DNA of 64,000 nucleotides from Candidatus Zixiibacteriota bacterium. GTDB taxonomy: Bacteria > Zixibacteria > MSB-5A5 > GN15 > FEB-12. How positions within the stretch are numbered: the first letter of the stretch is position 1; each line of letters opens with the position of its first letter. The notes beneath the pieces were generated by a model. The model made no database searches and had not been told where the DNA came from. It saw only the letters and a program-made list of their open reading frames with translations. Shown here piece after piece: positions 1 through 64,000 of this stretch. The stretch is from positions 1,064,467-1,128,466 of the forward strand of contig CP070674.1 of NCBI GenBank assembly GCA_020351995.1, in the 5' to 3' direction. Made by a program: the position numbers and the translations under genes.

Positions 1-38
1 ACGGTCGGACAGCAGATGTAGCACCCGACCAAATTTAT

Positions 39-2639
39 GTGACTTCGGCCGGTTCCTCCAGTAATGACTGGCGAACGATTTCGTTCAGCTTCTCGGGCGT
101 GGACACCGGTGTGGTAGTTGAGTATATCGTACAGTTCGAGGAAGGATACGATGACCCCGAGGAGCTCTACTGGTCGATTTACGCGTCGGCCTATGACCCC
201 ATCATGATCAACGAGGCCGAGCTGTACGTTCCCGGGTCCTGGCCGATCGCCGATGAACGCTCGACCGGTATGACTGTCAGCCGGGCCGACAGCGCCGGCT
301 TCTCCATCTACCGGGCGCGCGGTGAACAGCTGGAAGCGATAGTATGGGAAAGCAGTTCACCCTCATCGTGGGAGCAGGCGGAGTGGTGTCGTTTCGGCTA
401 TGGCCAGACCTGGCGCCAGGTGGCCGATTCCTACTGGCGTAAAATTCAACGAAAAATTGAATCATCCAATTACCTCGTCGAACTGGCAACCCGCATCACT
501 TCCGGCCTGTCCACCCGGGAAGAGAAGATCGATGCTTTGTTCCGGTTTGTGGCCGATAGCATACGCTACGTCGCCATAGAATTCGGTGAGGGCTCAACCA
601 TACCGCGACCGGCCTCACAGGTTCTCGAAAACAAGTATGGCGACTGCAAAGATCAGACCGTACTGCTGATATCCCTGTTGAAAGCCATTGGAGTCGAGGC
701 TTACGCTATGCTGGCCACCAGCTATGACACCACTTCGTTTTCACGAGTTGTGGCCAATGATATGCAGTTCAGCCATGTCGTGACCTACCTTCCGACTGAT
801 CCGCCGCGTTTCATGGACCCGACCTGCCAGAGTTGCGATACCTACGGCCTTACTCTCGCCTACATGGGTAAACCCGGTTTGCTCATCGGTACCGACTATG
901 ATGAACCCCTCATCATGACGCCCGCGGCAACCGCTGATGATAACCTGTACCATCGCAAGGTTCGCATGATGCCGCAACCAGCGGGAGGTGTCGTGATTGA
1001 GGTCGATATCGATTTCAACGGACATACCGGCCTCTGGCTGAAGCAGAGCTACAGAGATGCTGATTCGACCGATTTCCGGGAACTGGCGGAAAGCGACAGC
1101 CCGGTAGGTCTGTGGGCCGCGAGCAAACTGAAAGATTATAATATCCGGGATTTCAGTGAGCCGGGGAAGGAATTCGGCTGGACAGCCCGCCTGACTGTTG
1201 ACAGCCTGTTCATGAAGCAACACGATGCTGCCAGGGCCAATATCTGGTTCTACACGCATACCCAGATGATGACCATCCCGGACACGCTGGGTCGCACTCT
1301 AGATTACCAGCTGGGGACGCTTTTCCGTCTGAAAGATGAGTTCATGATTATCCCCGGCGATAGCTGGGAACTGGATAACTACCGTCTGCCGTGGACCATG
1401 GATACCGGTTGGTTCTTCGCCTCGAGCGAGGTTACCGAATGGGATGATTCGATTTCGGTCTCAATTACCTTCGAGATGAAACAAACACGGATCCCGATCG
1501 AGGAACTGGTTGATTTCACGAAGGCAATAGCTTTGGTGCAGCAGCGCGTCGAACGACTGACGCCCTACTATCGGAAACGGGCCGATGCCAACCGCCTGGC
1601 GGCGCTGAAGAAAGCCCTCGAAGATAACCCCGAGGACATCTCTCTGCTCGTGTCCCTGGCCGATCTGTACCTTGGACAGGACGACGGCGGTTATAGCTGC
1701 CTGGGTCTCGATAACCGGGCCAAAGCTCGCGAGTTTTTCGAAAAGGCACTCGACGTCAATCCCAAGAACGAAGCCCTTATCCTTCGGTTAGCATTGTTAC
1801 TGATGGAGGATAACCTGTATAAGGACGCCGATTCCCTCCTTATGGCGTTCTATAACTCGGCCGAAGGAACCGTGTCTCCTTATGTCCTGTTACTGCTCGC
1901 GGGGACCAGGGGTGAGGTTGGCGCTTATGAAGAAGCTGCGGAGATGATTCAGAACTATATGAACATGGCTCCAACCGAGCAGTTGAGAGTGGAGTTGATC
2001 AGACTTCATGCTTTCCTGGGTAACACCGAGGAAGCCGAAAGGCAAATTCAACTGATGGAAACCCTCAGTTCCGATTCCACGTTGATGATGAGTGCCAAGT
2101 TCCAGTTCTACTATGAAACTGGTCAGATTGACAAAGCGCACGAAATCGTGGAAAACTGGCCGGATACCAGCCGCCTGCAACGGTCGGAGCTGTCCAGTCT
2201 GCTTTACCATGAAACGGAGAACTGGGAAGAAGCTCTCAAAGACGCTGATGAGCTCCTGGCCGATAGTCCCGATCACCCGGCATTTCTGAATAACGCTGCC
2301 TGGTACCGGGCCCTGTTGGCCACCGATCTGGATCGGGCGCTTGAGTTGGTCAGTCGATCCGTAGGGCTCAGCGGAAGTTGCCGACCCAGCTCGCTCAACA
2401 CCCGCGGACTGGTTTACATGAAGATGGGTGAATACGACAAAGCCAAAGCGGATTTCAAAGCTGCTCTTGCAGATCAGTCGGCCAACTCACTTACCGTCAA
2501 TTACTATTTCCTTGGTGAGTGCGCTTTAGTGGACAACGATAAGGATACCGCCAGAGACTACTTTAACCGGGCGATAGAATTGGCGGGCAGCCGCTGGGGC
2601 GTGGCCAAAGCAAAAGAACGCCTCGCCGAACTGAACTGA
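39..2639 (+). CDS. Transglutaminase-like protein with C-terminal TPR repeats (possibly 5'-truncated by window edge)
   Basis: 866-aa ORF. Its frame stays open to the left edge with no upstream in-frame stop. Transglutaminase-core-like Cys motif YGDCKDQTVLL. The C-terminal ~350 aa have TPR-like periodicity (KALDVNPKN, YMKMGEYDKAKADFKAAL). Confidence 0.7.
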   Translation: MTSAGSSSNDWRTISFSFSGVDTGVVVEYIVQFEEGYDDPEELYWSIYASAYDPIMINEAELYVPGSWPIADERSTGMTVSRADSAGFSIYRARGEQLEAIVWESSSPSSWEQAEWCRFGYGQTWRQVADSYWRKIQRKIESSNYLVELATRITSGLSTREEKIDALFRFVADSIRYVAIEFGEGSTIPRPASQVLENKYGDCKDQTVLLISLLKAIGVEAYAMLATSYDTTSFSRVVANDMQFSHVVTYLPTDPPRFMDPTCQSCDTYGLTLAYMGKPGLLIGTDYDEPLIMTPAATADDNLYHRKVRMMPQPAGGVVIEVDIDFNGHTGLWLKQSYRDADSTDFRELAESDSPVGLWAASKLKDYNIRDFSEPGKEFGWTARLTVDSLFMKQHDAARANIWFYTHTQMMTIPDTLGRTLDYQLGTLFRLKDEFMIIPGDSWELDNYRLPWTMDTGWFFASSEVTEWDDSISVSITFEMKQTRIPIEELVDFTKAIALVQQRVERLTPYYRKRADANRLAALKKALEDNPEDISLLVSLADLYLGQDDGGYSCLGLDNRAKAREFFEKALDVNPKNEALILRLALLLMEDNLYKDADSLLMAFYNSAEGTVSPYVLLLLAGTRGEVGAYEEAAEMIQNYMNMAPTEQLRVELIRLHAFLGNTEEAERQIQLMETLSSDSTLMMSAKFQFYYETGQIDKAHEIVENWPDTSRLQRSELSSLLYHETENWEEALKDADELLADSPDHPAFLNNAAWYRALLATDLDRALELVSRSVGLSGSCRPSSLNTRGLVYMKMGEYDKAKADFKAALADQSANSLTVNYYFLGECALVDNDKDTARDYFNRAIELAGSRWGVAKAKERLAELN

Positions 2640-2668
2640 CGCTAACGGGACATTCATGATAATAAAAA

Positions 2669-2696
2669 GCAGGCATCTGACTATTCAGATGCCTGC
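2669..2696. terminator. Bidirectional rho-independent terminator between convergent genes
   Basis: Perfect 12-bp stem GCAGGCATCTGA / TCAGATGCCTGC with a 4-nt loop. An A-run lies upstream and T-rich sequence downstream. It sits between the TGase-like gene (+) and ackA (-). Confidence 0.75.
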
Positions 2697-2717
2697 CTTA
2701 TGTTCATTCATCGATCG

Positions 2718-3938
2718 CTACGCTTTAGCTGCGGCCTGAGCAATTCGTTGGGTGTCGCGGGCAATCACCAGTTCTTCGTTGGTCGGTATCACCAGTGTGC
2801 GGACGGTGGCATCATCTGTCGAAATGTCCATCTCCTTGCCGACAACCTGGTTATTCTTCGTCTTGTCGAGCTTAATACCCAGAAATTCCAGGTTCTCGCA
2901 ACTGAGCCAGCGAACATCCGGAGAATTCTCACCTACGCCGGCGGTGAAAACCAGGCCGTCCAAACCGCCCATTACCCCGGCGTAGGAAGCGATGTATTTC
3001 TTCAGGCGGTAGCAGTAAGCGTTCAGAGCAAGCTTGGCGTTGGAGTGTTTCTCATGAGCCGATTCGATGATCTCGCGCATATCCGATGATACACCGGATA
3101 TTCCCGCCAGCCCGGAGTGCTTGTTCAACAGCGTATTGGCCTCGTGCAACGTTAGCTCTTCGCGGGCCATGATGTGCAGAATAATGGCCGGATCAAGATC
3201 CCCTGACCGGGTTCCCATCAGGAGACCCTCGAGTGGAGTAAAGCCCATCGAGGTATCGATAGAAACACCTCTGTCGATTGCGGCGACGGAGGCACCGTTG
3301 CCAAGGTGACATGTGATCAGTCTCAGTTCCGATAGAGGCTTACCCAGCATCTGTTCCGCCCGCTCACTGACATATTTGTGCGACGTACCATGGAAACCGT
3401 ATCGCCGGATACCATACCTCTTGTACATGACATAGGGGAGACCATAAATATAGGCATGGGCGGGTATCTTGTGGTGAAAGGCCGTGTCGAACACGGCCAC
3501 CATCGGGACGCCCGGAAGTGTCTTTAAGCAGGCGTTGATTCCGCGAATATTGTGCGGGTTGTGCAAAGGTGCCAGTTCGATCAGATTGCGAAGCTCGGAC
3601 ATCAACTCGGGAGTGATAAGTACTGAGTCTGAGAACTTCTCTCCGCCGTGTACCACCCGGTGGCCGATTGCTTCGATCTCGGAGCGTTCCTTGATGACAC
3701 CGTGATTTTCGGAAAGCAGGATGGAAACCACATACTCGATCGCCACGATATGATCGAGAATCTCACCGGAGACTTTTATCTCCGGCCGGTCGTGAGGCTT
3801 ATGGGTGAGAACCGAGCCCGTCATTCCGATACGCGAGACCGTGCCCTTGGCCAGGGCCGCTTCCGTCTCGGTATCTATGAGCTGATATTTTACCGATGAT
3901 GACCCACAGTTTATTACAAGAATCTTCATTTTTGTCAC
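2718..3938 (-). CDS. ackA: Acetate kinase
   Basis: 406 aa. N-terminus MKILVINCGSSSVKYQL is typical of acetate/propionate kinases. Overlaps the hbd stop by 4 nt, suggesting an operon. Confidence 0.93.
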   Translation of the reverse strand: MTKMKILVINCGSSSVKYQLIDTETEAALAKGTVSRIGMTGSVLTHKPHDRPEIKVSGEILDHIVAIEYVVSILLSENHGVIKERSEIEAIGHRVVHGGEKFSDSVLITPELMSELRNLIELAPLHNPHNIRGINACLKTLPGVPMVAVFDTAFHHKIPAHAYIYGLPYVMYKRYGIRRYGFHGTSHKYVSERAEQMLGKPLSELRLITCHLGNGASVAAIDRGVSIDTSMGFTPLEGLLMGTRSGDLDPAIILHIMAREELTLHEANTLLNKHSGLAGISGVSSDMREIIESAHEKHSNAKLALNAYCYRLKKYIASYAGVMGGLDGLVFTAGVGENSPDVRWLSCENLEFLGIKLDKTKNNQVVGKEMDISTDDATVRTLVIPTNEELVIARDTQRIAQAAAKA

Positions 3939-4843
3939 TCCGTTTTGCTCATACCGGTCACCATACTGCTACCGTTGATTTTGTTGCCGTCTTCGTCATA
4001 TTCAAAAAATCCGCTCCCGGTTTTCGCGCCGAGATGCCCGGCCCGAACCAGCTTGCGAAGAAGCGGACATGGATTATACTTGTGCTCAGATAGTTCACCC
4101 AGAAGGTTTTCCATCCACGACATGACCACATCGAGCCCCATCATATCGGCCAGCGTAAGCGGCCCGACATTGAAGCCGAATCCAAGTTTCATGGCGTTAT
4201 CGATATCCTCCGCCGAGGCCACGCCCTCCATCAGCACATGCATCGCTTCGTTGAGCAGCGGAACGATGATACGGGTGGTAACATAACCGGGATACTCATG
4301 AACCGTGATCCACTTCTTGTCCAGCAACTCGGCGAAATTGACCGCTTTCTGAAATGTGGCCTCGTCGGTTCGGAGTCCCTTCACGATCTCTACCAGCGGA
4401 ATTTTTGTGACCGGGTTTAAAAAGTGCATCCCGATTATTTTCTGGGGACGTTCCGTGGTAGCGCCGATCTCCGAGATTGACAGTGTTCCCGTGTTCGTGA
4501 TCATGACCGCGTCCGGGTTACATATTTTGTCCAGTTTCTCAAATAGAGCCCGTTTAAGCTCGAGATCCTCTGGAATAGCTTCGAGAACCAGTTCCGCGTC
4601 TTCAGATTCGGACAAATCGGAAGAAGGGTGGATCCGCGACAGGATAGCCTTCTTGTCGGATTTCGTTAATCCCCATTTTTCGATTTCGCGGTCGATCGAT
4701 TCAGATATACCTCTGAGGCCGCGTTCGGCGAGCTTGGTAGTTTTGTCTATGAGAGTCACTTCGGTTCCGGCGGTGGCGATGGCCTCGGCCAATCCCTGGC
4801 CCATCACGCCGGCCCCAATAATCACAATTGAAGTACGCGCCAT
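3935..4843 (-). CDS. hbd: 3-hydroxybutyryl-CoA / 3-hydroxyacyl-CoA dehydrogenase
   Basis: 302 aa. Rossmann motif IVIIGAGVMGQGLA, central GMHFLNPV and C-terminal GAKTGSGFFEY are typical of the family. Confidence 0.88.
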   Translation of the reverse strand: MARTSIVIIGAGVMGQGLAEAIATAGTEVTLIDKTTKLAERGLRGISESIDREIEKWGLTKSDKKAILSRIHPSSDLSESEDAELVLEAIPEDLELKRALFEKLDKICNPDAVMITNTGTLSISEIGATTERPQKIIGMHFLNPVTKIPLVEIVKGLRTDEATFQKAVNFAELLDKKWITVHEYPGYVTTRIIVPLLNEAMHVLMEGVASAEDIDNAMKLGFGFNVGPLTLADMMGLDVVMSWMENLLGELSEHKYNPCPLLRKLVRAGHLGAKTGSGFFEYDEDGNKINGSSMVTGMSKTE

Positions 4844-4874
4844 ATTTGTATCCTTTGTCTCAGTTCAATATGCT

Positions 4875-4892
4875 TTGTGAATTTAGTAACAA
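4875..4892. promoter_or_regulatory. Rex-like operator candidate overlapping the hbd-ackA promoter -10
   Basis: TTGTGAATTTAGTAACAA matches TTGTGAA-N4-TTCACAA at 16/18 positions. On the minus strand it overlaps a putative TTGACT-16-TAAATT promoter (plus coordinates 4880-4907). Confidence 0.35.
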
Positions 4893-5155
4893 ATTCATCA
4901 CAGTCAAGTCATTTTGTATCAATTACTCCATTGCTCTAATATATAGTAATAGCAAAAGCTTAGCAAGGTTCCCAAAAGAATGATAATAACTCTGACAGTA
5001 AGGATTTCGGCCAATTTCTATATATATTGAGCACAAAAATCTATTGTTTATAACCCCGGATCGTGCCTCGTTGCGGCCCCCTCGGTGGATTCGTGAGGTG
5101 CGTAACTGTCGATTTTGCCTGCGCTTCCGGGGCTGAGTCGGTGGGCCTTTCAATC

Positions 5156-5184
5156 TTGACACCATTAGCTCAAACCGATATATT
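5156..5184 (+). promoter_or_regulatory. Sigma70-type promoter of the PPIase gene
   Basis: TTGACA (5156-5161), 17-nt spacer, TATATT (5179-5184), about 45 nt upstream of the ATG at 5230. Confidence 0.6.
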
Positions 5185-5229
5185 CGGCCAAAATCTTAAA
5201 CCACAAAAGACTAAAAGGGAAATAACTGG

Positions 5230-5931
5230 ATGAAAAAAATTCTCTTTATTTTTGGACTTGCCCTTTTGCTGGTATTTGCTATAGGCTGCTCCAAGGAAGA
5301 CGAGTCGGCTGAGACTGGTGATGACACCGAAATGGCCCAGACCGGCCCGATGACCAGAGAGGACAGTCTGGCAGCCATTCGCTATCCCGTCCGTGACGAA
5401 AACAACAAGTTTGTCACCATGGTAACCGATTACGGCAACATGACCTTTGAGCTTTATCGCGACGTCGCCCCGGCCCATGCTGATTCTTTTGTGGCCAGGA
5501 CACAAGAGGGCTTTTACGACAACACGACCTTCTTCCGGATTATCGATGACTTTATGATTCAGGGCGGCGACCCTACTGGAACCGGTAAGGGGAAAGTAAG
5601 TTACTATTTGAGGGCCGAGCTAAGTGAGCTACCGCATCAGGAGGGTACCCTCGCTATGGCGCGCTCGAGTGACCTGAATTCCGCGTCGACTCAGTTCTAT
5701 ATTTGCCTTGCCCGCAACGCGCTGACCTCGTCGCTTGACGGGAGCTACACTATTTTCGGCCACTTGATCGAGGGTTACGATGCGCTTGACAAGATTGGTT
5801 CGGTTGAAGTTGTGCCGAATCCGAAACGGGTAAATCGGCAGACCGGGGAAGCGGAACCGTCCATGCCGGTTGACACCGTTTATCTGCGGACTGTCTATGT
5901 TTCGGACGCGGAAGGCGAAGAAATTCTGTAG
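5230..5931 (+). CDS. Cyclophilin-type peptidyl-prolyl cis-trans isomerase, lipoprotein
   Basis: 233 aa. Lipobox LVFAIGC. Cyclophilin motifs FFRIIDDFMIQGGDPTGTG and STQFYI. Confidence 0.88.
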   Translation: MKKILFIFGLALLLVFAIGCSKEDESAETGDDTEMAQTGPMTREDSLAAIRYPVRDENNKFVTMVTDYGNMTFELYRDVAPAHADSFVARTQEGFYDNTTFFRIIDDFMIQGGDPTGTGKGKVSYYLRAELSELPHQEGTLAMARSSDLNSASTQFYICLARNALTSSLDGSYTIFGHLIEGYDALDKIGSVEVVPNPKRVNRQTGEAEPSMPVDTVYLRTVYVSDAEGEEIL

Positions 5932-6044
5932 GTTCGGACAAGTTGGATATCTAGTAAACTGGCGGGATAAGGTCAATCCCGCCTTTTGCTTTGTTGGATC
6001 GCCTACAATGGAACAGTCACTCCAGACCTTCGTTATAATGCAAT

Positions 6045-7214
6045 ATGGTGCCTAAGAATCTTGTTATACTCGGTTCGACCGGTTCGATAGGACGTTCCTG
6101 TCTTGAGGTAATAGCCGACCGTCCCGGTCGCTTCGCTGTCCGGGCGCTGGCGGCTCATTCTAATGCCGAGCTTCTGGCCGAGCAGTATCGAGCGCTCCGG
6201 CCGCCGTACCTGTGTCTTGTCGATGATTCGCGGGTTGGGGAACTGCGGCAACTACTAAAGGGCGAACCGGTCGAAATCGTCAGCGGCGAAGACGAACTGG
6301 TTCGACTGGCCACGCTGGATGCGGTCGACATGGTGGTTAACGCTGTAGTGGGCGCGGCAGGCCTCAGAGCATCGCTGGAAACGGTGAGGATGGGGCGGAT
6401 GCTTGCTCTGGCCAACAAAGAGTCTCTTGTGTGTGGCGGACCGCTGTTTCCTCCTCTGATCCAGGAAACTGGGGCTAGGATTCTCCCCATCGACTCTGAG
6501 CATTCGGCGATCTGGCAACTGTTGGCCTGCGGCCGTGAATCTGAACTCAAGCGAATTGTGATAACCGCTTCTGGCGGTCCGTTCAGAGACCTGCCGACAG
6601 AAAAGTTCTCCGAGATAACCGTAAAGCAGGCTCTGGAGCACCCCACCTGGAAGATGGGACCAAAAATTACAATCGATTCAGCGACCCTGGTTAACAAGGG
6701 ACTTGAGGTCATCGAAGCAGTGGTTCTCTTTTCTGTGCCTGCCGATAAGATATCCGTCGTTATTCATCCCCAGTCGGTGATTCATTCAATGGTGGAATTC
6801 ATTGACTCTTCGGTGGTGGCCCAGCTATCGATGCCGGACATGAAACTTCCCATCGTGCACGCTTTGTTCTGGCCCGAAAGAGTCAGGTCGGATTACGGGG
6901 CGGTGGATTTTGAGCGGCTGCCGACGATGACGTTTGATAAGCCGGATTTGAACCGGTTCCGGGCTTTGAGAATAGCTTATGAAGTAGCCGCCCGTGGCGG
7001 TACCGCTCCGGCCATCTATAATGCCGCCAATGAGGTAGCTGTAAAAGCTTTTCTGGAGTCAGGAATCAAATTTCCGGAGATAACTGATATAATCGAGAAC
7101 TCCGTCGATAAGTTAAATGTTGTATCTTCGCCGGGCCTTGATGATATTCTTGAGGCTGATCGAAAAGCCCGCGAAACCGCACGAGAATTGATGGGGAAAC
7201 TAAGATGTTGTTAA
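6045..7214 (+). CDS. dxr: 1-deoxy-D-xylulose 5-phosphate reductoisomerase
   Basis: 389 aa. N-terminal LGSTGSIG NADPH-binding motif, then LANKESLV and DSEHSAI. Confidence 0.93.
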   Translation: MVPKNLVILGSTGSIGRSCLEVIADRPGRFAVRALAAHSNAELLAEQYRALRPPYLCLVDDSRVGELRQLLKGEPVEIVSGEDELVRLATLDAVDMVVNAVVGAAGLRASLETVRMGRMLALANKESLVCGGPLFPPLIQETGARILPIDSEHSAIWQLLACGRESELKRIVITASGGPFRDLPTEKFSEITVKQALEHPTWKMGPKITIDSATLVNKGLEVIEAVVLFSVPADKISVVIHPQSVIHSMVEFIDSSVVAQLSMPDMKLPIVHALFWPERVRSDYGAVDFERLPTMTFDKPDLNRFRALRIAYEVAARGGTAPAIYNAANEVAVKAFLESGIKFPEITDIIENSVDKLNVVSSPGLDDILEADRKARETARELMGKLRCC

Positions 7215-8275
7215 CAGCTGTCACCTTCATTTTCGTACTTGGCATCCTGATTTTCATCCACGAGCTGGGCCATTTCCTCTTGGCCAAGCGGGTGGGTATA
7301 AAGGTGGAGCGTTTCTCGCTCGGTTTTCCGCCCGATATCATCTCGCGGAAATACGGTGATACCACCTACTCCATCGGCATGATCCCCCTTGGTGGTTACG
7401 TCAAGATGGCCGCCGAACATCCCCACGAAGAAGCTACCGGCGCTCCTGATGAGTTCATGTCCAGAACCGTTGGCGAGCGGGCGGCGGTTATTTTCGCCGG
7501 CCCCTTTATGAATTATGTCCTGTCAATTGTCCTGCTGATAGGTATTTTTCTCTTCGCCGGTCGGGCTGTCTTTGATGAAAGCCGAATAGTCGTGGGAGAG
7601 GTAAACGACGGTAGCCCCGCTCAGATGGCCGATCTTCGTGTCGACGACGTGATTATCGCCGTCAACGGGGAGTATGTGACCCGGTTCGATTCTCTCCGAT
7701 CCCGGATCAACGCGGTTGTCAACAGCGAATTGGATCTAACCTGGCTGCGCGGGCAGGATACCATCATGGCGACCTTGACCACCGCAGCCCAGGAAGTTCC
7801 TAATCTCGATGGCCGGTACGACACGGTGGGAATCATTGGCATTAGCGAGAAAGTCATAGGCTACGAGAGCTACTCGATTGGTGAATCTATTTCTCAGGGT
7901 TTTGTTACGGCTCACGTCATAGTCTGGGAAACGGTAAAATTCATTAAGAAACTGGTTACCGGCGAGGTTTCGGCAAAGCTCATCGGCGGTCCGATCTTTA
8001 TCGCGCAGCAATCCGGCAAAGAGGTCCGGAAAGGTGCCGCCAATCTGTTCTTCTTTATGGCCCTGCTTTCGGTAAACCTCGCGGTTCTCAATGTGCTTCC
8101 CATACCGATTCTCGACGGTGGGCACCTGGTCTTTCTTTTCATGGAAAAAATCAAGGGATCACCGGTCTCGGTGCGGGCCCGGGTGGTGGCGCAGCAGATC
8201 GGCCTGTTCCTGCTGTTGGGTTTGATTCTGGTGGTCACTTATAACGACATTCTCCGGTGGATAAGAGGACTGTAG
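7205..8275 (+). CDS. rseP: RIP site-2 zinc metalloprotease RseP
   Basis: 356 aa. HELGHF zinc motif in TM1, a PDZ-like middle region and a C-terminal NVLPIPILDGG motif. Overlaps dxr by 10 nt, the conserved dxr-rseP order. Confidence 0.9.
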   Translation: MLLTAVTFIFVLGILIFIHELGHFLLAKRVGIKVERFSLGFPPDIISRKYGDTTYSIGMIPLGGYVKMAAEHPHEEATGAPDEFMSRTVGERAAVIFAGPFMNYVLSIVLLIGIFLFAGRAVFDESRIVVGEVNDGSPAQMADLRVDDVIIAVNGEYVTRFDSLRSRINAVVNSELDLTWLRGQDTIMATLTTAAQEVPNLDGRYDTVGIIGISEKVIGYESYSIGESISQGFVTAHVIVWETVKFIKKLVTGEVSAKLIGGPIFIAQQSGKEVRKGAANLFFFMALLSVNLAVLNVLPIPILDGGHLVFLFMEKIKGSPVSVRARVVAQQIGLFLLLGLILVVTYNDILRWIRGL

Positions 8276-8379
8276 TTGGGCGGGAAGTTTGAGCCGGTAT
8301 GATTATGAATCATTTACCCCGAATTTCAGTATAATAGACTGTAGGAAGAATTGTTAATTCGAATGGAGCGCAACAGGCA

Positions 8380-9105
8380 ATGAGTAAACCATCGGCCGCT
8401 GATACCCTGTGGGACAATTTCAAACAAATATTTATCGCCGTTATTCTGGCCATTGTAATCAAAACATCGATAGTTGAAGCCTACAAGATACCTTCCCAAT
8501 CAATGGAGGACACTCTCCTGGTTGGCGATTTTCTCCTGGCCAACAAGTTTGTTTACGGGGCGCGCCTGCCCTTGGTTAACTGGCGCCTGCCCGCCCTCGG
8601 CGAACCGGAACCGGGTGACATTGTGATATTTATTTTTCCTCGTGACGGTGAAACCAAGTATATCAAGCGCTGTGTAGCCGGTCCCGGTGATACGGTTCTG
8701 GTGAAAAACAAAATACTGTCTGTAAACGGTGTCGAGTTCGAAATGCCGGAACACGGTAAATTCAATGATACCACTGTCTCCGGCGAACCGATTATTCAGC
8801 CGCGGATGAGTGGTGGCCTTGACAGCCGTGACAACTTCGGCCCCTTCGTCGTTCCCGACCGATGTTATTTCATGATGGGGGATAATCGCGATAACTCGTA
8901 CGACTCGCGTTTCTGGGGCGTGGTGCCCTTCGACCTGATCCTGGGGGAGGCGATTCTGGTTCACTGGTCCTGGGATGACTCCATCTACCCTTCACCCAAT
9001 GTATCAGTGACAGATCCGCTATCGGTTCCGAGGATGTTTATATATAACGCAGTTCACTTTTTCGAGAAGGTGCGGTGGGGTAGACTATTCAACCTCATCT
9101 CCTGA
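8380..9105 (+). CDS. lepB: Signal peptidase I
   Basis: 241 aa. Catalytic-Ser box SQSMEDTL, KRCVAGPGD and GDNRDNSYDSRFWG. Confidence 0.92.
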   Translation: MSKPSAADTLWDNFKQIFIAVILAIVIKTSIVEAYKIPSQSMEDTLLVGDFLLANKFVYGARLPLVNWRLPALGEPEPGDIVIFIFPRDGETKYIKRCVAGPGDTVLVKNKILSVNGVEFEMPEHGKFNDTTVSGEPIIQPRMSGGLDSRDNFGPFVVPDRCYFMMGDNRDNSYDSRFWGVVPFDLILGEAILVHWSWDDSIYPSPNVSVTDPLSVPRMFIYNAVHFFEKVRWGRLFNLIS

Positions 9106-9193
9106 GTTTTGGCCCGGCTGGCAGTGGCTTCAGCCTATTTCGAATCAGCCGATAAATCATTTATAGCATAGAAAAATAACGTTCGGAGAATAG

Positions 9194-9925
9194 ATGAAAC
9201 AGATTTCAAAGCCGCCCTTCACAATTGCCGGGATCGTGCTTGCCTTTATGGTAATAACCGGCTCAGCACTGGGCGGACCCGCTATCAAGCTCGTCGAGTC
9301 TGGCTTTGACTTTGGAAAGACCATTCAGCATGTGAAGGTCACCCACGATTTCTGGATCAAGTCAATTGGAGATCAACCGCTCGTGATCACAAAAGTCGTC
9401 CCCGGATGCGGGTGTACCGAGATCCCGCTAAGGGACTCTGTATTGGCCCCGGGTGACAGCACGGTTCTGTCGATTACCTTCTCGACCAAGTCTTTCGCCC
9501 GTAAGATAACCAAAAGACCATATCTTCTGACCAACATATCGGACCAGCGGGTACAGCTGGTGATAAAGGCCGAGGTGGTAATTGAACCGGAGCAGATGGC
9601 GCCTCTCAAAATCACCCCCTTCGAAATAGATGTTTCTGCATCCGGGAGAGCGGAGCATCGCCATGCCGTTTTTCTAATCGAGAATCAAGGGGACCAGGAT
9701 GTGCGGCTGAAGGTGATTGACGAGCCGGAAGAACTCGTTGAAACTACCTTACCCGCTGTCGTAAAGTCGGGTGAGACAGCCGAAGGAATCGTGGTCGTGA
9801 AGAAGGAAGCTGCCGGGATGGAATTCGAAAAGTCGGTTACGATTGAGTTGAATGATGCCAACCATACCCGGTACAGTCTCCCGGTCAGCCGGCTTAACCC
9901 CTCGTCCGCCGGGGGAGGAAAATAA
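9194..9925 (+). CDS. DUF1573-domain secreted protein
   Basis: 243 aa with a signal peptide. Shows the pattern typical of DUF1573: F.F....G......F...N.G..PL.I..V...CGCT. Confidence 0.7.
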   Translation: MKQISKPPFTIAGIVLAFMVITGSALGGPAIKLVESGFDFGKTIQHVKVTHDFWIKSIGDQPLVITKVVPGCGCTEIPLRDSVLAPGDSTVLSITFSTKSFARKITKRPYLLTNISDQRVQLVIKAEVVIEPEQMAPLKITPFEIDVSASGRAEHRHAVFLIENQGDQDVRLKVIDEPEELVETTLPAVVKSGETAEGIVVVKKEAAGMEFEKSVTIELNDANHTRYSLPVSRLNPSSAGGGK

Positions 9926-9965
9926 GCTCGGTTGTTTCCGGTCACGTCCCTGACTTGAAATTCTA

Positions 9966-10009
9966 TCAGCCATGACATCTCGAAAGAGGAGCGTGGCTGA
10001 TTTTCTTTT
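9966..10009 (+). terminator. Rho-independent terminator candidate
   Basis: Stem TCAGCCA / TGGCTGA with a 21-nt loop, followed by TTTTCTTTT. Confidence 0.5.
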
Positions 10010-10038
10010 AACTTGATTTATCCCTTCATTTTCCGTAA

Positions 10039-10665
10039 TTGCCCCTGATGTATAGCCTGAAAATAGAGAATCTGGCCAAGAGATTCGGTCCCAGAAAGGT
10101 CTTCGCGGACATCAACTTTGAACTTCAGACCGGAGGTTCAATCGCTATTGTCGGACCCAATGGCTCGGGTAAATCGACTCTGGTCAAAGTCATCCTCGGT
10201 CTGCTCAGACCCACCCTGGGGACCGTTGGTTTTTCGCTGGATGGCAAAAACATGACTGAGTCCGAAACTCGTTCGCGGACCTCGTTCGTGGCTCCTTACC
10301 TGAGTCTTTATGATCACTTGTCCGGTGAGGAGAATCTCAAGTTCTTCTCCGCGGTGGCGGGAGATCATGTGACCGGCAAGGAAATCAACGCCCTGCTGGC
10401 ACGGGTGGGTCTGGAAGGGAGAGGCACCGACTACTTGGCCGACTACTCGTCAGGAATGAAACAGCGCTTGAAATACGCCGTGGCCCTACTCAATAAACCC
10501 GATTTTCTGTTCCTGGATGAGCCGACCTCAAATCTCGATGAGGAAGGGAAGGGCATGGTATCACAGTTGGTAGAGCAGTATCGCAAGCAAAGTATGGTTG
10601 TGTTAGCCACCAACGAACCACAGGAGTATGGTTTTGCCGAACAAATCTGCCGGCTTGGCGGCTAA
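10039..10665 (+). CDS. ccmA: Heme exporter ATP-binding protein CcmA
   Basis: 208 aa. Walker A GPNGSGKST, signature YSSGMKQRL, Walker B LFLDEP. The start may instead be the ATG at 10048. Confidence 0.85.
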   Translation: MPLMYSLKIENLAKRFGPRKVFADINFELQTGGSIAIVGPNGSGKSTLVKVILGLLRPTLGTVGFSLDGKNMTESETRSRTSFVAPYLSLYDHLSGEENLKFFSAVAGDHVTGKEINALLARVGLEGRGTDYLADYSSGMKQRLKYAVALLNKPDFLFLDEPTSNLDEEGKGMVSQLVEQYRKQSMVVLATNEPQEYGFAEQICRLGG

Positions 10666-11317
10666 AGCTTTTGCGGTTTACGCCAAAGACATGCGTCTTG
10701 AGTTGCGTTCTCGATACGCCCTCAACGCGATTTTGATGTTCGGTATTACCACTCTCGCCGTAGTCTCATTTTCTCTCGGTCAGTTCGGTCTGTCGCCGAA
10801 GTTCCTCGCGGCCCTGTTCTGGATTATTATGTTCTTCTCGGCTATGTCCGGCCTGGCTCAAGCATTTATCAGGGAAGAAGAAGCGCAGACGGTCCTCGCC
10901 TTGAAACTGACAGCGGACCCGGACGCGATATACATTGGCAAACTGTTGTTCAATTTCACCCTGCTGGGCATCATGACAGTAATAGTGACCCCGTTGTTTT
11001 TCATCTTCACTGACGCCCCCACGGCCAACCTCTTTCGCTTTATACTTGTGCTGATTCTCGGGATCATTGGGCTGTGTGGTGCGACTACATTGGTGGCGGC
11101 CATAATTTCCAAAGCCTCTGTCAAGGGCGCTCTGTTTTCCGTCCTGTCATTTCCTGTTCTCATGCCCCTGCTGATTTCACTTGTAAGCGCTTCGGAGAAA
11201 GTCTTCGACGGCTTGCCCCTGGGGAACATTGCGGCGGAATTACAGTTTCTGTTAGCATATGCCGTGATAATGGTCACGGCGTCGATTATGCTGTTCAAGT
11301 TCGTATGGCAGGAGTAA
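10628..11317 (+). CDS. ccmB: Heme exporter membrane protein CcmB
   Basis: 229 aa polytopic membrane protein between ccmA and ccmC. The start is uncertain because the tracked start overlaps ccmA by 38 nt; an internal Met lies at about 10691. Confidence 0.8.
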   Translation: MVLPNKSAGLAAKAFAVYAKDMRLELRSRYALNAILMFGITTLAVVSFSLGQFGLSPKFLAALFWIIMFFSAMSGLAQAFIREEEAQTVLALKLTADPDAIYIGKLLFNFTLLGIMTVIVTPLFFIFTDAPTANLFRFILVLILGIIGLCGATTLVAAIISKASVKGALFSVLSFPVLMPLLISLVSASEKVFDGLPLGNIAAELQFLLAYAVIMVTASIMLFKFVWQE

Positions 11318-11411
11318 CCGGGGCCATGAAGGACGACCAGATGGCTGAATTTTGTTGCTATTTTATTACCCGGATGTATAATTAGCAGCACTTTGAAAGA
11401 GAATTGAACAA

Positions 11412-12068
11412 ATGTGGTGGAAGATACTGCTTTTCTTGGCCATGTCGGCCCTAATTGTTCTCAGCTACGTTACACCCATGCCGCAAAAACAGATCGGTGA
11501 GGCAAGTCGAATCTTCTACTACCATATCCCGCAAGCGTGGATCTGTGTCGTTGCCTTCGCCATGTCTATGGTCTTTTCCATACGGTATCTGAGGTCCCAT
11601 AATATTGGCGAAGATGATAAGGCTGTGGTGGCTGCTCGCCTCGGCTTTGTATTCTGCTTGCTGGCCACTATCACCGGCTCGATATTCGCCAGAGTGACCT
11701 GGGGCTCGTTCTGGAACTGGGACCCACGGGAAACTTCGATATTCATCCTGTTGTTAATATACGGGGCATATTTTGCCCTGCGCGGAGCGGTCGAGATCGA
11801 AGAAAAACGGGCCTCACTTTCAGCCGTATATTCGATATTCGCTTTCGTAACCGTTCCGTTCTTGATATTTGTGGTGCCGCGAATTGTACCGTCGCTTCAC
11901 CCTGAAGACTCGATTGTCGACGAGAATTTGAAATTTACGATGGGCCCGACCGTCCGGACAATATTCTTTTCGTCGCTGGCGCTTTTCACGGGGCTCTATT
12001 TTTGGATGTTTAACCTTGCGAGAAGGATTCAGCGTGTCCAGCGAATCCGGCTTGAAAAGGAGATATAG
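11412..12068 (+). CDS. ccmC: Heme exporter / heme-handling protein CcmC
   Basis: 218 aa. WWD-type motif WGSFWNWDPRE and flanking conserved His residues. Confidence 0.88.
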   Translation: MWWKILLFLAMSALIVLSYVTPMPQKQIGEASRIFYYHIPQAWICVVAFAMSMVFSIRYLRSHNIGEDDKAVVAARLGFVFCLLATITGSIFARVTWGSFWNWDPRETSIFILLLIYGAYFALRGAVEIEEKRASLSAVYSIFAFVTVPFLIFVVPRIVPSLHPEDSIVDENLKFTMGPTVRTIFFSSLALFTGLYFWMFNLARRIQRVQRIRLEKEI

Positions 12069-12182
12069 ATGGACGACAACTATATAGCCATGATAGTAAC
12101 CCTGGTCATATGGATCGGGTTGTTCCTGTTCTTAATAAGACTGGACAAGAGAGTAAAGAACATCGAGGAGAAAAATAGATGA
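12069..12182 (+). CDS. ccmD: CcmD-like small membrane protein (not in ORF track, <60 aa)
   Basis: 37-aa ORF MDDNYIAMIVTLVIWIGLFLFLIRLDKRVKNIEEKNR with one TM helix and a basic tail. Its ATG directly abuts the ccmC stop. Its stop overlaps the ccmE start (ATGA). Confidence 0.75.
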   Translation: MDDNYIAMIVTLVIWIGLFLFLIRLDKRVKNIEEKNR

Positions 12183-12616
12183 AGGCCAAGTACATCATTG
12201 GCGGCATCATTATAGTGGTCTTTACCGTCTGGGGGGCGTCGGCTTTTCTCAAAACAACTATTCAGTATGTCTCAATTGAAGAGGCCGCCAAAGCCGAACG
12301 CACCGTGCAGGTGTTGGGGAAAATCGACTTTGACCGGGTTGTCTACAACGCCGAGGATTCCCGACTGGAGTTTGCCATATACGACGCCGAGGCTGAGAGC
12401 AAGGTTGGAGCCAAGACCCTCAACGTTGTTTACTACGGTGTGGTACCCGGCAATTTCGATCAGGCCACATCGGTTGTTCTTAAGGGAAAAAGTGATGGAG
12501 ACTATTTCGTCGCCGACCAGATGCTGGTGAAGTGCCCGTCCAAGTATCAGGGAGAAGGTGGCGAATATCAGGATCCGAAGAAACATGATGAGGCCGTTAA
12601 GGAAGCCGGAGTATAA
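12179..12616 (+). CDS. ccmE: Cytochrome c maturation heme chaperone CcmE, CXXXY variant
   Basis: 145 aa with an N-terminal TM anchor and an OB-fold-like body. The heme-binding position reads VKCPSKY (Cys codon 12533-12535) instead of the canonical H-X3-Y. Confidence 0.85.
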   Translation: MKAKYIIGGIIIVVFTVWGASAFLKTTIQYVSIEEAAKAERTVQVLGKIDFDRVVYNAEDSRLEFAIYDAEAESKVGAKTLNVVYYGVVPGNFDQATSVVLKGKSDGDYFVADQMLVKCPSKYQGEGGEYQDPKKHDEAVKEAGV

Positions 12617-12618
12617 AT

Positions 12619-14964
12619 ATGAGTGATAATGCCCCCGGCGACCTGCTGATCCTGCTGGCCCTTGCCTTCAACCTCGTGGCCGGAATTTCCTTTTTCCTGA
12701 CCGCCCGCGGCGACCGTTCGCGCGAGAGCCTGGCTCACAAGAGCTATAATTTCTTCACCGCTTTGACTATTCTGGCGGCGGCCTATTTGTTTTACCTGTT
12801 CTTTTCGCACAACTATGCCATCAAATATGTCCATGACTATTCGGACAATTCGCTCTCGTTCTTTTACACCCTGTCGGCCTTCTGGGGCGGACAGGAAGGT
12901 ACCTATCTTATGTGGCTGATGCTGAACGCCCTGTTTGGATATATTATCATCCGGCGCGGGGGACAGTACAAAAACTGGGCCATGGTCGTCTTTAGCTCGG
13001 TCAATTTGTTCTTTCTGGTGATCATGCTAAACCTTTCGCCCTTCGCCATGCTCGACTATCGTCCCGCCGACGGCGCCGGGCTCAACCCGCTTCTTCAAGA
13101 TCCCTGGATGGTCATACACCCCCCGGTCATATTTGTCGGATATGCTATGGCAGCGGTTCCGTACGCCTTGGTCATGGCTGCTCTCATTAAGGGTGATTTT
13201 TCCGACTGGCTAAGAAAGGCCTTCCCCTGGGCGGCTATTACTGCTTTGACCCTGGCAGCGGGTAACATCCTTGGCGGATACTGGGCTTACAAAACCCTTG
13301 GCTGGGGCGGTTACTGGGCGTGGGATCCGGTGGAAAATTCTTCATTCATCCCGTGGTTCGCCTCGCTGGCCTTGCTGCACGGGCTGATAATTCAGAAACG
13401 TTCAGGTGCCTTGCATAAGACCAACATATTACTTACCTCGTTTGTCTTTGTCCTGGTGATCTACGGAACTTTCCTCACTCGCAGTGGTGTTCTCTCCGAT
13501 TTTTCCGTTCACAGTTTTGTTGACCTGGGCATTAACCAGTACCTGGTCGGCTTCCTCGCCTTCTACGTACTGCTGACTCTGGTGTTGTTCGGCTGGAGAG
13601 TTTTTCGAATCAACCGCGTGCCGCTCAACTACAACTTCTACAACAAGGAGTTTGTGCTTTTCATGGCTATGGATCTGCTCTTTATGTTCTCTGTCATCGT
13701 TCTGTTCTGGACATCGCTGCCTATTCTCTCAGGTTGGTTTTCGTCGGAGCCGCGTGCTGCCGACGTGGTTACCTACAATAATTTTGCTCTCCCATTCGCT
13801 ATCTTCTTCTCACTTCTCTTGACCATCTCTCCGTTTCTAAATTACAATAATTTCGAACCTCGTCGCTGGAAGCTGAAGTTGCTGATTGTCGCGGCCGCCT
13901 CGCTGGTCGTCGGCTTCGGGCTCTTCCACCTGTTAGCCGGGACGACTATTGTTTTCTCCGCCGTTCTGAGTATTTTGCTGACAGGGCTGATGATGTATAT
14001 ATTCAAGTCGGATCTGATCAAATCAATCGCGCCCTCGATGGTGGTCTTCTCACTGGTAATAATTGCCTGTGCCTTGCTCAATATCAGCGAGTATTTCTAT
14101 ATTCTGTTCTTCGCGACGGCGGCTATGGCGGTTGTCTCAAATCTCCAATCGATATTTAGTTTCCTACCCGGCCGCTGGAAAATAATGGGCGGCCAGCTCA
14201 CACACCTGGGCTTCGGCATAATGATAATCGGCGTCCTGGCCTCTTCGGCTTTTTCGACCGACCAGAAGCTTGTATTACCGCGCGGCGACAAGGGCGAGGC
14301 CTACGGGTTGACGGTCTCTTATCAAGGGATGCGAAACGATATCTCGTTTCCCAAGAATGAATTGTTCCTCACCTACGAGCAGGACGGCGAGACTTTCGAG
14401 GCCGAACCTCAGCTGTATTTCTCCGAGCGTCTTAACGGTATCATGAGAAAACCCTACATCCAGAGAAATTTGCTTCACGATTTGTATTTCTCGCCCGAGC
14501 AGATCCAGGCGATGCATGACCATAACGGTTTGGTTCTGGCCAGGGGTGAGACAAAAGCCGTTAATGACTATGAGTTCACTTTCCTCGGTTTCGACATGCC
14601 CGAGCATGGATCCAAAACCGAGATGAGCGTCGTGGCCGATGTTGAAGTCAGGCATAATGGCCAAGTGTCCAAAATCCGTCCGGCGGTGAGAATCACCATC
14701 GGTCCCGGTGGCAAGCAAACCACCGACATCCCGGCGGAGTTCGGTGAGGACAACCGCTACCAGGCTACCATAAGTCAGATTATTGCCGATAACGGTTCGG
14801 TTGCCCTGAGTGTGCCTGGCCTGTTGGAAGCCGGGCCTCCCGACCGCCTCATATTATCCATCACCAAAAAGCCTGTCATAAATCTTGTGTGGATTGGTAC
14901 CACCCTGATTCTCCTGGGTACACTCATTGTCTTCATTCGAAGGCGTGGCGAGATGGCCGCTTAG
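12619..14964 (+). CDS. ccmF: Cytochrome c-type biogenesis protein CcmF
   Basis: 781 aa polytopic protein. WWD motif WGGYWAWDPVENSS. Confidence 0.9.
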   Translation: MSDNAPGDLLILLALAFNLVAGISFFLTARGDRSRESLAHKSYNFFTALTILAAAYLFYLFFSHNYAIKYVHDYSDNSLSFFYTLSAFWGGQEGTYLMWLMLNALFGYIIIRRGGQYKNWAMVVFSSVNLFFLVIMLNLSPFAMLDYRPADGAGLNPLLQDPWMVIHPPVIFVGYAMAAVPYALVMAALIKGDFSDWLRKAFPWAAITALTLAAGNILGGYWAYKTLGWGGYWAWDPVENSSFIPWFASLALLHGLIIQKRSGALHKTNILLTSFVFVLVIYGTFLTRSGVLSDFSVHSFVDLGINQYLVGFLAFYVLLTLVLFGWRVFRINRVPLNYNFYNKEFVLFMAMDLLFMFSVIVLFWTSLPILSGWFSSEPRAADVVTYNNFALPFAIFFSLLLTISPFLNYNNFEPRRWKLKLLIVAAASLVVGFGLFHLLAGTTIVFSAVLSILLTGLMMYIFKSDLIKSIAPSMVVFSLVIIACALLNISEYFYILFFATAAMAVVSNLQSIFSFLPGRWKIMGGQLTHLGFGIMIIGVLASSAFSTDQKLVLPRGDKGEAYGLTVSYQGMRNDISFPKNELFLTYEQDGETFEAEPQLYFSERLNGIMRKPYIQRNLLHDLYFSPEQIQAMHDHNGLVLARGETKAVNDYEFTFLGFDMPEHGSKTEMSVVADVEVRHNGQVSKIRPAVRITIGPGGKQTTDIPAEFGEDNRYQATISQIIADNGSVALSVPGLLEAGPPDRLILSITKKPVINLVWIGTTLILLGTLIVFIRRRGEMAA

Positions 14965-15053
14965 GCTGACAGATATCCGTCGACAGCACCCCCGGCTATC
15001 TCTCCGCTTCCAATCCCTGCTCGACTGCTTTCATAATATTTTTGCGTTCATAC

Positions 15054-15082
15054 TTGACAAGGGAAGCGATTGCTGTAATTAT
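15054..15082 (+). promoter_or_regulatory. Sigma70-type promoter of the riboswitch-btuB unit
   Basis: TTGACA (15054-15059), 17-nt spacer, AATTAT (15077-15082). Confidence 0.5.
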
Positions 15083-15087
15083 TACCT

Positions 15088-15256
15088 GACATCGTTACGG
15101 TGCCGTCATTGGTGGACGGGTAATAGGGAAGACGGTGCGAATCCGTCGCAGCCCCGCTACTGTGTCGGTTACTCTCGAAGCATCATGCCACCTGTCGCCG
15201 ACGGGGAAGGCGCTTTGGGGGGGTCGAAACCGAAGCCAGGAAACCTGCCGTAGCCA
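15088..15256 (+). promoter_or_regulatory. Cobalamin (B12) riboswitch
   Basis: Conserved core strings AATAGGGAA, GGTGCGAATCC, GCAGCCCCGCTACTGT, GCCACCTG...GGGAAGGC and the B12-box-like AAGCCAGGAAACCTGCC. It lies directly upstream of a TonB-dependent receptor. A short TCCTC/GAGGA hairpin can cover the SD GGAGGA at 15331-15336. Confidence 0.85.
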
Positions 15257-15340
15257 AACCGCTTTCTTGCCGTCAGCGCGGGCTGACAGGTGGCTAACAG
15301 CCCGTCCGCGAAGCGCTGACGGTCCTCAGAGGAGGATACC

Positions 15341-17371
15341 GTGAAGCGCGTTTTTTATGCCTTCATCGTGGCTGTTCTCGGTGCGATGGGACCCGACACA
15401 GCCGCTCAGACATCCGATTTTTCCGAACCCACGCCGCTGGCCGATAGTATCGTGGTGACCGCCAACCGGGTGGGTATATCGGCCTGGAAATCAATCTGGC
15501 CGGTGGCCGTGGTTACGCCCGCAAAACTGAAGAACAGCGAAAGCCTGGAAACCGTTCTCGATGGCGAGGCCGGTCTGGATATCCGCAACTACAATGGTTT
15601 CGGATCCCTTTCAACCCTCTCTAACTGGGGCGTCTTTGCCCGGCACGTCCTGCTGGTTTACAACGGGCGCGTGGTCAAGGATTATTCCTTGGGGGGCTTC
15701 AACCTCTCGGACTTCAGCGCCGAAGAGATCCAGCGAGTGGAAATCCTCAAAGGACCGCAGTCCGCCTTTTACGGTGCCGATGCCGTCGGGGGTGTGGTTA
15801 ACTTGATCACGAACAATTACATGACCGACGACCTCAACCTGTCTGTCAAGCGCGGTTCTTTTGGATACCAGCAGTATGCCGCTAACATATCGCGCCGCCT
15901 CGGCCGTTTCGGCCTTGCCGCCCATGCCGAATTCGCCAGCAGTGATAATCATCGCCACAATGCCGGCAGCGGGCGAAGTGTCTTCAGTTTAACCAGCGGC
16001 TATCTTTCTCCGGATGGGAGACATCACCTGTCATTATCGGCTCGCTACTTCAATGACAGCCTCGGGGTTCCCGGGCCTCAACCGAATCAGTCTTATATCC
16101 CGGTATATGGTGATGACCAGTCGTGGTCGTTGTATGACCACCAGAAAGACGAAAACTACTCGGCCGATTTGCAGTACCGTTATTCCAGCGAGAATGCGGG
16201 TAATATTCAGCTCGATTTTTTCTGGGAAAAGAAGAACCTGGACTACAACTCTCTCTACAATTACCAATATTCATATTACGAGACACCTGATTCGAGCCTG
16301 GCTGTCGATTCTGTGGACGTGTTCGGAAAATCAGTGTACAACAAACGTTCCGCCGGGCTTTGTGCGCGTTATCAGAGACAAATCGGCCGGTTTCAGCTCG
16401 CCGGCGGCATTGACTACCTTTCCGGCTCCGTTCGCGCCACCACCGAAGACCTTCGCATCGCCACCAATATTGTTGGTCCGTACGCTCCCTACGAATATAG
16501 CTACGTCATCTACAGTTTCTGGAAAGGGGCCCAGGACCAGTTTGATGTCTGGTCGAATGCCATTCTGCGTTTGAATGACTATACCCAGCTCGACCTGAGC
16601 GGGCGCCTGCAATTTGTCGACGGTCGCAAAACCCAGCCGGCCTACAACGTCGGCCTTATTCTCGCTCCCCACGAACAACTGCAAATGAAAGTCGGTTACG
16701 CTTTTGCCTACCGGCTTCCAACAATTGCCGAGCAGTTCGCTGAAGATTTCTTTACAGCCGGAAACGATGATCTCAAAGCCGAAACCGCGCGGTCGATTAT
16801 GGCTACCATTGACTTCAATACCGGCCATCCGGGGTTCTCTTCCCGGGTGACCGCATTTCATCAGGAGGTTGACTCTCTGATCGGGTACCAGCTCGACTGG
16901 GGTACTTTCCTTTACGTTCCCCGCAATGTCGACCGGTTTGAAACCGATGGCGCTGACATTGCCCTTGCTTACCAATGGAAACGGACTCTCTCCCTTCAAT
17001 GGAACTCCGTAATTCAGGATGCTAAACAAACCATGGCTACCCGGGAAGGATATGTCGATGCCTTTTATGTGCCGGGCCTTAAGTGGCGATTCGATATATC
17101 GGGATGCTACGACCGGCTTACTTATGGTTTCAACGTCAGTTATACTTCCGACCGTTCTATAATAATTGGGGAAGATACGAAGGTTATCGAGAGCGTGTAC
17201 GAACTGGGCGCGAACTTGGGTATCAGTCTCACCAGAGGGCTCACTTTTAGCCTTACCGGATACGACCTCACCGATGAAGGCAGGTCGGACCAGTTTGGAT
17301 TCACTCTCGACGACCACGACTACCCTTCGCCCGGTGTGCGTTTCGTCGCCGGGATAAGCTACCAACTTTAA
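15341..17371 (+). CDS. btuB: TonB-dependent outer-membrane receptor, BtuB-like (B12/corrinoid uptake inferred from the riboswitch)
   Basis: 676 aa. GTG start 5 nt after the SD GAGGAGGA. Signal peptide, TonB-box-like DSIVVTANR, plug motifs (IEILKGPQSAFYGADAVGGVVNLIT) and a long beta-barrel. Confidence 0.85.
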   Translation: MKRVFYAFIVAVLGAMGPDTAAQTSDFSEPTPLADSIVVTANRVGISAWKSIWPVAVVTPAKLKNSESLETVLDGEAGLDIRNYNGFGSLSTLSNWGVFARHVLLVYNGRVVKDYSLGGFNLSDFSAEEIQRVEILKGPQSAFYGADAVGGVVNLITNNYMTDDLNLSVKRGSFGYQQYAANISRRLGRFGLAAHAEFASSDNHRHNAGSGRSVFSLTSGYLSPDGRHHLSLSARYFNDSLGVPGPQPNQSYIPVYGDDQSWSLYDHQKDENYSADLQYRYSSENAGNIQLDFFWEKKNLDYNSLYNYQYSYYETPDSSLAVDSVDVFGKSVYNKRSAGLCARYQRQIGRFQLAGGIDYLSGSVRATTEDLRIATNIVGPYAPYEYSYVIYSFWKGAQDQFDVWSNAILRLNDYTQLDLSGRLQFVDGRKTQPAYNVGLILAPHEQLQMKVGYAFAYRLPTIAEQFAEDFFTAGNDDLKAETARSIMATIDFNTGHPGFSSRVTAFHQEVDSLIGYQLDWGTFLYVPRNVDRFETDGADIALAYQWKRTLSLQWNSVIQDAKQTMATREGYVDAFYVPGLKWRFDISGCYDRLTYGFNVSYTSDRSIIIGEDTKVIESVYELGANLGISLTRGLTFSLTGYDLTDEGRSDQFGFTLDDHDYPSPGVRFVAGISYQL

Positions 17372-17569
17372 AGATCGTCAGTCAAACTGCTCGGCCGGGG
17401 CCCGTATTAGGGGCTCCGGTCTGATATATGTCTCAGCGATTTATTGCCAATCCGGCGGTTTGGCTATGGAGGACTGCAAATTTACAGTTTATGGGAACCT
17501 TCGGCACAATCCGCTATTAATGGGAATAAGATAGTCGAGGGGCTCACATCTCGAAAAATCTCATTATTG

Positions 17570-17598
17570 TTGACATCTTTCAATCCTGGTAGTATATA
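17570..17598 (+). promoter_or_regulatory. Near-consensus sigma70 promoter
   Basis: TTGACA (17570-17575), 17-nt spacer, TATATA (17593-17598). Confidence 0.6.
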
Positions 17599-17649
17599 AA
17601 TGGCCCCTTAAGCTGGTTAACTTACTCTCTTAAACTCCGTGAGTAGTCT

Positions 17650-18078
17650 GTGATGGATAAGTGGCATTTTGAGTATGTTCTGGACGCCGATGTCGAGAAC
17701 GCGATCATGTATGAGAAAATTTACGGTGTATGGCGGGTCGAGACAGCCGAGAATTACAACCGCGACTACGTCGAAGAGGCCAGGGAGCTTGTTAAAAAAC
17801 CCTGGGCGAAACTCATCGACCTGTCGAACTGGAAAACCGGATCACCTGAGGTAATTGAAAAGATAGGCGAACACCTCGAGTGGTGCCGCAAGAACAATAT
17901 GATCTGGTCGATCAATATTATCAACAACCCGGTTACATACTCGCAGCTTCAAAAGATGTTCTCAAAAGGCGGCACGAAGAATATCTCCAAGACATTTCGT
18001 ACCCGTGAGGAAGCCGAGCGTTTTCTCAAACAACAGGGTTTCAAACTGCGGCCATCGAACGGCGGTAACTACAGATAA
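17650..18078 (+). CDS. Hypothetical cytoplasmic protein
   Basis: 142-aa ORF (GTG 17650 or ATG 17653) with its own promoter and terminator. I recognise no motif with confidence. Confidence 0.55.
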   Translation: MMDKWHFEYVLDADVENAIMYEKIYGVWRVETAENYNRDYVEEARELVKKPWAKLIDLSNWKTGSPEVIEKIGEHLEWCRKNNMIWSINIINNPVTYSQLQKMFSKGGTKNISKTFRTREEAERFLKQQGFKLRPSNGGNYR

Positions 18079-18121
18079 CGATCTTATGCCTTTGTCGGTA
18101 TTTGACCGGAATCCCAAAAGC

Positions 18122-18155
18122 AAACCGGCCACAAGCCTATATTCATGGCCGGTTT
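18122..18155. terminator. Bidirectional terminator hairpin between convergent genes
   Basis: Perfect 10-bp stem AAACCGGCCA / TGGCCGGTTT with a 14-nt loop. Confidence 0.6.
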
Positions 18156-18179
18156 ACCCTTTGGCTAATAAACCGGTCT

Positions 18180-20195
18180 TTAAAGGTACTTTTCAAACCA
18201 CTTCAGAATCCAGTCCAGCCGGGCGATGCGGCGGTCGGGACGGCCGTGACGCGAGAGCCCGTGTGGCTCCTCCGGGAACCGCACCATTTCAACCGTCTTT
18301 TTCATCGTCTTGAGCATCGCGAACATCTGTTCTGCCTGTTCGATGCCACACCTGAGGTCATTTTCGCTGTGAATGATTAGAACCGGGGTCTTGATATTCT
18401 GATAGTAGGTGATCGGAGAGCATTTCTCGTAGTTCTCGTTGTTCTTCCACGGTGTACCCTCGAATTCGCGCGCCAGCGACCAGCCTATATCGGAGGATCC
18501 GTAGAACGACTTGAGGTCAACCACCGAACGCTGGGTAACTGCCGCTTTGAAACGGTTGGTGTGGCCGATGATCCAGTTGGTCATGTAACCGCCGTATGAC
18601 CCACCCGTTACTCCCATTCTTTTCCTGTTGATGAAACGCTGTTTCTCGAGATAATCCGCCGCGGCCATACAGTCCATGTAGTCGAGTTCTCCCCAGCCGC
18701 CCGAGATAGCCCGCGCCCAGGTTTCTCCACGACCGGCGCCGCCCCGCGGATTGGTGTAAAACACAACATAACCTTTCGCCGCGAAAAGCTGCATCTCATG
18801 GAAAAAGGTATAAGCATACTGGACCCGCGGGCCCCCGTGAATCTCAAGAATCGAGGGGTATTTCCGACTTGGATTGAAATTCGGCGGGGTCACCAGCCAG
18901 CCCTGAACCTGGGTCCCGTCGAAAGACCTGAACATCACGTCGCGGGTGCGTCCCAGTTTGATTTCCTTCTTCAAAAACTCATTCAGCCGGGTGTGTTTTC
19001 TGGCCCGCTTCTCTCCGCCATATTTAGCCGGGCAGGAAACAACCTCACCGGGATTGTTGATATCGGCATGAATCAGCGCCACGGTCTTGGTCTTGCCGTT
19101 CATGGAATATCCCTTAACGTGGCATTTGCCGCCGAACACCCGGGTCGGTTTTCCACCGGACGCTGGCAGGTAAAAGATATTGTTGGAACCGGTGTCGGAA
19201 GAAGTAAAGTAAATGCGCTTGCCATCCGCGGACCAGCGTAGAGGGGTTAATGCGTGGCTGTCGCTGGTGTCAGAAATAGACTGATCATATGCTGATCGAT
19301 CATAAGTGGGCATAAGGTCTCTGGCTATTGGCTTTCCTTGAAGACCTACTTTCCACACGTGTGTGTTGGTCCCGCCCCAGTCGTCATCCGGATTATCGTG
19401 GCCCAGATAAGCGATTGTTTTGCTGTCAGGGGAGAATGCCGGGACCCCTACCGGTCCGGCTGGCGTGGGCACCAGCTTTTCTCGACCACCGTTAAGAGGG
19501 ACGATAAACAAATCCTCACGCATGATGTCTATGTCCGGGTCTTTCGAACGGTTGGAAAAATACGCCACCCATTTGCCGTCCGGTGATACTGTGGGACAAA
19601 GATTGTCGCGCTGTCCTCTGGTGAGTTTGGTTAGCTTACCTGATTCTATCTCCAGCTTGTATATCTGGAACCTGTCTTTGGGGAGAAACCCGACCGCGTC
19701 CAGACGATAAAAAAGCCGGGTAATGTGACGGTACACCGGCACTTTCTTTTTCTCATCTTCATCCTTGATAAAATGCGAGTCGTTATACCGCATACAGAAG
19801 ATGAGCGACTTTTCATCGGGCGACCAACTCACGTCCGAAATAGTGCCTTCAATCTCCATCAACTTCTTCTCGGCCCCGCCGGTAGCGGGCATAACGTACA
19901 GGCCGGTTTTCTTATCGCGGGAAGAAACAAATGCCAGCCTTCCACCGCTTGGTGACCAGGTCGTCTGTCCATCGTTATGATTACCGTAGGTGAACTGTCG
20001 AGTCTCGCCTGTGGATACATCGCAAACGTAAATGTTGGCGAAATACTTCTTCTCCTTTTTGTCCATGCGCTCTACGGTATAAACGATCTTGGATTCGTCC
20101 GGCGACAGTGAAACCGAAGTGGGTATTCTCAGCTTGAACAGATCTTCTGCCGTAATGGGTCGACGCCTTGTCGGCTTTTGTCCGGTCTTTTTCAT
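18180..20195 (-). CDS. S9 family serine peptidase (prolyl oligopeptidase / acylaminoacyl-peptidase type) with N-terminal beta-propeller
   Basis: Nucleophile elbow GGSYGGYM, with downstream acidic and His motifs (SENDLRC, EPHGLS). The N-terminal half has PD40/TolB-like repeats. I prefer the ATG at 20195, preceded by the SD GAGGGAG, over the tracked TTG at 20246. Confidence 0.88.
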   Translation of the reverse strand: MKKTGQKPTRRRPITAEDLFKLRIPTSVSLSPDESKIVYTVERMDKKEKKYFANIYVCDVSTGETRQFTYGNHNDGQTTWSPSGGRLAFVSSRDKKTGLYVMPATGGAEKKLMEIEGTISDVSWSPDEKSLIFCMRYNDSHFIKDEDEKKKVPVYRHITRLFYRLDAVGFLPKDRFQIYKLEIESGKLTKLTRGQRDNLCPTVSPDGKWVAYFSNRSKDPDIDIMREDLFIVPLNGGREKLVPTPAGPVGVPAFSPDSKTIAYLGHDNPDDDWGGTNTHVWKVGLQGKPIARDLMPTYDRSAYDQSISDTSDSHALTPLRWSADGKRIYFTSSDTGSNNIFYLPASGGKPTRVFGGKCHVKGYSMNGKTKTVALIHADINNPGEVVSCPAKYGGEKRARKHTRLNEFLKKEIKLGRTRDVMFRSFDGTQVQGWLVTPPNFNPSRKYPSILEIHGGPRVQYAYTFFHEMQLFAAKGYVVFYTNPRGGAGRGETWARAISGGWGELDYMDCMAAADYLEKQRFINRKRMGVTGGSYGGYMTNWIIGHTNRFKAAVTQRSVVDLKSFYGSSDIGWSLAREFEGTPWKNNENYEKCSPITYYQNIKTPVLIIHSENDLRCGIEQAEQMFAMLKTMKKTVEMVRFPEEPHGLSRHGRPDRRIARLDWILKWFEKYL

Positions 20196-20440
20196 TACTC
20201 CCTCTCTGATTCGTAACCAGTTGAATAACAAGGAAGTTATAGGCAATGTCGTCTCTCGACAAGCGAAAAAAGATCCGCGGCGAGCTTTTTTCAGGCAGGA
20301 CTCGGCAGGACCGAAATAGATTTACCTTCCGAGGCAAAATGCGTATTTTTTGGGAATCATTTTCGGCTCAGGGCTGTTATTTAAGAACGAAATTCGAATG
20401 ACATAGGGCATGGCCCCTTTTAAGGAGAGGAGACAGCGCT

Positions 20441-22735
20441 TTGGATGTTCTGACTATAATTGACAAGGTGCAGCAAGCTGAAACCAGGGTGAAATCCAGG
20501 CCAAAAGATAGCGAGCCGCTGGAAGAATACTCTGGCAAAACCCCCGTGGAGTTGAAAGGGATGCTTTACAGCATGCTCAAGGCAAGGCGGGTGGAGCGCG
20601 AAGAAAAACTTCTGTTGCGCAAAGGCTATAACCGGTTCTTTATCGGCTGTGGAGGGAAAGAGCTCGCCGACGTTTGCTTTGCCCAGACCCTCAGGAAGAA
20701 TGATCCCTGGGTCGGATATTATCGCAACAAGGCCTTCGACCTCCACCGCGGTTCGACACTCGAAGACAAGATGCTCGAGGCCATTGGTGACGCCAGAGGG
20801 CGTAATAAGGGGCAACAGATCCCTGCCCACCCCGGCTATCCGGATTTGGCCGTCCTGCCCCAATCCTCTCCGACCGGCGGACATGCTCTTGAGGCCGCCG
20901 GACTGAGCGAAGCTATCAAACATCCCCTGACCATTTCGAAACAGTCACATTTCCCCGGTGGAGCATACCCCACGGACGCCATAACGGTGTGCTGCATTGG
21001 TGAAGGTTCGACCTCGGAAGCCGAGTTCGCCCGGGCAGTTTTCTATGCCGCCTTTTACAGAACAAAGTTCATAGCGGCCATCTACAATTGCGGCTGGGCC
21101 ATCTCCGTCTCGGTCGAGGAACAATTCCCGGAAGGCGACCCGACCACGCCCTTCGAGGGATACCAGCGTTTCGGCCTTAGAATCATGCAGGTGGACGGCA
21201 CTGATATTAAAGACTGCCTGGCGAAAGTGGCCGAGGGCATCGAATACACCCGCTCAGGGAACGGGCCGGTTCTGATGAATGTCAAGACAACCCGCGAAGG
21301 TTCACACTCCGGCTCCGATGATCAGTCTTTCTACATGGACCCGGTGGAGCAGGACTGGCACACCTACAATGACTGTGTCCTCAAAACCTCCAATACTCTG
21401 ATTGAAGACGGTATCGTGACCGGTGAGGAAATCGCCGCCATGTGGGATGAACTCGACACCAAAGTGACCGAGGAATCACAGAAGGCCGTCTCCACCTTTC
21501 AACCCAAAACAACCGAACTCATTCAGAGCCTGGTGTACACCTACGATTTCGACGACGCCCGGGCGACCTGGAAGAAGTACCGCGAGGCTTCCGGTATCGA
21601 CCGTAAAGCCAAATACGCCGAATTTCACGAAAAGGGGTATTTCGCCACCCCGGAGCTTCCCGAGAACATCGGCCCTGTGACCATGCGCTTCGCCATCAAT
21701 TACACTCTCTTCGATTTGTTCATGCTGTCCGAGGACGTGATTCTGTTTGGTGAGGACGTAGCCGACTTCTCCGGCCACATGATCGACGAGATTGAAAAGC
21801 AGTCAAAACTTAAAGGTAAAGGCGGCGTCTTCCTTGTCACCAAGAACCTTCAGCGCGCTTTTGGAAATGATCGCTGCTTCAATACCCCTCTCGACGAGGC
21901 CGGTATTCTCGGTCGTGCTGCCGGCCACGTTTATCAGGGCCGACGACCTCTGCCTGAAATCCAGTTTCTGGATTACATGTCACCGGCCTACCAGGTACTC
22001 AAGGACCGTATCGTGACAACTTACCAGCGTTCGGGCGGTTTGTGGAAAATGCCCCTCACGATTCGGACAACTTACGGTGGCTACAAGCAGGGAGCGGGGG
22101 CTTTCTGGCACTCCGAAGGCAATCTTGGTACTTGGATGAACATCCCCGGTTTGTTAATTGCCGTGCCTTCAAATGCCTACGATGCCGCTGGCCTTCTCAA
22201 GACAGCCTGGGCTTGCGACGACCCGGTTCTCTTCTGTGAATCGGTGGCCCTTTACAACCGTCGGGATTGGGAGGGTGTCGCCATCGAGACCGCCGTTCCG
22301 GATATTGACGAACTCATCCCCTTTGGCGTGGCCAAAGTGTACAATGAGGAAAATACCGACATCGGACTGATTACCTATGGCGCTACCTTCCAGATGGCCC
22401 GCAAAGCCGCCGAGATCGTCAAGGAAAAGGGAATAAACGTCCGGTTAATCGACCTGCGCACCGTCAAGCCTTTGGATGAGGAGACAGTCTTGCAGACGGC
22501 CAAAGACTGCGGAAAAGTGCTTGTTGTAACCGAGGACCGGTTCCCCGGTGGCGCCGCGGCGACTATATCTTCTGTTATTACCCGTGGCGAGGGCCTATAT
22601 TACTTGGAGGCACCGGTAAAGCTGGTTACTGCAATCGATGCCAGAGTGGCCTACGGTGTCGACGGTGACAACGCTTCACTTCCCACGGTGGATAAGATTG
22701 CCTCCGCGATAGAGGAACTACACGATAACTACTGA
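20441..22735 (+). CDS. Fused alpha/beta E1 component of a 2-oxoacid dehydrogenase (TPP-dependent)
   Basis: 764 aa. The N-terminal half is E1-alpha-like (TPP-binding GEGSTSEAEF). The C-terminal half is E1-beta/transketolase-like (FNTPLDEAGILG, LIDLRTVKPLD). TTG start; no E2 or E3 is adjacent. Confidence 0.82.
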   Translation: MDVLTIIDKVQQAETRVKSRPKDSEPLEEYSGKTPVELKGMLYSMLKARRVEREEKLLLRKGYNRFFIGCGGKELADVCFAQTLRKNDPWVGYYRNKAFDLHRGSTLEDKMLEAIGDARGRNKGQQIPAHPGYPDLAVLPQSSPTGGHALEAAGLSEAIKHPLTISKQSHFPGGAYPTDAITVCCIGEGSTSEAEFARAVFYAAFYRTKFIAAIYNCGWAISVSVEEQFPEGDPTTPFEGYQRFGLRIMQVDGTDIKDCLAKVAEGIEYTRSGNGPVLMNVKTTREGSHSGSDDQSFYMDPVEQDWHTYNDCVLKTSNTLIEDGIVTGEEIAAMWDELDTKVTEESQKAVSTFQPKTTELIQSLVYTYDFDDARATWKKYREASGIDRKAKYAEFHEKGYFATPELPENIGPVTMRFAINYTLFDLFMLSEDVILFGEDVADFSGHMIDEIEKQSKLKGKGGVFLVTKNLQRAFGNDRCFNTPLDEAGILGRAAGHVYQGRRPLPEIQFLDYMSPAYQVLKDRIVTTYQRSGGLWKMPLTIRTTYGGYKQGAGAFWHSEGNLGTWMNIPGLLIAVPSNAYDAAGLLKTAWACDDPVLFCESVALYNRRDWEGVAIETAVPDIDELIPFGVAKVYNEENTDIGLITYGATFQMARKAAEIVKEKGINVRLIDLRTVKPLDEETVLQTAKDCGKVLVVTEDRFPGGAAATISSVITRGEGLYYLEAPVKLVTAIDARVAYGVDGDNASLPTVDKIASAIEELHDNY

Positions 22736-23260
22736 TCTGCGTGCTTCTGGCAAACGCCTATAGAGCCGCGCCTCCGACAACGGGATGCGGCTTTCTCATG
22801 GCTTCGCCGGATAACTCGAAATGGCTGCCTAAGACTCTATCTGATAATTTCTTAATTGTCAGGTGTCGTGCACGGGCTTTTCGCCAACTGTACCATACGA
22901 AATGCAAACAAGCTTGCCAACTTGACTGAAATAATAATACGAATGTTCCTCTCTCGTTCGTGTAGTGGCACGAGCCCCGTATAGTCGGCTAATCCTCAAA
23001 TAATCAATGACTTAGGAAAACCGGGTCTGTTCGGTGAAAGACTATCCCCGGCGCAGTAACTGCGATAAGAACCTCAAGTTGACTCACGAATATTCAACAC
23101 CTGGCGGTATTTTATTGTACGGCAACAGGATGAGCATGCTGCTGGCGATGCTTTGGCCGTCCGGCACGAATCTTGTGCAAAGTAGGGTGATTCCTTTGTG
23201 ACTTCAATAAGGGCAGGAAGAATAATAAGGTCTCTATTGTATAAATAGGAGAAAGGTAAA

Positions 23261-23464
23261 ATGGAAAGTGTGACGCGAGCGTTGAACATGTTATCTGCCA
23301 TCATTATGTTCATTGCCGGATTGTATATCCAGATCGTCTTCGGTGTCCTGCTGACGACGATGACAGCGGTTTTGCTGTGGATAGGTATCCTCGTTTACGC
23401 TGGTCTGCAGGTCGAATTTGGCTACGGCGTTCTAAGGAAACATCTGGCCGAATTGTGGCGTTAA
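23261..23464 (+). CDS. Small two-TM membrane protein (hypothetical)
   Basis: 67 aa with two hydrophobic helices. SD AGGAGA lies about 8 nt upstream of the ATG. Confidence 0.4.
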   Translation: MESVTRALNMLSAIIMFIAGLYIQIVFGVLLTTMTAVLLWIGILVYAGLQVEFGYGVLRKHLAELWR

Positions 23465-23482
23465 TAGTCTGAAATTATTCGC

Positions 23483-23510
23483 TTGACATTACTGTTTTAC
23501 TATATATTTT
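23483..23510 (+). promoter_or_regulatory. Promoter candidate of the TPR-exbB-exbD-tonB cluster
   Basis: TTGACA (23483-23488), 16-nt spacer, TATTTT (23505-23510). Confidence 0.5.
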
Positions 23511-23547
23511 TGTTGTCTTAATTGAAGTTACGATAAGGAATTATGTT

Positions 23548-25449
23548 TTGCGAGGTCATCTCAAGAATCGGGTTTTTTGGGGAATTCTGTCGGTTTTCTT
23601 TGTAGCAGCTTTTGCGTCATTCCTGTATGCACAAAACATCAAGCCGGAAATCGAACAAGCTATTCAGTCAGGCGATACCACCAAAGCCTTGACCATGCTT
23701 GACGGCGATATTTCAATAGATCCGTCCAACCCCTGGAATTACCACACTAAGGGTATGATTTTCTATAACCAGGGCAAATACGCCGCGGCCGCCGAGCAGT
23801 TCAGAATAGCGCTGGATAAGAAAAGTAAACACTTTGAGTCATTGTATCAACTCGGACTGTGTGAACTTAATCTCGGCAATCTGGACGAGGCCGAAGAGAT
23901 CATGCAAGAAGGGATTAAGAAGGACAGATCCAACAAGCACATTTTCGAAGATGGGTACGGTCAGGTCATGATGGCCAGAGAGAACTGGCAGGAGGCTGAT
24001 CGTTATTTTCGTCAGGCCATCGTAGGTGATTCGGCCAACCCGCAGTATCATATCCACCTCGGTGATGCCAATTTTTATCAAGGCGTACCGGCCCTGGCGA
24101 TCATGGAGTACGAAAAAGCGCTGCAGGTGGACACCGGCTCACTCGAGGTTTATTACCATTGGGCGGAAGCCTGCCTCGAGATGAAAGACTATGCCTGTGC
24201 TATCGAGAAGCTCCGGGTTGTACTAACCAAAGACAGCACCCACGCCCCGGCCTGGATGAGAGCTGGCGGAATCTATTTCAAGGCCGCCCTGTCTTCCCGT
24301 AACCGTCAGGATCGCTCCGACCGGTTCAAAGACGCCATTGGATCATATAAACGATACCTCGAACTGTCGGGCGCCCAGCCGGATTCATCCAACGTCAGGG
24401 TTTTCTTCGAACTGGCTATGTCTTTCTCTAACCTGCGCGGGTACGAAGATGCTGCTGAGTATTTTGACAAGGTCTTGGCGATACCGGTCGAAGCCAGGGA
24501 TATCTATTACCATTACGGCCAGGCTCTCTGGTACAACCGCGACTACGAGAAGGCCGCGGAGATGCTTAATAAGCACCTCGAATGGGTGGCCGGGCAGGAC
24601 GAGACCTATTCCTCGTCGGTCGATGGGGCCGAGGTATACCAGTTGTTAGGTGATAGCTACTATTACCGAAAACCAAAAGATTTTGCCGCCGCCATTGACT
24701 ATTACAAGAAATCTCTGGATATAAATCCCGAGCAGGAAAGAGTCCTTCAGAATCTGGCCATAGCCTACCACAGTCTCCAGAGTTACGTTCAGGCCTTGGA
24801 ATACTACCAGAGAAGAATTGATATGGGCATCGACTCTGCTTCATCGTCTATCCTCAGCAATGCCGGCAAATGCGCTTTCAGTATCGCCTATACTCAGGAT
24901 AACGGCGACGAAGAAGACGATATCGATGAGGGCTTGTCCGATATCGGTGGCGGGCCTAACCCGAATGTGAACTATTACGAATTGGCCGCGGATTACTTCA
25001 AACAATACTTGGATTTTGTACCGACGGATATGGGCATTGTGGAGAGAATCGCCAGCATCTATCTCTATCAGTTATCCGACTGTACCAACGGCGTGAAATA
25101 CTACGAGCAGTTGTTGTCATTGGATCCCAAAAATTGCGATGCCAACAAGGCCCTTGGGCACGCCTACTTCCTCGAAGATCTATGTACCAGAAATTATAGC
25201 AAGGCCCTGAATTATTTCCTGAAGGCTCAGAACTGTATGGCCGCCACGGGTGGTGAATGCAAAGATCCCGGTCTTGTGCTGGCCATTGCTCAGGCCTATC
25301 ACCTGAGGGCCGTTGCCAAAAATGAGGCCAAGCAGGACGCCAGCGAAGATTTTCGTAACGCCAACACCTGGTATAAGAGATGCCTGAAATGCGATCCCGG
25401 TAACAAAGACGCCGAAGAGGGCGTAAGCCAGACCGAGTACGAATTCTAA
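23548..25449 (+). CDS. Secreted TPR-repeat protein
   Basis: 633 aa with a signal peptide. TPR-like 34-aa periodicity runs throughout (YHTKGMIFYNQGKYAAAAEQF, YYKKSLDINPEQ). Confidence 0.8.
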   Translation: MRGHLKNRVFWGILSVFFVAAFASFLYAQNIKPEIEQAIQSGDTTKALTMLDGDISIDPSNPWNYHTKGMIFYNQGKYAAAAEQFRIALDKKSKHFESLYQLGLCELNLGNLDEAEEIMQEGIKKDRSNKHIFEDGYGQVMMARENWQEADRYFRQAIVGDSANPQYHIHLGDANFYQGVPALAIMEYEKALQVDTGSLEVYYHWAEACLEMKDYACAIEKLRVVLTKDSTHAPAWMRAGGIYFKAALSSRNRQDRSDRFKDAIGSYKRYLELSGAQPDSSNVRVFFELAMSFSNLRGYEDAAEYFDKVLAIPVEARDIYYHYGQALWYNRDYEKAAEMLNKHLEWVAGQDETYSSSVDGAEVYQLLGDSYYYRKPKDFAAAIDYYKKSLDINPEQERVLQNLAIAYHSLQSYVQALEYYQRRIDMGIDSASSSILSNAGKCAFSIAYTQDNGDEEDDIDEGLSDIGGGPNPNVNYYELAADYFKQYLDFVPTDMGIVERIASIYLYQLSDCTNGVKYYEQLLSLDPKNCDANKALGHAYFLEDLCTRNYSKALNYFLKAQNCMAATGGECKDPGLVLAIAQAYHLRAVAKNEAKQDASEDFRNANTWYKRCLKCDPGNKDAEEGVSQTEYEF

Positions 25450-25502
25450 CAACGAAAACATTACTGACATAGATTTGTTGAACACTTATTTTGGGAGTTT
25501 TG

Positions 25503-26465
25503 ATGGCTGCAGAAGAAGGCAAGAAGAAAAATAGCTCTTTCAAGCCTATAACTGATGCTCAGCGATTCAGGTATATTGGTTTCGAGGTCTTCCCGGGCAA
25601 GCCGAAGGACTTGTTCAAAACCGACGCCGAGCGGAAGAAATATGTCGAAGGTGTTCGGAGTAAGCGAGAAAAGGGAGAAACACTCAGGGATCAATGTACC
25701 CTTCTGGAAGAACGCGTTTCTTTTCTGGATCGGATGGTCCTTACTGTCGCTTCAGTCATAATATTCGCCACTTTGTTTATCCCCTGGTATTCGGCCTACA
25801 ACGAGATTGTCGAGGAAACCACGGTCGCGGTGCAGCAGGCCGCCGCCACTGAGGACAGCGCCATGGTCGCCGCCGAAGGCGATACATTGGCCGCTGCCGG
25901 GCAAACCATGACCGGTGACAGCGCCGCCGTGCCGGCTACCACCGGTTCCGATGTCGCCCCGCCCCCGGAGCGTGAGGGAGTTATGCAGCAGAGTGCCGCC
26001 GAAGAAGTCATAACGAGCTATGTGGCCAAGAAGAAGGTCCACAAAGAGTATTCTCGTCTGCTGGGAATTGGCTCTTTTATCTCCCTGGGATCCGTTGGTT
26101 CCTATGTATTCTCGTCGGGAGGGGTTGTCATGCTAACGGCCATCCTTTTTCTGATCTATGCCCTGTTGTGTATCGGGTTACCGGCTTACACGCTGTACGG
26201 TATTTACGGAACGAAAGGGGACCCCGACCAGCGAGCCCTGAAGCTCAAAAAGATGTTGCGTCTTAACTGGATGCCACTGATACTGTTTGTCCTGGCTCTG
26301 ATACTCTCGTTTTTTGGCGGTGAATACGGTTTTGACGCTGCAACCACTTTCACCAGTCTGGGCAAAGCCTACGGACCGGCTGCTTTCCTGGGTATACTTT
26401 CCTGGGGTGTTATTCTTTCACTGGGCGCGTTTATACTTGTTGCCGTGAAAGGTGTGGAAATTTAA
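25503..26465 (+). CDS. Hypothetical polytopic membrane protein
   Basis: About 320 aa. Basic cytoplasmic N-terminus, an Ala/Thr-rich low-complexity linker and about 4-5 TM helices. The ATG at 25503 follows GGGAG. Confidence 0.6.
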   Translation: MAAEEGKKKNSSFKPITDAQRFRYIGFEVFPGKPKDLFKTDAERKKYVEGVRSKREKGETLRDQCTLLEERVSFLDRMVLTVASVIIFATLFIPWYSAYNEIVEETTVAVQQAAATEDSAMVAAEGDTLAAAGQTMTGDSAAVPATTGSDVAPPPEREGVMQQSAAEEVITSYVAKKKVHKEYSRLLGIGSFISLGSVGSYVFSSGGVVMLTAILFLIYALLCIGLPAYTLYGIYGTKGDPDQRALKLKKMLRLNWMPLILFVLALILSFFGGEYGFDAATTFTSLGKAYGPAAFLGILSWGVILSLGAFILVAVKGVEI

Positions 26466-26516
26466 AAACGGAAAAATGACAATTCTATTATATCCTAATT
26501 TGGAGGACTAGTTCTC

Positions 26517-27275
26517 GTGGTCAAACAAACTATTTTCGTAACTCTCAATGCGATTGTAGCATTCGCCATCGGCTTCGGCCTGTGGTACGGCGTCTTCAGA
26601 ACTTCGGAGAGTCCCATCGTTCACTCAATTTATCAGGGTGGTCCGCTGGTTGTGGTCCTGATAATGATCCTGGTCATGTGCCTGGTCTTTACCATTGAGC
26701 GCTATATCTCTCTTTATGGAGTGGCCAAGGGTAAAAGTTCCATACAGGTGTTCTTCAAGAAACTGGTAACGCTGATCCAGAACGATGATTATGACGGCGC
26801 TCTGGCCGCCTGCGATAAGCAGCGCGGAACCACCGCCAACGTGCTCAGAGCGGGCATCGATCGTTATCGCGAAGTGAGGGGAAACAACGCCTACGATGCT
26901 GAGAAGAAGATCGAGCTGACTCAGGCTGCGATCGAAGAAGCCAACGCGCTCGAAGGACCGCTGCTGGAGCGTAACCTGATCGCTCTGTCAACAATCGCTT
27001 CAATTGCGACTATGGTCGGTCTGCTCGGAACCACGATCGGTATGATTCGCGCCTTCGCCGCCACCGGTAACGTCGAGGGCGGTGTTATCGACGCCACCCA
27101 GTTGGCTATCGGTATTTCCGAGGCTCTGGTCAATACCGCTGGCGGACTGCTGTCCGGTATTCTGGGAATCTTCTTCTACAATTTCTTTGTTAATAAGGTA
27201 GACGCCTTCAACTACACCACCGACGAGGCGACCTTTGAAATTATGCAGATTCTGAAGGAAAAAGAAGGAATCTAA
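26517..27275 (+). CDS. exbB: MotA/TolQ/ExbB proton-channel family protein
   Basis: 252 aa. C-terminal conserved region TMVGLLGTTIGMIRAF...ISEALVNTAGGL. Confidence 0.88.
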   Translation: MVKQTIFVTLNAIVAFAIGFGLWYGVFRTSESPIVHSIYQGGPLVVVLIMILVMCLVFTIERYISLYGVAKGKSSIQVFFKKLVTLIQNDDYDGALAACDKQRGTTANVLRAGIDRYREVRGNNAYDAEKKIELTQAAIEEANALEGPLLERNLIALSTIASIATMVGLLGTTIGMIRAFAATGNVEGGVIDATQLAIGISEALVNTAGGLLSGILGIFFYNFFVNKVDAFNYTTDEATFEIMQILKEKEGI

Positions 27276-27278
27276 CCG

Positions 27279-27776
27279 ATGGCGATTAAAAAGAAACGGC
27301 GCATCTCCATCAGAATCGATATGACACCAATGGTGGATATCGCCTTTCTCCTTTTGATATTTTACATGGCGACGACGCAGTTCAAACCACCGGAAGCAAG
27401 GGCGGTCGACCTGCCTCAGTCGCACTCGCAGATCGAATTACCGGATAAGGATATTATAAATATCACGGTGACCAAGTACGATTCGATCTACGTCGATTAC
27501 GTGGAAAAGCGAGAAATTGAAATCGAAGGGCGGTTGGTTGAAACCAAGGCCAGGATTGTCCGCATCGCCGACACGTACAATGTTCATGCTGAAATCAACA
27601 AGGCCAGGGCTAAAAACCTCAGGGCACTGATTGTCATTAAGGCCGATGAAAAAGCCAGTTTCGGGGTCATGCAGGATATTATGCGCTCCATGCAGGAAAA
27701 CCACCTCGAACGCTTTTTGATCATTACTGACCACGAGGTTGAAATTGGCGAAACCACCCAGAGCGAAAGTGCCTGA
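27279..27776 (+). CDS. exbD: ExbD/TolR biopolymer transport protein (copy 1)
   Basis: 165 aa. N-terminal DMTPMVDIAFLLLIFYM TM motif. Confidence 0.88.
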   Translation: MAIKKKRRISIRIDMTPMVDIAFLLLIFYMATTQFKPPEARAVDLPQSHSQIELPDKDIINITVTKYDSIYVDYVEKREIEIEGRLVETKARIVRIADTYNVHAEINKARAKNLRALIVIKADEKASFGVMQDIMRSMQENHLERFLIITDHEVEIGETTQSESA

Positions 27777-27849
27777 CGGGTTTCAATTACTGTTAGCAAA
27801 AGGCCTGTTGTGAAACGTCTATATGTTGAGAGGAGAGTGATATAATAAT

Positions 27850-28506
27850 ATGGCTGGTGAAGTAGCAGAACGGGCACCAAAGGAAGCGAAAAAGGGACTG
27901 CGAAGGCCGAAACGGCGAATAGCGATCCGTATCGATATGACTCCGATGGTAGATATCGCTTTCCTTCTTTTGATTTTCTACATGGTGACCACGGTGTTCT
28001 CGATGCCCCAGGCGATGGAAATCAACCTCCCGCCGCTCGAAGACATGGACAAAACGGTGGATATCAAAGAATCCAACCTCTTGACGCTTCGTGTCGACGG
28101 CGAGGGACGCTTCTGGTGGAACTTACGGCAACCGTCGCCCACTAATATGCCATTACTTCTTCCCTCGGCTCCGCTGAAAACGGAGGATACGATCACCTAC
28201 AGGCTGGACTCGGATACCTTAAGAAACCTGCTTATCGCCCAGAACCGGGCTAACGCGAAACTGAATACGCTTATCCTCATCCACCGTGACGCCAGTTACG
28301 CCGACATGGTCGATATCCTCGATGAGATTGACTTCCTTGAACGATCCTGGAACGCCAGCGTAGCCAGAACGCTTGGGGTCGATGTTGACGAGATCCCGAA
28401 AGATGACAAATTCTCGTATCGTTATGCTATCGGCGACTGGGAAGATCGTGACAATAGGATCATCGAAGCTGCCGCGAATAATGCGGTTGGAAGGGGTGAA
28501 TTATAA
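27850..28506 (+). CDS. exbD: ExbD/TolR biopolymer transport protein (copy 2, long C-terminus)
   Basis: 218 aa with the same DMTPMVDIAFLLLIFYM motif and an extended C-terminal region. Confidence 0.85.
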   Translation: MAGEVAERAPKEAKKGLRRPKRRIAIRIDMTPMVDIAFLLLIFYMVTTVFSMPQAMEINLPPLEDMDKTVDIKESNLLTLRVDGEGRFWWNLRQPSPTNMPLLLPSAPLKTEDTITYRLDSDTLRNLLIAQNRANAKLNTLILIHRDASYADMVDILDEIDFLERSWNASVARTLGVDVDEIPKDDKFSYRYAIGDWEDRDNRIIEAAANNAVGRGEL

Positions 28507-29243
28507 TGCAACTACCAAATGCCCTGTATTCACCTTATGGCGCTTACGAGTTGAAAGCCAGGTACCAGCGTAACTTCGGGCTCGGTACGATTATTACGCT
28601 CGCCTTTGTGCTGCTGATACTGCTCGTAGTCTGGGTCATTACCGCTCTCGGCGAGGAAGATCTGGAGGCTATCGATCTGAGCTCACGTGTAATTAAGACC
28701 GTGGCCGATCTGGGCCCGCCGCCCAGCGTGCAAAAGAGACCGCCCCAGGTAAACGTTAATCAGCCCCAGGTGGCCGCCCCCAAGGTCGGTATTCCCAAAC
28801 CGGTTGCCGATGACGAGGTCATCGATGAGGACGTCGTCCTGGCAACCAGGGACGAGCTGGCCGAAATTGTAGCCCCCGATATTACCGCCGCCTCCGATGG
28901 CGAAGGTGACATCGTGGTCGACATTGCTGACGACGATTATCTGCCGGCTCCGGATGAGTTTTACCCGGTGGAAATCTACCCTGAAATGATTCACCAGACG
29001 ACTCCCGAATATCCCCGTCTGGCCCGCCAGGCGGGCATAACCGGCATCGTTTGGGTTCGGGCCCTGGTTGATAAGGAAGGTAACGTGCGCAAAGCGATGG
29101 TGCACAAAACTTCGGGAACCAAGTCCCTTGATGAGGCGGCTGTTGCCGCGGCCTATGACAACAAGTTCAAGCCCGGAATTCAGAATGGACGCCCTGTCAA
29201 CTGCTGGGTAAGCTACAAGGTAACGTTCGAGCTGGACAATTAA
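28506..29243 (+). CDS. tonB: TonB family energy transducer (copy 1)
   Basis: 245 aa with an N-terminal TM and a Pro-rich spacer. TonB C-terminal domain (YPRLARQAGITGIVWVRALVDKEGNV...KFKPG). Its start overlaps the exbD2 stop (TAATG). Confidence 0.85.
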   Translation: MQLPNALYSPYGAYELKARYQRNFGLGTIITLAFVLLILLVVWVITALGEEDLEAIDLSSRVIKTVADLGPPPSVQKRPPQVNVNQPQVAAPKVGIPKPVADDEVIDEDVVLATRDELAEIVAPDITAASDGEGDIVVDIADDDYLPAPDEFYPVEIYPEMIHQTTPEYPRLARQAGITGIVWVRALVDKEGNVRKAMVHKTSGTKSLDEAAVAAAYDNKFKPGIQNGRPVNCWVSYKVTFELDN

Positions 29244-29275
29244 ACGCCACGCCCGCCGGGCAAATGAGAATTCAG

Positions 29276-29310
29276 GCACCCGAGCCTCATCAGAGTCGGG
29301 TGCTTTTTTT
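29276..29310 (+). terminator. Rho-independent terminator
   Basis: Stem GCACCCGA / TCGGGTGC with a 12-nt loop, followed by TTTTTTT. Confidence 0.8.
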
Positions 29311-29464
29311 ATGCCCGCAAATTATTTCAGGCAAACTCCGGGAAGATTCCTCTCTCCGATTTGTATCTACTTCAGAGATAAATATCCCTTAACGGCGACC
29401 GGAGGCTACAAATTGAACAGGGCAACTTCGACAGGCGTCTAATATATAGAGAGGAGGGATAGTC

Positions 29465-29977
29465 ATGATTGGGGGAAACCCGAACTCCGCGGGCAGCGCC
29501 AATAAACGAAAAGCATCGATCACCAAACGCCGGGCTAATATTCGCCTGGATATGACGCCTATGGTCGATATTGCTTTCCTGCTTCTAATCTTCTACATGG
29601 CTACAACACAGTTCAAACCACCGGATGCCCGGGCGGTCACCCTGCCGGGATCAAAATCACACATCGACGTGCCGGCTAAGGACATAATCACTATTACTGT
29701 CACCAGCGCCGACTCCGTATTTGTTGACTTTGTTGAACTGTCGACGTCAGGTGAACTTGAAAGCTTCGTGACTCGCCGCACCACTGCCGTGAATCTCGAT
29801 TATTTCAGAAAGCAACTGCTGCTCGCGCGATCGATCAACCCAAACGCGTATATCGTTTTCAAGGCCGATCGACAGGCCAGCTTCGGAGTCATGCAGGATA
29901 TCATGAAGATTCTTCAAAATATGGAATGCGCCCGGTTTCTGATCGCCACCGATCTCGAACCGGCACCTGAAAATTAA
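29465..29977 (+). CDS. exbD: ExbD/TolR biopolymer transport protein (copy 3)
   Basis: 170 aa. Shares the identical 25-aa block DMTPMVDIAFLLLIFYMATTQFKPP with copy 1, plus ASFGVMQDIM. SD GAGGAGGG. Confidence 0.88.
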   Translation: MIGGNPNSAGSANKRKASITKRRANIRLDMTPMVDIAFLLLIFYMATTQFKPPDARAVTLPGSKSHIDVPAKDIITITVTSADSVFVDFVELSTSGELESFVTRRTTAVNLDYFRKQLLLARSINPNAYIVFKADRQASFGVMQDIMKILQNMECARFLIATDLEPAPEN

Positions 29978-30073
29978 CACCTTGAATCTATCGTGACCGG
30001 ACATGAAATAGAAAGGCTCAAGTGAGATTTACAAACAACTGGAAAAAACCCACTGAAGGGAGGTGAAGAACAC

Positions 30074-30805
30074 ATGACTATGCAGACATACATGCCGTAC
30101 GGAGCATATGAACTCAAAGCCCGGTATCAATTGAATCTGATGCTGGCGATGCTGATTACCATCTCTACTGTCGGAATACTCCTGTTGACGGCTTACGTCG
30201 CGTCGCTGTTCGGGGCAGACGATATCCTGGTCCCACCCCCCAAGCCGGAGATCGTCAAACCATGGGATATTCCGCCGCCGCCACTGGTAATCCCGCAGAC
30301 GCCCGACATCTCGACCGAGGCCGCAGCGCCTGTAAAACCAAGATACTTTATACCGAATCCCGTTGTCGATGAAGAGGTAATCGATGACAACGTGATTCTG
30401 GCGACAATAGAAGAGCGCAAAGATATCGTGTCGAATCCGTTGGGCGAATTGACGGGGGATGGCCGGGGTATAATTGTCGACACTCACGATATCGGAGGGT
30501 ACATACCTCCCATTTACGAGTTTGTGGCCATGGAAATCTACCCCGAAATGATCTATCGTCACGTACCCGAGTATCCGCGACTTGCCGAACTGGCCGGGAT
30601 TACCGGCGTGGTTCACGTACGCGTGCTGGTGGATGAAAATGGTAACGTAATCGACGCCAGGGTGCAGAAGACTTCCCACACCACGTCTCTCGACGAAGCC
30701 GCGGTCGAGGCAGCGTACAAAAACAAATTCAAACCCGGAATTCAAAACGGTATTGCGGTAAAATGCTGGGTTAGCTATCGCGTCGCCTTCGAACTCGATG
30801 ATTGA
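30074..30805 (+). CDS. tonB: TonB family energy transducer (copy 2)
   Basis: 243 aa, paralogous to copy 1 (YGAYELKARYQ, EIYPEMI, EYPRLA..AGITG, SLDEAAV.AAY.NKFKPGIQNG). Confidence 0.85.
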   Translation: MTMQTYMPYGAYELKARYQLNLMLAMLITISTVGILLLTAYVASLFGADDILVPPPKPEIVKPWDIPPPPLVIPQTPDISTEAAAPVKPRYFIPNPVVDEEVIDDNVILATIEERKDIVSNPLGELTGDGRGIIVDTHDIGGYIPPIYEFVAMEIYPEMIYRHVPEYPRLAELAGITGVVHVRVLVDENGNVIDARVQKTSHTTSLDEAAVEAAYKNKFKPGIQNGIAVKCWVSYRVAFELDD

Positions 30806-30834
30806 TCGCTGAAATCGGTCGGTGAGTATATAAA

Positions 30835-30864
30835 GAGGCCTGGTACGGTAACGTATCAGGCCTC
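30835..30864 (+). terminator. Hairpin / weak terminator after tonB2
   Basis: 8-bp stem GAGGCCTG / CAGGCCTC with a 14-nt loop; a T-run follows only after 8 nt. A second 9-bp hairpin GAGGGCGGG / CCCGCCCTC lies at 30917-30944. Confidence 0.4.
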
Positions 30865-31195
30865 CTATGCTGCTTTTGGTGTACCACAGCACCGCCCTGG
30901 CGGGCTAGGGTGAAGGGAGGGCGGGGTGAGAGCGTCCCGCCCTCTATTCGGGCCTTTTGGAGGTGGTATAGGCCTCTAATGTTTCATACTTACGCGATAG
31001 ACTGACATAATAATCTATTGCGTAGAGCGTACAATCGAGAGACGCCCCCCTCTGACCTCTGTTGAAATAGGCCGCGCAAAAGCAATAATTGCTCGCTGCA
31101 AGCGTAGAAATTGCCTCAACCGCTTCTTCAGCCACACCCCGCCCAAATATATCTGCTTTAATATCAGTCGCTTATAAATTTTCTGTGATTTTCGC

Positions 31196-31224
31196 TTGAC
31201 AACTGCACAAATGTGCAGTATTTT
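31196..31224 (+). promoter_or_regulatory. Consensus promoter with an embedded 18-bp palindromic operator (LexA/SOS-box-like)
   Basis: TTGACA (31196-31201), 17-nt spacer, TATTTT (31219-31224). Positions 31202-31219 read ACTGCACAAATGTGCAGT, with perfect 8-bp arms. Confidence 0.55.
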
Positions 31225-31262
31225 GGTTTTGCCTTTGTAGCATGCCAATAAGGAGCAGAATC

Positions 31263-31475
31263 ATGGCCTGGAATAATATCAACAGCCAGACTCTTTCAGC
31301 GGAACTCATCGAGGACTATCACCATCCCGTCGGAGCCTTTGTCGAAGAAACCGGCAACAACGAGTCTTACACCTACCTGAACGCGGCTACCTGCCCCGAT
31401 TGCGGGGCCGGTATGGTTCGACTGGGGGGTTGCTTTACTTGTATGTCGTGTGGCTTCGCCAGCTGCGGCGGTTGA
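31263..31475 (+). CDS. Small six-Cys zinc-ribbon protein
   Basis: 70 aa from the ATG at 31263; the SD TAAGGAG lies 7 nt upstream and would fall inside the coding region if the tracked 31242 start were used. C-terminus CPDCGAGMVRLGGCFTCMSCGFASCGG. Confidence 0.6.
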   Translation: MAWNNINSQTLSAELIEDYHHPVGAFVEETGNNESYTYLNAATCPDCGAGMVRLGGCFTCMSCGFASCGG

Positions 31476-31521
31476 CTGTAATCGCGGCACAGATCTGTGT
31501 CAAATAGGGGAAGGATTCAAA

Positions 31522-34221
31522 ATGCGTTTGAGTGAACTGGAAAAATGGGGGATACCATCCCGCGTTATTCAACTATGGCGGGAACGACAGGGTGAAACTC
31601 TCCTGCCCATACAGGACCGGGCCGTGCGCCGGAACCTGTTGGGGAAACCGATGCAGGGACAGGAGCATACCTCGGTACGAATGGTTATATCCGCGCCAAC
31701 CTCTTCAGGAAAATCTTTCTGCGCGGAGATGGCCGCCGTCAGGGCTCTCACGAGCCGTGAGAAAACCGTCATGCTTTTTCCGCTAAAATCCCTGGCCGAG
31801 CAAAATTACAGCCTGTTCAATCAAACCTACGGACACCTCGGCGTCAGGTGCCTTATTGTTACCGGTGATCACCCGGAAAATGATGACGCCTTCGCCCGGG
31901 GCCATTTCCAGATCGCCGTGGCCATCTATGAAAAATTCGACTCACTGCTTACAACCTCGCTGGACGCTCTTAAGAACATTGGCCTGATCGTTGTTGATGA
32001 AATCCAGACTATCGGCGAACCGAGAAGAGGAGCCGTTCTGGAACGCTTGCTCACAAAGGTACGAGCGTCCGAATACCAACCTGGCATAATCGGCCTGTCA
32101 GCGGTTATTGGCGATGAAGCCGGATCAGCGGGAAAGCTGGCCCAATGGCTGGGAGCTACCCTGGTCGAAGAGTGCAGCCGTCCCGTCGAGCTTATGAGGG
32201 GAGTGGCTACCGAAGGGACTTATTACTATCGCACCTTCAATAATGGTTTCGATGGAAACGAACCGTTCGCCGATTCGGACCACACCGAAACCTCGTTCGA
32301 CAAATTCATCAAGCAGATAAAGGACACCGAAAATTCCACCTTGATCTTCCTCAAATCCCGCATGGATACCGTCGACGCCGCCTTCAAACTGGCTGCTTCG
32401 GTCAAATGGCCCGAGGCCAAGAAAGCCCTGTCTGAACTCGAGGGAGAGGAGCCCTCGTTTCTTATCCGCTCGCTGCGGCAGGCCCTCAGCCGGGGTGTGG
32501 CTTTTCACAATTCTGACCTGTCCCCAGAGCAACGATTGATTGTTGAGCAAGCCTTTCTCGAAAAAGAGATTAAAGCTCTTTTCTCAACTACTACTTTAGC
32601 TATGGGAGTCAACCTTTCGGCCGATACAGTCTACCTCGAAACAGTCAAATACACTTCTGGAAAGTACGATCGAAGGCCGTCGCTCGAGCCGGTGAGCCGC
32701 TCCGAGTTTGAGAACATGTCCGGCCGCGCCGGACGGCTCACTGGTGACAGGGAAACCTGCCCGGCCGGGCGAGCCATCATTCTGGCCGAAAATAAATTTG
32801 ACAGAGACATACTGTGGGATACCTATATCGCCGGCATCAACACTAAGCCGCTTAAATCCGCCTTCAAGAGTATGCCTCTCGAAGATTGGCTGCTGGATAT
32901 CATAGTCAGTGGCCTTGCTTCCAATAGCGACAGTATTGAAAGTGTCTATGCTCACTCGTTCCGATACCACCTTAATCAAGATGGACTATCCGATGACGTC
33001 ACCGCTGCTCTACAGAGGTTGACCGCTGACGGATTCATCGAGAATAGCCCCGAAGTTAAACCCACTGTATTCGGTTTGGCCACGACCAGAACCGGTCTTT
33101 CCGTGAAGCAGGCGACACACTACCGGAATCAACTGCGGCAGGGTTACCCAAACAACTCCGTTGCATGGGTCGCCTTGGCGCTTAGCGGACCTGATTGGGA
33201 TACTCCCCCCGCCATGTTGAGCCGCCTTGAACAGACCCGCAACACTCCGCTGAGAATGCTCTATCAATGCTATCACCACTTGCTTGACGAGGCCGCTCTG
33301 TTGATTGGAAGAGGGGGAGACCGGAAACCTCTGGCATACCGCCAGACCGCTTCGCTTAAAGCTCTGTTCCTGCTTGAACGCTGGCGGAATCTGGTACCGG
33401 TTCAGCAACTGGAAGAAACTTTTCAAATGCACCTGGGCCAGATCATGCATCTCGGGGAAACTGTCGGCCATCTGGTAGCGGCCATTGCCGAACTAATACA
33501 GTCGAGCGAAGCATCATCGAGCCTTCCGTCGGAACTCAGACAACTGGCCTTCAGCCTCAGGCACGGCATACCAGCGGACCTCAAACCGATACACGACTAT
33601 CTGGGCGAACTGCTCAGCCGCCACGACTTCGCTGCCCTGCACCGAGCCGGTATCTGCTCTCTTCGACAGTTCTGTGAGTTGGATAGTGATGGCCTGTTGG
33701 CGGTATTTCGTGATACTACTAAGTTGAAGAAAATAAATGAGAAACAAGAACAACTTAAAGAGGAGCTTGATATGCAAACCAGATGGACGGTGGCGGAAAA
33801 CCACCATGAAGCAATCAGAACGTCAACTCTTGGCTCGTTGGAGTCAATCGAGGTCGACGGCAGCTATGAAAAGGAGAGATACCTTGTCAGAATCAACGGT
33901 TTCCCGGTTCGCTTGACCGGCAAGTCGTTCAAGTATTTCACCAAGCTGGCCTGGTCGAGGCTCAACCGCGACTCGGGCTGGATTTACAAAGAGGATATCG
34001 AGATCGGTTTCAATCAGGCCCGGTATCTTTACCGCATGAAGGGGGAGATCAACGCCAGTCTGAATATGTCCTGGCCGGTGGTTGAGAACAATCGGCTGGG
34101 TTATTACCGGCTCGATGTTGACCCGTCTAAGATACGCCTGAATGAAAGCAACCTGCGAAACCACCCCGATTACGAAGTCCGGTCGATGTTCTTGAATAAA
34201 ACGGCCGAACCCGTCAACTAG
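31522..34221 (+). CDS. Ski2/Hel308-like superfamily-2 DNA helicase with extra C-terminal winged-helix-like domain
   Basis: 899 aa from the ATG at 31522 (SD GGAAGGA). Q-motif LLPIQ, motif I APTSSGKS (31693-31716), motif II DEIQ (31996-32007), STTTLAMGVNL and MSGRAGR. The tail at 33841-34218 resembles an OmpR/PhoB-type wHTH. Confidence 0.8.
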   Translation: MRLSELEKWGIPSRVIQLWRERQGETLLPIQDRAVRRNLLGKPMQGQEHTSVRMVISAPTSSGKSFCAEMAAVRALTSREKTVMLFPLKSLAEQNYSLFNQTYGHLGVRCLIVTGDHPENDDAFARGHFQIAVAIYEKFDSLLTTSLDALKNIGLIVVDEIQTIGEPRRGAVLERLLTKVRASEYQPGIIGLSAVIGDEAGSAGKLAQWLGATLVEECSRPVELMRGVATEGTYYYRTFNNGFDGNEPFADSDHTETSFDKFIKQIKDTENSTLIFLKSRMDTVDAAFKLAASVKWPEAKKALSELEGEEPSFLIRSLRQALSRGVAFHNSDLSPEQRLIVEQAFLEKEIKALFSTTTLAMGVNLSADTVYLETVKYTSGKYDRRPSLEPVSRSEFENMSGRAGRLTGDRETCPAGRAIILAENKFDRDILWDTYIAGINTKPLKSAFKSMPLEDWLLDIIVSGLASNSDSIESVYAHSFRYHLNQDGLSDDVTAALQRLTADGFIENSPEVKPTVFGLATTRTGLSVKQATHYRNQLRQGYPNNSVAWVALALSGPDWDTPPAMLSRLEQTRNTPLRMLYQCYHHLLDEAALLIGRGGDRKPLAYRQTASLKALFLLERWRNLVPVQQLEETFQMHLGQIMHLGETVGHLVAAIAELIQSSEASSSLPSELRQLAFSLRHGIPADLKPIHDYLGELLSRHDFAALHRAGICSLRQFCELDSDGLLAVFRDTTKLKKINEKQEQLKEELDMQTRWTVAENHHEAIRTSTLGSLESIEVDGSYEKERYLVRINGFPVRLTGKSFKYFTKLAWSRLNRDSGWIYKEDIEIGFNQARYLYRMKGEINASLNMSWPVVENNRLGYYRLDVDPSKIRLNESNLRNHPDYEVRSMFLNKTAEPVN

Positions 34222-34248
34222 GCTTACAGGCTCGGTAGTTTTCCGTAG

Positions 34249-34291
34249 GGCAGAACCCGGTAGTGGTTCTGCCGAAAAGTCTTTTCTTTTT
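34249..34291 (+). terminator. Rho-independent terminator after the helicase
   Basis: 9-bp stem GGCAGAACC / GGTTCTGCC with a 7-nt loop and a T-rich tail. A second hairpin GGCAGGAG / CTCCTGCC lies at 34300-34325. Confidence 0.7.
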
Positions 34292-34513
34292 GACTGTAAG
34301 GCAGGAGCCGTCTTCGACTCCTGCCACACAACTTGACAAACCCCGCTGTATCTGCGTCATTCAATTAGGGGCTGATAAGTGGGAGGACATGTATGCACCT
34401 GCAAAGAATCTGTTTTCTAGTCCTGATGACGGTCTCGCATAGTAAAGATTCCGGGAACAGATTATCTGTAAGGCAGACCTACGAAGACTGATACCATAGG
34501 AGGAATCACATTG

Positions 34514-35287
34514 ATGAAGTACGTCCTATACTTCTCACTGGGTTTGTGGGTATTATCGTTCTGTTCATACGCGGAGGCACAGGGTCCAGCGGGCGATGGA
34601 CAATCGCACACCGTTGAGGACGCTGGTCAGGCAGTTAATTTGGCACTACTGTACACTGGTCTTGACGAGTATGAAAACTTGCTATTTCCACCTGCGGATG
34701 AGATAACTGAGCGGACAACCGTTCGAGCATTTATTCTAACTGATCTGGCCGACAGTGTGAACGGTAGAGACGTTTGGCAGGTATCGTTTAACAACCTGCG
34801 CTTGAGCACCGACGGCATTGTAATTCAGGATTCTGAAGATGCCTTCGACGTCGATGTGACAATTGACTGTGCTACTGGAGCCCTTATTCAGATCCGATCA
34901 AAGAACCGGGTGGCTGGCAAGTTACCCCGGGCTGTTATCGAACAGTTCGACGAGGAAGCCAGACGCAACTCAGCGTTCCGCCAAACCTTTCACGGATTTC
35001 CAGATCAGAAACCCAAGATCTCTCTTCTAGAGGCAATGACTCTGACAATATGCGGCACGTTTCGTGACCATCTGGTTTTAGCGTATTATGTATTGGAATC
35101 TCATACGTTTAGGGGAAGACACCCCGTCACTCCAGTATGGGCAATTCAGTGTATGAGCGCAGATACGATCGTCCATGAAGAGCAAAACTCGGGAGCGCGG
35201 ACAAAGCTACGGGGGAGCCGAAGCGTGATTGACGCCCTTAAGGGTGAAGTTCTACTGGACTTATGGTGGCATGATGGCTCCAATTGA
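34514..35287 (+). CDS. Hypothetical secreted protein
   Basis: About 257 aa. The SD AGGAGGA precedes the ATG at 34514. Signal peptide LGLWVLSFCSYAEAQ. I see no recognisable motifs. Confidence 0.55.
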   Translation: MKYVLYFSLGLWVLSFCSYAEAQGPAGDGQSHTVEDAGQAVNLALLYTGLDEYENLLFPPADEITERTTVRAFILTDLADSVNGRDVWQVSFNNLRLSTDGIVIQDSEDAFDVDVTIDCATGALIQIRSKNRVAGKLPRAVIEQFDEEARRNSAFRQTFHGFPDQKPKISLLEAMTLTICGTFRDHLVLAYYVLESHTFRGRHPVTPVWAIQCMSADTIVHEEQNSGARTKLRGSRSVIDALKGEVLLDLWWHDGSN

Positions 35288-35325
35288 GTGATGTAAAGAG
35301 ATTCCTATCTTGTGGAGGCTGGTGC

Positions 35326-35347
35326 CCCACCCTCTGGGTGGGTTTGT
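35326..35347 (+). terminator. Short terminator hairpin
   Basis: CCCACCC tct GGGTGGG followed by TTTGT. Confidence 0.45.
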
Positions 35348-35537
35348 AAGGCTCCTTTCTACTGGGCACAAATGGGCCAAAACTCCAGTATAACTTATAG
35401 AAGCGCCTTGCGGCGGACCCGGTAATTCGCGGCCCCTGAGCATCGGCGAAAATAAAATTTGACAACAACTTAGAAAAACAATTGCTTGCGTTCAGGGAAT
35501 CCGTAAACAGCCGATTAATATGTAAAACGGTGCCCAT

Positions 35538-38015
35538 ATGATTATAGACAGCAAAGAAAGACTGCCCATTCTGCCCTCCGACAAGGAAGAAACCTACCCT
35601 GTTCTGCCACTCAAAACGGGAGTTCTGTTCCCTAACATGATGCTGACCATCCAGGTAGGCCGGCAGGAGAATTTACGTCTGATCGAGGACTGCAAAAGTG
35701 GTAAGAAGAATTTTATCGCTTCCTATTCTCCCTCGAAGTACGCCGAGGCTGAACCCTCGCCGGTCCATCGGGTAGGTGTACTCGCGGTTGTGCGCGACAT
35801 AAGAACCGGCCCTGGTAATTCCGAAATTGTCACCATTGAAGGTATCAAGCGCGTGGTGATCTCGAAAATAATCGACACCGAGCCGTTTATAGTCGCCTCT
35901 GCCAGCTATCTCCAGCCGCAGGACAAAATCCCCAAAGCCGTTCGCACCAAAGTCGACGAGGTCATCTCGGTCGTGAAGGAAATTACCGGCCTCGATCCGA
36001 CCTACTCCCCGGAGCAGCTCAACGTTTTACGGATGAACCGTGACGATCCCTCAATGGCCGCTGATACCGTGGCCTCAACATATCATTTCCCGCTTGAAGC
36101 GAAACAGACTCTGCTTGAAACAGTTAATCTCGAAATCCGGCTTGAACGACTCCTGGACTACCTCAATGCCGAACTCAGCCGGGTTGTTACCATGCACAAT
36201 ATCAACGCCAACGTTCAAAAGCAGATGGAAGAAGAGCAGCGCAAGCACTTCCTCCGCCAGCAACTTCACGAAATCCGCAAACAGCTTGGTGAGGATTTTG
36301 CCGAGGAAAAAGAGGCCGCCCGAATCAGAAACATCATTAAGAGTATGGCGAAACTTCCCCCGGAAGTCGTTGCGCGTGGTACTATCGAAGCCGACCGTCT
36401 GTCTCAGCTCTCCACCGCCTCGGCCGAATATGGCGTAACTAAGAATTACCTCGAGTGGCTGTTGGCCTTACCGTGGGGCAAGTGCAAGCCGGAAGACTAC
36501 AGCATGTCCGAGGTCGAAAAGGTCCTCTCAACTGAGTATTACGGTCCGGTCAGCCTCAAGGAACAGATTCTACAGAGATTATCAGTGAGAAAACTGCTTG
36601 GCGGTGTCAACGAAGGCCCGACTCTCTGCTTGATTGGCGCCCATGGAACCGGGAAGGCTGCCATAGCCAGAGCCATTGCCAAGGCTATGGGGAAGGAATT
36701 CCTTCGCATATCCGTAGGCGGCATCTCCGAAGTCTCCGAAATAAAAGGTACCCCGCGAACATTTCTCGGCGCCATGCCCGGTAAAATCATCAGGGCCCTC
36801 CGCGATGCCGGTTCGTGTGACCCGGTCATGCTCATCGAAGATATTGACTACTTCAATATCGACAACGACTCCTCGGTCAACATGGCCCTGCTCGAGGCTA
36901 TTGACAACCGGGTCAACTCCCGCTTTCTCGACAACTACATCGGCGTACCCTTTGACCTGAGCAAAGTCGTCTTCATATGCTCCGTCCGCTCGTATGAGGA
37001 AATCCCGGAACAATTCATCCCTCGTTTCGAGATTATCGAACTGCCCGGATATATCGAAAAAGAAAAAATCGTCATTACCAAGCGATACATTATTCCTAAG
37101 CTTCTCAAGAAGCACGGTATCCTGAAAACAGAGTTGAACTTTGCCGACAAACTTCTCGCCCGGATTATCAATCACTATACCATGGAGGCCGGCTTGCTGG
37201 GTCTCTCGCAGCAGCTTGAGAAAATCTGCCGCAAGGTGGCTCTCGAAAAGGTTTCCAACCTTCGCAAACGATGGACGGTCAGCGAGAAGAATCTGGAGTC
37301 ATACCTGGGACCGCCCGTGTACATCCCTGAAAAGGCGGAAATACAACCCGAAATCGGCATTGCCGCCGGACTGGCCTGGACCGGAGCCGGGGGCGACCTG
37401 ATGTTTATCGAGGGCCTCAAGATGAAGGGAGAGGGACAGATTTTCACCACCGGTTCTCTGGGCGAGGTAATGAAAGAGTCGATTCAGGCCGCCTACTCTT
37501 ATGTAAGATCCAAAGCGGATATGCTTGGAATCGACTTCGCCGATTTCAGCGATTTTGACATCCACATCCACTTCCCGTCGGGCGCCATCCCCAAGGATGG
37601 CCCGTCGGCCGGTGTCACTGTCTGCCTGGTTATCGCCTCGGTTATGGCCGAGCGTCCCATCCGCAATGATATCGCCATGACCGGCGAAATCACCCTTCGC
37701 GGAAAAGTGCTTTCGGTTGGTGGTATCAAAGAAAAAGTCTCGGCTGCCTTCCGTGCGGGTATATACAACGTGGCTATCCCCAAGGAAAACCAGAAAGACC
37801 TCAAGGATCTACCCAAGGAGATTCTCCGCAAATCGAAATTCACCTTCCTCGAACGCGTCGATGACCTCTTTGAACTGTGTCTTCTGGACTTCACGCCTTC
37901 CTCCTATACTCTGGAAAAGATCTTTCAGGAAGAGATAAAAAAGGCCAAGAAGAAAAAGCCTCGCACCACCAGGGGAAAGACCAAAGCCGCCCGATCCCGC
38001 GGCAAAAAGAAGTAG
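35538..38015 (+). CDS. lon: LonA-type protease paralog with atypical ATPase motifs
   Basis: 825 aa. Lon N-domain ([20 protein letters not shown]) and protease Ser/Lys dyad (PKDGPSAGV, Ser codon 37605-37607; GGIKEKV). Walker A reads GAHGTGKA (36636-36659) and Walker B reads MLIEDID. The C-terminal tail is Lys/Arg-rich. Confidence 0.8.
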
Positions 38016-38112
38016 ATTTTCTTCAGCGACTGCTGTAGCTCCCATTATCGTATAGTCTCTGAGTCAACTCATTACCTTCAAAGACATTCGGCCGCTCTTT
38101 CAAAACTTTTTG

Positions 38113-38141
38113 TTTACAAATATTTGTCAAAAATGTATCAT
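38113..38141 (+). promoter_or_regulatory. Promoter candidate of miaB
   Basis: TTTACA, 17-nt spacer, TATCAT. The spacer contains the perfect 12-bp palindrome ACAAATATTTGT (38116-38127). Confidence 0.45.
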
Positions 38142-38189
38142 CGGTTATCTGTTACCGAACTACAATGAACCTGCCATTACGGACTCGAC

Positions 38190-39509
38190 ATGGAAAAGCG
38201 TAGCAAAATACAGACTTTCCATATCTCCACTTACGGTTGCCAGATGAACCTGGCCGACACCTCGACCCTTATGGCCACCATGATCAACCGCGGTTATCGA
38301 CCCGTCGACAATGAGCGCGACGCCGATCTGATCATTCTGAACACGTGCTCCGTCCGTGAAAAAGCCGAACAGCGTGTTTTCGGGCGGTTGGGGGAGATTG
38401 CCCGCTACAAGTTCCGCAAACCCCATCTGAAGATTGCCGTTGTTGGCTGTATGGCACAGCGTCTCGGCAAAGAGCTTATAGAGCAGGTTCCGCACGTCGA
38501 TTATGTTCTCGGTACCGATCGTGTGTTTGAACTTCCCGATGTTATCGAGGACAAACCCGGCACTGATCAGGTGATGACGGCCCTCGGGCACGAGAATATT
38601 GACTTCATCACACCGGTCAAGGAGACACCGTATTCGGGTTTTGTGACTATCGCGCGCGGGTGCGACAATCACTGCTCCTACTGCATTGTCCCTTATGTCC
38701 GAGGGAAGGAACGCGCCCATTCCACCGACTACATCATAGACTCGGTGCGTCGGATGGTTAATGAGGGGGTGGTCGAAATCACTCTGCTGGGACAGAACGT
38801 AAACAGCTATAGCTGTGACGAAACGGATTTCCCGGACCTTCTCAAGCGTGTTGCCGGTGAAACCGGCGTCAAACGATTGCGCTTTATGACTTCCCATCCC
38901 AAAGACCTCTCCGAGAAGCTGGTCGATCTCATGGCCGCCGAGCCGAAGATTATGCCTCACGTTCACCTGCCCCTTCAGGCCGGCTCCAACCGGGTCCTCA
39001 AGCGCATGGGGCGGGTGTACACGGTTGAGCATTATCTGAAGATCGTCGAGTACATCCGCAAGAAGCTGGACTATATCTGCCTGACAACCGACCTGATAGT
39101 CGGCTTCCCCGGTGAATCCGAGAAAGAATACGAAGCCACTCTGGCCGTGGTTCGTCAGGTCAAATTCGATAGTGCTTTCATGTTCAGGTATTCCACTCGA
39201 CCCGGGACTCCGGCGGCTAGGTATCCCGACGACGTTCCGGAAAAAGATAAGATACGCCGTCTTAATAAACTTATCGCCATGCAACAGGAGATCTCGCGCT
39301 GCCAGAATCAGCGTGAACTCAATCAAGTGCGGTTCAGCCTTGTCGAAGGCACCTCGCGACGCGATGCGACCGTTCTGCGCGCGCGCACCGAGGGAAACAA
39401 AACGGTGCTCTTCGCAAGTGAAAACGTTGCCGTTGGCGGCGTGGTCCCGGTCCGGATTACCGAGGCCGATGCCTTTACCTTGCACGGCCAGCTAGAGGAG
39501 CTAACATGA
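38190..39509 (+). CDS. miaB: tRNA-2-methylthio-N6-dimethylallyladenosine synthase (radical SAM methylthiotransferase)
   Basis: 439 aa. UPF0004 N-domain (TYGCQMN), radical-SAM CxxxCxxC (RGCDNHCSYCIVP) and a TRAM-like C-terminus. Confidence 0.92.
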   Translation: MEKRSKIQTFHISTYGCQMNLADTSTLMATMINRGYRPVDNERDADLIILNTCSVREKAEQRVFGRLGEIARYKFRKPHLKIAVVGCMAQRLGKELIEQVPHVDYVLGTDRVFELPDVIEDKPGTDQVMTALGHENIDFITPVKETPYSGFVTIARGCDNHCSYCIVPYVRGKERAHSTDYIIDSVRRMVNEGVVEITLLGQNVNSYSCDETDFPDLLKRVAGETGVKRLRFMTSHPKDLSEKLVDLMAAEPKIMPHVHLPLQAGSNRVLKRMGRVYTVEHYLKIVEYIRKKLDYICLTTDLIVGFPGESEKEYEATLAVVRQVKFDSAFMFRYSTRPGTPAARYPDDVPEKDKIRRLNKLIAMQQEISRCQNQRELNQVRFSLVEGTSRRDATVLRARTEGNKTVLFASENVAVGGVVPVRITEADAFTLHGQLEELT

Positions 39510-42442
39510 TGATTGAGTCTCTGTCCGCCATTGTGACAGCCTTTCTGGCACTGGTTTCGGTAGTCTTCCTGGTCTATCGTTTCGGCTTCTTCTCCGGGGA
39601 AGGTGTTTCAGGAAGATACGCGTTTCTCTTTGGTGGCATACTTGTATTTATTGCTACCGCGTGGCAGACCGTTAAGAGCATGACGGAGTATGGCGAATGG
39701 TTCGTTGAGGGTGCTTACCCGATAATCGATCTGGTCCAGCTCTCACTTTTCGTGCTCGGGATCCTGCTGGCTGTTTCGGGTCTGGCTCTATATGCTGACT
39801 TCTGGCAAACCCGGCGGGAAGAATTGGCCACCCGTGACCGACAACTTTCAATCCTGGGTAATTTGCAGGCCGACGCCCGCGAACCGTATCAGACAGTCGA
39901 ATTCCTCGACCTTGCCATCCGCGAAATCATCAGTCACTTTCCCGACATGGGTGGGGCGATATTCTTTGTCAACCGAAGTCAGAGACAGCTCGTTCTTACG
40001 GCATCGGTCGGATTCACTAAACAGGAAACCGCTTTCCTCGAACGATACCCGTACGGGCAGAACGTCATCAGTCAGTCGGTGGAATCCACTGAGCCGATGA
40101 TCTCTGGCTCGTTCGACTTCGTTGACGCCTCGGGAAAAACAATTGTCTCGAGATTCAATTCTTCGCTGGTGCTGCCGCTGGTATCCGGAAGGGAGAAGAT
40201 TGGGGCAATAGTACTCGTATCCCCGGTTAGCCGGTTTTTCGGCCGTACCGAAATCAGATATCTTTCCCCGGTGGCTGACTGGCTGGCCGAGATGGTAAAA
40301 TCTTCACGACTGGTCAAAGAGCTTACCAGCACTAAACGGGAGCTGGAAAATTACACCTCACAATACTCCGACTTTACCCGGCGTGTCGTCCGCAGTGCCG
40401 ATTCGTTCTCACGAGCCGATATTCTTCCGTCGTTCTGCGGCAGCCTCGTTGGACTGGTTTCCTGTCGATCGGTTCACTTGCTCGGGATGAAAAACGGTGC
40501 CCTGAGCATCTATGGCGGCAGTGAGCCGGTGACAGAGTTTTCAGAAAACTATCGCACTGCCCTGATAGATGCCCTCGACAAGAAAAAACCGCTGATAATC
40601 AATCAGGAGGCGGCCGGGGACGACGGCCGGACCTATATCGCCCGGTCCACATTACTTTATCCCGTGGGAAGCGAAACGGAAGGGGCGGCCCTGATGTTTA
40701 TCAAGGACGGCTCACCCTTCAGAGTGAGCGAGGGCGAACTCAAGGAAATTGACGTTTATGCCCGGCTGGCCCTTCTGGCTCTCCGACAAAAAGACATTCA
40801 TCGTCTGGACATCACCCGCAAGAAAGGCCTGGACAAGGTTGTGCAGTTCCTGCGCTTTGACCCCGGGCTCCGCTTCGATGGGGACCCCGGTTTCTTTATG
40901 AGACATCTGGCTGCGGTGATGCCCACCAGCTCGATTGCCATCACGTTCGTTAAACAAAATGATGGCTCATTTCGCGCGGTCGACGGTCTCCATGCCAACG
41001 CCGAGCAACTCGCCTCTCTCATCACCTTACCCGGCGAAGGTTGCGTCGGTAGTGTGGCAGTGGATTACCAGGCCCAGTTCGTCTCTGGCAAAACCAAGGT
41101 AAATCAGGAGGTGCGGGCCTTCGATCAGGTCAACCGCGACGCTATTCAAAAATTGTTTGGTGAACCGGGCCTTCCGAATTTTATGGCCGCCTGCCCGATT
41201 TCGGGTATCGATGATATCCTCGGTGTCGTGCTGATTTTCATGTTTGACCTGACCGAGAACGAACAGGTAGAATGGCAGAGACTGCTCACCTTGGCGGCTG
41301 GTCTGATCTCGCTCAGATTAACTATTAACGAACTGCACGCTGCTCAGCCGGTGCTACAGGCGCCCGAATTTGATGAGCAGCGCGTTGGAGAGTCAATGAA
41401 CAGGCTCAACAATTATCTTTCAGCCATTGTCGGAAATGCCGGACTGGCACAAACGCGTGAAGACCTGAGCGGGGAAGTGCGTAATCACTTCAAGAGTATA
41501 ATCCGCGAAGCTGAACAGGCGTCGCTCTTTATGAAAAATGCCTTTGGCGGCTACCTCGGCGACACCGCGCCGGCACCAACTGAGCTACCACCTTCAGATA
41601 CGGTTAATGATATTGTCCAGAACGTGCTGATGCGAAACCGAATCTCCGACAATCTTTACATGATCGGCGGACGGGCTCGCGAGATCAGCCTCACTCTTTC
41701 CGATATAGACCAGACCGAGTTTCCCCGTGAGACCATCCAGGGCCTTTTTGAGGAAGCCATGAACCGCTTCGCCTCTCTTGCGGACCAGGAAGATATTATC
41801 ACGGTGGCCACGTATGCCGCGGATAACTACGTGTACCTGGATATCTCCCGGCATCATCGTAATTTCCCTCCCGTGCAGAATGTTGCCCGCTTTGGGCACT
41901 ACCAGAGGTCGGGCGAAGTGCTCAGATATCGCCCCGCCGACACCTTTCTCAAGCACCTTGGCGATAAAGACTGCTATTACGCTTTTGACCGTGTGGCCCA
42001 GGAACCGTCCTATCTGTCATTCAAGTTCCCTGCCAGAATCGCCGGAAGACCGCCGATTCCACAGCGAGGTGCCCCTCGCATACTGGCTATTGATGACCAG
42101 GCCGTGATACTCGACCTGATATCCGCCATGTGTCAGGCTACCGGTTATAATGTAAAAACAGCCGTATCGGCCGAAGAAGGCCTGCAACTGGCCCTCAATG
42201 AGAAATTCGATATCGTTCTGACCGATCTGGCAATGCCCGGGCTGTCAGGGCTCGAAATCGCGCGCGAGGTAAGAAAGAAAAGGCCCGATGTCCCGATAGT
42301 GCTGGTGACCGGATGGGAAGTCAATATCAGTAAGGAGAAAATGGACGCCGCCGGCATCACCAGAGTCCTCTACAAGCCTTTCAGAATTGAGCAGTTGACC
42401 GATCTTATCGGTACCCTCCTTGAAGCCCGTTCGCTGACCTGA
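39506..42442 (+). CDS. Membrane-anchored multi-domain signalling protein: TM region, GAF-like repeats, His-less DHp/degenerate CA, and a C-terminal receiver domain
   Basis: 978 aa. Its start overlaps the miaB stop (ATGA). About 4 N-terminal TM helices. The DHp-like segment reads ESMNRLNNYLSAIVGNAGL, with Asn (41399-41401) where the phospho-His is expected. The receiver is ILAIDDQ...VLTDLAMPGLSG...LYKPF. Confidence 0.7.
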   Translation: MMIESLSAIVTAFLALVSVVFLVYRFGFFSGEGVSGRYAFLFGGILVFIATAWQTVKSMTEYGEWFVEGAYPIIDLVQLSLFVLGILLAVSGLALYADFWQTRREELATRDRQLSILGNLQADAREPYQTVEFLDLAIREIISHFPDMGGAIFFVNRSQRQLVLTASVGFTKQETAFLERYPYGQNVISQSVESTEPMISGSFDFVDASGKTIVSRFNSSLVLPLVSGREKIGAIVLVSPVSRFFGRTEIRYLSPVADWLAEMVKSSRLVKELTSTKRELENYTSQYSDFTRRVVRSADSFSRADILPSFCGSLVGLVSCRSVHLLGMKNGALSIYGGSEPVTEFSENYRTALIDALDKKKPLIINQEAAGDDGRTYIARSTLLYPVGSETEGAALMFIKDGSPFRVSEGELKEIDVYARLALLALRQKDIHRLDITRKKGLDKVVQFLRFDPGLRFDGDPGFFMRHLAAVMPTSSIAITFVKQNDGSFRAVDGLHANAEQLASLITLPGEGCVGSVAVDYQAQFVSGKTKVNQEVRAFDQVNRDAIQKLFGEPGLPNFMAACPISGIDDILGVVLIFMFDLTENEQVEWQRLLTLAAGLISLRLTINELHAAQPVLQAPEFDEQRVGESMNRLNNYLSAIVGNAGLAQTREDLSGEVRNHFKSIIREAEQASLFMKNAFGGYLGDTAPAPTELPPSDTVNDIVQNVLMRNRISDNLYMIGGRAREISLTLSDIDQTEFPRETIQGLFEEAMNRFASLADQEDIITVATYAADNYVYLDISRHHRNFPPVQNVARFGHYQRSGEVLRYRPADTFLKHLGDKDCYYAFDRVAQEPSYLSFKFPARIAGRPPIPQRGAPRILAIDDQAVILDLISAMCQATGYNVKTAVSAEEGLQLALNEKFDIVLTDLAMPGLSGLEIAREVRKKRPDVPIVLVTGWEVNISKEKMDAAGITRVLYKPFRIEQLTDLIGTLLEARSLT

Positions 42443-42506
42443 GCTGCTTTTTTATCGGACATTAAACCTCTGGCCCTTCCGTCCGATATTACATCTAGGG
42501 TGTGAC

Positions 42507-43844
42507 ATGAAACAAGTCCCTGTACTGGATCAGATACAGCAAGACAGTAATCTGCTATCTCTTCCTCAAGTGCTATCCGAAGTTCTTCAAGAAGTTGGCA
42601 AGGAAGATTTCTCAGCCGATTCACTGGCGAATATAATTCTCAAGGATCCATCCCTGACCAGCCGGGTCCTGCGGATGTCGAACTCCTCTTTCTATCAGCG
42701 ATTCGCCGAAATCAAAACCGTCCATCAGGCTGTCGCTGTACTCGGGGTCACAACCGTTAAATGTCTGGCTTTGTCCACATCGGTTTTTCACCCTGAGAGA
42801 ATTGCCAAGGAGTCGGGTATTAACGCTTCGGAGTTTTTTGTTTACGTGCTTTCCGTGGCGGCCGCCAGTAAGAAAATAGCCCAGGCCGCCGGATACTCGT
42901 CGACAGAAGAAGCATTCATAGCCGGGTTACTTCACGATATCGGTTTGCTGTTTTTCCTGCACAAATACCCGAACGAATATCGGCAGATCACTTCCCGCGA
43001 GGCTGGCTGCCAATCGCTGCCGGAAGCGGAAAAGCAAGTCTTCGGGGTGGACCACAGTGAAGTGGGTTTTCATATGGCCGAAGCATGGCGTCTGCCGGAG
43101 GAAATTGTCAGGTCCATTCGAGACCACCATGGTGACGCTCTCTCCGGTAATGAGAATGTTCTAACCAACATTGTTCGGCTCGCGGTAGCCCTGACCAAGG
43201 ACCGCTTCTCCGGATACGAACTCGATCTCGAAGATCGGCTCAACCGGGTCGCCGTTCTGTCCAAGGCGCTTTCCCTCACCAAGGAACAGGTTGATGAAAT
43301 CTCCAGCTCATTACTGGCTGAAACCTTTGATATCGCCCAGTACCTTGGCGTTGACATCGGTGACATTGAAGAAATGCTTACAATCGCCAATCAGGAAATA
43401 TGGAAATCATACCTCATTATTGAAAACCTGTTCAAAGAGCGGCAAGAGCTCAGTCAGAACCTGCTTCGGGAAGAGAGGGCCAAGGGCGCTGTCGAGTCCA
43501 AAAACATCGCCATGGCAACCCTCTCACACTATATTAATAACGCCGTCATGGCTATCTATGGACGCTCGCAGATTCTTTCCATGCTCCTTCGCAAAGGCGA
43601 AACTGAAAAAGTCATCGACCAACTGGATGACAGTCTCCGCAAAATCGATAATTCAGTCAAGAAAATCGTCGCCGTACTCGAGGAAATGAAAGAAGTCTCG
43701 CCGGTTGACCAGCAACGCTTCGATTCCGTCTCCAAAACCATGAATATCGACGACCGTATCCAGAAAAGACTGGCCCGGATATCAGATGATATTAAGTGGG
43801 ATACCGACGTCGAGACATCGTCCGATTCAGTATCCTCCAGTTGA
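42507..43844 (+). CDS. HDOD-domain protein with C-terminal DHp-like helix pair
   Basis: 445 aa. HDOD features (LPQVLSEVLQEV, GLLHDIG, DHSEVG). The C-terminus reads ATLSHYINNAVMAIYGRSQIL (His codon about 43527-43529), with no ATPase domain following. Confidence 0.7.
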   Translation: MKQVPVLDQIQQDSNLLSLPQVLSEVLQEVGKEDFSADSLANIILKDPSLTSRVLRMSNSSFYQRFAEIKTVHQAVAVLGVTTVKCLALSTSVFHPERIAKESGINASEFFVYVLSVAAASKKIAQAAGYSSTEEAFIAGLLHDIGLLFFLHKYPNEYRQITSREAGCQSLPEAEKQVFGVDHSEVGFHMAEAWRLPEEIVRSIRDHHGDALSGNENVLTNIVRLAVALTKDRFSGYELDLEDRLNRVAVLSKALSLTKEQVDEISSSLLAETFDIAQYLGVDIGDIEEMLTIANQEIWKSYLIIENLFKERQELSQNLLREERAKGAVESKNIAMATLSHYINNAVMAIYGRSQILSMLLRKGETEKVIDQLDDSLRKIDNSVKKIVAVLEEMKEVSPVDQQRFDSVSKTMNIDDRIQKRLARISDDIKWDTDVETSSDSVSSS

Positions 43845-43875
43845 CCACCGCCCCCGATTTGCTTATTTTCCGTAC

Positions 43876-45045
43876 ATGATAAAATACCTCACTTCCGGTG
43901 AGTCACACGGCCCACAAATGACTGTCATCATCGATGGTTTCCCGGCCGGGTTTAATTTGAGTCTCGATCAGATCAACTATCAGCTACGGCGAAGACAGGA
44001 AAGCCTGGGCCGTGGCGACCGGATGAAGATTGAGAAAGACACTGCTGAGATTGTTTCGGGTGTTCGCGGGGGGGTAACGCTGGGATTTCCGATTACGCTG
44101 GTTATTCCCAATCTTGACTGGCCCAACTGGGCAAACATCATGAATCCTCTGCAGCCGTCGGGCGAAAAAGCCCTTGACCGACCAAGACCGGGACACGCCG
44201 ACCTTCCCGGTGCGGTCAAACTCGGCCATCATGATATTCGAAATGTGCTGGAGCGGGCTTCCGCCCGTGAGACAGTCGCCAGGGTCGCTGCGGGAAGTCT
44301 GGCGCGACAGTTTCTGGAGAAATTCGGAGTACAGTTCGCCTCTCACGTGATTCAGGTTGGGAAAGTGAAACTAAAGGGCGCCTTTTCGACCAGGGATTTG
44401 GCCGCCTTCGCCGAAAAAGTCGAAAAATCGCCCGTCCGCAGTGTCGACAGTGCGACCGGCAAGAAAATGGAAAAATACATCAAAGAGGCGGCCGCGAAGC
44501 GGGATTCACTTGGTGGTGCGGTCGAGGTTATCGTCAGAGGTATTCCCGTCGGCCTGGGGCATTTCTCGCAGTGGTACCGGCGCCTTGACAGCCGGCTAGC
44601 CGCGGCAGTGATGTCGATCCCGTCGGTGAAAGCGGTCGAAATAGGTCTGGGCATGGACTCGGCAGGGTCCCCGGGATCGAAATCACAGGACGAGATATTC
44701 TATGCTGCCGGTAGCGATTCTGCAAAGAAAGACTTCTATAGAAAAACTAACAATGCCGGCGGAATAGAGGGAGGTATTAGTAACGGTGAAGATATCATTG
44801 TTCGTTTCGCAGCTAAGCCCGTTTCGACTCTCAAAAAACCTCTGCGTACGGTGAACATTAAGACGAAGAAGCCGGCCAGGGCTACCGTTGAACGCGCCGA
44901 CACTTGCATTGTGCCGGTTCTCGGTGTCATAGGTGAAGCGGCCGTGGCTCTGGTGCTCGCCGACGCCTTCATGGAGAAATTCGGTTCGGACAACATAGCC
45001 GAAATAGAAAGAAACTATCACCGTTTCCTGGGAGATACATTTTAG
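43876..45045 (+). CDS. aroC: Chorismate synthase
   Basis: 389 aa from the ATG at 43876 (MIKYLTSGESHGPQ...). The tracked start at 43786 adds 30 non-conserved residues and overlaps the HDOD gene. Confidence 0.9.
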   Translation: MIKYLTSGESHGPQMTVIIDGFPAGFNLSLDQINYQLRRRQESLGRGDRMKIEKDTAEIVSGVRGGVTLGFPITLVIPNLDWPNWANIMNPLQPSGEKALDRPRPGHADLPGAVKLGHHDIRNVLERASARETVARVAAGSLARQFLEKFGVQFASHVIQVGKVKLKGAFSTRDLAAFAEKVEKSPVRSVDSATGKKMEKYIKEAAAKRDSLGGAVEVIVRGIPVGLGHFSQWYRRLDSRLAAAVMSIPSVKAVEIGLGMDSAGSPGSKSQDEIFYAAGSDSAKKDFYRKTNNAGGIEGGISNGEDIIVRFAAKPVSTLKKPLRTVNIKTKKPARATVERADTCIVPVLGVIGEAAVALVLADAFMEKFGSDNIAEIERNYHRFLGDTF

Positions 45046-45144
45046 AGGATTTTTTGCTTTATTTTTCGCTCCGCATAGCGTTTAATGAAACAGAAACCGG
45101 AGGGTTTCTCGGTCAGAACGTAGTCTATTGATTGATATGGGAGT

Positions 45145-46644
45145 ATGAGTATGAAGTTGAAGTACTCGGCAGGCCACGTTAGCGAATTTCGGGGGGGAAG
45201 CGTGGTGTTCTTCGTCGCACAGTATGACAGAATTACCGACAGGCAGTTGAAGGAACTCGACGAAGTCTCCCTCGGTGCCATAACAACTCTTCTGGAATCA
45301 GGTGAGTTCACGGGCAAGATGGGCGAGGTGGCTACCATCTATCGGCCCGGCGGTTATCAGGCGGACCGCATCATACTGGCTGGTCTGGGTGAGCGCAAAA
45401 GGCTGGATGCAGATAGCTATCGCAAGGCAGCCGGTACCGTCTCCGGTGTTAAAGGTCTGACACTGATCCCCAGGGCCGCCTTCTATCTGGGTAGGGCAGA
45501 GAAAGACGAATTCTTCCAGGCCGCTATCGAAGGCTACCTGTTGGGTTCTTTTAAGCTGCTTGAATTTAAGACCGGCGAGGGAGCCGTACGCAAGAACGTG
45601 CTTGATGAGATAACCTTCGTGGTTGGCAACAAGAGAATACTCAATCGCGTTCAGAAAGCAGTTGAACGGGGAAGAATCGCCGCCGAATGTCAGAACCTGG
45701 TCCGGGTTCTTGCGTCAACGCCGTCTAATTATCTCACTCCCAGATTACTGGCCGCGCAAGCTCAGAAACTTGCCAGAACCCACGGCTTCTCGTGCCGGGT
45801 ACTTGATGAAAAGGCCATTGCCCGGGAAAAGATGGGTGCTCTCATGTCCGTGGCCAGGGGGGCCACCGAACCACCTCGCTTCATTATTCTTGAGTACAGG
45901 GGAGCCGCCAAAGGTCGCAAGCCGATCGTACTCGTCGGCAAGGGTGTTACCTTTGACACCGGTGGCATATCGCTCAAACCAGGCACGGATATGCATTTTA
46001 TGAAAAGCGATATGACCGGCGCCGCTATCGTGCTCGGCACGGTTGTTGCCGCCGCCAGGCTGAAGCTTCGCCAGAACGTAGTGGGACTGATGCCCACCAC
46101 CGAAAACATGCCTTCGGGAACAGCCACCAAACCGGGTGACATTATCACGTCGCGTAAGGGACTGACAATCGAAGTCATTAATACCGATGCCGAGGGGCGC
46201 CTGATTCTCGCCGATGCCCTTGATTATGCCAGTGAGTTCAAACCGCAGGCTGTAATCGACATCGCCACTCTGACCGGAGCCGCCCTGGTGGTGCTTGGTT
46301 ACCACGGTGCTCCTATTATGGGTAATAATCCCAGGCTCATGAAGCGAGTCAAAGATGCCGCCGATGCTACCTCCGAAAAAGTCTGGGAACTGCCGATATG
46401 GGATGAGTATCGGGAAAACATGAAATCGAGTATCGCCGATTTGCATAATTCCTACGGACGCCCCGGTAGCACTATAACCGCCGCTGCTTTTCTGGAGAAC
46501 TTTATCGGCGATTATCCCTGGGCTCACGTCGACGTTGCTTCCGTTGACGTCGAGCGCGCCGGACGCCCCTATGTGCCGAAAGGGATGACTGGAGTCGGCC
46601 TTCGCCTTCTGGTAGATGTTCTCTACAATTGGAAAGCCCTGTAG
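45145..46644 (+). CDS. pepA: Leucyl aminopeptidase (M17)
   Basis: 499 aa. VGKGVTFDTGG and the signature NTDAEGRLILAD. The start may instead be the ATG at 45151. Confidence 0.92.
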   Translation: MSMKLKYSAGHVSEFRGGSVVFFVAQYDRITDRQLKELDEVSLGAITTLLESGEFTGKMGEVATIYRPGGYQADRIILAGLGERKRLDADSYRKAAGTVSGVKGLTLIPRAAFYLGRAEKDEFFQAAIEGYLLGSFKLLEFKTGEGAVRKNVLDEITFVVGNKRILNRVQKAVERGRIAAECQNLVRVLASTPSNYLTPRLLAAQAQKLARTHGFSCRVLDEKAIAREKMGALMSVARGATEPPRFIILEYRGAAKGRKPIVLVGKGVTFDTGGISLKPGTDMHFMKSDMTGAAIVLGTVVAAARLKLRQNVVGLMPTTENMPSGTATKPGDIITSRKGLTIEVINTDAEGRLILADALDYASEFKPQAVIDIATLTGAALVVLGYHGAPIMGNNPRLMKRVKDAADATSEKVWELPIWDEYRENMKSSIADLHNSYGRPGSTITAAAFLENFIGDYPWAHVDVASVDVERAGRPYVPKGMTGVGLRLLVDVLYNWKAL

Positions 46645-46664
46645 ACCTGCACAAAATGATGGCA

Positions 46665-46697
46665 TAAAGAAAGCCGCCGGCTAACGGCGGTTTTCTT
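46665..46697. terminator. Bidirectional terminator between pepA and the TolB-like gene
   Basis: Stem CCGCCG / CGGCGG extended by A:T pairs, with a 5-nt loop. A-rich upstream, TTTTCTT downstream. Confidence 0.6.
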
Positions 46698-46724
46698 GGT
46701 TGTGGGCCGTCCCTTGAACGGTGA

Positions 46725-47741
46725 TTATCTTGACCAGCACGGGGCCTGATCTTTGCCGGGCTGTGTCAGCCGCTTGAGTCCCGCGCCGGTGATATCGCAA
46801 ATCCAGATCGAACCGTCACTCATTGAAAAAGTCAGCCACTTTGAATCCGGTGAAAAAGACGGCGGATACTTGCTGATATGGCTTCTCGGGCCGGGTAACG
46901 CCACGATGTATCTTTTCCCGAGGTCCCCGGTAGCGATATACAGACCGCTATCATCGGGATAGTTGCCTACCATGGCCAGCCACTGATCATCAGGCGACCA
47001 CGAAGGGGCAAGGACTCCTTGATTCTGCTCAGCGATCAACTTTATCGAGTCCAGTTCTATGCCAATTCGGTCCAGAGGAAGAACGACCAGGCCGGCGGGG
47101 GAGAGCTCATCGAAAAACACGAAAGCGATTCCGTCGCGGCTGTTTCTCGATGGCGTTACCAGGAACAGTTCCTCATCCGACTGCCAGTTCTGTCTCAGGG
47201 GAGCCGAGGTTCCGGAAACGGCGTCGGCAACACAGAGCTGATAATTAGCCCCGTGGGCGTTGACCCGGTTGGCGTTCATATCTTTCCAGAACAGAATCGT
47301 CTCGCCGTCATGGCTCCATTCGGGCCCCCGGGCGCCCAGGCTATCGGTGAGCCGGGTCCAGTACTTCAGGTTCCCTGCCTCGGCTGAATCAAGATAGCAG
47401 ATGAACAGGTCGTAGACCTTGTGCCTCGCTCCCGCCAGATCCGGGTCCTTCAGGTCTACGGACCCCGAACGCGTGAAAACAATCCGTTTGTTATCCGGAG
47501 ACCAACTCAAACGCCCATCAGCGTTGGATACTTGGCACACCATATTCTGGCTGGTTCCATCGGCGTCCATCACCCAGATATTACCGTTGCGAACAAAGGC
47601 GATTTTTCCGGCAGGTGGCTTGATCTGACCGGCCGAATCGGCTGGAAGTTTTTCTATGGCGGCCGCGGGAAGAGTTCCAACTGTCAGTAACCCCACTAGC
47701 AGAAGGAGATTACGTAGATGCAAAAAACCAAACAACTTCAC
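46725..47741 (-). CDS. Secreted PD40/TolB-like beta-propeller repeat protein
   Basis: 338 aa with a signal peptide. Repeated W(S)PDG/D motifs (LSWSPDNKRIVF, PSWSPDDQWLA, PSFSPDSKWLTF). Confidence 0.75.
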   Translation of the reverse strand: MKLFGFLHLRNLLLLVGLLTVGTLPAAAIEKLPADSAGQIKPPAGKIAFVRNGNIWVMDADGTSQNMVCQVSNADGRLSWSPDNKRIVFTRSGSVDLKDPDLAGARHKVYDLFICYLDSAEAGNLKYWTRLTDSLGARGPEWSHDGETILFWKDMNANRVNAHGANYQLCVADAVSGTSAPLRQNWQSDEELFLVTPSRNSRDGIAFVFFDELSPAGLVVLPLDRIGIELDSIKLIAEQNQGVLAPSWSPDDQWLAMVGNYPDDSGLYIATGDLGKRYIVALPGPRSHISKYPPSFSPDSKWLTFSMSDGSIWICDITGAGLKRLTQPGKDQAPCWSR

Positions 47742-47822
47742 TTCTTGTGCTCCGTTTTGGTGACTTACGGTTCACAAAAAAAGAAGTTGTTTGGTTCGAG
47801 TCAACAATTAGTTCTCGGCCGT

Positions 47823-48665
47823 TTACCAGCTGACGAAATGCTTGATCTCGATCTTCCCTCTGAATCCAGATAGCCCCAGATTTACCCGGCCATCGGAAGT
47901 ACCCGTATAAGTGGCGATTATCTCCTCGTCGTCTTCGTTATACCATGCCACATTGTCAAAATTGAGGTACTGGTAACTGAAGTCTACACCAAGGACAAAA
48001 TCAAAAATGCCCGTAGGATAATCAACACCGATAAGGGCTGAGAAAGATACAGCCTGGTCCTCAAAACTGGCCGTGGATACATCGGGGCTGTTGGTGGATA
48101 GATTGAGATTCTGGTATTCGTCCCAGACTTCCCACTTTGCCTTGTAGAAGCCGACATTCGCACCACCACGAAGAGCTAATTTGTCGAATTCCCCTTTCGC
48201 GCTCGGCGGATTCCAGAAGTAATATTGCAGTCCCGTTGAGGCGCCGTAAACCGTGACCTCACTGGTGGGGTTTTCAACATAAGTACCGGTCGGTACGTAA
48301 AAATATGTGCCTTCCAGAGACTGGCCGATCTTCAGCCAGTATTCGAGGCTTATGTTCCAGGCAAAACGGCGGTGGAACACCAGGCCCATATCCAGACCGA
48401 AAATCTTGGCCTCACCCAGCCAGGAAAGAGTGGCATCTGTGAAATTGGTCGTCTCAAAACTGGCGAACTTGTTGTAGTCGTTATCCCGGTTGATACGATT
48501 CAGCGAAAAATAACCTGAGAGCCAACCCAGTTTCTGCGCGTGTTTCTTCTCTATTTTGCCGAAATACTTCTTGACGAATTCCTCTTCCGAGTCACTACCG
48601 CACACAGCCGTTGAGGCCAGCAGGAATGTCAAGGCAGCCACCAGCAATAATGTTCTCGAACGCAT
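47823..48665 (-). CDS. Hypothetical outer-membrane beta-barrel protein
   Basis: 280 aa with a signal peptide, alternating amphipathic beta-strand pattern and an aromatic C-terminus (...HFVSW). Confidence 0.6.
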   Translation of the reverse strand: MRSRTLLLVAALTFLLASTAVCGSDSEEEFVKKYFGKIEKKHAQKLGWLSGYFSLNRINRDNDYNKFASFETTNFTDATLSWLGEAKIFGLDMGLVFHRRFAWNISLEYWLKIGQSLEGTYFYVPTGTYVENPTSEVTVYGASTGLQYYFWNPPSAKGEFDKLALRGGANVGFYKAKWEVWDEYQNLNLSTNSPDVSTASFEDQAVSFSALIGVDYPTGIFDFVLGVDFSYQYLNFDNVAWYNEDDEEIIATYTGTSDGRVNLGLSGFRGKIEIKHFVSW

Positions 48666-48752
48666 GTCTCCTCCTGTGGTTTTATTTATATACGCCTTTT
48701 AGGAGATTATCGGAAACATGCCGGTTTTCTTGACGGTGCCGGTCCCCAAATT

Positions 48753-48781
48753 CAAAGAGAAAAGGCGGGCTGGCGCCCGCC
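48753..48781 (-). terminator. Rho-independent terminator of the PFOR gene
   Basis: Stem GGCGGGC / GCCCGCC with a 4-nt loop. On the minus strand it is followed by TTTTCTCTTTG. Confidence 0.7.
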
Positions 48782-48816
48782 TAACACTCTATATATCAAC
48801 GAGTTACCTGTTTGCG

Positions 48817-51800
48817 TTAGCTTTTTGAATAATCAAGCTGCGCCAACTGGGAATACAGTTTCCAGCGACGGTCGCAGTCGCGCTGACCCAACTCCAGGAG
48901 CATCTTGGCCCGCTCGGGATTCTGTGCCTTTAGAGTGCGGAAACGAATCTCCGAGTAAGCATATTCCTCAAAAGAAATCGATGGGGCTTTGCAGTCAAGC
49001 TGAAGAGGATTTTTCCCCTCATCGATCAACTCGGGATTATACCGGTACAGCAGCCAGTGCCCGGATTTGACCGCCTTGTCTTCGCTGGTCATCCCGTGCG
49101 CCATGTCGATTCCGTGCGCGATACAATGACTGTAGCAAATGATTATCGACGGGCCGTTATACTTCTCGGCTTCGACCATCGCCTTAACAGCCTGGTTGTA
49201 GCTGGCGCCGAGAGCGATTTGCGCCACATAAACAGAACCGTACGCCATCATCATCAACCCCAGGTCTTTCTTGGCTAAGGGCTTGCCCGCCGCCGCGAAT
49301 TTCGCCGTCGATGCCCGTGGCGTGGCCTTAGACATCTGGCCGCCGGTGTTGGAATATACCTCGGTGTCAAGCACCAGCAGGTTTACATTACGGCCGCTGG
49401 CCATGACATGATCCAATCCACCAAAACCGATATCGTACGCCCAGCCGTCGCCGCCGATTCCCCAGACCGATTTCTTGACCAGAAAACTGGCAACATTCTT
49501 CAGGGCAAGTACCTTCTCACCGCCGTTGAGGCTTTCGAGCTTGACCATCAAAGCCTTTACTCGCTGACGCTGTTGCTCAACTCCCTCCTGATTGAATTGA
49601 TCGGCTCCGGCCAGATCATCATACATCTCGGGGACAAGCTCATTCACCAGCTGGAGAGCGTACGAGGCCAGCTTATCAACCGTCAGGCGCATTCCGAGGG
49701 CGAACTCGGCGTTGTCCTCGAAAAGCGAGTTTGACCAGGCCGGCCCAAGACCGTCAGCACGTCTGCAGTAAGGTGTGGTAGGCAGGTTACCACCATAAAT
49801 CGAACTGCACCCGGTGGCGTTGCCGCAGAGAGCCCGGTCTCCGAACAACTGTGTCATGAGTTTCAAATACGGCGTTTCACCACAACCGGCACAGGCGCCG
49901 GAGAACTCAAAAAGAGGTCTCACGAACTGTGAACCCTTGACCGTCTCGATGTTGAACAGGGCCGGGTCGGGCTCGGGAAGTTCGTTTATAAAGAAATCCC
50001 AATTCTTGACTTCCCGCTCTCGAATAGGTGCCTGGAGAGTCATATTGATGGCCCGGCGTTCAGTCTTATTACCCTGCTCGTCCTTGGCGAATGCCGGGCA
50101 GGCATTAACACACAGCACGCAACCCGTGCAGTCTTCCGGCGCTACCTGAAGACTGTAGTAGAGCCCTTCGAACTGCTTGGTTCTGGCCTCGGTGTACAGG
50201 AAGTCTTTAGGAGCCTTCTCCAGATACTTCTTGTCATAAACCTTCGGTCGGATGGCCGCGTGCGGACAAACAATCGAACAGATATTACACTGAATACAGG
50301 TTTCCTTGTCCCATACAGGGATATCAACCGCGATATTGCGCTTTTCATACTGCGTGGTCGCGGTCGGATATGTACCGTCAACCGGGAAGGCCGATACCGG
50401 AAGATCATCGCCGCGGCCGGCAATAATTTCAGCCGTTACGGTCTTGACGAACTCCGGCGAGTGTTCGGGTACTATCGGCGGGCGATGAATCTTGCTGGTC
50501 ACCTTCTGCGGATAATCCACCTCTTTGACCACCCGGGCAGCCCCGTCCACGGCGGCGTGATTCATATTGACGATCTTTTCCCCTTTGGTCCCGTACGTTT
50601 TCACAATCGAGTCTTTGATCGCCCCAATGGCATCGTCCTTAGGAAGAATACCTGAGATGAGGAAGAAGGCCGTCTGCATGATCATGTTGATGCGCGCGCC
50701 CAGACCGAGTTCCTTCGCCAGGGCGATCGCATCGATCACATAGAACTTCGCTTTTCTGTCAATAATCTGCTGCTGAACCTCGATCGGCATTCTATCCCAG
50801 ATCTCGTCCGGGCCATAAGGCGAGTTAAGCAGGAACGTCCCACCCTCGACCAGTTTATCGACCATGTCATACTTCTCTAGGAACGAGAAATTGTGGCATG
50901 CGACAAACTGACTCCGCGTTATCAGATACGGCTTGCGAATAAGTTCTTTGCCGAATCGAACGTGTGACACCGTCACTGCCCCCGCTTTCTTGGAGTCGTA
51001 CACGAAGTAGCCTTGAGCGTAATTGTCGGTATTCTCACCGATGATTTTAATCGAATTCTTGTTGGCCCCTACCGTACCGTCCGCGCCCAGGCCGTAAAAC
51101 AACCCGCGGAAATTCTCACCTTCGATGTCGAAACTGAGGTCCGGATCGAGGGATTTCATCGTCACATCGTCTTTGATACCGACCGTAAAGTGGTCTGTCG
51201 GCTCCTGGTTCTTGAGATTGTCAAAAACCGCCTTGACCATCGGCGGGTTGAATTCCTTGGAACCTAAACCGTAACGTCCACCGACAACCAGCGGACGCTT
51301 GTCGAAAGTCGCCAGACCCTTGTCGAGCGCCTCGTTAAGGGCCGCCTGTACGTCGGTGTACAGCGGCTCGCCGACCGCGCCCGGCTCCTTGGTCCGGTCA
51401 AGAACAGCTATTCTCTTGACCGTCGGCGGTAATGCCCTGGCAAACGCTTCCGCCGAGAAAGGCCGGTAAAGCCGTACCTTTATAAGGCCCACCTTGACAC
51501 CCTGGCTCACCAGGTTGTCGACGGTCTCGTGAACGACTTCGGCACCGGTTCCCATAATGACTGCCACGTGCTCAGCCTGCGGATGCCCGACATAATCAAA
51601 CAGGTGATACGAGCGGCCCACGATCTTGGCGAACCGGTCCATGTAACTCTGAACGTGCGACGGCGCGGCGTCATAGAACTTGTTCACGGTCTCGCGAGAC
51701 TGGAAAAATACGTCCGGGTTCTGCGACGTTCCCTTCAGGGTCGGGAAATCGGGGGAGAGGGCGCGCCGACGATGCGCGGTAACGAGATCCTCATCGATCA

Positions 51801-52437
51801 TCTCCCGCATGTCGTCGAAAGATACTTCCTCCACCTTCTGTACTTCATGCGATGTCCTGAAACCATCGAAGAAATGAACAAACGGCACGCGGCTGGCTAA
51901 TGAAGCTGCCTGCGCGATGATAGCCAGGTCCATCACCTCCTGCACCGAGCCGGAAGCGATAAGCCCGAAACCGGTTGACCGGGTCGCCATGACGTCGGAG
52001 TGATCCCCGAATATGGACAGAGCATGGGATGCCACCGCCCGGGCGGAAACGTGAAAGACCGTCGGCGTTAACTCGCCGGCAATCTTAAACATGTTTGGAA
52101 TCATTAAGAGCAAACCCTGTGAGGCGGTGAATGTGGTCGTCAGGGCCCCACTGGTTAACGCGCCGTGAACAGCGCCCGAGGCTCCACCTTCCGACTGCAT
52201 TTCGATCACGTCCGGAATTGAGCCCCAGATATTAGTTTCACCACGGGCCGATTTCTCATCAGCGATCTCACCCATGTTGGACGACGGAGTGATAGGATAT
52301 ATCGCTATCACTTCATTCGTGGCGTGGGCCGCGTACGCTGCGGCTGTGTTTCCGTCGATAGTTACCATCGGGCGTTCCCGCCTGGTTTTATCGGCAGCCT
52401 TTGACTTTTTATTTTTTACGGCTTCTTCTGACATCAT
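48817..52437 (-). CDS. nifJ: Pyruvate:ferredoxin (flavodoxin) oxidoreductase
   Basis: 1206 aa single-polypeptide PFOR. Two 4Fe-4S ferredoxin motifs (CIQCNICSIVCP, CTGCVLCVNACP) and C-terminal TPP-binding GGDGWAYDIG. Confidence 0.95.
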   Translation of the reverse strand: MMSEEAVKNKKSKAADKTRRERPMVTIDGNTAAAYAAHATNEVIAIYPITPSSNMGEIADEKSARGETNIWGSIPDVIEMQSEGGASGAVHGALTSGALTTTFTASQGLLLMIPNMFKIAGELTPTVFHVSARAVASHALSIFGDHSDVMATRSTGFGLIASGSVQEVMDLAIIAQAASLASRVPFVHFFDGFRTSHEVQKVEEVSFDDMREMIDEDLVTAHRRRALSPDFPTLKGTSQNPDVFFQSRETVNKFYDAAPSHVQSYMDRFAKIVGRSYHLFDYVGHPQAEHVAVIMGTGAEVVHETVDNLVSQGVKVGLIKVRLYRPFSAEAFARALPPTVKRIAVLDRTKEPGAVGEPLYTDVQAALNEALDKGLATFDKRPLVVGGRYGLGSKEFNPPMVKAVFDNLKNQEPTDHFTVGIKDDVTMKSLDPDLSFDIEGENFRGLFYGLGADGTVGANKNSIKIIGENTDNYAQGYFVYDSKKAGAVTVSHVRFGKELIRKPYLITRSQFVACHNFSFLEKYDMVDKLVEGGTFLLNSPYGPDEIWDRMPIEVQQQIIDRKAKFYVIDAIALAKELGLGARINMIMQTAFFLISGILPKDDAIGAIKDSIVKTYGTKGEKIVNMNHAAVDGAARVVKEVDYPQKVTSKIHRPPIVPEHSPEFVKTVTAEIIAGRGDDLPVSAFPVDGTYPTATTQYEKRNIAVDIPVWDKETCIQCNICSIVCPHAAIRPKVYDKKYLEKAPKDFLYTEARTKQFEGLYYSLQVAPEDCTGCVLCVNACPAFAKDEQGNKTERRAINMTLQAPIREREVKNWDFFINELPEPDPALFNIETVKGSQFVRPLFEFSGACAGCGETPYLKLMTQLFGDRALCGNATGCSSIYGGNLPTTPYCRRADGLGPAWSNSLFEDNAEFALGMRLTVDKLASYALQLVNELVPEMYDDLAGADQFNQEGVEQQRQRVKALMVKLESLNGGEKVLALKNVASFLVKKSVWGIGGDGWAYDIGFGGLDHVMASGRNVNLLVLDTEVYSNTGGQMSKATPRASTAKFAAAGKPLAKKDLGLMMMAYGSVYVAQIALGASYNQAVKAMVEAEKYNGPSIIICYSHCIAHGIDMAHGMTSEDKAVKSGHWLLYRYNPELIDEGKNPLQLDCKAPSISFEEYAYSEIRFRTLKAQNPERAKMLLELGQRDCDRRWKLYSQLAQLDYSKS

Positions 52438-52496
52438 CAGCTCCTGAGTTATTCAATCGGGAATTACGCGACTGCTGGAATAATACTTCGAAGGAG

Positions 52497-53051
52497 TCAG
52501 TCCGATTTGGACGTTGTAATTCCCTGTTGTGCTTGATACTTACCTTTCTTATCTGCATAAGACTCTGTGCATAGCTCGGCCGCCTCCAGAAAAATAAGCT
52601 GGGCTATACCCTCGTTGGCATACACCCTCACCGGCACCGGGGCGGTATTCGATATCGATATGGTGGCAAAACCCTCCCATTCCGGCTCAAACGGCGTGAC
52701 ATTGATAACAATCCCACAACGGGCATAAGTTGACTTGCCCATACAGACAGTTATTACGTCGCGGGGAATCTTGAAATACTCGCGCGTCCTTCCGAGAATG
52801 AATGAATTTGCCGGAACCAGGATGGATTCAGCCTTGGTGTCAATGAACTGATCGACAGGTGGGTTCTTGGGGTCAAGCTCGGTCAGGCCGGCGGATTTGA
52901 GGATCTTGAACTCATCAGCTAAACTGATATCATACCCGTACGAGGATACTCCGTAGCTGATTCCGAGTCGAACTTGACTCTCCGAGAATGGCTTGATCAT
53001 CTCGTGTTTGAGCGCCATCTCGACAATCCAGCGATCCGATTTTGCCGGCAT
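52497..53051 (-). CDS. dcd: dCTP deaminase
   Basis: 184 aa with a typical N-terminus (...SDRWI...) and dUTPase-like fold motifs (GYDI.L, the ...GFxGxxTLE-like [12 protein letters not shown]). Confidence 0.85.
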
Positions 53052-53152
53052 AATTTATCCTGTTTCTCCTCAGTTCAAATGGAACAGGAAGATAAGAGTT
53101 TTAGGATAGGTTGTAAACCGGAATAACAGGAAAAATGCCAGATTTTCTCGGT

Positions 53153-53578
53153 CTATTGCGCCACGCTTTTTTTGGCTTGCCAGCGTGCGATGTCTGCCAG
53201 AGTGTGCTCGGCAAAAACTGAAATTAGCTTGTTTTCCGCGACCACTAACAGTTCTCGCAAGGCGCAAAATTCGGACTTGCCGCAGAGAACCGGTTCAGGG
53301 ATACATTTCAGAAGATGATATGGTCCCTGAATTGACTCGAGGATCTCTTTAATAGTTATTTCCTCAGGCTTCTTACCCAGAGTAAAGCCACCCCGTACAC
53401 CCCGATGTGATCGAACCAAACCGGATCTTGAAAGAGACTGAAATATCTTTGCCAGGAATTTTTCCGGGATTTCCTGAGCCTGGGAAATCTCCGAAAGCGG
53501 AGTTATGATGTTCTGGTCTTTATCCGCAAGATATAAAATACCAAGTAGCCCGTACTCCTCAGCCTTCGTAAATTGCAC
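53153..53578 (-). CDS. Rrf2 family transcriptional regulator
   Basis: 141 aa with a GTG start after the SD GAAGGAGGG. wHTH segment EISQAQEIPEKFLAKIFQSLSRSGLVRSHRGVRGGF. Three C-terminal Cys (CIPEPVLCGKSEFC) suggest a possible Fe-S ligand set. Confidence 0.85.
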   Translation of the reverse strand: MQFTKAEEYGLLGILYLADKDQNIITPLSEISQAQEIPEKFLAKIFQSLSRSGLVRSHRGVRGGFTLGKKPEEITIKEILESIQGPYHLLKCIPEPVLCGKSEFCALRELLVVAENKLISVFAEHTLADIARWQAKKSVAQ

Positions 53579-53645
53579 CGCACCCTCCTTCGTAAAGAGC
53601 TTCGCTTTACATTAAGTTAATCTTAATCAATTATATCTTTATTAT

Positions 53646-53674
53646 AATATATTTCCCCGGGCCGTCGTTGTCAA
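53646..53674 (-). promoter_or_regulatory. Consensus promoter of the Rrf2 gene
   Basis: On the minus strand: TTGACA (53669-53674), 17-nt spacer, TATATT (53646-53651). The palindrome ATCAAATTTGAT (53674-53685) abuts the -35. The inverted repeat ATTAAG-N5-CTTAAT (53611-53627) lies in the 5'UTR. Confidence 0.6.
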
Positions 53675-53806
53675 TCAAATTTGATACTTTTTGTTCTAAT
53701 TAGCCCTGAGGGTCCTGTGGGCGATGTCGGGGAACCATTTAGCCGATTGCGTTTTCTATACTTTTGAAGTAACTTGCCCGCAAAGAGGCACTCACAAGGA
53801 GGCAAA

Positions 53807-54355
53807 GTGGCAGAAGAAAAGGCCAAAACTAAAGGTCTGTTAGTAGTTTACACGGGCGACGGTAAGGGTAAAACCACCGCTGCGCTCGGCATGTGCGTCC
53901 GGGCGCTGGGATACAACTGGAAAATATGCATTATACAGTTTATCAAGGGTAGTTGGAAATATGGCGAGCTCAAAGGTATCAAACGACTGGCTCCAGATGT
54001 CGAGCTTCACACCGTCGGAGAGGGCTTCGTGGGCATCATTGATGACGACAAATCTTTCGAAGAACACCGCGCCGCCGCCAGAAAGGGAGTCCAACTGGCT
54101 CTGGACAAAATCAAGTCAAACCAGTACCGGTTGGTGATCCTTGACGAGCTAAACGTTGCCATGGATCTGGGTCTGGTGACCGAGGAAGAAGCTGATGAAA
54201 TTCTGGCAGCGCGAACTGATAAACAACACCTCGTTATTACCGGTCGCAACGCCTCCGAATCCATCCTCGAGAAAGCCGATCTGATCACGGAGATGCGCGA
54301 AGTCAGGCATCCCTATCAACAGGGGATTCTCGCCCAGAAAGGTATCGACTGGTGA
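53807..54355 (+). CDS. cobO: Cob(I)yrinic acid a,c-diamide (corrinoid) adenosyltransferase
   Basis: P-loop GDGKGKTTAALG and CobA/CobO/BtuR-like length. I prefer the GTG at 53807, directly after the SD AAGGAGG, over the tracked TTG at 53774. Confidence 0.85.
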   Translation: MAEEKAKTKGLLVVYTGDGKGKTTAALGMCVRALGYNWKICIIQFIKGSWKYGELKGIKRLAPDVELHTVGEGFVGIIDDDKSFEEHRAAARKGVQLALDKIKSNQYRLVILDELNVAMDLGLVTEEEADEILAARTDKQHLVITGRNASESILEKADLITEMREVRHPYQQGILAQKGIDW

Positions 54356-55236
54356 AGGTCGCCGTCACCGGTGGAACGGGCTTCGTGGGCCGGAACCTCG
54401 TGAATCGTCTGGTGGCCGAAGATCATCAGGTAACCGTTCTGACACACTCAGACACCGGTGAGGGGCTATTCGCCGGCCCGGTACGGACTGTTGCCGGTTC
54501 GGTGGATGACGCCCTGTCCCTTGAGGCAGCCTTCGGGGGCGCCGATGTCGTGTACCACCTGGTGGGCATTATCGCCGAAACAAAACATAAGACATTTGAG
54601 AGAACCGTTGTCGTCGGCACAACCAACGTGGTCGAGGCCTGCCGGCGGGCCGGTATTGAAAAATTGCTTTACCTTTCCGCTATGGGAACCTCGCATAACG
54701 CCCGCACCGAATATCACCGAACGAAGTATCTCGCCGAACAGGCAGTGATAAAATCGGGTATGGAGTACGTCATTTATCGCCCCTCCGTAATCTACGGCCT
54801 CGATGACGGTTTCGTCTCATTGCTCGTGCGCCTGATTACGAAATCTCCAATCACACCGGTTATTGGCAATGGTCATTATAGATTGCAGCCGGTGTATATC
54901 GACGATGTGGTGTCGGCGATGGTGCAGGCCCTCACTGTTCAACAGGCGAATGAGAGGATTATTGAAATCGGCGGTCCGGAAAAACTTGAATATTTGGAAA
55001 TTCTGCATATAATCAAAAGGGTTCTTGGTAAAAAGAGAGTGAACTTTCACATTCCCATGTGGGTTATGAGAGCGGTGGCCTCAGTGATGGAGAAACTTAT
55101 GAAGCCGGCGCCGATCACCCGCGATCAACTTAAGATGATGGCTACGGGTAACACCGGTGACATAACCTTGATGAAGCAGCTCTTCGCGATAGACCCTGTT
55201 CCGTTTGAAAAAGGTCTGAGAAAATACTTGAGGTAA
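54352..55236 (+). CDS. NAD(P)-binding atypical SDR (NDUFA9/NmrA-like)
   Basis: 294 aa with the Rossmann motif VTGGTGFVGRNLV. Its GTG start overlaps the cobO stop (GTGA). Confidence 0.75.
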   Translation: MKVAVTGGTGFVGRNLVNRLVAEDHQVTVLTHSDTGEGLFAGPVRTVAGSVDDALSLEAAFGGADVVYHLVGIIAETKHKTFERTVVVGTTNVVEACRRAGIEKLLYLSAMGTSHNARTEYHRTKYLAEQAVIKSGMEYVIYRPSVIYGLDDGFVSLLVRLITKSPITPVIGNGHYRLQPVYIDDVVSAMVQALTVQQANERIIEIGGPEKLEYLEILHIIKRVLGKKRVNFHIPMWVMRAVASVMEKLMKPAPITRDQLKMMATGNTGDITLMKQLFAIDPVPFEKGLRKYLR

Positions 55237-55240
55237 GAAG

Positions 55241-56194
55241 ATGGCAGAGACAAAGGATTACGATGTTATCATTGTTGGCGGTGGCCCGGGAGGGCTCTGT
55301 GCCGGATTATATAGTGCAAGAGCGAATAGAAAAACCGTATGCCTCGAAAAGTACTTGCCCGGCGGCCAGATCGCTGTCACTGGCGACGTCGAGGACTATC
55401 TGGGTTTCGAGCGCATTCAGGGTTCGGAACTGGCTATGAAGTTCGCCAGTCATGCCCAGAGTTTTGGCCTCGAGGTTCAGATGGAAGAGGTTGAGGAAGT
55501 ATATGTCGATGGTGACTATCGAATCGCTCGGTGTGCTTCCGGCAACCTCTACCGCGGAAAAGCGGTTATCATTTCCACTGGAGGTTCGCCCGTTTTTCTC
55601 AATGTTCCCGGTGAAAAGGAGTACAGTGGAAAGGGTGTGTCCTATTGTGCCATCTGCGACGGCGCATTCTTCAAAGAGCAGGTCATTGGCGTTGTCGGCG
55701 GGGGGGACGCGGCCGTGGAAGAAGGCACCTTCCTGACCAAGTTTGCCTCAAAAGTGTACATCATCCATCGTCGCGACCAGTTGCGGGCACAGAAGATTAT
55801 CCAGCAGCGAGCTTTCGATAACGACAACGTCGAATTCATCTGGGATACGGTGGTTGAGGAAATAGAGGGTGACGGTACCCGTGTGACCAACCTCAAGCTG
55901 AAAAACGTCAAGACCGATGAGAAGTCAAACCTCGCTGTCGGTGCCGTTTTCCCGTATATAGGCTTTAAACCCAACTCCGGTATCACTCGCGAGAAGCTCG
56001 AGACCGACGAGGGTGGATATATCATCACCGACCACACGATGGAAACATCGGTCAAAGGTATTTTTGCCTGTGGTGACGTTCGCGCTCAACTTGTCAGACA
56101 GATAACGAACGCCGTCGGCGATGGAACCACGGCCGCTGTAGCAGCCGAAAAGTACATCGAAAAACTCGAGGATAAGCACGCCAAACGGGCATGA
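55241..56194 (+). CDS. trxB: Thioredoxin-disulfide reductase
   Basis: 317 aa. FAD motif GGGPGG, redox-active CAICDG and NADPH motif GGGDAAVEE. Confidence 0.92.
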   Translation: MAETKDYDVIIVGGGPGGLCAGLYSARANRKTVCLEKYLPGGQIAVTGDVEDYLGFERIQGSELAMKFASHAQSFGLEVQMEEVEEVYVDGDYRIARCASGNLYRGKAVIISTGGSPVFLNVPGEKEYSGKGVSYCAICDGAFFKEQVIGVVGGGDAAVEEGTFLTKFASKVYIIHRRDQLRAQKIIQQRAFDNDNVEFIWDTVVEEIEGDGTRVTNLKLKNVKTDEKSNLAVGAVFPYIGFKPNSGITREKLETDEGGYIITDHTMETSVKGIFACGDVRAQLVRQITNAVGDGTTAAVAAEKYIEKLEDKHAKRA

Positions 56195-56338
56195 CCGCCG
56201 GATTGAGGCAGCCTGCGGTTTGATGTAGTCCACCGAATTGTCGCAGAGTTCGCGCAAGAGCTTGCACATTCCCTTTCAATTATTCGTCCCCACCCCGGAA
56301 CGGGTATTAAAGAAACCCATAATGCTTGTATTTATCGC

Positions 56339-56367
56339 TTGCCAAACAACAAGTTATGGGTTATATT
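56339..56367 (+). promoter_or_regulatory. Near-consensus promoter of an orphan RNA element
   Basis: TTGCCA (56339-56344), 17-nt spacer, TATATT (56362-56367). Confidence 0.5.
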
Positions 56368-56373
56368 GAAAGC

Positions 56374-56538
56374 ACCTTAGAGCCAGACACCAACTCGACA
56401 GTTACAGGCACGGACCTTGCTCTCTTAACAGCGCAAGGCATACTCGCGCTTCCAAATATGGGAGTGGTGTGTGCTGGACACCCAGCCACCTGACGTTAGA
56501 GTCGGGCATCCCCCCTCCACCACTCCCACTTTTATTTG
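56374..56538 (+). ncRNA. Candidate ~165-nt structured RNA or attenuator leader (unclassified)
   Basis: Bounded by the promoter above and a terminator. The terminator is a 10-bp stem GGGAGTGGTG (56460-56469) / CACCACTCCC (56518-56527) enclosing two small hairpins, followed by ACTTTTATTTG. No credible ORF is present. Confidence 0.45.
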
Positions 56539-56610
56539 CAGATTTCCCCTGCAATCAACTTTCACCACGAACGGTCGATATTACATAAAGCAATAGGTGA
56601 GAAAAGAATA

Positions 56611-58575
56611 ATGCGGCTATTACCACGAAAAAAACCGGGTTTTCTAACCCGGTTAGGCAATATTATTATAATTCAGGTCATTTTTGTCTTTGCCGCCCTG
56701 GCTCTTGTAATCTTCTATCCCGATCAGAATCACACAGTCGACTCCGAGTCCATGGCCATGCGCGGGGAGTTCCAGCGCGTTGGAGAACAGATTACCCAAA
56801 CCCTCAATTCCGATCCTTCTGTAACGGATAGCATGCCGTCGGACCAGGCCGTGCGTCAGCATCTGAGAGAGATACTTCGTGTCGAGAAGATCACACGATG
56901 TTACCTGTATTCTCAACAGGAGGGCGGCGGCATCACGAGGTTCATGACACTGGAGCGAAAAGCACCCCGGGAAGATACGGGGGGAGAGGAAATCGATTTT
57001 GACCGCCTGGTAAATCCGGAAATCGTCAAACACCAGTCAAGCCTCGGTGAGGGAACCCTGACACCCATAATACACGACTCCCGATATTTCGTTTATTACT
57101 ATCAATTCAGACCCGATAACGACTCCCGCATGGTACTGGTAGCAATATCTGATCATGGCAAAGGAAGCTCGGTGTTCGGGCAGGTTAAATACACTTTCTT
57201 TGTGCTCTTCTTGGCCTCTACGTTACTGTCGCTGTTGACAGTGTATCTCATAAACAAGCGCTTTCAGGAACCGCTCGAGCGCCTGATCGCCGGATTCGAA
57301 AAGACCGTCAAGGGCGAACTGTACTCTCTCGTTGAAACAGATATGGACGACGAACTGTCTAAACTGGCGACGGCGTACAACGATATGTCTTTAACCCTGT
57401 GGGAAAATCACAAAAGGCTCTCCGATTATAACGCGCGTCTGGAAGACGCCAATGAAATGCTCGCCGAATCCCAGGAGTTTCTGGGAACCCTGATCGATTC
57501 CTCTCCGAGCTGTATAATCTCGGCCTCACCTGATGGTGAGATAATGTTGTTCAACCGGAAGGCTGCCGATGTTTTCCGCGTGTCTCGTCCGGAGATCATA
57601 GGCCATACTATTGATGAATTGTTTACTCACAAGCTTAGTGAGATCGAAACCTGCAAGACGGCGGTAGGTGACAATCACTCGCTTGAAATACTCTGTCGTC
57701 GCGGCGATGGCAGTCTCTTCCCGGCCTATTTGATCTCTGCCCCCGTGCATACTAAAGAAGGTCGGGTCTGGGCACAGCTTTACCTCGTGAAGGATATATC
57801 AGAAAGTAAGAAATTCCAGGAGATGATGATCCGGCTGGACCGTTACTACACCCGCGGAGAAATGGCCGGTGACATAGCCCATGAAATCAACAATTTTCTT
57901 GCTATCCTTTCGGGAAACATTGAATTGATGCCCCTGCTTATGCAAAAGAATGACCTTGAAAAGATACAGCAAAAGCTCGAAGTGATGAAGGGTACCGTTG
58001 ATAAAATTACCCAGTTCACCGATGGGCTGATGGATTCCAGCGAAGACACCGTCCGTTTCGAAATGGCCGACATGAACCAGCTTGTCGAAACAGTCGTGGC
58101 TTTCTTGAAGCCGCAAAACCGTTTTGACGGCATCGAGGTCCAGACCGTTCTTTCCACCGAAATACCCTTGGTCGAAATCGACAGCGCCCAGGTACAGCAG
58201 CTTCTGGTAAACCTTCTTTACAACGCTTCCGAGGCCCTCGAAGACAGGCCGAATAGTCGTCTAATTACCATCAAAACGAGAATTATCGAGGAGCAGCCGG
58301 TGCGCAAGATAATCCTGAAAGTCTCTGATACCGGTCCGGGTGTCCAACTGGATAAAGAGGAATTGCTGTTCCGTAAGCGATTCACGACCAAACCCAGGGG
58401 GCACGGTATAGGTCTTATGACCTGCAAGAGAATTATCGACACTCACGACGGCCGAATTTCATACGAGAATGTCAATGGAGCCGTTTTCACCGCGGAATTC
58501 CCTCTGCTGAAGCGCGCCCCGAAAGCCGAAACCGAGCCCGCCACAACTCCCGAAACTCAGGCCTTGCCGATATAA
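56611..58575 (+). CDS. Sensor histidine kinase (TM-periplasmic-HAMP-PAS-HisKA-HATPase)
   Basis: H-box GDIAHEINNFLAILSGN and G-boxes DTGPGV, GHGIGL. I prefer the ATG at 56611 because the tracked TTG at 56536 lies inside the upstream terminator T-tract. Confidence 0.85.
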   Translation: MRLLPRKKPGFLTRLGNIIIIQVIFVFAALALVIFYPDQNHTVDSESMAMRGEFQRVGEQITQTLNSDPSVTDSMPSDQAVRQHLREILRVEKITRCYLYSQQEGGGITRFMTLERKAPREDTGGEEIDFDRLVNPEIVKHQSSLGEGTLTPIIHDSRYFVYYYQFRPDNDSRMVLVAISDHGKGSSVFGQVKYTFFVLFLASTLLSLLTVYLINKRFQEPLERLIAGFEKTVKGELYSLVETDMDDELSKLATAYNDMSLTLWENHKRLSDYNARLEDANEMLAESQEFLGTLIDSSPSCIISASPDGEIMLFNRKAADVFRVSRPEIIGHTIDELFTHKLSEIETCKTAVGDNHSLEILCRRGDGSLFPAYLISAPVHTKEGRVWAQLYLVKDISESKKFQEMMIRLDRYYTRGEMAGDIAHEINNFLAILSGNIELMPLLMQKNDLEKIQQKLEVMKGTVDKITQFTDGLMDSSEDTVRFEMADMNQLVETVVAFLKPQNRFDGIEVQTVLSTEIPLVEIDSAQVQQLLVNLLYNASEALEDRPNSRLITIKTRIIEEQPVRKIILKVSDTGPGVQLDKEELLFRKRFTTKPRGHGIGLMTCKRIIDTHDGRISYENVNGAVFTAEFPLLKRAPKAETEPATTPETQALPI

Positions 58576-58617
58576 CTTTTACTTGCCAGCCGCCCGGCCA
58601 AAAAATAATTTTCACGT

Positions 58618-60639
58618 ATGCCACAGACACGTGAAAATCACAGATCGGGTATGGAGCAGCGTTATATCGCTACACTGATCATTCTTCTTGCCATTATAGT
58701 CTTTGTCATCACCTGGTATGGCATCAGGGAAAGCCGGGCCGACAGCATGAAACTTCTGGTCATGCAAGGTACCGCCTTTGTGGAGGCTCTTACCGAGGCC
58801 GCCAACAGCGCTATCGAGTCCGAGCGGTTCTTTGACTACCTGGTACACAAACGCTTCTCAGAACTGACCGTGGAACTGGCCCAGCTCGAACTGACCTCAA
58901 TTACCAATGAACAACTGATGAAAACGGCGATGGATCACGGCCTCTATGGCCTCTACGTGTACGGGGCCGACTCGGTCCCTGTGGCCGGTGGGTTGGTCCG
59001 CGGTTCCATGGTCAAGCCACCGCAGTACGTGGTTGACGAGATTATGCAGATTTTGGCCAACCCCGAAGACAACTATGTGTTGTTGCTCGATCAGGGAGAC
59101 GACCCGGATGAAATGGTGCATTACTACATCGAAATCACCAACAACCTCGATCGTGTCATTCTTATCGTGGCCGATGCTCTCTACTACGTGGATGCTCTCA
59201 GTCAGACCCAGATCGGTTACCTCTCCCAAAAGATGGGACAGGAAAAGGGTGTCGAATACATCATTTTTCAGTCAACCGAAGGAATCGTGTTCTCATCGCG
59301 AAAAACACCTAGCCTGCTGGCGATCGAATCCGACCCGTTTCTCAGCGAAGCCTTGAACTCCGACAGTGTAGCATACCGCCCGCACGTATTCGACGATACC
59401 GAGGTACTTGAGCTGGTACGACCGTTCGCTACCAGGGGATTTCCTTTCGGCTTACTCAGGGTTGGTTTGAACCTTGAAAACTATAATGCCATCTCAAGGG
59501 GTTACGACCGCCAGATGGTTACCCTTTCCGGCACCCTTTTCATACTCGTACTCGTGGTCATTCTTTACTTTCAGACCAGGCGCAAACGAAAGGAGATCAC
59601 ACGTCAATACCGGGAAATCAAATCCATCAGCGACAAGATCTTTGATGAGATGGAAACCGGTGTGGCCGCCGTTGATAGTGGCGGTGTGATAACTCTGGCC
59701 AACCGGGCCTTCGAACGGGTCTTTGATGTATCAGCGGTGACGGGGGAGAAGTGGAACAAGCTAATTTCCGTAAGCGAACTGAGTTTCGATACCATTATGA
59801 CCCGGAAAGAATCGTCCCTTGAATACGAATTTAGTGTCGGTTCCGACAGCGACCGCAAGTGGCTCCTGCTTGCCGTGTCGAAGATGATGTCCGAATCGAA
59901 TGAACCCTCCGGGCTCGCCGTTGTGGTATATGACATCACGCGCCTGAAAGAACTCGAACAGAAGGCGGCGCGCAAAGAGAGATTGTCCGAAATGGGTAAT
60001 CTCGCCGCAGGAGTGGCCCACGAAATTCGCAATCCCCTTAACACCATATCCATCGCTGCCCAGCGCCTCGCCGGTGAATTCGCTCCTGCCGAGAATTCCG
60101 AAGAGTACCTCGCTTTCACAAAACAGATCCGCACCGAAACCAAAAGACTTAACGAAATCATCACCAGGTTCCTTGCGCTGGCTCACGAAGAAAAAGAAAA
60201 GGCGAAAGTGACCAACCTCGCGCAGGTAGTCGAGGAATTCCTGCAACTGGTCAGGTACGAAGCTGAAAGCGTCAATATTGATATCTCGGCTCAGATCGAT
60301 CCCACCCTTGAAATCTCAGTTGATCGCGACAGCATGAAGCAGGTCCTTTCCAACCTCTTTAACAATTCAAAGGAGGCGCTTGAAGGGAGAAGCGGCAAGA
60401 TTGCCGTAAGGGGCGTGAAAAAAGAACATGAAATTGAATTGCGCTTCGGTGACAGCGGCCACGGTATCAAATCGGAACTGCGTGAAAAGGTTTTCACTCC
60501 CTTCTACACCTCCAAGGGAACCGGGACCGGACTTGGCCTGCCAACCGTATACAAAATCATTAGTGATTTTGGCGGTGATGTTCGCGTTCAGGACAGCCCC
60601 CTCGGCGGGGCCGAAATCGTAATCAATCTGCCGTCCTGA
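58618..60639 (+). CDS. Sensor histidine kinase (NtrB/AtoS-like H-box)
   Basis: 673 aa with an N-terminal TM, a large extracytoplasmic region and a second TM. H-box GVAHEIRNPLNTI, N-box LFNNSKEA, G-boxes DSGHGI and GTGLGL. No response regulator is adjacent. Confidence 0.85.
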   Translation: MPQTRENHRSGMEQRYIATLIILLAIIVFVITWYGIRESRADSMKLLVMQGTAFVEALTEAANSAIESERFFDYLVHKRFSELTVELAQLELTSITNEQLMKTAMDHGLYGLYVYGADSVPVAGGLVRGSMVKPPQYVVDEIMQILANPEDNYVLLLDQGDDPDEMVHYYIEITNNLDRVILIVADALYYVDALSQTQIGYLSQKMGQEKGVEYIIFQSTEGIVFSSRKTPSLLAIESDPFLSEALNSDSVAYRPHVFDDTEVLELVRPFATRGFPFGLLRVGLNLENYNAISRGYDRQMVTLSGTLFILVLVVILYFQTRRKRKEITRQYREIKSISDKIFDEMETGVAAVDSGGVITLANRAFERVFDVSAVTGEKWNKLISVSELSFDTIMTRKESSLEYEFSVGSDSDRKWLLLAVSKMMSESNEPSGLAVVVYDITRLKELEQKAARKERLSEMGNLAAGVAHEIRNPLNTISIAAQRLAGEFAPAENSEEYLAFTKQIRTETKRLNEIITRFLALAHEEKEKAKVTNLAQVVEEFLQLVRYEAESVNIDISAQIDPTLEISVDRDSMKQVLSNLFNNSKEALEGRSGKIAVRGVKKEHEIELRFGDSGHGIKSELREKVFTPFYTSKGTGTGLGLPTVYKIISDFGGDVRVQDSPLGGAEIVINLPS

Positions 60640-60653
60640 CGAAAACCGAATGC

Positions 60654-60686
60654 AAAAAAAACGGCTCCCTTGAGGAGCCGTTTTCT
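60654..60686. terminator. Bidirectional rho-independent terminator
   Basis: AAAAAAAA, stem ACGGCTCC / GGAGCCGT with a 5-nt loop, then TTTTCTT. It lies between the convergent kinase and gltA genes. Confidence 0.8.
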
Positions 60687-60706
60687 TATATCGAATCGAC
60701 TTGGCT

Positions 60707-61993
60707 CTATTCGGTCTTTGTAACCTGCGCCTTGACCCAGGCCGTGCTGACCGACTTCGGACGGGTAATGGCTGTTCCCATGGCACGGTTAAGCACCAAC
60801 TGAGACAGCATACCCATCGAACGGGATACCGAGAAGAGCACCGTGTAGTACTCGAACTCCTTGATTCCCGCCTCATACAGCAGGGCGCCGGAACCGGCAT
60901 CAACGTTCGGCCACGGGTTCTTGGCCTTGCCATGCGCCTGAAGAACCTTCGGTACCACGTTGAACACACGATCTACCGTCTGGAAGACCGGGTTCTTGGA
61001 GAGGTACTTCTTACCGAAGCCGTTGAAGGCCACGAAACGCGGATCGGTGACGCGAAGCACCGCGTGCCCGTAACCCGGAATAACCTTACCGCTGTTAAGC
61101 GTCTCCCAGGCGTAGTCTTCGATCTGCTTCTCAGTTGGAACGCCGCCGAATTTCTCCATCGTTTCGAGAATCCAGTTAAGGCATTCCTGGTTGGCCAGAC
61201 CATGCAGAGGACCGGCCAGCCCATTCAAGCCGGCCGAAACGGCATAGAACGCGTCAGACAGAGCTGACCCAACCGTGTGACAGGTGTTAGCTGACACGTT
61301 ACCACCTTCGTGGTCGGTATGCAGCGTCAAATACAAACGCATCATCTCGTAGTTCTGACCCTTGCGCGGCGCGAGACCCATCATGCGGGCATAGTCAGCA
61401 CCCCAGTCAAGCTTCTTGGATGGCTCAATGAGATCACCCTTCTTGTACTTGATGCGGTAGACACCGGCGGCAACAGTGTGAATCGTGGCGATAATCTTCA
61501 TCGCGTCTTCCAGAGCAGGCTCCCAGTAATCGGTCTTTGCCATTCCTTCGGTGTAGCGCTTGCGGAAAGCCGACTCGTTCTCCATCGCCAGAATAGCGGT
61601 GTCGAGCATTGCCATCGGGTGCGAGGTCTTGGGCATGGCCTTGAGAACTTTCCAGACGTAATTCGGAACGTCACCGAGGGCTTTCAGTTCCTTCTGGAAC
61701 AGTGCCAGCTCGTCGGCGGAGGGCAATTCGCCAGTAATCAACAACCAGAAGATTTCCTCAGGAAGCTTGTCCTGAATGTCCAGAATCGGTCTGCCGCGGA
61801 TAATCAAACCCTTATCAGGCTCAACAACCGAGGTGTCGCAGATCATGCCCTTCACTCCACGCATACCGCCAAAAGCCTGAGCGACCGTCACATCAGAGAT
61901 GACTTTGCCCCCATGCCCTTTGAGAATTCCGACTCTCTCTTCGCGAAGTTTCGGGATAAGTCCGGCCAGTTTTTCTTTCAGTGTTTTGGCCAT
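60707..61993 (-). CDS. gltA: Citrate synthase
   Basis: 428 aa. Signature GYGHAVLRVTDPR and catalytic-region motifs (HTDHEGGNVS, SVSRSMG). Confidence 0.92.
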   Translation of the reverse strand: MAKTLKEKLAGLIPKLREERVGILKGHGGKVISDVTVAQAFGGMRGVKGMICDTSVVEPDKGLIIRGRPILDIQDKLPEEIFWLLITGELPSADELALFQKELKALGDVPNYVWKVLKAMPKTSHPMAMLDTAILAMENESAFRKRYTEGMAKTDYWEPALEDAMKIIATIHTVAAGVYRIKYKKGDLIEPSKKLDWGADYARMMGLAPRKGQNYEMMRLYLTLHTDHEGGNVSANTCHTVGSALSDAFYAVSAGLNGLAGPLHGLANQECLNWILETMEKFGGVPTEKQIEDYAWETLNSGKVIPGYGHAVLRVTDPRFVAFNGFGKKYLSKNPVFQTVDRVFNVVPKVLQAHGKAKNPWPNVDAGSGALLYEAGIKEFEYYTVLFSVSRSMGMLSQLVLNRAMGTAITRPKSVSTAWVKAQVTKTE

Positions 61994-62054
61994 GTGAGAC
62001 TCCTTCGTTTTATCCTTCAGTTAATTGGTTAATTCTGATTGCCTGAAATAAAAT

Positions 62055-62074
62055 AATGTGAAACATTTCACATT
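62055..62074. promoter_or_regulatory. Perfect 20-bp palindrome, Rex/CRP-FNR-type operator candidate at the gltA promoter
   Basis: AATGTGAAACATTTCACATT contains both TGTGAA-N4-TTCACA and TGTGA-N6-TCACA. It lies just downstream of the minus-strand -10. Confidence 0.5.
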
Positions 62075-62079
62075 CGCCT

Positions 62080-62108
62080 ATATTACGGACTCTCCCCATT
62101 CTTGTCAA
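62080..62108 (-). promoter_or_regulatory. Consensus promoter of gltA
   Basis: On the minus strand: TTGACA (62103-62108), 17-nt spacer, TAATAT (62080-62085). Confidence 0.6.
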
Positions 62109-62149
62109 GTAGGCAACCCCAAAAAATCGCCGCCGATTTCTGGATTTTT

Positions 62150-63514
62150 TCAAAAAATCTTCCCCGGGTTGAGCAAATTCTCCGGGTCAAAAACTGACTT
62201 AACCCTTTTCATGTAGTCAATAGTGGCCCCGTCAAACTCCAGCCGCAGGTAGCGCCGTTTGGCCAGACCGATACCGTGTTCTCCCGACAGGGTACCCCCC
62301 AGATCGAGCGCCTTTTTAAGCAACTGCTCTATGGCCCCCTCCATTAAGGCCAATTCCTCAGGCGCTCCTGACATAGACAGGAAGTTGACATGCAGGTTGC
62401 CGTCCCCGGCGTGGCCGAAAGCGTTTATACGAAGCGGGCTCGAAGCATTCAATTTCAAGACAAACTCGACCAGAATTGGGAACTTTGAGTTGGGAACAGC
62501 CACATCCTCTGAAACTCGCACCTTACCCATTTCTTTGACCGCCTTGCTCAAATTCCGCCTGACCTTCCAGAGCTTCTCCACCTTCTCCGGTTCGCTCTCT
62601 ATCCGGAAATACGAGCAATGATTGGCTTGGCAGAACCGCTCGATTTTCCCGGCGCATTCCTGCCTGTCCTCGAAGGGTGTCTCGATGAGCACAATAGCCG
62701 CGACACTATCAAGCCCCTCCGTCCTTTCATACTTATTGGAGCAATCGGCCGCGTCGCCGTCGAGGTATTCCAATACCGTGGGGATAATCCCGGCCCGGGT
62801 AATATCACTCACTGTCTGGGCGGCGTCCTTCGGGTTGTCGAAAGCAACCAGAATTGTATCGCCAACTTTGGGTATCGGAACCAGCCGAACGGCGATTTCT
62901 GTTACGACCGCCAGGGTGCCTTCTGACCCGACCAGCAGATCACCCAGCCCGAAGCATGCATTGGCGCTAAAAACACCAGTTTCAATTATCTCCCCCGACA
63001 TCGTCACGCTCCTCAGCCCGATCACATAGTCTCGGGTAACCCCAAATCGTCGGCATCTCAGGCCTCCGGCGTTCTCGGCCACGTTTCCGGCCAGGGTCGA
63101 TTCATCGTAACTGGCCGGGTCGGGGGGATAGGTTACCCCGAGCTTCTCAGCCTCGTCCTGAAGCTCTTTCGTGATCACCCCCGGGCCGACATAGGCAATC
63201 CTGTTTCTGCTGTCTATCTCGAGCTTCTTCATCCTCTCTACAGACAGAACGATACCCCCCAGGGTAGGTACGCACCCCCCCGATAAACCGGTTCCCGCCC
63301 CGCGGGGTATTAACGGCAGGTGGTTCTGCTGGCAGAAACGGGCCGTGGTGACTACGTCTGACTCGTCTTCCGCGAAGACAACGGCCTGAGGCGTGCCCTT
63401 GTCCTCGGTGGCGTCATGGAAATAATCCTCGAGGCCTTCTAGTTCCGTGACCAGCAAATCAGGCCTGGAAAGCTGTTTCGACAGCAACTTGTACGGAATC
63501 TCGGGCATTATCAC
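62150..63514 (-). CDS. FAD-linked oxidase (GlcD / D-lactate dehydrogenase-like)
   Basis: 454 aa with FAD-binding PCMH-type motifs (IPRGAGTGLSGG) and C-terminal SGEHGIGLAK. Confidence 0.82.
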   Translation of the reverse strand: MIMPEIPYKLLSKQLSRPDLLVTELEGLEDYFHDATEDKGTPQAVVFAEDESDVVTTARFCQQNHLPLIPRGAGTGLSGGCVPTLGGIVLSVERMKKLEIDSRNRIAYVGPGVITKELQDEAEKLGVTYPPDPASYDESTLAGNVAENAGGLRCRRFGVTRDYVIGLRSVTMSGEIIETGVFSANACFGLGDLLVGSEGTLAVVTEIAVRLVPIPKVGDTILVAFDNPKDAAQTVSDITRAGIIPTVLEYLDGDAADCSNKYERTEGLDSVAAIVLIETPFEDRQECAGKIERFCQANHCSYFRIESEPEKVEKLWKVRRNLSKAVKEMGKVRVSEDVAVPNSKFPILVEFVLKLNASSPLRINAFGHAGDGNLHVNFLSMSGAPEELALMEGAIEQLLKKALDLGGTLSGEHGIGLAKRRYLRLEFDGATIDYMKRVKSVFDPENLLNPGKIF

Positions 63515-63541
63515 TCAATTCTCGGGGCCCGGGGCCACTTC

Positions 63542-63832
63542 TCAGTCCTTGTTGGCGGCTTTTGAGGATGTCGCTGAATCGCTCGAGCTTTTCTTTTCCG
63601 ATGGCTTTCCAATCGCCGAAGAATCTTTGGAGGCGTCTTTCTTATACTGGCTATTACGGTAGTCGGTGATGTAAAACCCGGACCCTTTGAAAATCAGCCC
63701 CGCACCGCCGCTTATTACGCGCTTTGTCCTACCTTTGCACTCAGGACAAATTGTGACCGGCGGGTCGCTTATGGACTGGAATTCCTCGAATTCATAGCCG
63801 CATGAGTCACATTGATATTCATAAGTAGGCAC
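63542..63832 (-). CDS. FmdB-family zinc-ribbon putative regulatory protein
   Basis: 96 aa. N-terminus MPTYEYQCDSCGYEFE...CPECKG and a Ser/Lys-rich tail. Confidence 0.8.
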   Translation of the reverse strand: MPTYEYQCDSCGYEFEEFQSISDPPVTICPECKGRTKRVISGGAGLIFKGSGFYITDYRNSQYKKDASKDSSAIGKPSEKKSSSDSATSSKAANKD

Positions 63833-64000
63833 GTAATTTCCTCGCTGATGTAATACCGCTGGTCCGTGTTACCTTCGCCCCTTAACTGTGGGCAGGGCGG
63901 GATCGCTTTCTTCCTCGATCAGCCGTATCGCCAGCCTCGGTCGCGCGCGAGCCTCGGGTTCGGTTTCCAGTCTGTGAGCTTGGCGACCGCTTTATCTTTA

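Follow-up and report, generated by a model that had tools for sequence, protein, structure and literature searches.

A palindrome filling the promoter spacer of a Zn-ribbon/Hel308-like helicase operon in Zixibacteria is very probably a LexA operator

The promoter of an operon encoding a small Zn-ribbon protein and a Hel308/Ski2-like DNA helicase contains, between its -35 and -10 hexamers, a perfect palindrome that, judging from its sequence and its recurrence in related genomes, very probably binds LexA, the repressor of the DNA-damage response. We consider it highly likely that the palindrome acts as an SOS box at which the LexA of this lineage represses the Zn-ribbon/helicase promoter until DNA damage occurs. 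Classical SOS control is the best-supported reading of the data presented below.

The operon lies near the middle of the window, by which we mean the whole 64-kb stretch of DNA that was analyzed. Positions 31196-31224 consist of TTGACA, the 17-nt spacer ACTGCACAAATGTGCAG, and TATTTT. The -35 hexamer TTGACA (31196..31201, plus strand) and the -10 hexamer TATTTT, of the form TAnnnT (31219..31224, plus strand), were read from the sequence and are both present in the promoter scan list, in which the site scores 10 of 12 consensus matches with a spacer of 17 nt. The candidate LexA operator (31202..31219, not assigned to either strand) is an 18-bp inverted repeat, ACTGCACA-AA-TGTGCAGT, with 8-bp arms, an AA center, no mismatch, and the core CTGCAC-N4-GTGCAG. 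Its final T doubles as the initial T of the -10 hexamer. The promoter was called by consensus and conservation, and the operator overlaps it, covering the entire spacer between the two hexamers. The description given in the first-pass annotation, a perfect 18-bp palindrome filling the spacer of a TTGACA-N17-TATTTT consensus promoter, agreed in every detail with the sequence and with the promoter scan. Transcription is predicted to start at approximately position 31231, upstream from a Shine-Dalgarno sequence, AAGGAG (31251..31256, plus strand, read from the sequence), located 6 nt 5' of the ATG of the Zn-ribbon gene.

Nine perfect palindromes with 8-bp arms and a spacer of 0-4 nt were observed in the window versus 5.4 ± 2.7 in Markov simulations; the palindrome by itself is therefore statistically unremarkable there. 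For the motif TGCAC-N4-GTGCA with at most one mismatch, 1.2 chance occurrences are expected in the window. Pattern and position weight matrix (PWM) scans of the 64 kb revealed no second copy of the palindrome or of its core. The PWM, which was built from 13 independently found sites and has an information content of 22 bits, gave a score of 30.1 bits for the site under study, 7.1 bits for the next best site in the window, and 21-24 bits for the lexA sites of Zixibacteria described below. Among the sites read, the operator of the window is the nearest to the consensus. It is conservation and context in other genomes that raise the palindrome above chance.

The first gene behind the promoter (31263..31475, plus strand) encodes a 70-residue Zn-ribbon protein with a Cys-rich C-terminus, CPDCG-x10-CFTCMSCGFASC. 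In NCBIfam, this protein weakly resembles the Zn finger found at the C-terminus of class II (B12-dependent) ribonucleotide reductases (E 2e-7), and its similarity to entries of the PDB is limited to generic Zn ribbons. The second gene (31522..34221, plus strand) begins 46 nt past the first and encodes an 899-residue superfamily 2 DNA helicase of the Hel308/Ski2-like type, as assigned by Pfam (DEAD and Helicase_C) and by the ski2-like and Hel308 models of NCBIfam (E 6e-81 to 1e-59). The nearest solved structures are those of archaeal Hjm/Hel308 (2zj2 and 2p6r, E 1e-51). The two genes are adjacent at every locus examined and are probably co-transcribed. The Zn-ribbon gene heads the operon in every orthologous locus, with a conserved C-terminus and a variable N-terminus. 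The earlier statement that the regulated genes encode a DNA helicase applied to the second gene, whereas the first encodes the Zn-ribbon protein. In the 46-nt gap between the two genes, a 12-bp perfect palindrome, CACAGATCTGTG, was observed at 31488-31499; it is not kept in the chromosomal locus L001.

Genes encoding ExbD and a TonB-like protein are located upstream from the palindrome on the same strand. Lon protease is encoded directly 3' of the helicase gene in deeply diverged Zixibacteria (L001, L158, L245, L246, L263, and L264). In the window, the interval between the helicase and Lon genes (34222-38015) contains an open reading frame for a secreted-looking protein of 258 residues (34511-35287) with no family match. 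The order ExbD-TonB, Zn-ribbon, helicase, and Lon is conserved on chromosomes. The remaining genes of the 64-kb window are housekeeping genes, and neither lexA, recA, nor other SOS-type genes were found among them. Small open reading frames on the minus strand (30944-31248) were considered as candidates for a local repressor and rejected, their translations being implausible. Participation of the helicase in a Hachiman defense system was also rejected because HamA (DUF1837) is absent and the housekeeping synteny is conserved; the HamB models of PADLOC matched only the general helicase core, and the neighboring genes had no PADLOC match. The resemblance of the Zn ribbon to the Zn finger of ribonucleotide reductases raised the possibility of an NrdR box, which was rejected: the arms of the NrdR consensus are spaced differently, NrdR boxes come in tandem pairs, and the lexA and imuA contexts reported below favor LexA.

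Orthologous loci were retrieved by means of the helicase protein rather than the motif, and a metagenome scan for the helicase yielded 13 loci. Promoters were read at L001 (CP070756.1), at the metagenomic loci L002, L003, L005, L007, L008, and L009, and at L263 and L264 (CP070777.1). The orthologous helicases are 51-64% identical to that of the window. The module TTGACA-A[C/G]TGCAC[A/G][A/T]ATGT[G/T]CAG-TAnnnT was present in all 10 promoters read, including that of the window; these correspond to nine distinct sequences since L002 and L003 are identical. The -35 hexamer TTGACA was invariant in the 10 promoters, and the palindrome displayed at most two changes in spite of the divergence of the helicases. 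The -10 hexamers of the orthologues (TATTAT, TATACT, TATTTT, TATTCT, TATCAT, and TATTGT) were constant for TAnnnT and variable at the middle bases. The intergenic DNA surrounding the -35, palindrome, and -10 module diverges among the orthologous operons.

The first-pass annotation had proposed that the palindrome matches LexA/SOS-box patterns and that the motif be sought upstream of lexA and other SOS genes. Six distinct lexA loci of other Zixibacteria, including those of the complete genomes LS998015.1 and CP070796.1, were identified by LexA homology and not by the motif. These loci belong to clades whose helicases are 31-44% identical to that of the window, and none comes from the genome of the window itself. 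The motif was found upstream of lexA in all six, in the form CTG[C/A]AC-N4-G[T/G/A]GCAG between a TTGAC[A/G] -35 hexamer and a TAnnnT -10 hexamer (listed as TATTAA in one case). The promoters read TTGACA-TCTGAACATCTGTGCAG-TAGTTT in LS998015.1, TTGACA-GGTGAACATTTGTGCAG-TAAATT in CP070796.1, and, in the third to sixth loci, TTGACA-CCCTGCACATCAGTGCAG-TATCAT, TTGACG-ACTGCACGGATGGGCAG-TATAGT, TTGACA-GCTGAACATCTGTGCAG-TAAATT, and TTGACA-ACTGCACGTATGAGCAG-TATTAA. Each lexA site has the same operator-in-spacer module as the window, with one arm mismatch, and three of the Zixibacteria lexA operators have a GAAC left arm (CTGAAC-N4-GTGCAG). At five of the six loci, lexA forms an operon with genes encoding a DUF6504 protein and an IMS (Y-family) polymerase. 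Both lexA and the Zn-ribbon/helicase operon have the operator in four metagenome-assembled genomes (MAGs): RS_7_36 (helicase L245, lexA L259), contig_8898 of MFD05942.bin.1.428 (L191 and L257, respectively), CAZTYE01 (L176 and L253), and CAVPQS01 (L138 and L175). The presence of this operator type at all six lexA loci and at other SOS-type operons supports the LexA/SOS-box assignment.

The LexA proteins of Zixibacteria consist of LexA_DNA_bind and Peptidase_S24 domains (Pfam). Alignment with the LexA proteins of E. coli and B. subtilis revealed that the motifs V[PA]AG, G[ED]SM, and VK[RK] are kept in seven of seven Zixibacteria-type sequences. These proteins are canonical LexA repressors in which the site of Ala-Gly cleavage and the catalytic Ser and Lys residues are retained. 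The LexA of the CAZTYE01 locus (L253), used as a query, matched 7,819 proteins at E ≤ 1e-20, and every named protein among the best 120 of the 7,819 matches bore the label Zixibacteria or FCB group. LexA proteins occur widely in Zixibacteria. Hundreds of Zixibacteria LexA clusters were present, and no LexA from the clade of the window was found among the best 120 of the 7,819 matches.

One or two copies of a second conserved element, ATCACA(T), were observed approximately 40-70 nt upstream from the -35 hexamer in lexA promoters of Zixibacteria (L255, ~3820-3850; L256, ~3880-3910; L258 and L259, ~2385-2410; L260, ~2395-2410; L262, ~2375-2400). The helicase promoter of the window does not contain it.

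The distribution of the operator was explored with the pattern BACTGCACRWWYGTGCAGTV in 185,579 genomes, one per species, in which at least 120 loci matched. The flanking B and V of this pattern leave out promoters with TTGACA directly upstream. An arithmetic estimate of the number of matches expected by chance in all phyla is approximately 78. The 120 loci listed comprised 32 from Candidatus Eisenbacteria, 14 from 'uncultured Ignavibacteria', six from Zixibacteria, one from Fibrobacteria, 19 from unlabelled bacterial MAGs, and 48 from other phyla, a grouping based on record titles in which the taxonomic labels of MAGs are unreliable and the frequencies are not quantitative. A -35-like TTG bordered the palindrome at one end but not the other in 63 of the 72 listed loci of the first five groups versus 7 of the 48 loci of other phyla. 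Gene families were counted only if confirmed by phmmer or Pfam. Of the 120 listed loci, at least 19 have a lexA homologue next to the site (phmmer E 1e-27 to 1e-44 versus the LexA proteins of E. coli and B. subtilis). Sites were also found, among the matches listed, upstream of genes for DUF6504 and IMS (Y-family) polymerases, upstream of operons combining lexA, an IMS gene, an MrfA-like helicase gene, and an RNase H-fold exonuclease gene, upstream of imuA-imuB-dnaE2 cassettes (L156, L170, L209, L218, and L239), before DUF72 genes, and before further Zn-ribbon and helicase operons. In a Fibrobacteria MAG, a dnaE2-like gene is preceded by the extended motif. The search for the motif at SOS genes other than lexA was accordingly positive in related MAGs, at imuA-imuB-dnaE2 and at Y-family polymerase operons. 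The matches at L137, L203, L204, L205, L206, and L226 were rejected as operators: they fall in a conserved coding stretch (...GFSDCTFVQWD...) of unrelated phyla and were attributed to coding coincidence. A scan of viral contigs with a 14-base pattern gave at least 120 matches, all in unrelated contigs.

Three additional observations were made on these loci. At the imuA-imuB-dnaE2 cassettes (same five loci), the operator is located 3' of a promoter of the form TTGACG-18 nt-TAATAT, 2-9 nt before the start codon of imuA. This placement differs from the in-spacer type, and a nearly leaderless transcript follows from it. The DUF6504 protein, of approximately 82-88 residues, is encoded between lexA and the Y-family polymerase gene or directly behind the operator (e.g. 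L253, ~3130-3470; L175; L255, 4746-4994; and many Eisenbacteria loci). It was found in at least 26 of the 120 motif-scan loci listed and looks like a regular, uncharacterized component of SOS cassettes in these phyla. Finally, the MAGs labelled 'uncultured Ignavibacteria' (L156, L167, L170, L176, L181, L186, L187, L209, L218, L220, L230, L239, L248, and L253) encode LexA proteins whose nearest named relatives are from Zixibacteria, and the flanks of their promoters differ very little from those of Zixibacteria loci such as L210. On these sequence relationships, the labels are probably wrong.

The LexA box of Fibrobacter succinogenes is reportedly TGCNC-N4-GTGCA (Mazon et al., 2004, Microbiology 150:3783). 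The window sequence TGCACAAATGTGCA, with the 14-bp core TGCAC-AAAT-GTGCA, fits every specified position of this reported consensus. Fibrobacter and Zixibacteria both belong to the FCB group, and the helicase of the window is 100% identical to a protein of a Candidatus Zixiibacteriota MAG. In contrast to the Fibrobacter box, the site of the window is a longer, 18-bp dyad, A-CTGCAC-N4-GTGCAG-T, set in fixed phase to the two promoter hexamers. The organism is another one, as are the members of the regulon and the cognate LexA, and all are uncharacterized. The Gram-positive Cheo/DinR box, bound by the LexA of Bacillus subtilis, is CGAAC-N4-GTTCG. It has the same geometry as the window site, with arms of 5-6 bp around a 4-bp center, but the arms of the latter are GCAC/GTGC rather than GAAC/GTTC, and it contains no GAAC half.

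The SOS box of Escherichia coli is CTGT-N8-ACAG (consensus TACTGTATATATATACAGTA), at which the LexA dimer occludes the promoter. Outer CTG and CAG triplets separated by 10 bp are common to this box and to the window site, and promoter occlusion by a LexA dimer, as proposed for the window, would be a second common feature. A direct count bore out what the first-pass annotation had reported on the core (TGCAC-N4-GTGCA), on the skeleton (CTG-N10-CAG), and on the match at 14 of the 20 positions of the E. coli consensus. The window site is nevertheless CTGC-N8-GCAG, its center is not an AT repeat, and it falls outside the CTGT-N8-ACAG class. Of the two likenesses initially put forward, that to the reported Fibrobacter-type box was retained, whereas that to the gammaproteobacterial box is limited to the skeleton.

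In Bacteroidetes, comparative genomics has identified the non-canonical LexA motifs GGA-N5-TCC and CTAA-N5-TTAG, and the SOS regulons, which are under the control of non-canonical S24 proteins, include imuA-imuB-dnaE2 and Y-family polymerase genes (PMC8565304). Membership of the FCB group and both types of targets are common to Bacteroidetes and Zixibacteria, but the Bacteroidetes motifs are unrelated to that of the window and the LexA of Zixibacteria is canonical. In related MAGs, the operator type of the window is positioned to control imuA-imuB-dnaE2 cassettes and MrfAB-type helicase/exonuclease pairs. Since the same operator is present at imuA-imuB-dnaE2 and MrfA-like operons, the operon of the window would belong to an SOS-type regulon. 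Its helicase differs from MrfA, which combines DEAD and MZB domains, and from SOS helicases of the DinG/UvrD type in being Hel308/Ski2-like and in having a Zn-ribbon partner.

Four other explanations of the palindrome were considered. The most serious, which we nonetheless regard as improbable, is that a global regulator other than LexA binds the palindrome and governs lexA, the translesion-polymerase cassettes, and the helicase operon, LexA itself binding elsewhere. The identification of LexA as the binder rests on association throughout, and the ATCACA repeats upstream from the lexA promoters of Zixibacteria indicate that further sites exist there. However, the motif belongs to the class of GAAC/GCAC-N4-GTGC/GTTC dyads that experiments have established as LexA boxes, the helicase promoter of the window lacks the ATCACA element, and a second regulator is less parsimonious than LexA. 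LexA as a rule autoregulates via the strongest palindrome in its own promoter, which also counts against this explanation. We give little credence to the palindrome being a local operator through which the Zn-ribbon protein regulates its own operon. The Zn-ribbon gene always comes first behind the operator, and Zn ribbons can bind nucleic acids, but operons lacking a Zn-ribbon gene (lexA, DUF6504-IMS, and imuA-imuB-dnaE2) have the same operator at the same promoter position. Moreover, the N-terminal half of the protein is poorly conserved whereas the operator is nearly invariant.

It is just as unlikely that the hairpin and the T-rich tail form an intrinsic terminator for the upstream tonB-like gene. 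The terminator scan did list 31202-31219 followed by ATTTTGGTTT, and the corresponding RNA hairpin has a predicted stability of -11.6 kcal/mol (z = -2.25). Conservation does not extend to the T tract, where the orthologues have ATTATGGC, ATACTTCC, ATTCTGGG, and ATCATACT; the conserved parts are instead TTGACA upstream and TAnnnT downstream. At the lexA loci, there is no transcript to terminate because the upstream genes (purD or DUF1573 genes) are divergent, on the opposite strand, and in the window a GC-rich hairpin is already located behind tonB (~30919-30942). A functionless chance feature is scarcely conceivable. Palindromes with 8-bp arms are, as stated above, not rarer than expected in the window, but this explanation is refuted by conservation, the palindrome being nearly invariant across loci whose proteins are 31-64% identical and recurring at lexA.

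Under the preferred reading, SOS control by LexA, a LexA dimer bound to CTGCAC-N4-GTGCAG would cover the spacer between the -35 and -10 hexamers together with the first base of the -10 hexamer. RNA polymerase would be excluded because of this coverage, and the Zn-ribbon and Hel308-like helicase genes would remain off. DNA damage would lead to RecA-stimulated self-cleavage of LexA at the Ala-Gly site by the Ser/Lys dyad, freeing the near-consensus promoter and allowing expression of the operon. Since the palindrome is perfect and the lexA operators are each mismatched, few members of the regulon are expected to be repressed as tightly or induced as late as the helicase operon, whose induction would lag behind that of lexA.

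A broader proposal, which in our judgment has an even chance of being correct, is that a single SOS promoter cassette of fixed design, with a Fibrobacter-type LexA dyad as its spacer, serves Zixibacteria and apparently also Eisenbacteria, and that the operator nearest to the consensus among those read guards an undescribed SOS function combining a Hel308-type helicase and a Zn-ribbon protein. In such a cassette, the dyad would exactly fill the spacer of 17-18 nt and provide the -10 hexamer with its first T. The Zn-ribbon partner would be a relative of the redox Zn finger that class II ribonucleotide reductases carry, and the two genes would apparently form a core SOS operon. Hel308-type fork-repair helicases are known mainly from archaea and eukaryotes. 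If the proposal is true, such helicases belong to the core DNA-damage response of one bacterial phylum.

The type of switch, a LexA operator within a promoter, is well known, and it is this example that is new. A literature search retrieved no relevant link between LexA and Zixibacteria and no description of a Zixibacteria SOS regulon. For the uncultured phyla Zixibacteria and Eisenbacteria, the analysis provides a candidate LexA motif together with a first outline of the SOS regulon. The Fibrobacter-type LexA box would accordingly extend beyond Fibrobacter, which bears on the evolution of LexA motifs. The Hel308-like helicase and its Zn-ribbon partner are marked as putative damage-inducible bacterial genes, offering a functional lead for both, and the PWM is directly usable for the annotation of SOS genes in these MAGs. 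The promoter-operator cassette common to several phyla and the helicase/Zn-ribbon operon itself are by-products of the analysis that deserve attention.

Elsewhere in the window, a perfect CRP-type palindrome, AATGTGAAACATTTCACATT (TGTGA-N6-TCACA), was observed at 62055-62074. It is located 62-81 nt upstream from the citrate synthase gene (60707-61993, minus strand) and is possibly a site for a regulator of the CRP/FNR family controlling entry into the TCA cycle.

Follow-up and report, generated by a model that had tools for sequence, protein, structure and literature searches.

The archaeal DNA helicase Hel308 (Hjm) and the helicase domains of HELQ and POLQ carry a common SF2 motif set, and in Hel308/Hjm five domains (RecA1, RecA2, winged helix, ratchet, and HhH) form a ring. 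According to a review, Hel308 is absent from bacteria (PMC7776575). Among bacteria, SF2 helicases with accessory domains of the Hel308 type include HamB, Lhr, and MrfA, the last of which has a Cys4 zinc module and functions in mitomycin repair. A second point of comparison is the class II ribonucleotide reductase (RNR) NrdJ, whose C-terminal cysteine array supplies the active site with electrons; the cysteine-rich domain (CRD) has a gene of its own in the NrdJa+b subclass, and in one study a CRD expressed separately did not restore RNR activity (PMC5704485). The array of Stackebrandtia nassauensis NrdJd comprises C920/923/933/936/939/945 (PMC5704485).

We analyzed a 64-kb stretch of a Candidatus Zixiibacteriota genome (contig CP070674.1), referred to below as the window, which contains a two-gene operon for a zinc-ribbon miniprotein and a Hel308-type helicase. 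The operon is conserved phylum-wide in Zixibacteria, and no comparable system has been characterized in bacteria. We favor, with reasonable though far from full confidence, the reading that it is a LexA-repressed (SOS) operon in which a Hel308-type repair helicase and a zinc-ribbon partner are encoded together as part of the vertically inherited core genome. Its features are as follows.

31196..31224, + strand: core promoter, with -35 TTGACA at 31196-31201, a 17-nt spacer, and -10 TATTTT at 31219-31224 (promoter scan, 10/12 matches)
31203..31218, + strand: 16-bp operator CTGCACAAATGTGCAG in the promoter spacer, a probable LexA (SOS) box
31250-31255, + strand: ribosome-binding site (RBS) AAGGAG of the miniprotein gene
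31263..31475, + strand: zinc-ribbon miniprotein gene, 70 aa (ORF confirmed)
31392..31469, + strand: six-Cys array, aa 44-69, C-x2-C-x9-C-x2-C-x2-C-x4-C (alignment of 77 sequences)
31507-31515, + strand: RBS GGGGAAGGA of the helicase gene
31522..34221, + strand: Hel308-type SF2 helicase gene, 899 aa (Pfam, NCBIfam, AlphaFold model, Foldseek)
31522..33768, + strand: helicase body, aa 1-749, with RecA1, RecA2, winged-helix, ratchet, and HhH domains (Foldseek, phmmer)
33769..33831, + strand: disordered linker, aa 750-770 (pLDDT about 33-36 in the full-length model)
33847..34194, + strand: OmpR/PhoB-like winged-helix domain, aa 776-891 (domain model, Foldseek)
34248..34291, + strand: terminator-like hairpin GGGCAGAACC-N7-GGTTCTGCC, then a T-rich run (read from the sequence)

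An earlier sequence-only reading had placed two genes here, 46 nt apart behind one promoter. Both open reading frames are real and lie on the + strand, the 46-nt gap is correct, and a single sigma-70-like promoter (TTGACA/17 nt/TATTTT) precedes the pair; the helicase frame likewise stands, but its start is the ATG at 31522 and not position 31524. The hairpin downstream was not in the automated scan list because its T-run starts 6 nt past the stem; it ends the operon just 3' of the helicase stop codon. The short gap, the single promoter, and the terminator-like hairpin after the helicase together support a two-gene operon.

Every helicase motif quoted in the sequence-only reading was found in the 899-aa protein: LLPIQ (aa 27-31), APTSSGKS (58-65), DEIQ (159-162), STTTLAMGVNL (355-365), and MSGRAGR (399-405). 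The SF2 set Q, I, Ia, II, III, IV, V, and VI is readable, with the exception that motif II is DEIQ and not DExH; its Q162 is kept in at least 90% of homologues. Pfam matches comprised DEAD (2e-22), Helicase_C (3.2e-7), and DEXQc_Suv3 (1e-8). NCBIfam Hel308 models span aa 4-753 (E = 5.6e-81), and a phmmer search of PDB sequences returned Hjm 2zj2 (1e-51) and Hel308 (3e-50), with aa 12-727 aligned to Hjm residues 9-683. The AlphaFold model of the full-length protein (pLDDT 86.1, pTM 0.77) was matched by Foldseek first to Hjm/Hel308 (E = 3e-40 and target TM 0.87, with target TM of 0.83-0.89 against the archaeal structures), then to the POLQ helicase domain, and then to Brr2. It superposes on 2zj8, 2p6r, 2va8, and 9b15 over ~750 aligned columns with an rmsd of 3.5-4.4 Å, and domains 3 (winged helix), 4 (ratchet), and 5 (HhH) of the five-domain architecture are all present in it. 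As modeled, the protein is a true five-domain Hel308/Hjm-fold helicase, and the profile, sequence, and fold searches all agree with the earlier assignment to the Hel308 type over RecQ, UvrD, or DEAD-box helicases. Its scores fall far under the NCBIfam equivalog cutoffs (273 versus 887 bits for PRK02362 and 202 versus 1200 for helicase_Hel308), so we regard it as a divergent relative and not an equivalog. Given these scores and the DEIQ motif II, its activity could differ from that of archaeal Hel308.

The linker that follows the helicase body differs in sequence and length between homologues, and the C-terminal ~125 aa are the best-conserved stretch of the protein (20-62 homologues, 51-64% overall identity). 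A model of this tail domain (pLDDT 87.6, pTM 0.83) has the order three strands, α1, α2, α3, and β-hairpin. About 45 of the 50 best Foldseek matches in the PDB are OmpR/PhoB-family DNA-binding domains, among them BaeR, VicR, GlnR, CadC, and PhoB, with E values of only 0.01-0.7 and probabilities up to 0.99. A profile of the tail gave only marginal ArlR/CarR matches in the PDB; Pfam returned no family for aa 774-899 even at E < 1, nor for eight stand-alone homologues, and the domain was not detected in a PHROGs search. The tail is thus confidently predicted to fold as an OmpR/PhoB-type winged helix, the match being one of fold only: the OmpR-type identity proposed in the sequence-only reading holds for the modeled topology and not at the level of Pfam. 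Its recognition helix (GFNQARYLYRMK) and wing (ENNRLGYYRL) are invariant across homologues, as are the basic recognition helix residues R834, R838, and K840, and the two elements are suggestive of sequence-specific DNA binding. By sequence, the domain is a family in its own right, with about 270 clusters that include stand-alone and phage-borne copies. It occurs as a separate ORF after the helicase at one locus (L081) and as stand-alone proteins, some of them on viral contigs and some in phage-like regions (L082 and L210).

The miniprotein ends in CPDC-x9-CFTCMSC-x4-C, its last cysteine one residue from the C terminus; the six-Cys array had been recognized before, although with ten residues, where there are nine, between the second and third cysteines. 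In 77 orthologues the six cysteines are 100% conserved, the proteins end 1-3 residues past the last of them, and the consensus is NAxTCPDCGxGMVRLGxCFSCPxCGFxSC. A 100% identical database entry is annotated as "hypothetical protein [Candidatus Zixiibacteriota]." Profile matches of the array are to the final ~40 aa of NF006417, a B12-dependent RNR model (E = 2.1e-7), and to the C terminus of phrog_23565, "ribonucleotide reductase" (E = 3.4e-6). Its cysteine spacing also agrees with that of the S. nassauensis NrdJd array. This likeness to the NrdJ C-terminal cysteine array had been overlooked in the sequence-only reading. Neither the window region nor any of the 80 loci examined contains an RNR gene. 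All miniprotein homologues among 28 candidates scored are 70-100 aa long. The predicted synteny of the small gene with the helicase is borne out in 71 of the 72 loci with enough upstream DNA, where it lies directly upstream of the helicase gene. It is present in distant lineages as well (L086, L089, L131, and L113), the co-occurrence extending down to ~34% helicase identity, and a few lineages (L023, L067, L084, and L088) keep the helicase and the operator without the miniprotein.

The operator CTGCACAAATGTGCAG occurs once in the window. Essentially every Zixibacteria locus with upstream DNA likewise has a single copy ahead of the operon. The layout cTTGACAa-operator-TATnnT aligns in 78 promoter sequences, where each position of TTGACA is 94-98% conserved. 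Natural variants at L051, L053, and L054 have a GAAC-N4-GTTC core and recall the Gram-positive LexA core. The LexA box of Fibrobacter is TGCNCN4GTGCA. The identical 16-mer lies in a TTGAC...TA promoter ahead of lexA on four independent contigs (L106, L112, L121, and L136) and, in the same promoter context, ahead of an IMS Y-family polymerase gene (L120) and, on metagenome contigs, of DUF6504 genes. The products of the box-bearing lexA genes carry PF01726 and PF00717. An operator that overlaps the promoter is thus common to lexA and other SOS-type genes, as in a LexA regulon. Since the same boxed promoter precedes lexA, the polymerase gene, and the DUF6504 genes, CTGCACAAATGTGCAG is very probably a LexA box, and the operon is very probably switched on by DNA damage, in keeping with the damage-inducible control proposed earlier. 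No lexA gene on a contig assigned to Zixibacteria was recovered, and the nearest match of the box-bearing lexA genes is a Candidatus Eisenbacteria entry (70% identity), so that for this genome LexA is the presumed rather than the identified repressor.

The operon has a stable chromosomal setting, with the order ExbB-ExbD-TonB, zinc ribbon-helicase, Lon conserved and MiaB also downstream. Of 80 loci, 72 have a detected Lon gene, mostly right after the helicase, and 39 have TonB on the upstream side; within the window, a lineage-specific 258-aa gene lies between the helicase and Lon. GC content is flat (0.47-0.56). Each genome carries a single copy, at 43-64% identity, a pattern that suggests vertical descent. 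No HamA/DUF1837, nuclease, or methylase gene lies near the operon. The conserved neighborhood, the flat GC, and the lack of an adjacent nuclease gene argue for a core repair gene and not a defense island, which favors repair over phage defense as the sequence-only reading had it.

In the reading we favor, the operon would belong to the core genome of Zixibacteria and of some related uncultured lineages. In the undamaged cell, a LexA dimer would sit on the 16-bp palindrome between -35 and -10 and block RNA polymerase, and DNA damage would lead to transcription of the operon. The main product would be a 3'-to-5' DNA helicase of the Hel308/Hjm type. If it acts as archaeal Hel308 and metazoan HELQ/POLQ do, it would engage stalled forks or D-loops at their single-stranded portion and unwind the lagging or invading strand, allowing restart or crosslink repair. 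The flexible linker of ~20 residues would tether the winged helix, whose most likely task is to keep duplex DNA, or a conserved partner, beside the junction; the domain may thereby supply the substrate targeting that archaeal Hel308 gets from partner proteins. The miniprotein would be a free-standing copy of the six-Cys zinc finger that ends class II RNRs. Most likely it serves as a zinc-ribbon accessory subunit, presumably in contact with the helicase, in the role of a loading or adaptor factor or else of a thiol/zinc switch.

Other explanations of the operon can be proposed. The miniprotein might have an SOS function of its own and be merely cotranscribed, as a reductant or regulatory tail for class II RNR (a boost in deoxynucleoside triphosphate [dNTP] supply) or as a checkpoint or division inhibitor. 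Its array has the spacing and the terminal placement of the NrdJ C-terminal zinc finger (HMM 2.1e-7 and 3.4e-6), the NrdJ array carries electrons to the active site, the NrdJa+b CRD is a separate gene (PMC5704485), and the miniprotein is missing from some lineages that have the helicase. However, nothing in the miniprotein corresponds to the 150-220-aa body of the NrdJ CRD, its homologues among the 28 candidates scored are all 70-100 aa long, and a separately expressed CRD did not rescue RNR activity in one study (PMC5704485). Moreover, none of the loci examined has an adjacent RNR gene, and co-occurrence with the helicase (71/72) reaches lineages with only ~34% helicase identity; we consider independent function unlikely. 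A bolder variant, to which we give little credence, makes the miniprotein a redox-active, free-standing NrdJ electron-shuttle finger that couples the SOS response to the thiol/zinc state of the cell, with a tail that reads a specific DNA sequence. The miniprotein might then toggle Hel308 on and off, or bridge it to class II RNR and thereby coordinate fork repair with dNTP supply. If this were true, the OmpR-like tail would make the enzyme a sequence-targeted repair helicase, and tail and redox miniprotein in combination would be a new kind of SOS effector module.

With regard to the helicase, an RNA-directed role in ribosome or RNA quality control, similar to that of Ski2, SLH1, ASCC3, or Brr2 and in functional association with Lon and MiaB, would accommodate the significant PDB sequence matches to ASCC3, Brr2, SLH1, Ski2, and Mtr4 (1e-34 to 1e-17), the DEIQ motif II, which agrees with the Suv3 RNA helicase type (DEXQc_Suv3, 1e-8), and Lon as a conserved downstream neighbor. 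We find this improbable: the best sequence and fold matches, ratchet and HhH domains included, are the DNA helicases Hjm/Hel308 and POLQ, the SOS-type box is common to lexA and a translesion polymerase gene, and in the window the terminator-like hairpin and the 258-aa gene separate the helicase from Lon. The palindrome might instead be bound by the winged-helix tail of the helicase itself, or by some other dedicated repressor, making the operon autoregulated and not damage induced. OmpR-type domains are sequence readers, operator and winged-helix domain are both unusually invariant in the same set of genomes, and no box-bearing Zixibacteria lexA is among those recovered. Yet identical operator and geometry before lexA on four independent contigs are a hallmark of LexA autoregulation, and the same operator precedes the IMS polymerase gene. 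In addition, OmpR/PhoB domains typically read direct repeats, whereas CTGCACAAATGTGCAG is an inverted repeat of the LexA/Cheo-box type whose orthologous variants carry GAAC-N4-GTTC, and the operator is retained where the winged helix sits on a separate ORF; autoregulation thus has a slim chance of being correct. Least of all do we expect an anti-phage module, Hachiman-like or otherwise helicase based, with the zinc ribbon or winged helix as sensor. PADLOC HamB models match the helicase core (E = 1e-29), HamB 8vx9 is among the PDB matches (1.5e-16), and stand-alone winged helices occur in the phage-like regions. Against this, the HamB matches are limited to the generic RecA-like core while Hel308 models cover aa 4-753, neither HamA/DUF1837 nor a nuclease or methylase gene is nearby, the chromosomal neighborhood is identical across the whole phylum, the single, apparently vertical copy lies in DNA of flat GC, and the promoter is one in common with lexA and the Y-family polymerase gene.

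The proposed SOS operon combines parts that resemble several known systems. From Hachiman HamA-HamB it differs in having neither an adjacent HamA (DUF1837) nor a defense-island context, and Lhr-type models score the helicase at best 2e-8 (PRK13767) and 3e-4 (PRK09751). MrfA contains its own zinc module; the one here is a separate protein of the NrdJ type. Like the class II RNR zinc finger (NrdJd CRD; NrdJb), the miniprotein has six invariant cysteines at the extreme C terminus, spaced x2-x9-x2-x2-x4 versus x2-x9-x2-x2-x5 in NrdJ; in contrast, it has only the terminal ~30 aa in common with NrdJ, and its gene adjoins a helicase and not an RNR. The tail has in common with OmpR/PhoB effector domains (PhoB 1gxp, BaeR 4b09, and VicR 2hwv) a three-stranded sheet at the N terminus, three helices of which the recognition helix is basic, and a C-terminal hairpin wing ending G-Y-x-L, but it lacks a detectable match to Trans_reg_C (PF00486), is attached to a helicase in place of a receiver domain, and has two extra C-terminal helices. 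With archaeal Hel308/Hjm (2zj8, 2p6r, and 2va8) and HELQ/POLQ the helicase has the SF2 motif set in common and, presumably, the role at damaged forks, and with the archaeal enzymes also the five-domain ring. It is only 23-26% identical to archaeal Hel308 and differs from it in being bacterial, in its DEIQ motif II, in the extra tethered OmpR-like winged helix, and in its operon, which has a dedicated upstream zinc-ribbon gene and apparent LexA-type control.

The locus comprises the following features:

31196-31224: single sigma-70-like promoter upstream of both genes (-35 TTGACA, 31196-31201; 17-nt spacer; -10 TATTTT, 31219-31224)
31263-31475, + strand: 70-aa miniprotein ORF, with ribosome-binding site AAGGAG at 31250-31255
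31522-34221, + strand: 899-aa helicase ORF, 46 nt after the miniprotein ORF and preceded by GGGGAAGGA
34248-34291: GC-rich hairpin with T-rich tail, 3' of the helicase stop codon
34511-35287: 258-aa ORF with a signal-peptide-like N-terminus, secreted-looking, between the helicase gene and Lon

Since one promoter lies upstream and a hairpin with a T-rich tail follows the helicase, the miniprotein and helicase genes form a two-gene operon, as the sequence-only reading had proposed; the helicase start codon (ATG) begins at 31522 rather than 31524. The database already contains identical copies of both proteins from a Candidatus Zixiibacteriota MAG, where the helicase bears no annotation beyond "DEAD/DEAH box helicase" and the miniprotein none beyond "hypothetical protein."

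The assignment of the helicase to the Hel308 type was borne out by NCBIfam models, sequence matches to solved structures, and predicted fold alike, and every helicase motif quoted in the earlier reading was located in the sequence. Motif II reads DEIQ, its Q being at least 90% conserved across the family. Pfam recognized only DEAD (2e-22), Helicase_C (3.2e-7), and, weakly, the archaeal "Helicase_dom4." NCBIfam Hel308 models cover aa 4-753 (E value of 5.6e-81) at a score far under their equivalog cut-offs (273 versus 887 bits). The best sequence match among solved structures is Pyrococcus Hjm (1e-51, aa 12-727), and Archaeoglobus and Sulfolobus Hel308 were also matched. A full-length AlphaFold model built on 62 homologues (pLDDT 86.1, pTM 0.77) superposed on Hjm/Hel308 over ∼750 columns (E value of 3e-40, target TM 0.83-0.89, rmsd 3.5-4.4 Å). 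Judged by this model, the protein is a true Hel308-fold enzyme. An invariant Cys67 beside the P-loop was weighed as a redox target and given little weight; archaeal Hel308 has a buried Leu or Ile at the corresponding position.

Alignments with 20 and with 62 homologues, 51-64% identical overall, show the helicase to be best conserved in its last ∼125 residues, with near-invariant motifs GFNQARYLYRMK and ENNRLGYYRL that fall on the recognition helix and wing. In the full-length model, this tail follows a disordered linker (aa 750-770, pLDDT ∼33). Modeled separately (aa 761-899; pLDDT 87.6, pTM 0.83), it folds as three strands, helices a1, a2, and a3, a beta-hairpin, and two short helices. OmpR/PhoB-family DNA-binding domains, among them BaeR, VicR, CosR, GlnR, CadC, YycF, and PhoB, made up ∼45 of its top 50 Foldseek matches in the PDB, at probabilities of up to 0.99 and E values of only 0.01-0.7. 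The OmpR-type winged helix claimed from the sequence therefore holds at the level of fold but not of family: neither the tail nor eight stand-alone homologues matched any family in Pfam, NCBIfam, or PHROGs, and a tail profile run against PDB sequences gave only marginal matches to ArlR (0.11) and CarR. An EpiP match in the same search (0.019) was judged spurious. We conclude that the tail has a predicted OmpR/PhoB-like winged-helix fold yet belongs to an undescribed sequence family of its own.

Searched exhaustively with phmmer, 1.84 billion representative proteins yielded 271 clusters of this family, distributed among C-termini of helicases of 835-1075 aa, a separate ORF immediately behind a helicase without the domain, and stand-alone proteins of 110-160 aa. 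Because the domain occurs in all three settings, it is an independent module. The separate ORF lies 75 nt behind a helicase ending short of the domain (locus L081, 1-989), and another entry comes as two pieces, of 537 and 325 aa (MBK7091516/MBK7091517; P0271, P0272); both splits could reflect natural domain fission or frameshifts. One stand-alone copy (L082, 7001-7390) shares a phage-like region with a Rad52-like gene, itself a weak Pfam match, and viral contigs carry three more (L210, 4989-5369; L211; L212). The L210 copy adjoins RusA-like and DNA methyltransferase-like ORFs, assigned by eye from translations; the neighbors of the L082 and L210 copies are genes of recombination and replication. 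The analysis brings to light a winged-helix family that neither Pfam nor PHROGs contains and that phages carry too.

The promoter spacer is filled exactly by a 16-bp palindrome, CTGCACAAATGTGCAG (31203-31218), which occurs once in the window. Essentially all loci having upstream DNA carry one such operator, always 5' of the operon, and the aligned promoters read cTTGACAa-operator-TATnnT with core positions 94-100% conserved. Variants include GGGCAC...GTGCAG and, in three loci, CTGAACA(A/T)ATGTTCAG, which contains GAAC-N4-GTTC. The LexA box of Fibrobacter succinogenes is TGCNCN4GTGCA, which CTGCACAAATGTGCAG matches; a literature search on the Fibrobacter LexA motif returned nothing relevant. 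An Escherichia coli-type reading of the box, ACTG-N10-CAGT, was rejected as too loose (3 window matches versus 0.5 expected).

When metagenome contigs were scanned for the 16-mer, 120 stretches were returned, many of them chance hairpins, and many matches in gut contigs were discarded for their GC-rich hairpin/terminator context. In human-gut and other metagenomes, an identical longer hairpin, AAAAAAGCGCCT-CTGCACAAATGTGCAG-GGGCGCTGCT, carries the 16-mer (L103, L124, L125, L130, L160, L187, L190, L192, and L194) and resembles a conserved terminator or repeat that has nothing to do with the SOS box. In a TTGAC/TA context, the 16-mer lies directly 5' of four lexA genes (L106, L112, L121, and L136; PF01726 and PF00717 confirmed) and of an IMS-family (Y-family) polymerase gene (L120), and also 5' of several DUF6504 genes and further miniprotein-helicase operons. 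We regard this set of promoters as the signature of a LexA regulon because the repressor gene bears its own operator and a translesion polymerase gene shares it. DUF6504 (84-98 aa, ending in DLVWWLDSVTLEG), found directly behind a LexA-type boxed promoter on several GC-rich metagenome contigs (L116, L135, L154, L180, and L189, and L120, L140, and L150), is apparently an uncharacterized SOS gene. The boxed lexA products come closest to an entry from Candidatus Eisenbacteria (70%), not to Zixibacteria, so that we only infer LexA binding to the operator in this genome. With the L121 protein as query, a search retrieved LexA sequences resembling those of Eisenbacteria and none from Zixibacteria, and there is no lexA among the 47 called genes of the window. 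A LexA operator can now be predicted for Zixibacteria and for neighboring uncultured lineages.

Two distant relatives have a boxed promoter without a zinc-ribbon gene, one with a degenerate box (ACTGCTCAAATGGGCAGT; L088, 4880-4905) and one with GGCACAAATGTGCAC (L084, 4864-4882). In about half of the orthologous promoters (L002-L080; e.g., L009, L012, and L059), a (G/A)(C/T)CGATAA element lies 8-9 nt 3' of the -10 hexamer, at about the transcription start. It is absent from this position in the window, where a similar GCCAATAA occurs further downstream (31245-31252), just 5' of the ribosome-binding site.

The miniprotein carries the six cysteines first read from its sequence, with one spacing corrected from 10 to 9 residues (CPDC-x9-CFTCMSC-x4-C). 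They are 100% conserved in 77 sequences (consensus NAxTCPDCGxGMVRLGxCFSCPxCGFxSC); the C-terminus lies 1-3 residues past the last Cys, and the N-terminal half is acidic and variable. We surveyed 80 genome loci, one per species, 72 of them with at least 450 nt of upstream DNA, and in 71 of these 72 a six-Cys ORF is immediately 5' of the helicase gene on the same strand, confirming the suspected synteny; the gene is missing in L067 and L023. Residues 27-69 match the last 43 positions of the NCBIfam B12-dependent ribonucleotide reductase (RNR) model (E value of 2.1e-7), and residues 39-69 align with the C-terminus of a 199-position PHROGs "ribonucleotide reductase" family (3.4e-6). The cysteine-rich domain of NrdJ ends in six fully conserved cysteines (C920, 923, 933, 936, 939, and 945; spacing x2-x9-x2-x2-x5) that bind zinc and hand electrons to the active site, and in the NrdJa+b subclass it is encoded by its own gene (Loderer et al., PMC5704485). 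The miniprotein has the same terminal array but lacks the 150-220-aa body of that domain, and no RNR gene was found nearby. A word-limited homologue search, which could not reach NrdJ, scored only 28 candidates, all short Zixibacteria-type proteins; a PDB sequence search gave only generic zinc ribbons (e.g., RpoM, 0.043). An independent role for the miniprotein, RNR-related or in a checkpoint, is unlikely. Its tight co-occurrence with the helicase, even where helicases are only ∼34% identical (L086, L089, L099, and L131), favors a role as putative partner of the helicase. No natural fusion of the two was present among 431 proteins. L089 retains a longer, more Cys-rich miniprotein and has no recognizable box.

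That the operon is a defense system is highly improbable. PADLOC matched HamB core segments only, and the HamB (Hachiman) sequence match among solved structures reached just 1.5e-16. No nuclease, methylase, or HamA genes were found around the operon, GC content is flat (0.47-0.56), and the order ExbB-ExbD-ExbD-TonB, miniprotein-helicase, Lon (then MiaB) recurs across loci, with Lon found in 72 of the 80 loci, generally 130-300 nt 3' of the helicase. The gene pair is core and apparently vertically inherited, not a defense island, which upholds the preference for repair over phage defense. The 5' side of the operon (26517-30805) encodes ExbB, ExbD, ExbD, TonB, ExbD, and TonB, with the ExbD-TonB pair duplicated; an ExbB/ExbD/TonB arrangement beside the operon is widely conserved in Zixibacteria. 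The 258-aa ORF matched nothing in Pfam, NCBIfam, or PADLOC, has a homologue in none of 80 related loci, in which Lon usually comes straight after the helicase, and looks like a lineage-specific insertion. The operator recurs at lexA; autoregulation through the helicase's own predicted winged helix we consider very unlikely. A role in RNA or ribosome quality control is unlikely as well; ASCC3, Brr2, and POLQ by sequence, and the POLQ helicase domain and then Brr2 by structure, match the helicase after Hjm/Hel308.

Gene anatomy, folds, conservation, and the sharing of the operator with SOS-type genes are demonstrated here. Beyond these, we favor damage-inducible repair, in which LexA would keep the promoter occluded until the DNA is damaged. 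Working 3'-5', the Hel308-type motor would then process stalled forks, D-loops, or crosslink intermediates, while the tethered winged helix may anchor it on duplex DNA or a conserved partner and the zinc ribbon may act as an accessory subunit or switch.

Literature searches on bacterial Hel308 with SOS, Zixibacteria with LexA, and LexA with Ski2-like helicases returned nothing relevant, and no paper on a zinc-ribbon-Hel308 operon was found. The core helicase activity is probably conventional; the novelty of this Hel308 helicase lies in its domain architecture, its putative partner, and its apparent integration into the bacterial SOS response. The six-Cys zinc finger known from class II RNRs also occurs as a module in its own right, away from RNR, and the operon offers a compact two-protein bacterial system for the study of Hel308/HELQ-type fork processing. 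In published descriptions, Hel308 is a repair helicase of archaea and metazoans that bacteria lack (PMC7776575). That textbook distribution is contradicted by a whole bacterial phylum that has a Hel308-fold enzyme, as modeled, as a core gene, apparently wired into an SOS circuit and accompanied by two previously undescribed modules.

Follow-up and report, generated by a model that had tools for sequence, protein, structure and literature searches.

What is encoded in the 416-nt interval that separates trxB from a tandem pair of sensor kinase genes in this genome of the Zixibacteria, an as yet uncultured phylum found widely in sediments, soils and groundwater? The window, i.e. the whole 64-kb stretch of DNA that was analysed, had been described in an earlier note made from the sequence alone, in which this interval was considered to hold one promoter and a structured RNA of about 165 nt, acting either as a standalone sRNA or as an unclassified attenuator in which an antiterminator competes with a terminator upstream of the kinases. 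The analysis reported here leads to the view, held with some confidence but well short of certainty, that the region is a free-standing, sigma-54-dependent gene for a trans-acting sRNA and not a terminator/antiterminator switch.

The locus and its RNA element

The RNA element occupies the interval between trxB and kinase 1, a TM-HAMP-PAS kinase, and the order of the putative circuit is an activator-site-like dyad, an IHF-like box, a sigma-54 promoter, the RNA and two sensor kinases, with a convergent citrate synthase gene located 3' of kinase 2. The individual features, numbered from the first letter of the window, are:

55241-56194: trxB, the gene with the 416-nt gap on its 3' side that holds the RNA gene
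56253-56266, no strand assigned: dyad CGCAAGAGCTTGCA (consensus TGCA-N6-TGCA), a candidate upstream activating sequence
56339-56367, plus strand: sigma70-like box TTGCCA-17-TATATT
56407-56420, plus strand: sigma-54 promoter motif GGCACGGACCTTGC, with GGCAC (-24), N5 and TTGC (-12)
56432-56459, plus strand: predicted 5' leader of the sigma-54 transcript, varying in length and sequence between loci
56460-56527, plus strand: three-way-junction core, defined by conservation, covariation and a covariance model
56460-56469 and 56518-56527, plus strand: closing stem P1, GGGAGTGGTG paired with CACCACTCCC, plus the pair U56459-A56528
56470-56472, plus strand: junction strand J1/2
56473-56477 and 56482-56486, plus strand: stem P2, GCTGG/CCAGC, with loop L2 at 56478-56481
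56487-56489, plus strand: junction strand J2/3
56490-56494 and 56501-56505, plus strand: stem P3, CTGAC/GTCGG, with loop L3 at 56495-56500
56506-56517, plus strand: junction strand J3/1, the exposed C-rich strand GCAUCCCCCCUC, near-invariant and a candidate seed or recognition element
56530-56537, plus strand: U tract TTTTATTT, directly 3' of P1 and with it a likely intrinsic terminator
56555-56581, plus strand: promoter-like motif TCAA-N15-GTCGATAT, between the RNA and the start of kinase 1
56611-58575, plus strand: sensor histidine kinase 1, TM-HAMP-PAS-HisKA-HATPase (Pfam), with 100% identity to a protein of an NCBI metagenome-assembled genome named Candidatus Zixiibacteriota
58618-60639, plus strand: sensor histidine kinase 2, PAS-HisKA-HATPase (Pfam and NCBIfam matches)

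The earlier note had been unable to assign this RNA to any riboswitch class that it considered or to 6S, SRP, tmRNA or RNase P, and this is in line with an Rfam 15 scan of the 64-kb window at the gathering threshold, which returned no family at the element, and with a scan of positions 56150-56700 at E <= 10, which returned noise only (the top match being mir-702, at 18.7 bits where the gathering score is 70). Likewise, nothing was found at the element when the free-standing loci described below as classes A and B were scanned. As judged from these scans, the RNA is a predicted new family of a known kind, outside Rfam 15 and seen so far in Zixibacteria alone, and it is set apart by a sequence that is almost without variation, by a three-way junction enclosed within the putative terminator and by a run of six C residues in a junction strand. 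Elsewhere in the window, a cobalamin riboswitch (15081-15266) is the only Rfam match at gathering level.

Homologous loci were collected along two routes. By way of an alignment of kinase-1 homologues, 80 genomic loci were fetched, and in 72 of them a core of ~70 nt is 80-95% identical, always on the strand of the kinase and 60-130 nt 5' of its start, while the kinase-1 proteins of those loci are 36-63% identical to kinase 1 of the window. Because of this difference, the conserved object is, by identity, the three-way junction itself and not the sequence upstream of it; the idea that the conserved information would be found upstream of a terminator is thus incorrect, and it is the 'terminator' of the earlier note that turned out to be the conserved core. 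Eight of the genome loci are devoid of the core, of which seven break off where the kinase gene begins or within its 5' end, and just one among the 80 (L077) possesses a full upstream region without the element. The second route, an exact 20-mer from the core, yielded 85 metagenome loci with one copy each, and the full core was recovered in 83 of these, against about one 20-mer match expected by chance (a rough estimate for a collection of ~10^12 bases, both strands). Two loci, L104 and L140, match the 20-mer but lack the rest of the element and were set aside. Taking genomes and metagenomes of Zixibacteria together, about 150 loci carry the core at 80-95% identity. An extension of the family beyond this phylum was considered and rejected, the best named homologues of the genes that neighbour classes A and B being Zixibacteria proteins. 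Moreover, loci labelled as Ignavibacteriales, Calditrichaeota or Bacteroidetes share the synteny of Zixibacteria, and these labels therefore probably represent binning or annotation noise.

The closing stem, the GCTGG/CCAGC and CTGAC/GTCGG hairpins and the U tract had all been placed correctly before, and the 167-nt stretch that carries them has a minimum free energy of -55.1 kcal/mol (z = -3.6 relative to shuffled sequences). An alignment of homologues followed by a search for covariation had been proposed as a check, and both bear the structure out. RNAalifold applied to 69 homologues returns the same three-way junction, and 93.3% of the pair cells in these distinct sequences are standard, as opposed to 34-52% when the partners are slid; in an alignment of 99 sequences, the corresponding values for paired cells are 93.4% and 34-51%. 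When these 99 sequences had been realigned to a covariance model, nine pairs were found to have changed on both sides, compared with 4.0 +/- 0.9 in shuffled alignments, none of 500 shuffles reaching nine. Such changes are illustrated by P2, which occurs as GCUGG/CCAGC, GCUGA/UCAGC, GGUCG/CGACC and GUUGGAC/GUCCAAC, and by a U-A pair of P1 that has become A-U in class B and C-G in locus L040, while the pair that flanks P1 was counted as AU in 38 cases, UA in 26, CG in 17 and GC in 6.

The one-sided changes are all from U-A to U-G or from G-C to G-U, wobbles that are compatible with the plus strand alone, and the RNA is therefore placed on this strand. A minus-strand RNA, which folds equally well (z = -3.2), was rejected in view of these wobbles and of the covariance model, which finds a single copy in the window at 101.9 bits and scores the two strands at 102 versus 25 bits; the mirror image is matched at 25 bits because P1 is self-complementary. 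The view that the unit is non-coding was also upheld, since conserved parts of the RNA, the C run and loop 2, show single-base indels among homologues, which rules out a conserved ORF and with it a coding reading.

The degree of conservation extends beyond base pairing. Among the 69 homologues, 32 alignment columns are invariant, and hardly any sequence variation is seen in P1 and P3 (on either strand), in J2/3 or in the 12-nt J3/1, J3/1 having a predicted mean unpaired probability of 0.88. Such invariance of the helices is more than would be required of an sRNA made up simply of seed and scaffold, and it hints at recognition by a protein or ligand.

Promoter signals, transcript ends and the kinase genes

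The most widely conserved promoter signal of these loci is a sigma-54 box. With TGGCAC-N5-TTGCW as the consensus, the strict motif GG[CT]A[ACT]N5TTGC was searched for, and 61 of the 70 loci have it at a distance of 31-70 nt 5' of the core. The motif is strongly enriched there, as both strands of the 1.1 Mb of locus sequence contain just 89 strict matches, the 61 included. The match in the window, aGGCACggaccTTGCt at 56407-56421, has its GG at 56407-8 and its GC at 56419-20, and the other two strict matches in the window are located inside a 499-aa ORF. From the position of this box, transcription is inferred to start near 56432, 12 nt after the C of TTGC, and the resulting transcript is predicted to be ~105 nt long.

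The earlier note had put forward the sigma70-like box at 56339-56367 as the promoter. This box is indeed present, agrees with the consensus at 10 of 12 positions and is kept in 30 of the 70 loci, with a spacer of 17 nt in 27 of these 30, but it is not the sole promoter, given the sigma-54 box ~40 nt downstream. Both boxes occur together in 24 loci (the sigma70-like box lying 36-39 nt 5' of the -24 GG in 19 of them), the sigma-54 box occurs alone in 37 and the sigma-70 box alone in 6. L002, the closest complete genome, and one clade have a degenerate sigma-54 box, so that the sigma70-like box is left on its own; as the latter is the sole promoter-like signal in clades without a sigma-54 box, it is probably a real promoter as well. 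In the genome of the window its start is probably also used, giving the ~165-nt RNA of the earlier reading, which is thus retained as one product, next to the additional RNA of ~105 nt predicted from the sigma-54 box. The sigma70-like box furthermore includes the IHF-consensus-like stretches AAACAACAAGTTA and WATCAANNNNTTR, so that it may serve as a promoter, an IHF site or both, and boxes resembling WATCAANNNNTTR are found at a fixed phase across loci.

Sigma-54 promoters need an enhancer-binding response regulator. In this regard, a dyad of the form [TC]GCA-N6-TGC[AG] is present in 37 of the 61 loci that are positive for the sigma-54 box, 120-176 nt (mode about 150) 5' of the -24 GG, relative to a background of 0.09 per kb, and by its expected place and shape it would be the site of an enhancer-binding protein. 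Genes for such proteins, identified by GAFTGA/ELFGH motifs, were found neither in the 64-kb window nor in the 165 fetched loci. The sigma-54 box, the dyad and the motif at 56555-56581 had all been overlooked in the first reading of this DNA.

At its 3' end, the RNA has P1, an 11-bp G+C-rich stem that closes a 50-nt insert of two hairpins, and the U tract that directly follows it. Of 90 distinct kinase-linked homologues, 74 have at least four T residues in a row after P1, the other 16 being without a good U run. P1 and the U tract are likely to constitute an intrinsic terminator, placing the 3' end of the RNA near 56537. A standard terminator scan did not call this combination because the 'loop' is here the 50-nt two-hairpin insert. 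A branched insert of this length is unusual in a terminator stem.

The alternative pairing on which a switch would depend, in contrast, was not borne out. The segment ACACCAACTC (56387-96), which had been proposed as an antiterminator for the 5' arm of P1, is no more complementary to this arm than shuffled leaders are (z = -0.17 in the window), and across 70 loci the complementarity between leader and P1 arm has a mean z of -0.09, with 5.7% of the values below -1.64; moreover, the segment is positioned 5' of the conserved sigma-54 start site. The same applies to two small, mutually exclusive hairpins described for this leader, neither of which recurs in homologous leaders, and the CCTTGC arm of the first turns out to be the sigma-54 -12 element.

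Downstream of the RNA, kinase-1 orthologues are present in nearly all kinase-linked loci, the tandem arrangement of kinases is conserved and, in some 140 loci, the RNA precedes the kinase by 60-130 nt and shares its strand. The NCBIfam models nearest to kinases 1 and 2 are AtoS and ZraS, with scores below the cut-off; the partners of AtoS and ZraS, AtoC and ZraR, are sigma-54 activators. Between the RNA and kinase 1, nearly every locus carries, 20-45 nt 5' of the kinase start, a motif that can be generalised as TCA(A/G)-N15-G(T/C)CGATA(T/A). Its CGATA core occurs no more than 110 nt 3' of the RNA in 65 of 70 loci, as against a background of 0.84 per kb, and the full motif is present in 32 of 70 (background 0.058 per kb). 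This motif resembles the sigma-28/FliA consensus TAAA-N15-GCCGATAA; it is also often accompanied by a second GATA 10-13 nt downstream, and for this reason it could be a response-regulator site instead of a promoter. In either case, kinase 1 appears to have a control element of its own, be it promoter or regulator site. That the RNA is linked to this kinase family repeatedly, either in tandem or divergently, speaks for a functional tie between the two.

Free-standing copies and the mode of action

The loci that bear most directly on the mode of action are those in which the core is not followed by a kinase gene. Two classes of such loci were distinguished among the metagenome 20-mer matches, class A with eight and class B with four loci. 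In class A, a sigma-54 box is followed after about 40 nt by UUGGGUGAGUGGUG...CACCACUCCCCAA and, 8 nt further on, by a canonical hairpin with a run of seven to nine T residues; the neighbours encode dockerin-like secreted proteins, and the genes further downstream are unrelated or, in most cases, convergent. Class B loci have the order sigma-54 box, a leader containing (ARN)5, the core, with compensatory changes in P1 and P2, and a separate terminator; mutS2 lies convergently downstream, while a short PAS kinase gene, whose product is 34-38% identical to kinase 1 and has an identical H-box, is positioned divergently upstream. A U run directly after P1 occurs in none of the loci of classes A and B, which have the separate hairpin terminator. 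Further contexts are loci of the L094 type, in which the RNA precedes an unrelated YdjC-like gene, and a few loci in which it lies directly 5' of a kinase-2 homologue.

A riboswitch or attenuator would always be expected in the 5' UTR of a co-oriented regulated gene, an arrangement seen in the kinase-linked class and not in classes A and B. The arrangement of these classes indicates that the core functions without a co-oriented downstream gene, and a trans-acting RNA is favoured for this reason. Of the two options offered by the earlier note, the standalone sRNA is thus the one to be preferred, and the attenuator is weakened by free-standing cores that have their own terminator. In keeping with a trans-acting sRNA, the gene carries a predicted promoter and a likely terminator of its own, lacks a conserved ORF and includes a conserved single-stranded segment that is predicted to be accessible.

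In the mechanism that is proposed here, an enhancer-binding response regulator encoded elsewhere in the genome would activate the sigma-54 promoter, and the kinase pair directly downstream would be the best candidate for the signal input, because its members are nearest to AtoS and ZraS, whose partners activate sigma-54. This link between kinases, activator and RNA is circumstantial, since no gene for an enhancer-binding protein was found in the window or the fetched loci. The RNA, ~105 nt long from the sigma-54 start and ~165 nt from the sigma70-like box in this genome, would fold into the ~70-nt three-way junction and terminate near 56537 at the 11-bp closing helix and U tract, with some read-through into the kinase genes being possible. 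Its exposed, invariant C-rich strand, CAUCCCCCCUCC, would then most likely pair in trans with G-rich or Shine-Dalgarno regions of mRNAs. Autoregulation of the kinase-1 mRNA by this strand was rejected, the 5' region of kinase 1 showing no conserved complementarity to it (mean z = +0.08). A scan for 9-mer complements in about 1.8 Mb, which covers few genes per genome, gave no recurrent match at a ribosome-binding site, and the candidates obtained by target prediction within the window were all either spurious starts inside genes or strong Shine-Dalgarno sites of a generic kind.

These results on targets are relevant to a second reading, namely that the RNA is likewise free-standing and sigma-54-dependent but binds a protein, as a decoy, in place of pairing with mRNAs. 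Precedents for RNAs of this kind are GlmY, which sequesters RapZ, CsrB, which sequesters CsrA, and 6S RNA, which binds RNA polymerase. The near-invariance of all three junctions and of P1 and P3 on either strand, together with the 32 invariant columns, goes beyond the needs of pairing, and the absence of a conserved complementary target would fit as well, albeit as a weak negative from searches of few genes per genome. In addition, GlmY, the nearest architectural analogue, is itself a decoy (PMC7073468). On the other hand, the locus is without a linked candidate for the partner protein, the loops do not contain repeated GGA-type motifs and the exposed 12-nt C-rich strand has the classic look of a seed. 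A decoy is hence regarded as an unlikely reading, though one to be kept in mind.

A third reading retains the cis-acting leader, in the form of a riboswitch-like element or a protein-dependent attenuator, in which the three-way junction would be a sensor with P1 as the terminator, and a ligand or protein would set how much transcription from the sigma-54 or sigma-70 promoters continues into the kinases. The constant same-strand position 5' of kinase 1 in the kinase-linked loci, the invariant junction nucleotides, an aptamer-like size of about 70 nt and the location of P1 and the U tract exactly where a terminator would act are all consistent with this proposal; read-through is plausible in view of the 16 of 90 homologues without a strong U run, and the co-transcription of an sRNA with kinase genes has a precedent in the Proteus glmY-qseEGF operon (PMC8745638). 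Yet it is difficult to reconcile with the separate terminators of classes A and B and their lack of a co-oriented downstream gene or, in class B, their divergent kinase, with the lack of a conserved alternative antiterminator pairing, with the conserved promoter-like motif that the kinase possesses 3' of the RNA, and with the YdjC-like gene that follows the RNA in loci of the L094 type. We therefore deem a cis-acting leader improbable. A related proposal, which we rate as quite improbable too, is that the three-way junction acts not as an sRNA with a seed but as a sensor for a small molecule or signalling protein, with P1, as terminator, gating transcription of the kinases and the free-standing copies acting as sponges; it is kept alive by the sequence-level invariance of all helices and junctions and, if true, it would represent a new RNA class with a riboswitch-like input to a two-component network.

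Finally, the notion of an ordinary trxB or intergenic terminator, or of a DNA-level protein-binding site, that folds by chance may be suggested by a location 3' of trxB, a terminator-like appearance and a P1 that is a perfect DNA inverted repeat, but it has next to no probability and is effectively refuted by conservation and covariation, considering a nucleotide identity of about 90% phylum-wide versus about 40-60% for the flanking proteins, compensatory changes in P1 and P2, strand-specific wobbles, dedicated promoters that are conserved and the occurrence of the core away from trxB.

Parallels with known systems and their significance

The trans-acting sRNA gene that is favoured here has its closest parallel in the glmY locus. 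It has been shown that glmY is transcribed from a sigma-54 promoter with sites for GlrR and IHF and that, in some Enterobacteriaceae, sigma-70 promoters have been added to or have replaced the sigma-54 promoters of glmY and glmZ (PMC3045617), while in Proteus mirabilis glmY and the downstream qseE-qseG-qseF genes form one operon (PMC8745638). The Zixibacteria locus shares with glmY an sRNA gene immediately 5' of a co-oriented sensor kinase gene, a sigma-54 promoter accompanied by activator and IHF sites (here candidates deduced from the sequence), and, as in glmY and glmZ, a mixture of sigma-54, combined sigma-54 and sigma-70, and sigma-70-only promoters. The two systems differ in that the RNA is not matched by the GlmY/GlmZ covariance models even at E <= 10, so that the architecture is analogous only, and in that the core is a three-way junction with a closing helix that serves as terminator. 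Furthermore, unlike the glmY-glrK(qseE)-qseG-glrR(qseF) arrangement, the locus in this other phylum has two kinases, no QseG-like gene and no gene for a response regulator or activator.

Other sRNAs share individual traits. The Qrr sRNAs of Vibrio depend on LuxO and sigma-54, are extremely conserved in sequence and are controlled by several kinases that feed one enhancer-binding regulator; their genes adjoin signalling genes and may occur in several architectural or paralogous copies. To a degree, the Zixibacteria RNA resembles them in its sigma-54 type of control, strong conservation, signalling-gene neighbours and several architectures, but there is no Rfam match to Qrr, and Qrr RNAs consist of stem-loops with a separate terminator. 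In the 6C RNA of Actinobacteria and in RsaE/RoxS of Firmicutes, the unpaired C runs are proposed or known to base-pair with Shine-Dalgarno or other G-rich sequences. These RNAs and ours have in common that at least six C residues form an invariant, unpaired run (unpaired by prediction in the present case), whereas in Zixibacteria this run is part of a three-way-junction strand and not of hairpin loops, the promoter is of another type and Rfam gives no match. A further comparison is offered by Campylobacter jejuni, in which CJnc230 is an RpoN-dependent sRNA with a FliA-dependent counterpart, CJnc170, inside a regulatory hierarchy of sigma-54 and sigma-28 (PMC11187230). The pairing of the two sigma factors recalls the sigma-54 box before the RNA and the sigma-28-like box before the kinase at this locus; there is no homology to CJnc230, and a flagellar connection, which the resemblance of this one motif brings to mind, is speculative.

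A full-text search of the literature found no paper describing a regulatory RNA from Zixibacteria. With an identity of about 90%, compared with about 40% for proteins, the RNA is among the most conserved non-coding sequences to be expected in this phylum, and it provides annotators with a new covariance model and a phylum marker. For RNA biology, it adds a compact three-way junction whose closing helix would double as a terminator. The locus also represents an independent example from outside the Proteobacteria of a putatively sigma-54-driven sRNA gene directly 5' of a kinase gene, comparable to glmY-glrK, and the apparent replacement between sigma-54 and sigma-70 promoters during its evolution parallels that of glmY-glrK.

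Conserved elements flanking the RNA

Two elements outside the small RNA itself recur among the comparison loci, one upstream of its sigma-54 promoter and the other between the RNA and the start of kinase-1, the sensor histidine kinase gene that follows it:

Window 56253-56266: dyad CGCAAGAGCTTGCA (TGCA-N6-TGCA), some 150 nt 5' of the -24 element of the sigma-54 promoter
Window 56555-56581, + strand: conserved motif TCAA-N15-GTCGATAT, between the RNA and the kinase-1 start

The TGCA-N6-TGCA dyad, conserved among 37 of 61 loci, is a candidate site for the binding of an activator, and a related element, TGCACATAnTGTGAAA, is found about 190 nt upstream in class B loci, one of the two classes of free-standing copies of the RNA core. 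In 65 of 70 loci the downstream motif has its CGATA core, and the motif as a whole is similar to the promoter consensus of sigma-28/FliA. Many loci have another GATA 10-13 nt 3' of this type of motif; this second GATA could alternatively mark a response-regulator direct repeat.

Synteny, taxonomic labels and cobalamin riboswitches

The full Zixibacteria synteny consists of cobO, epimerase, trxB, the RNA and two successive kinases. Several genomes with this complete arrangement (including L005, L006, L008, L009, L066 and L070) carry the record labels Ignavibacteriales, Calditrichaeota or Bacteroidetes; wrong taxonomic assignment or faulty binning is the probable reason. A kinase-1 orthologue whose upstream region is complete but contains no copy of the RNA is seen in one locus only, L077 (1-5232), and a covariance-model search of this stretch gave no match at E <= 1e-6. 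While cobO belongs to the conserved block 5' of trxB, the following cobalamin riboswitch aptamers are unrelated to the small RNA:

Window 15081-15266, + strand: cobalamin riboswitch aptamer, 111.8 bits
L094 6753-6949, - strand: cobalamin riboswitch aptamer
L097 1-136, + strand: cobalamin riboswitch aptamer

Hairpins overlapping reading frames

Window 56633-56654: perfect 9-bp hairpin AACCGGGTT-ttct-AACCCGGTT, inside kinase-1 codons 8-15

This hairpin was scored as a terminator-like site on the minus strand, and overlaps the conserved N-terminal PGFLxRL motif. In L104 (1331-1350), a metagenome locus retrieved with an exact 20-mer from the RNA core, the 18-nt C-rich segment CGGGCAUCCCCCCUCCGC forms the loop of an unrelated hairpin with the stem CCCAGAGU/ACUCUGGG, which overlaps a 515-aa ORF on the opposite strand; the match is probably due to chance. 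The loop is a curious mimic of the RNA's exposed strand.

Leaders and surroundings of free-standing copies

In L093 (12290-12362) the Rfam scan gives a tRNA on the same stretch as the RNA, and L141 (7107-8378) contains an ORF with the look of a putative phage major capsid protein. The class B 5' leaders of L097 (about 5320-5345), L102 and L105 have in common GACAACAACAACGACAGGGGUAC, an (A-R-N)5 repeat; in Proteobacteria, repeats of this kind are ligands of the Hfq distal face. Class A copies (L093 and L141 among them) lie in variable neighbourhoods, and their location may represent an integration hot spot.
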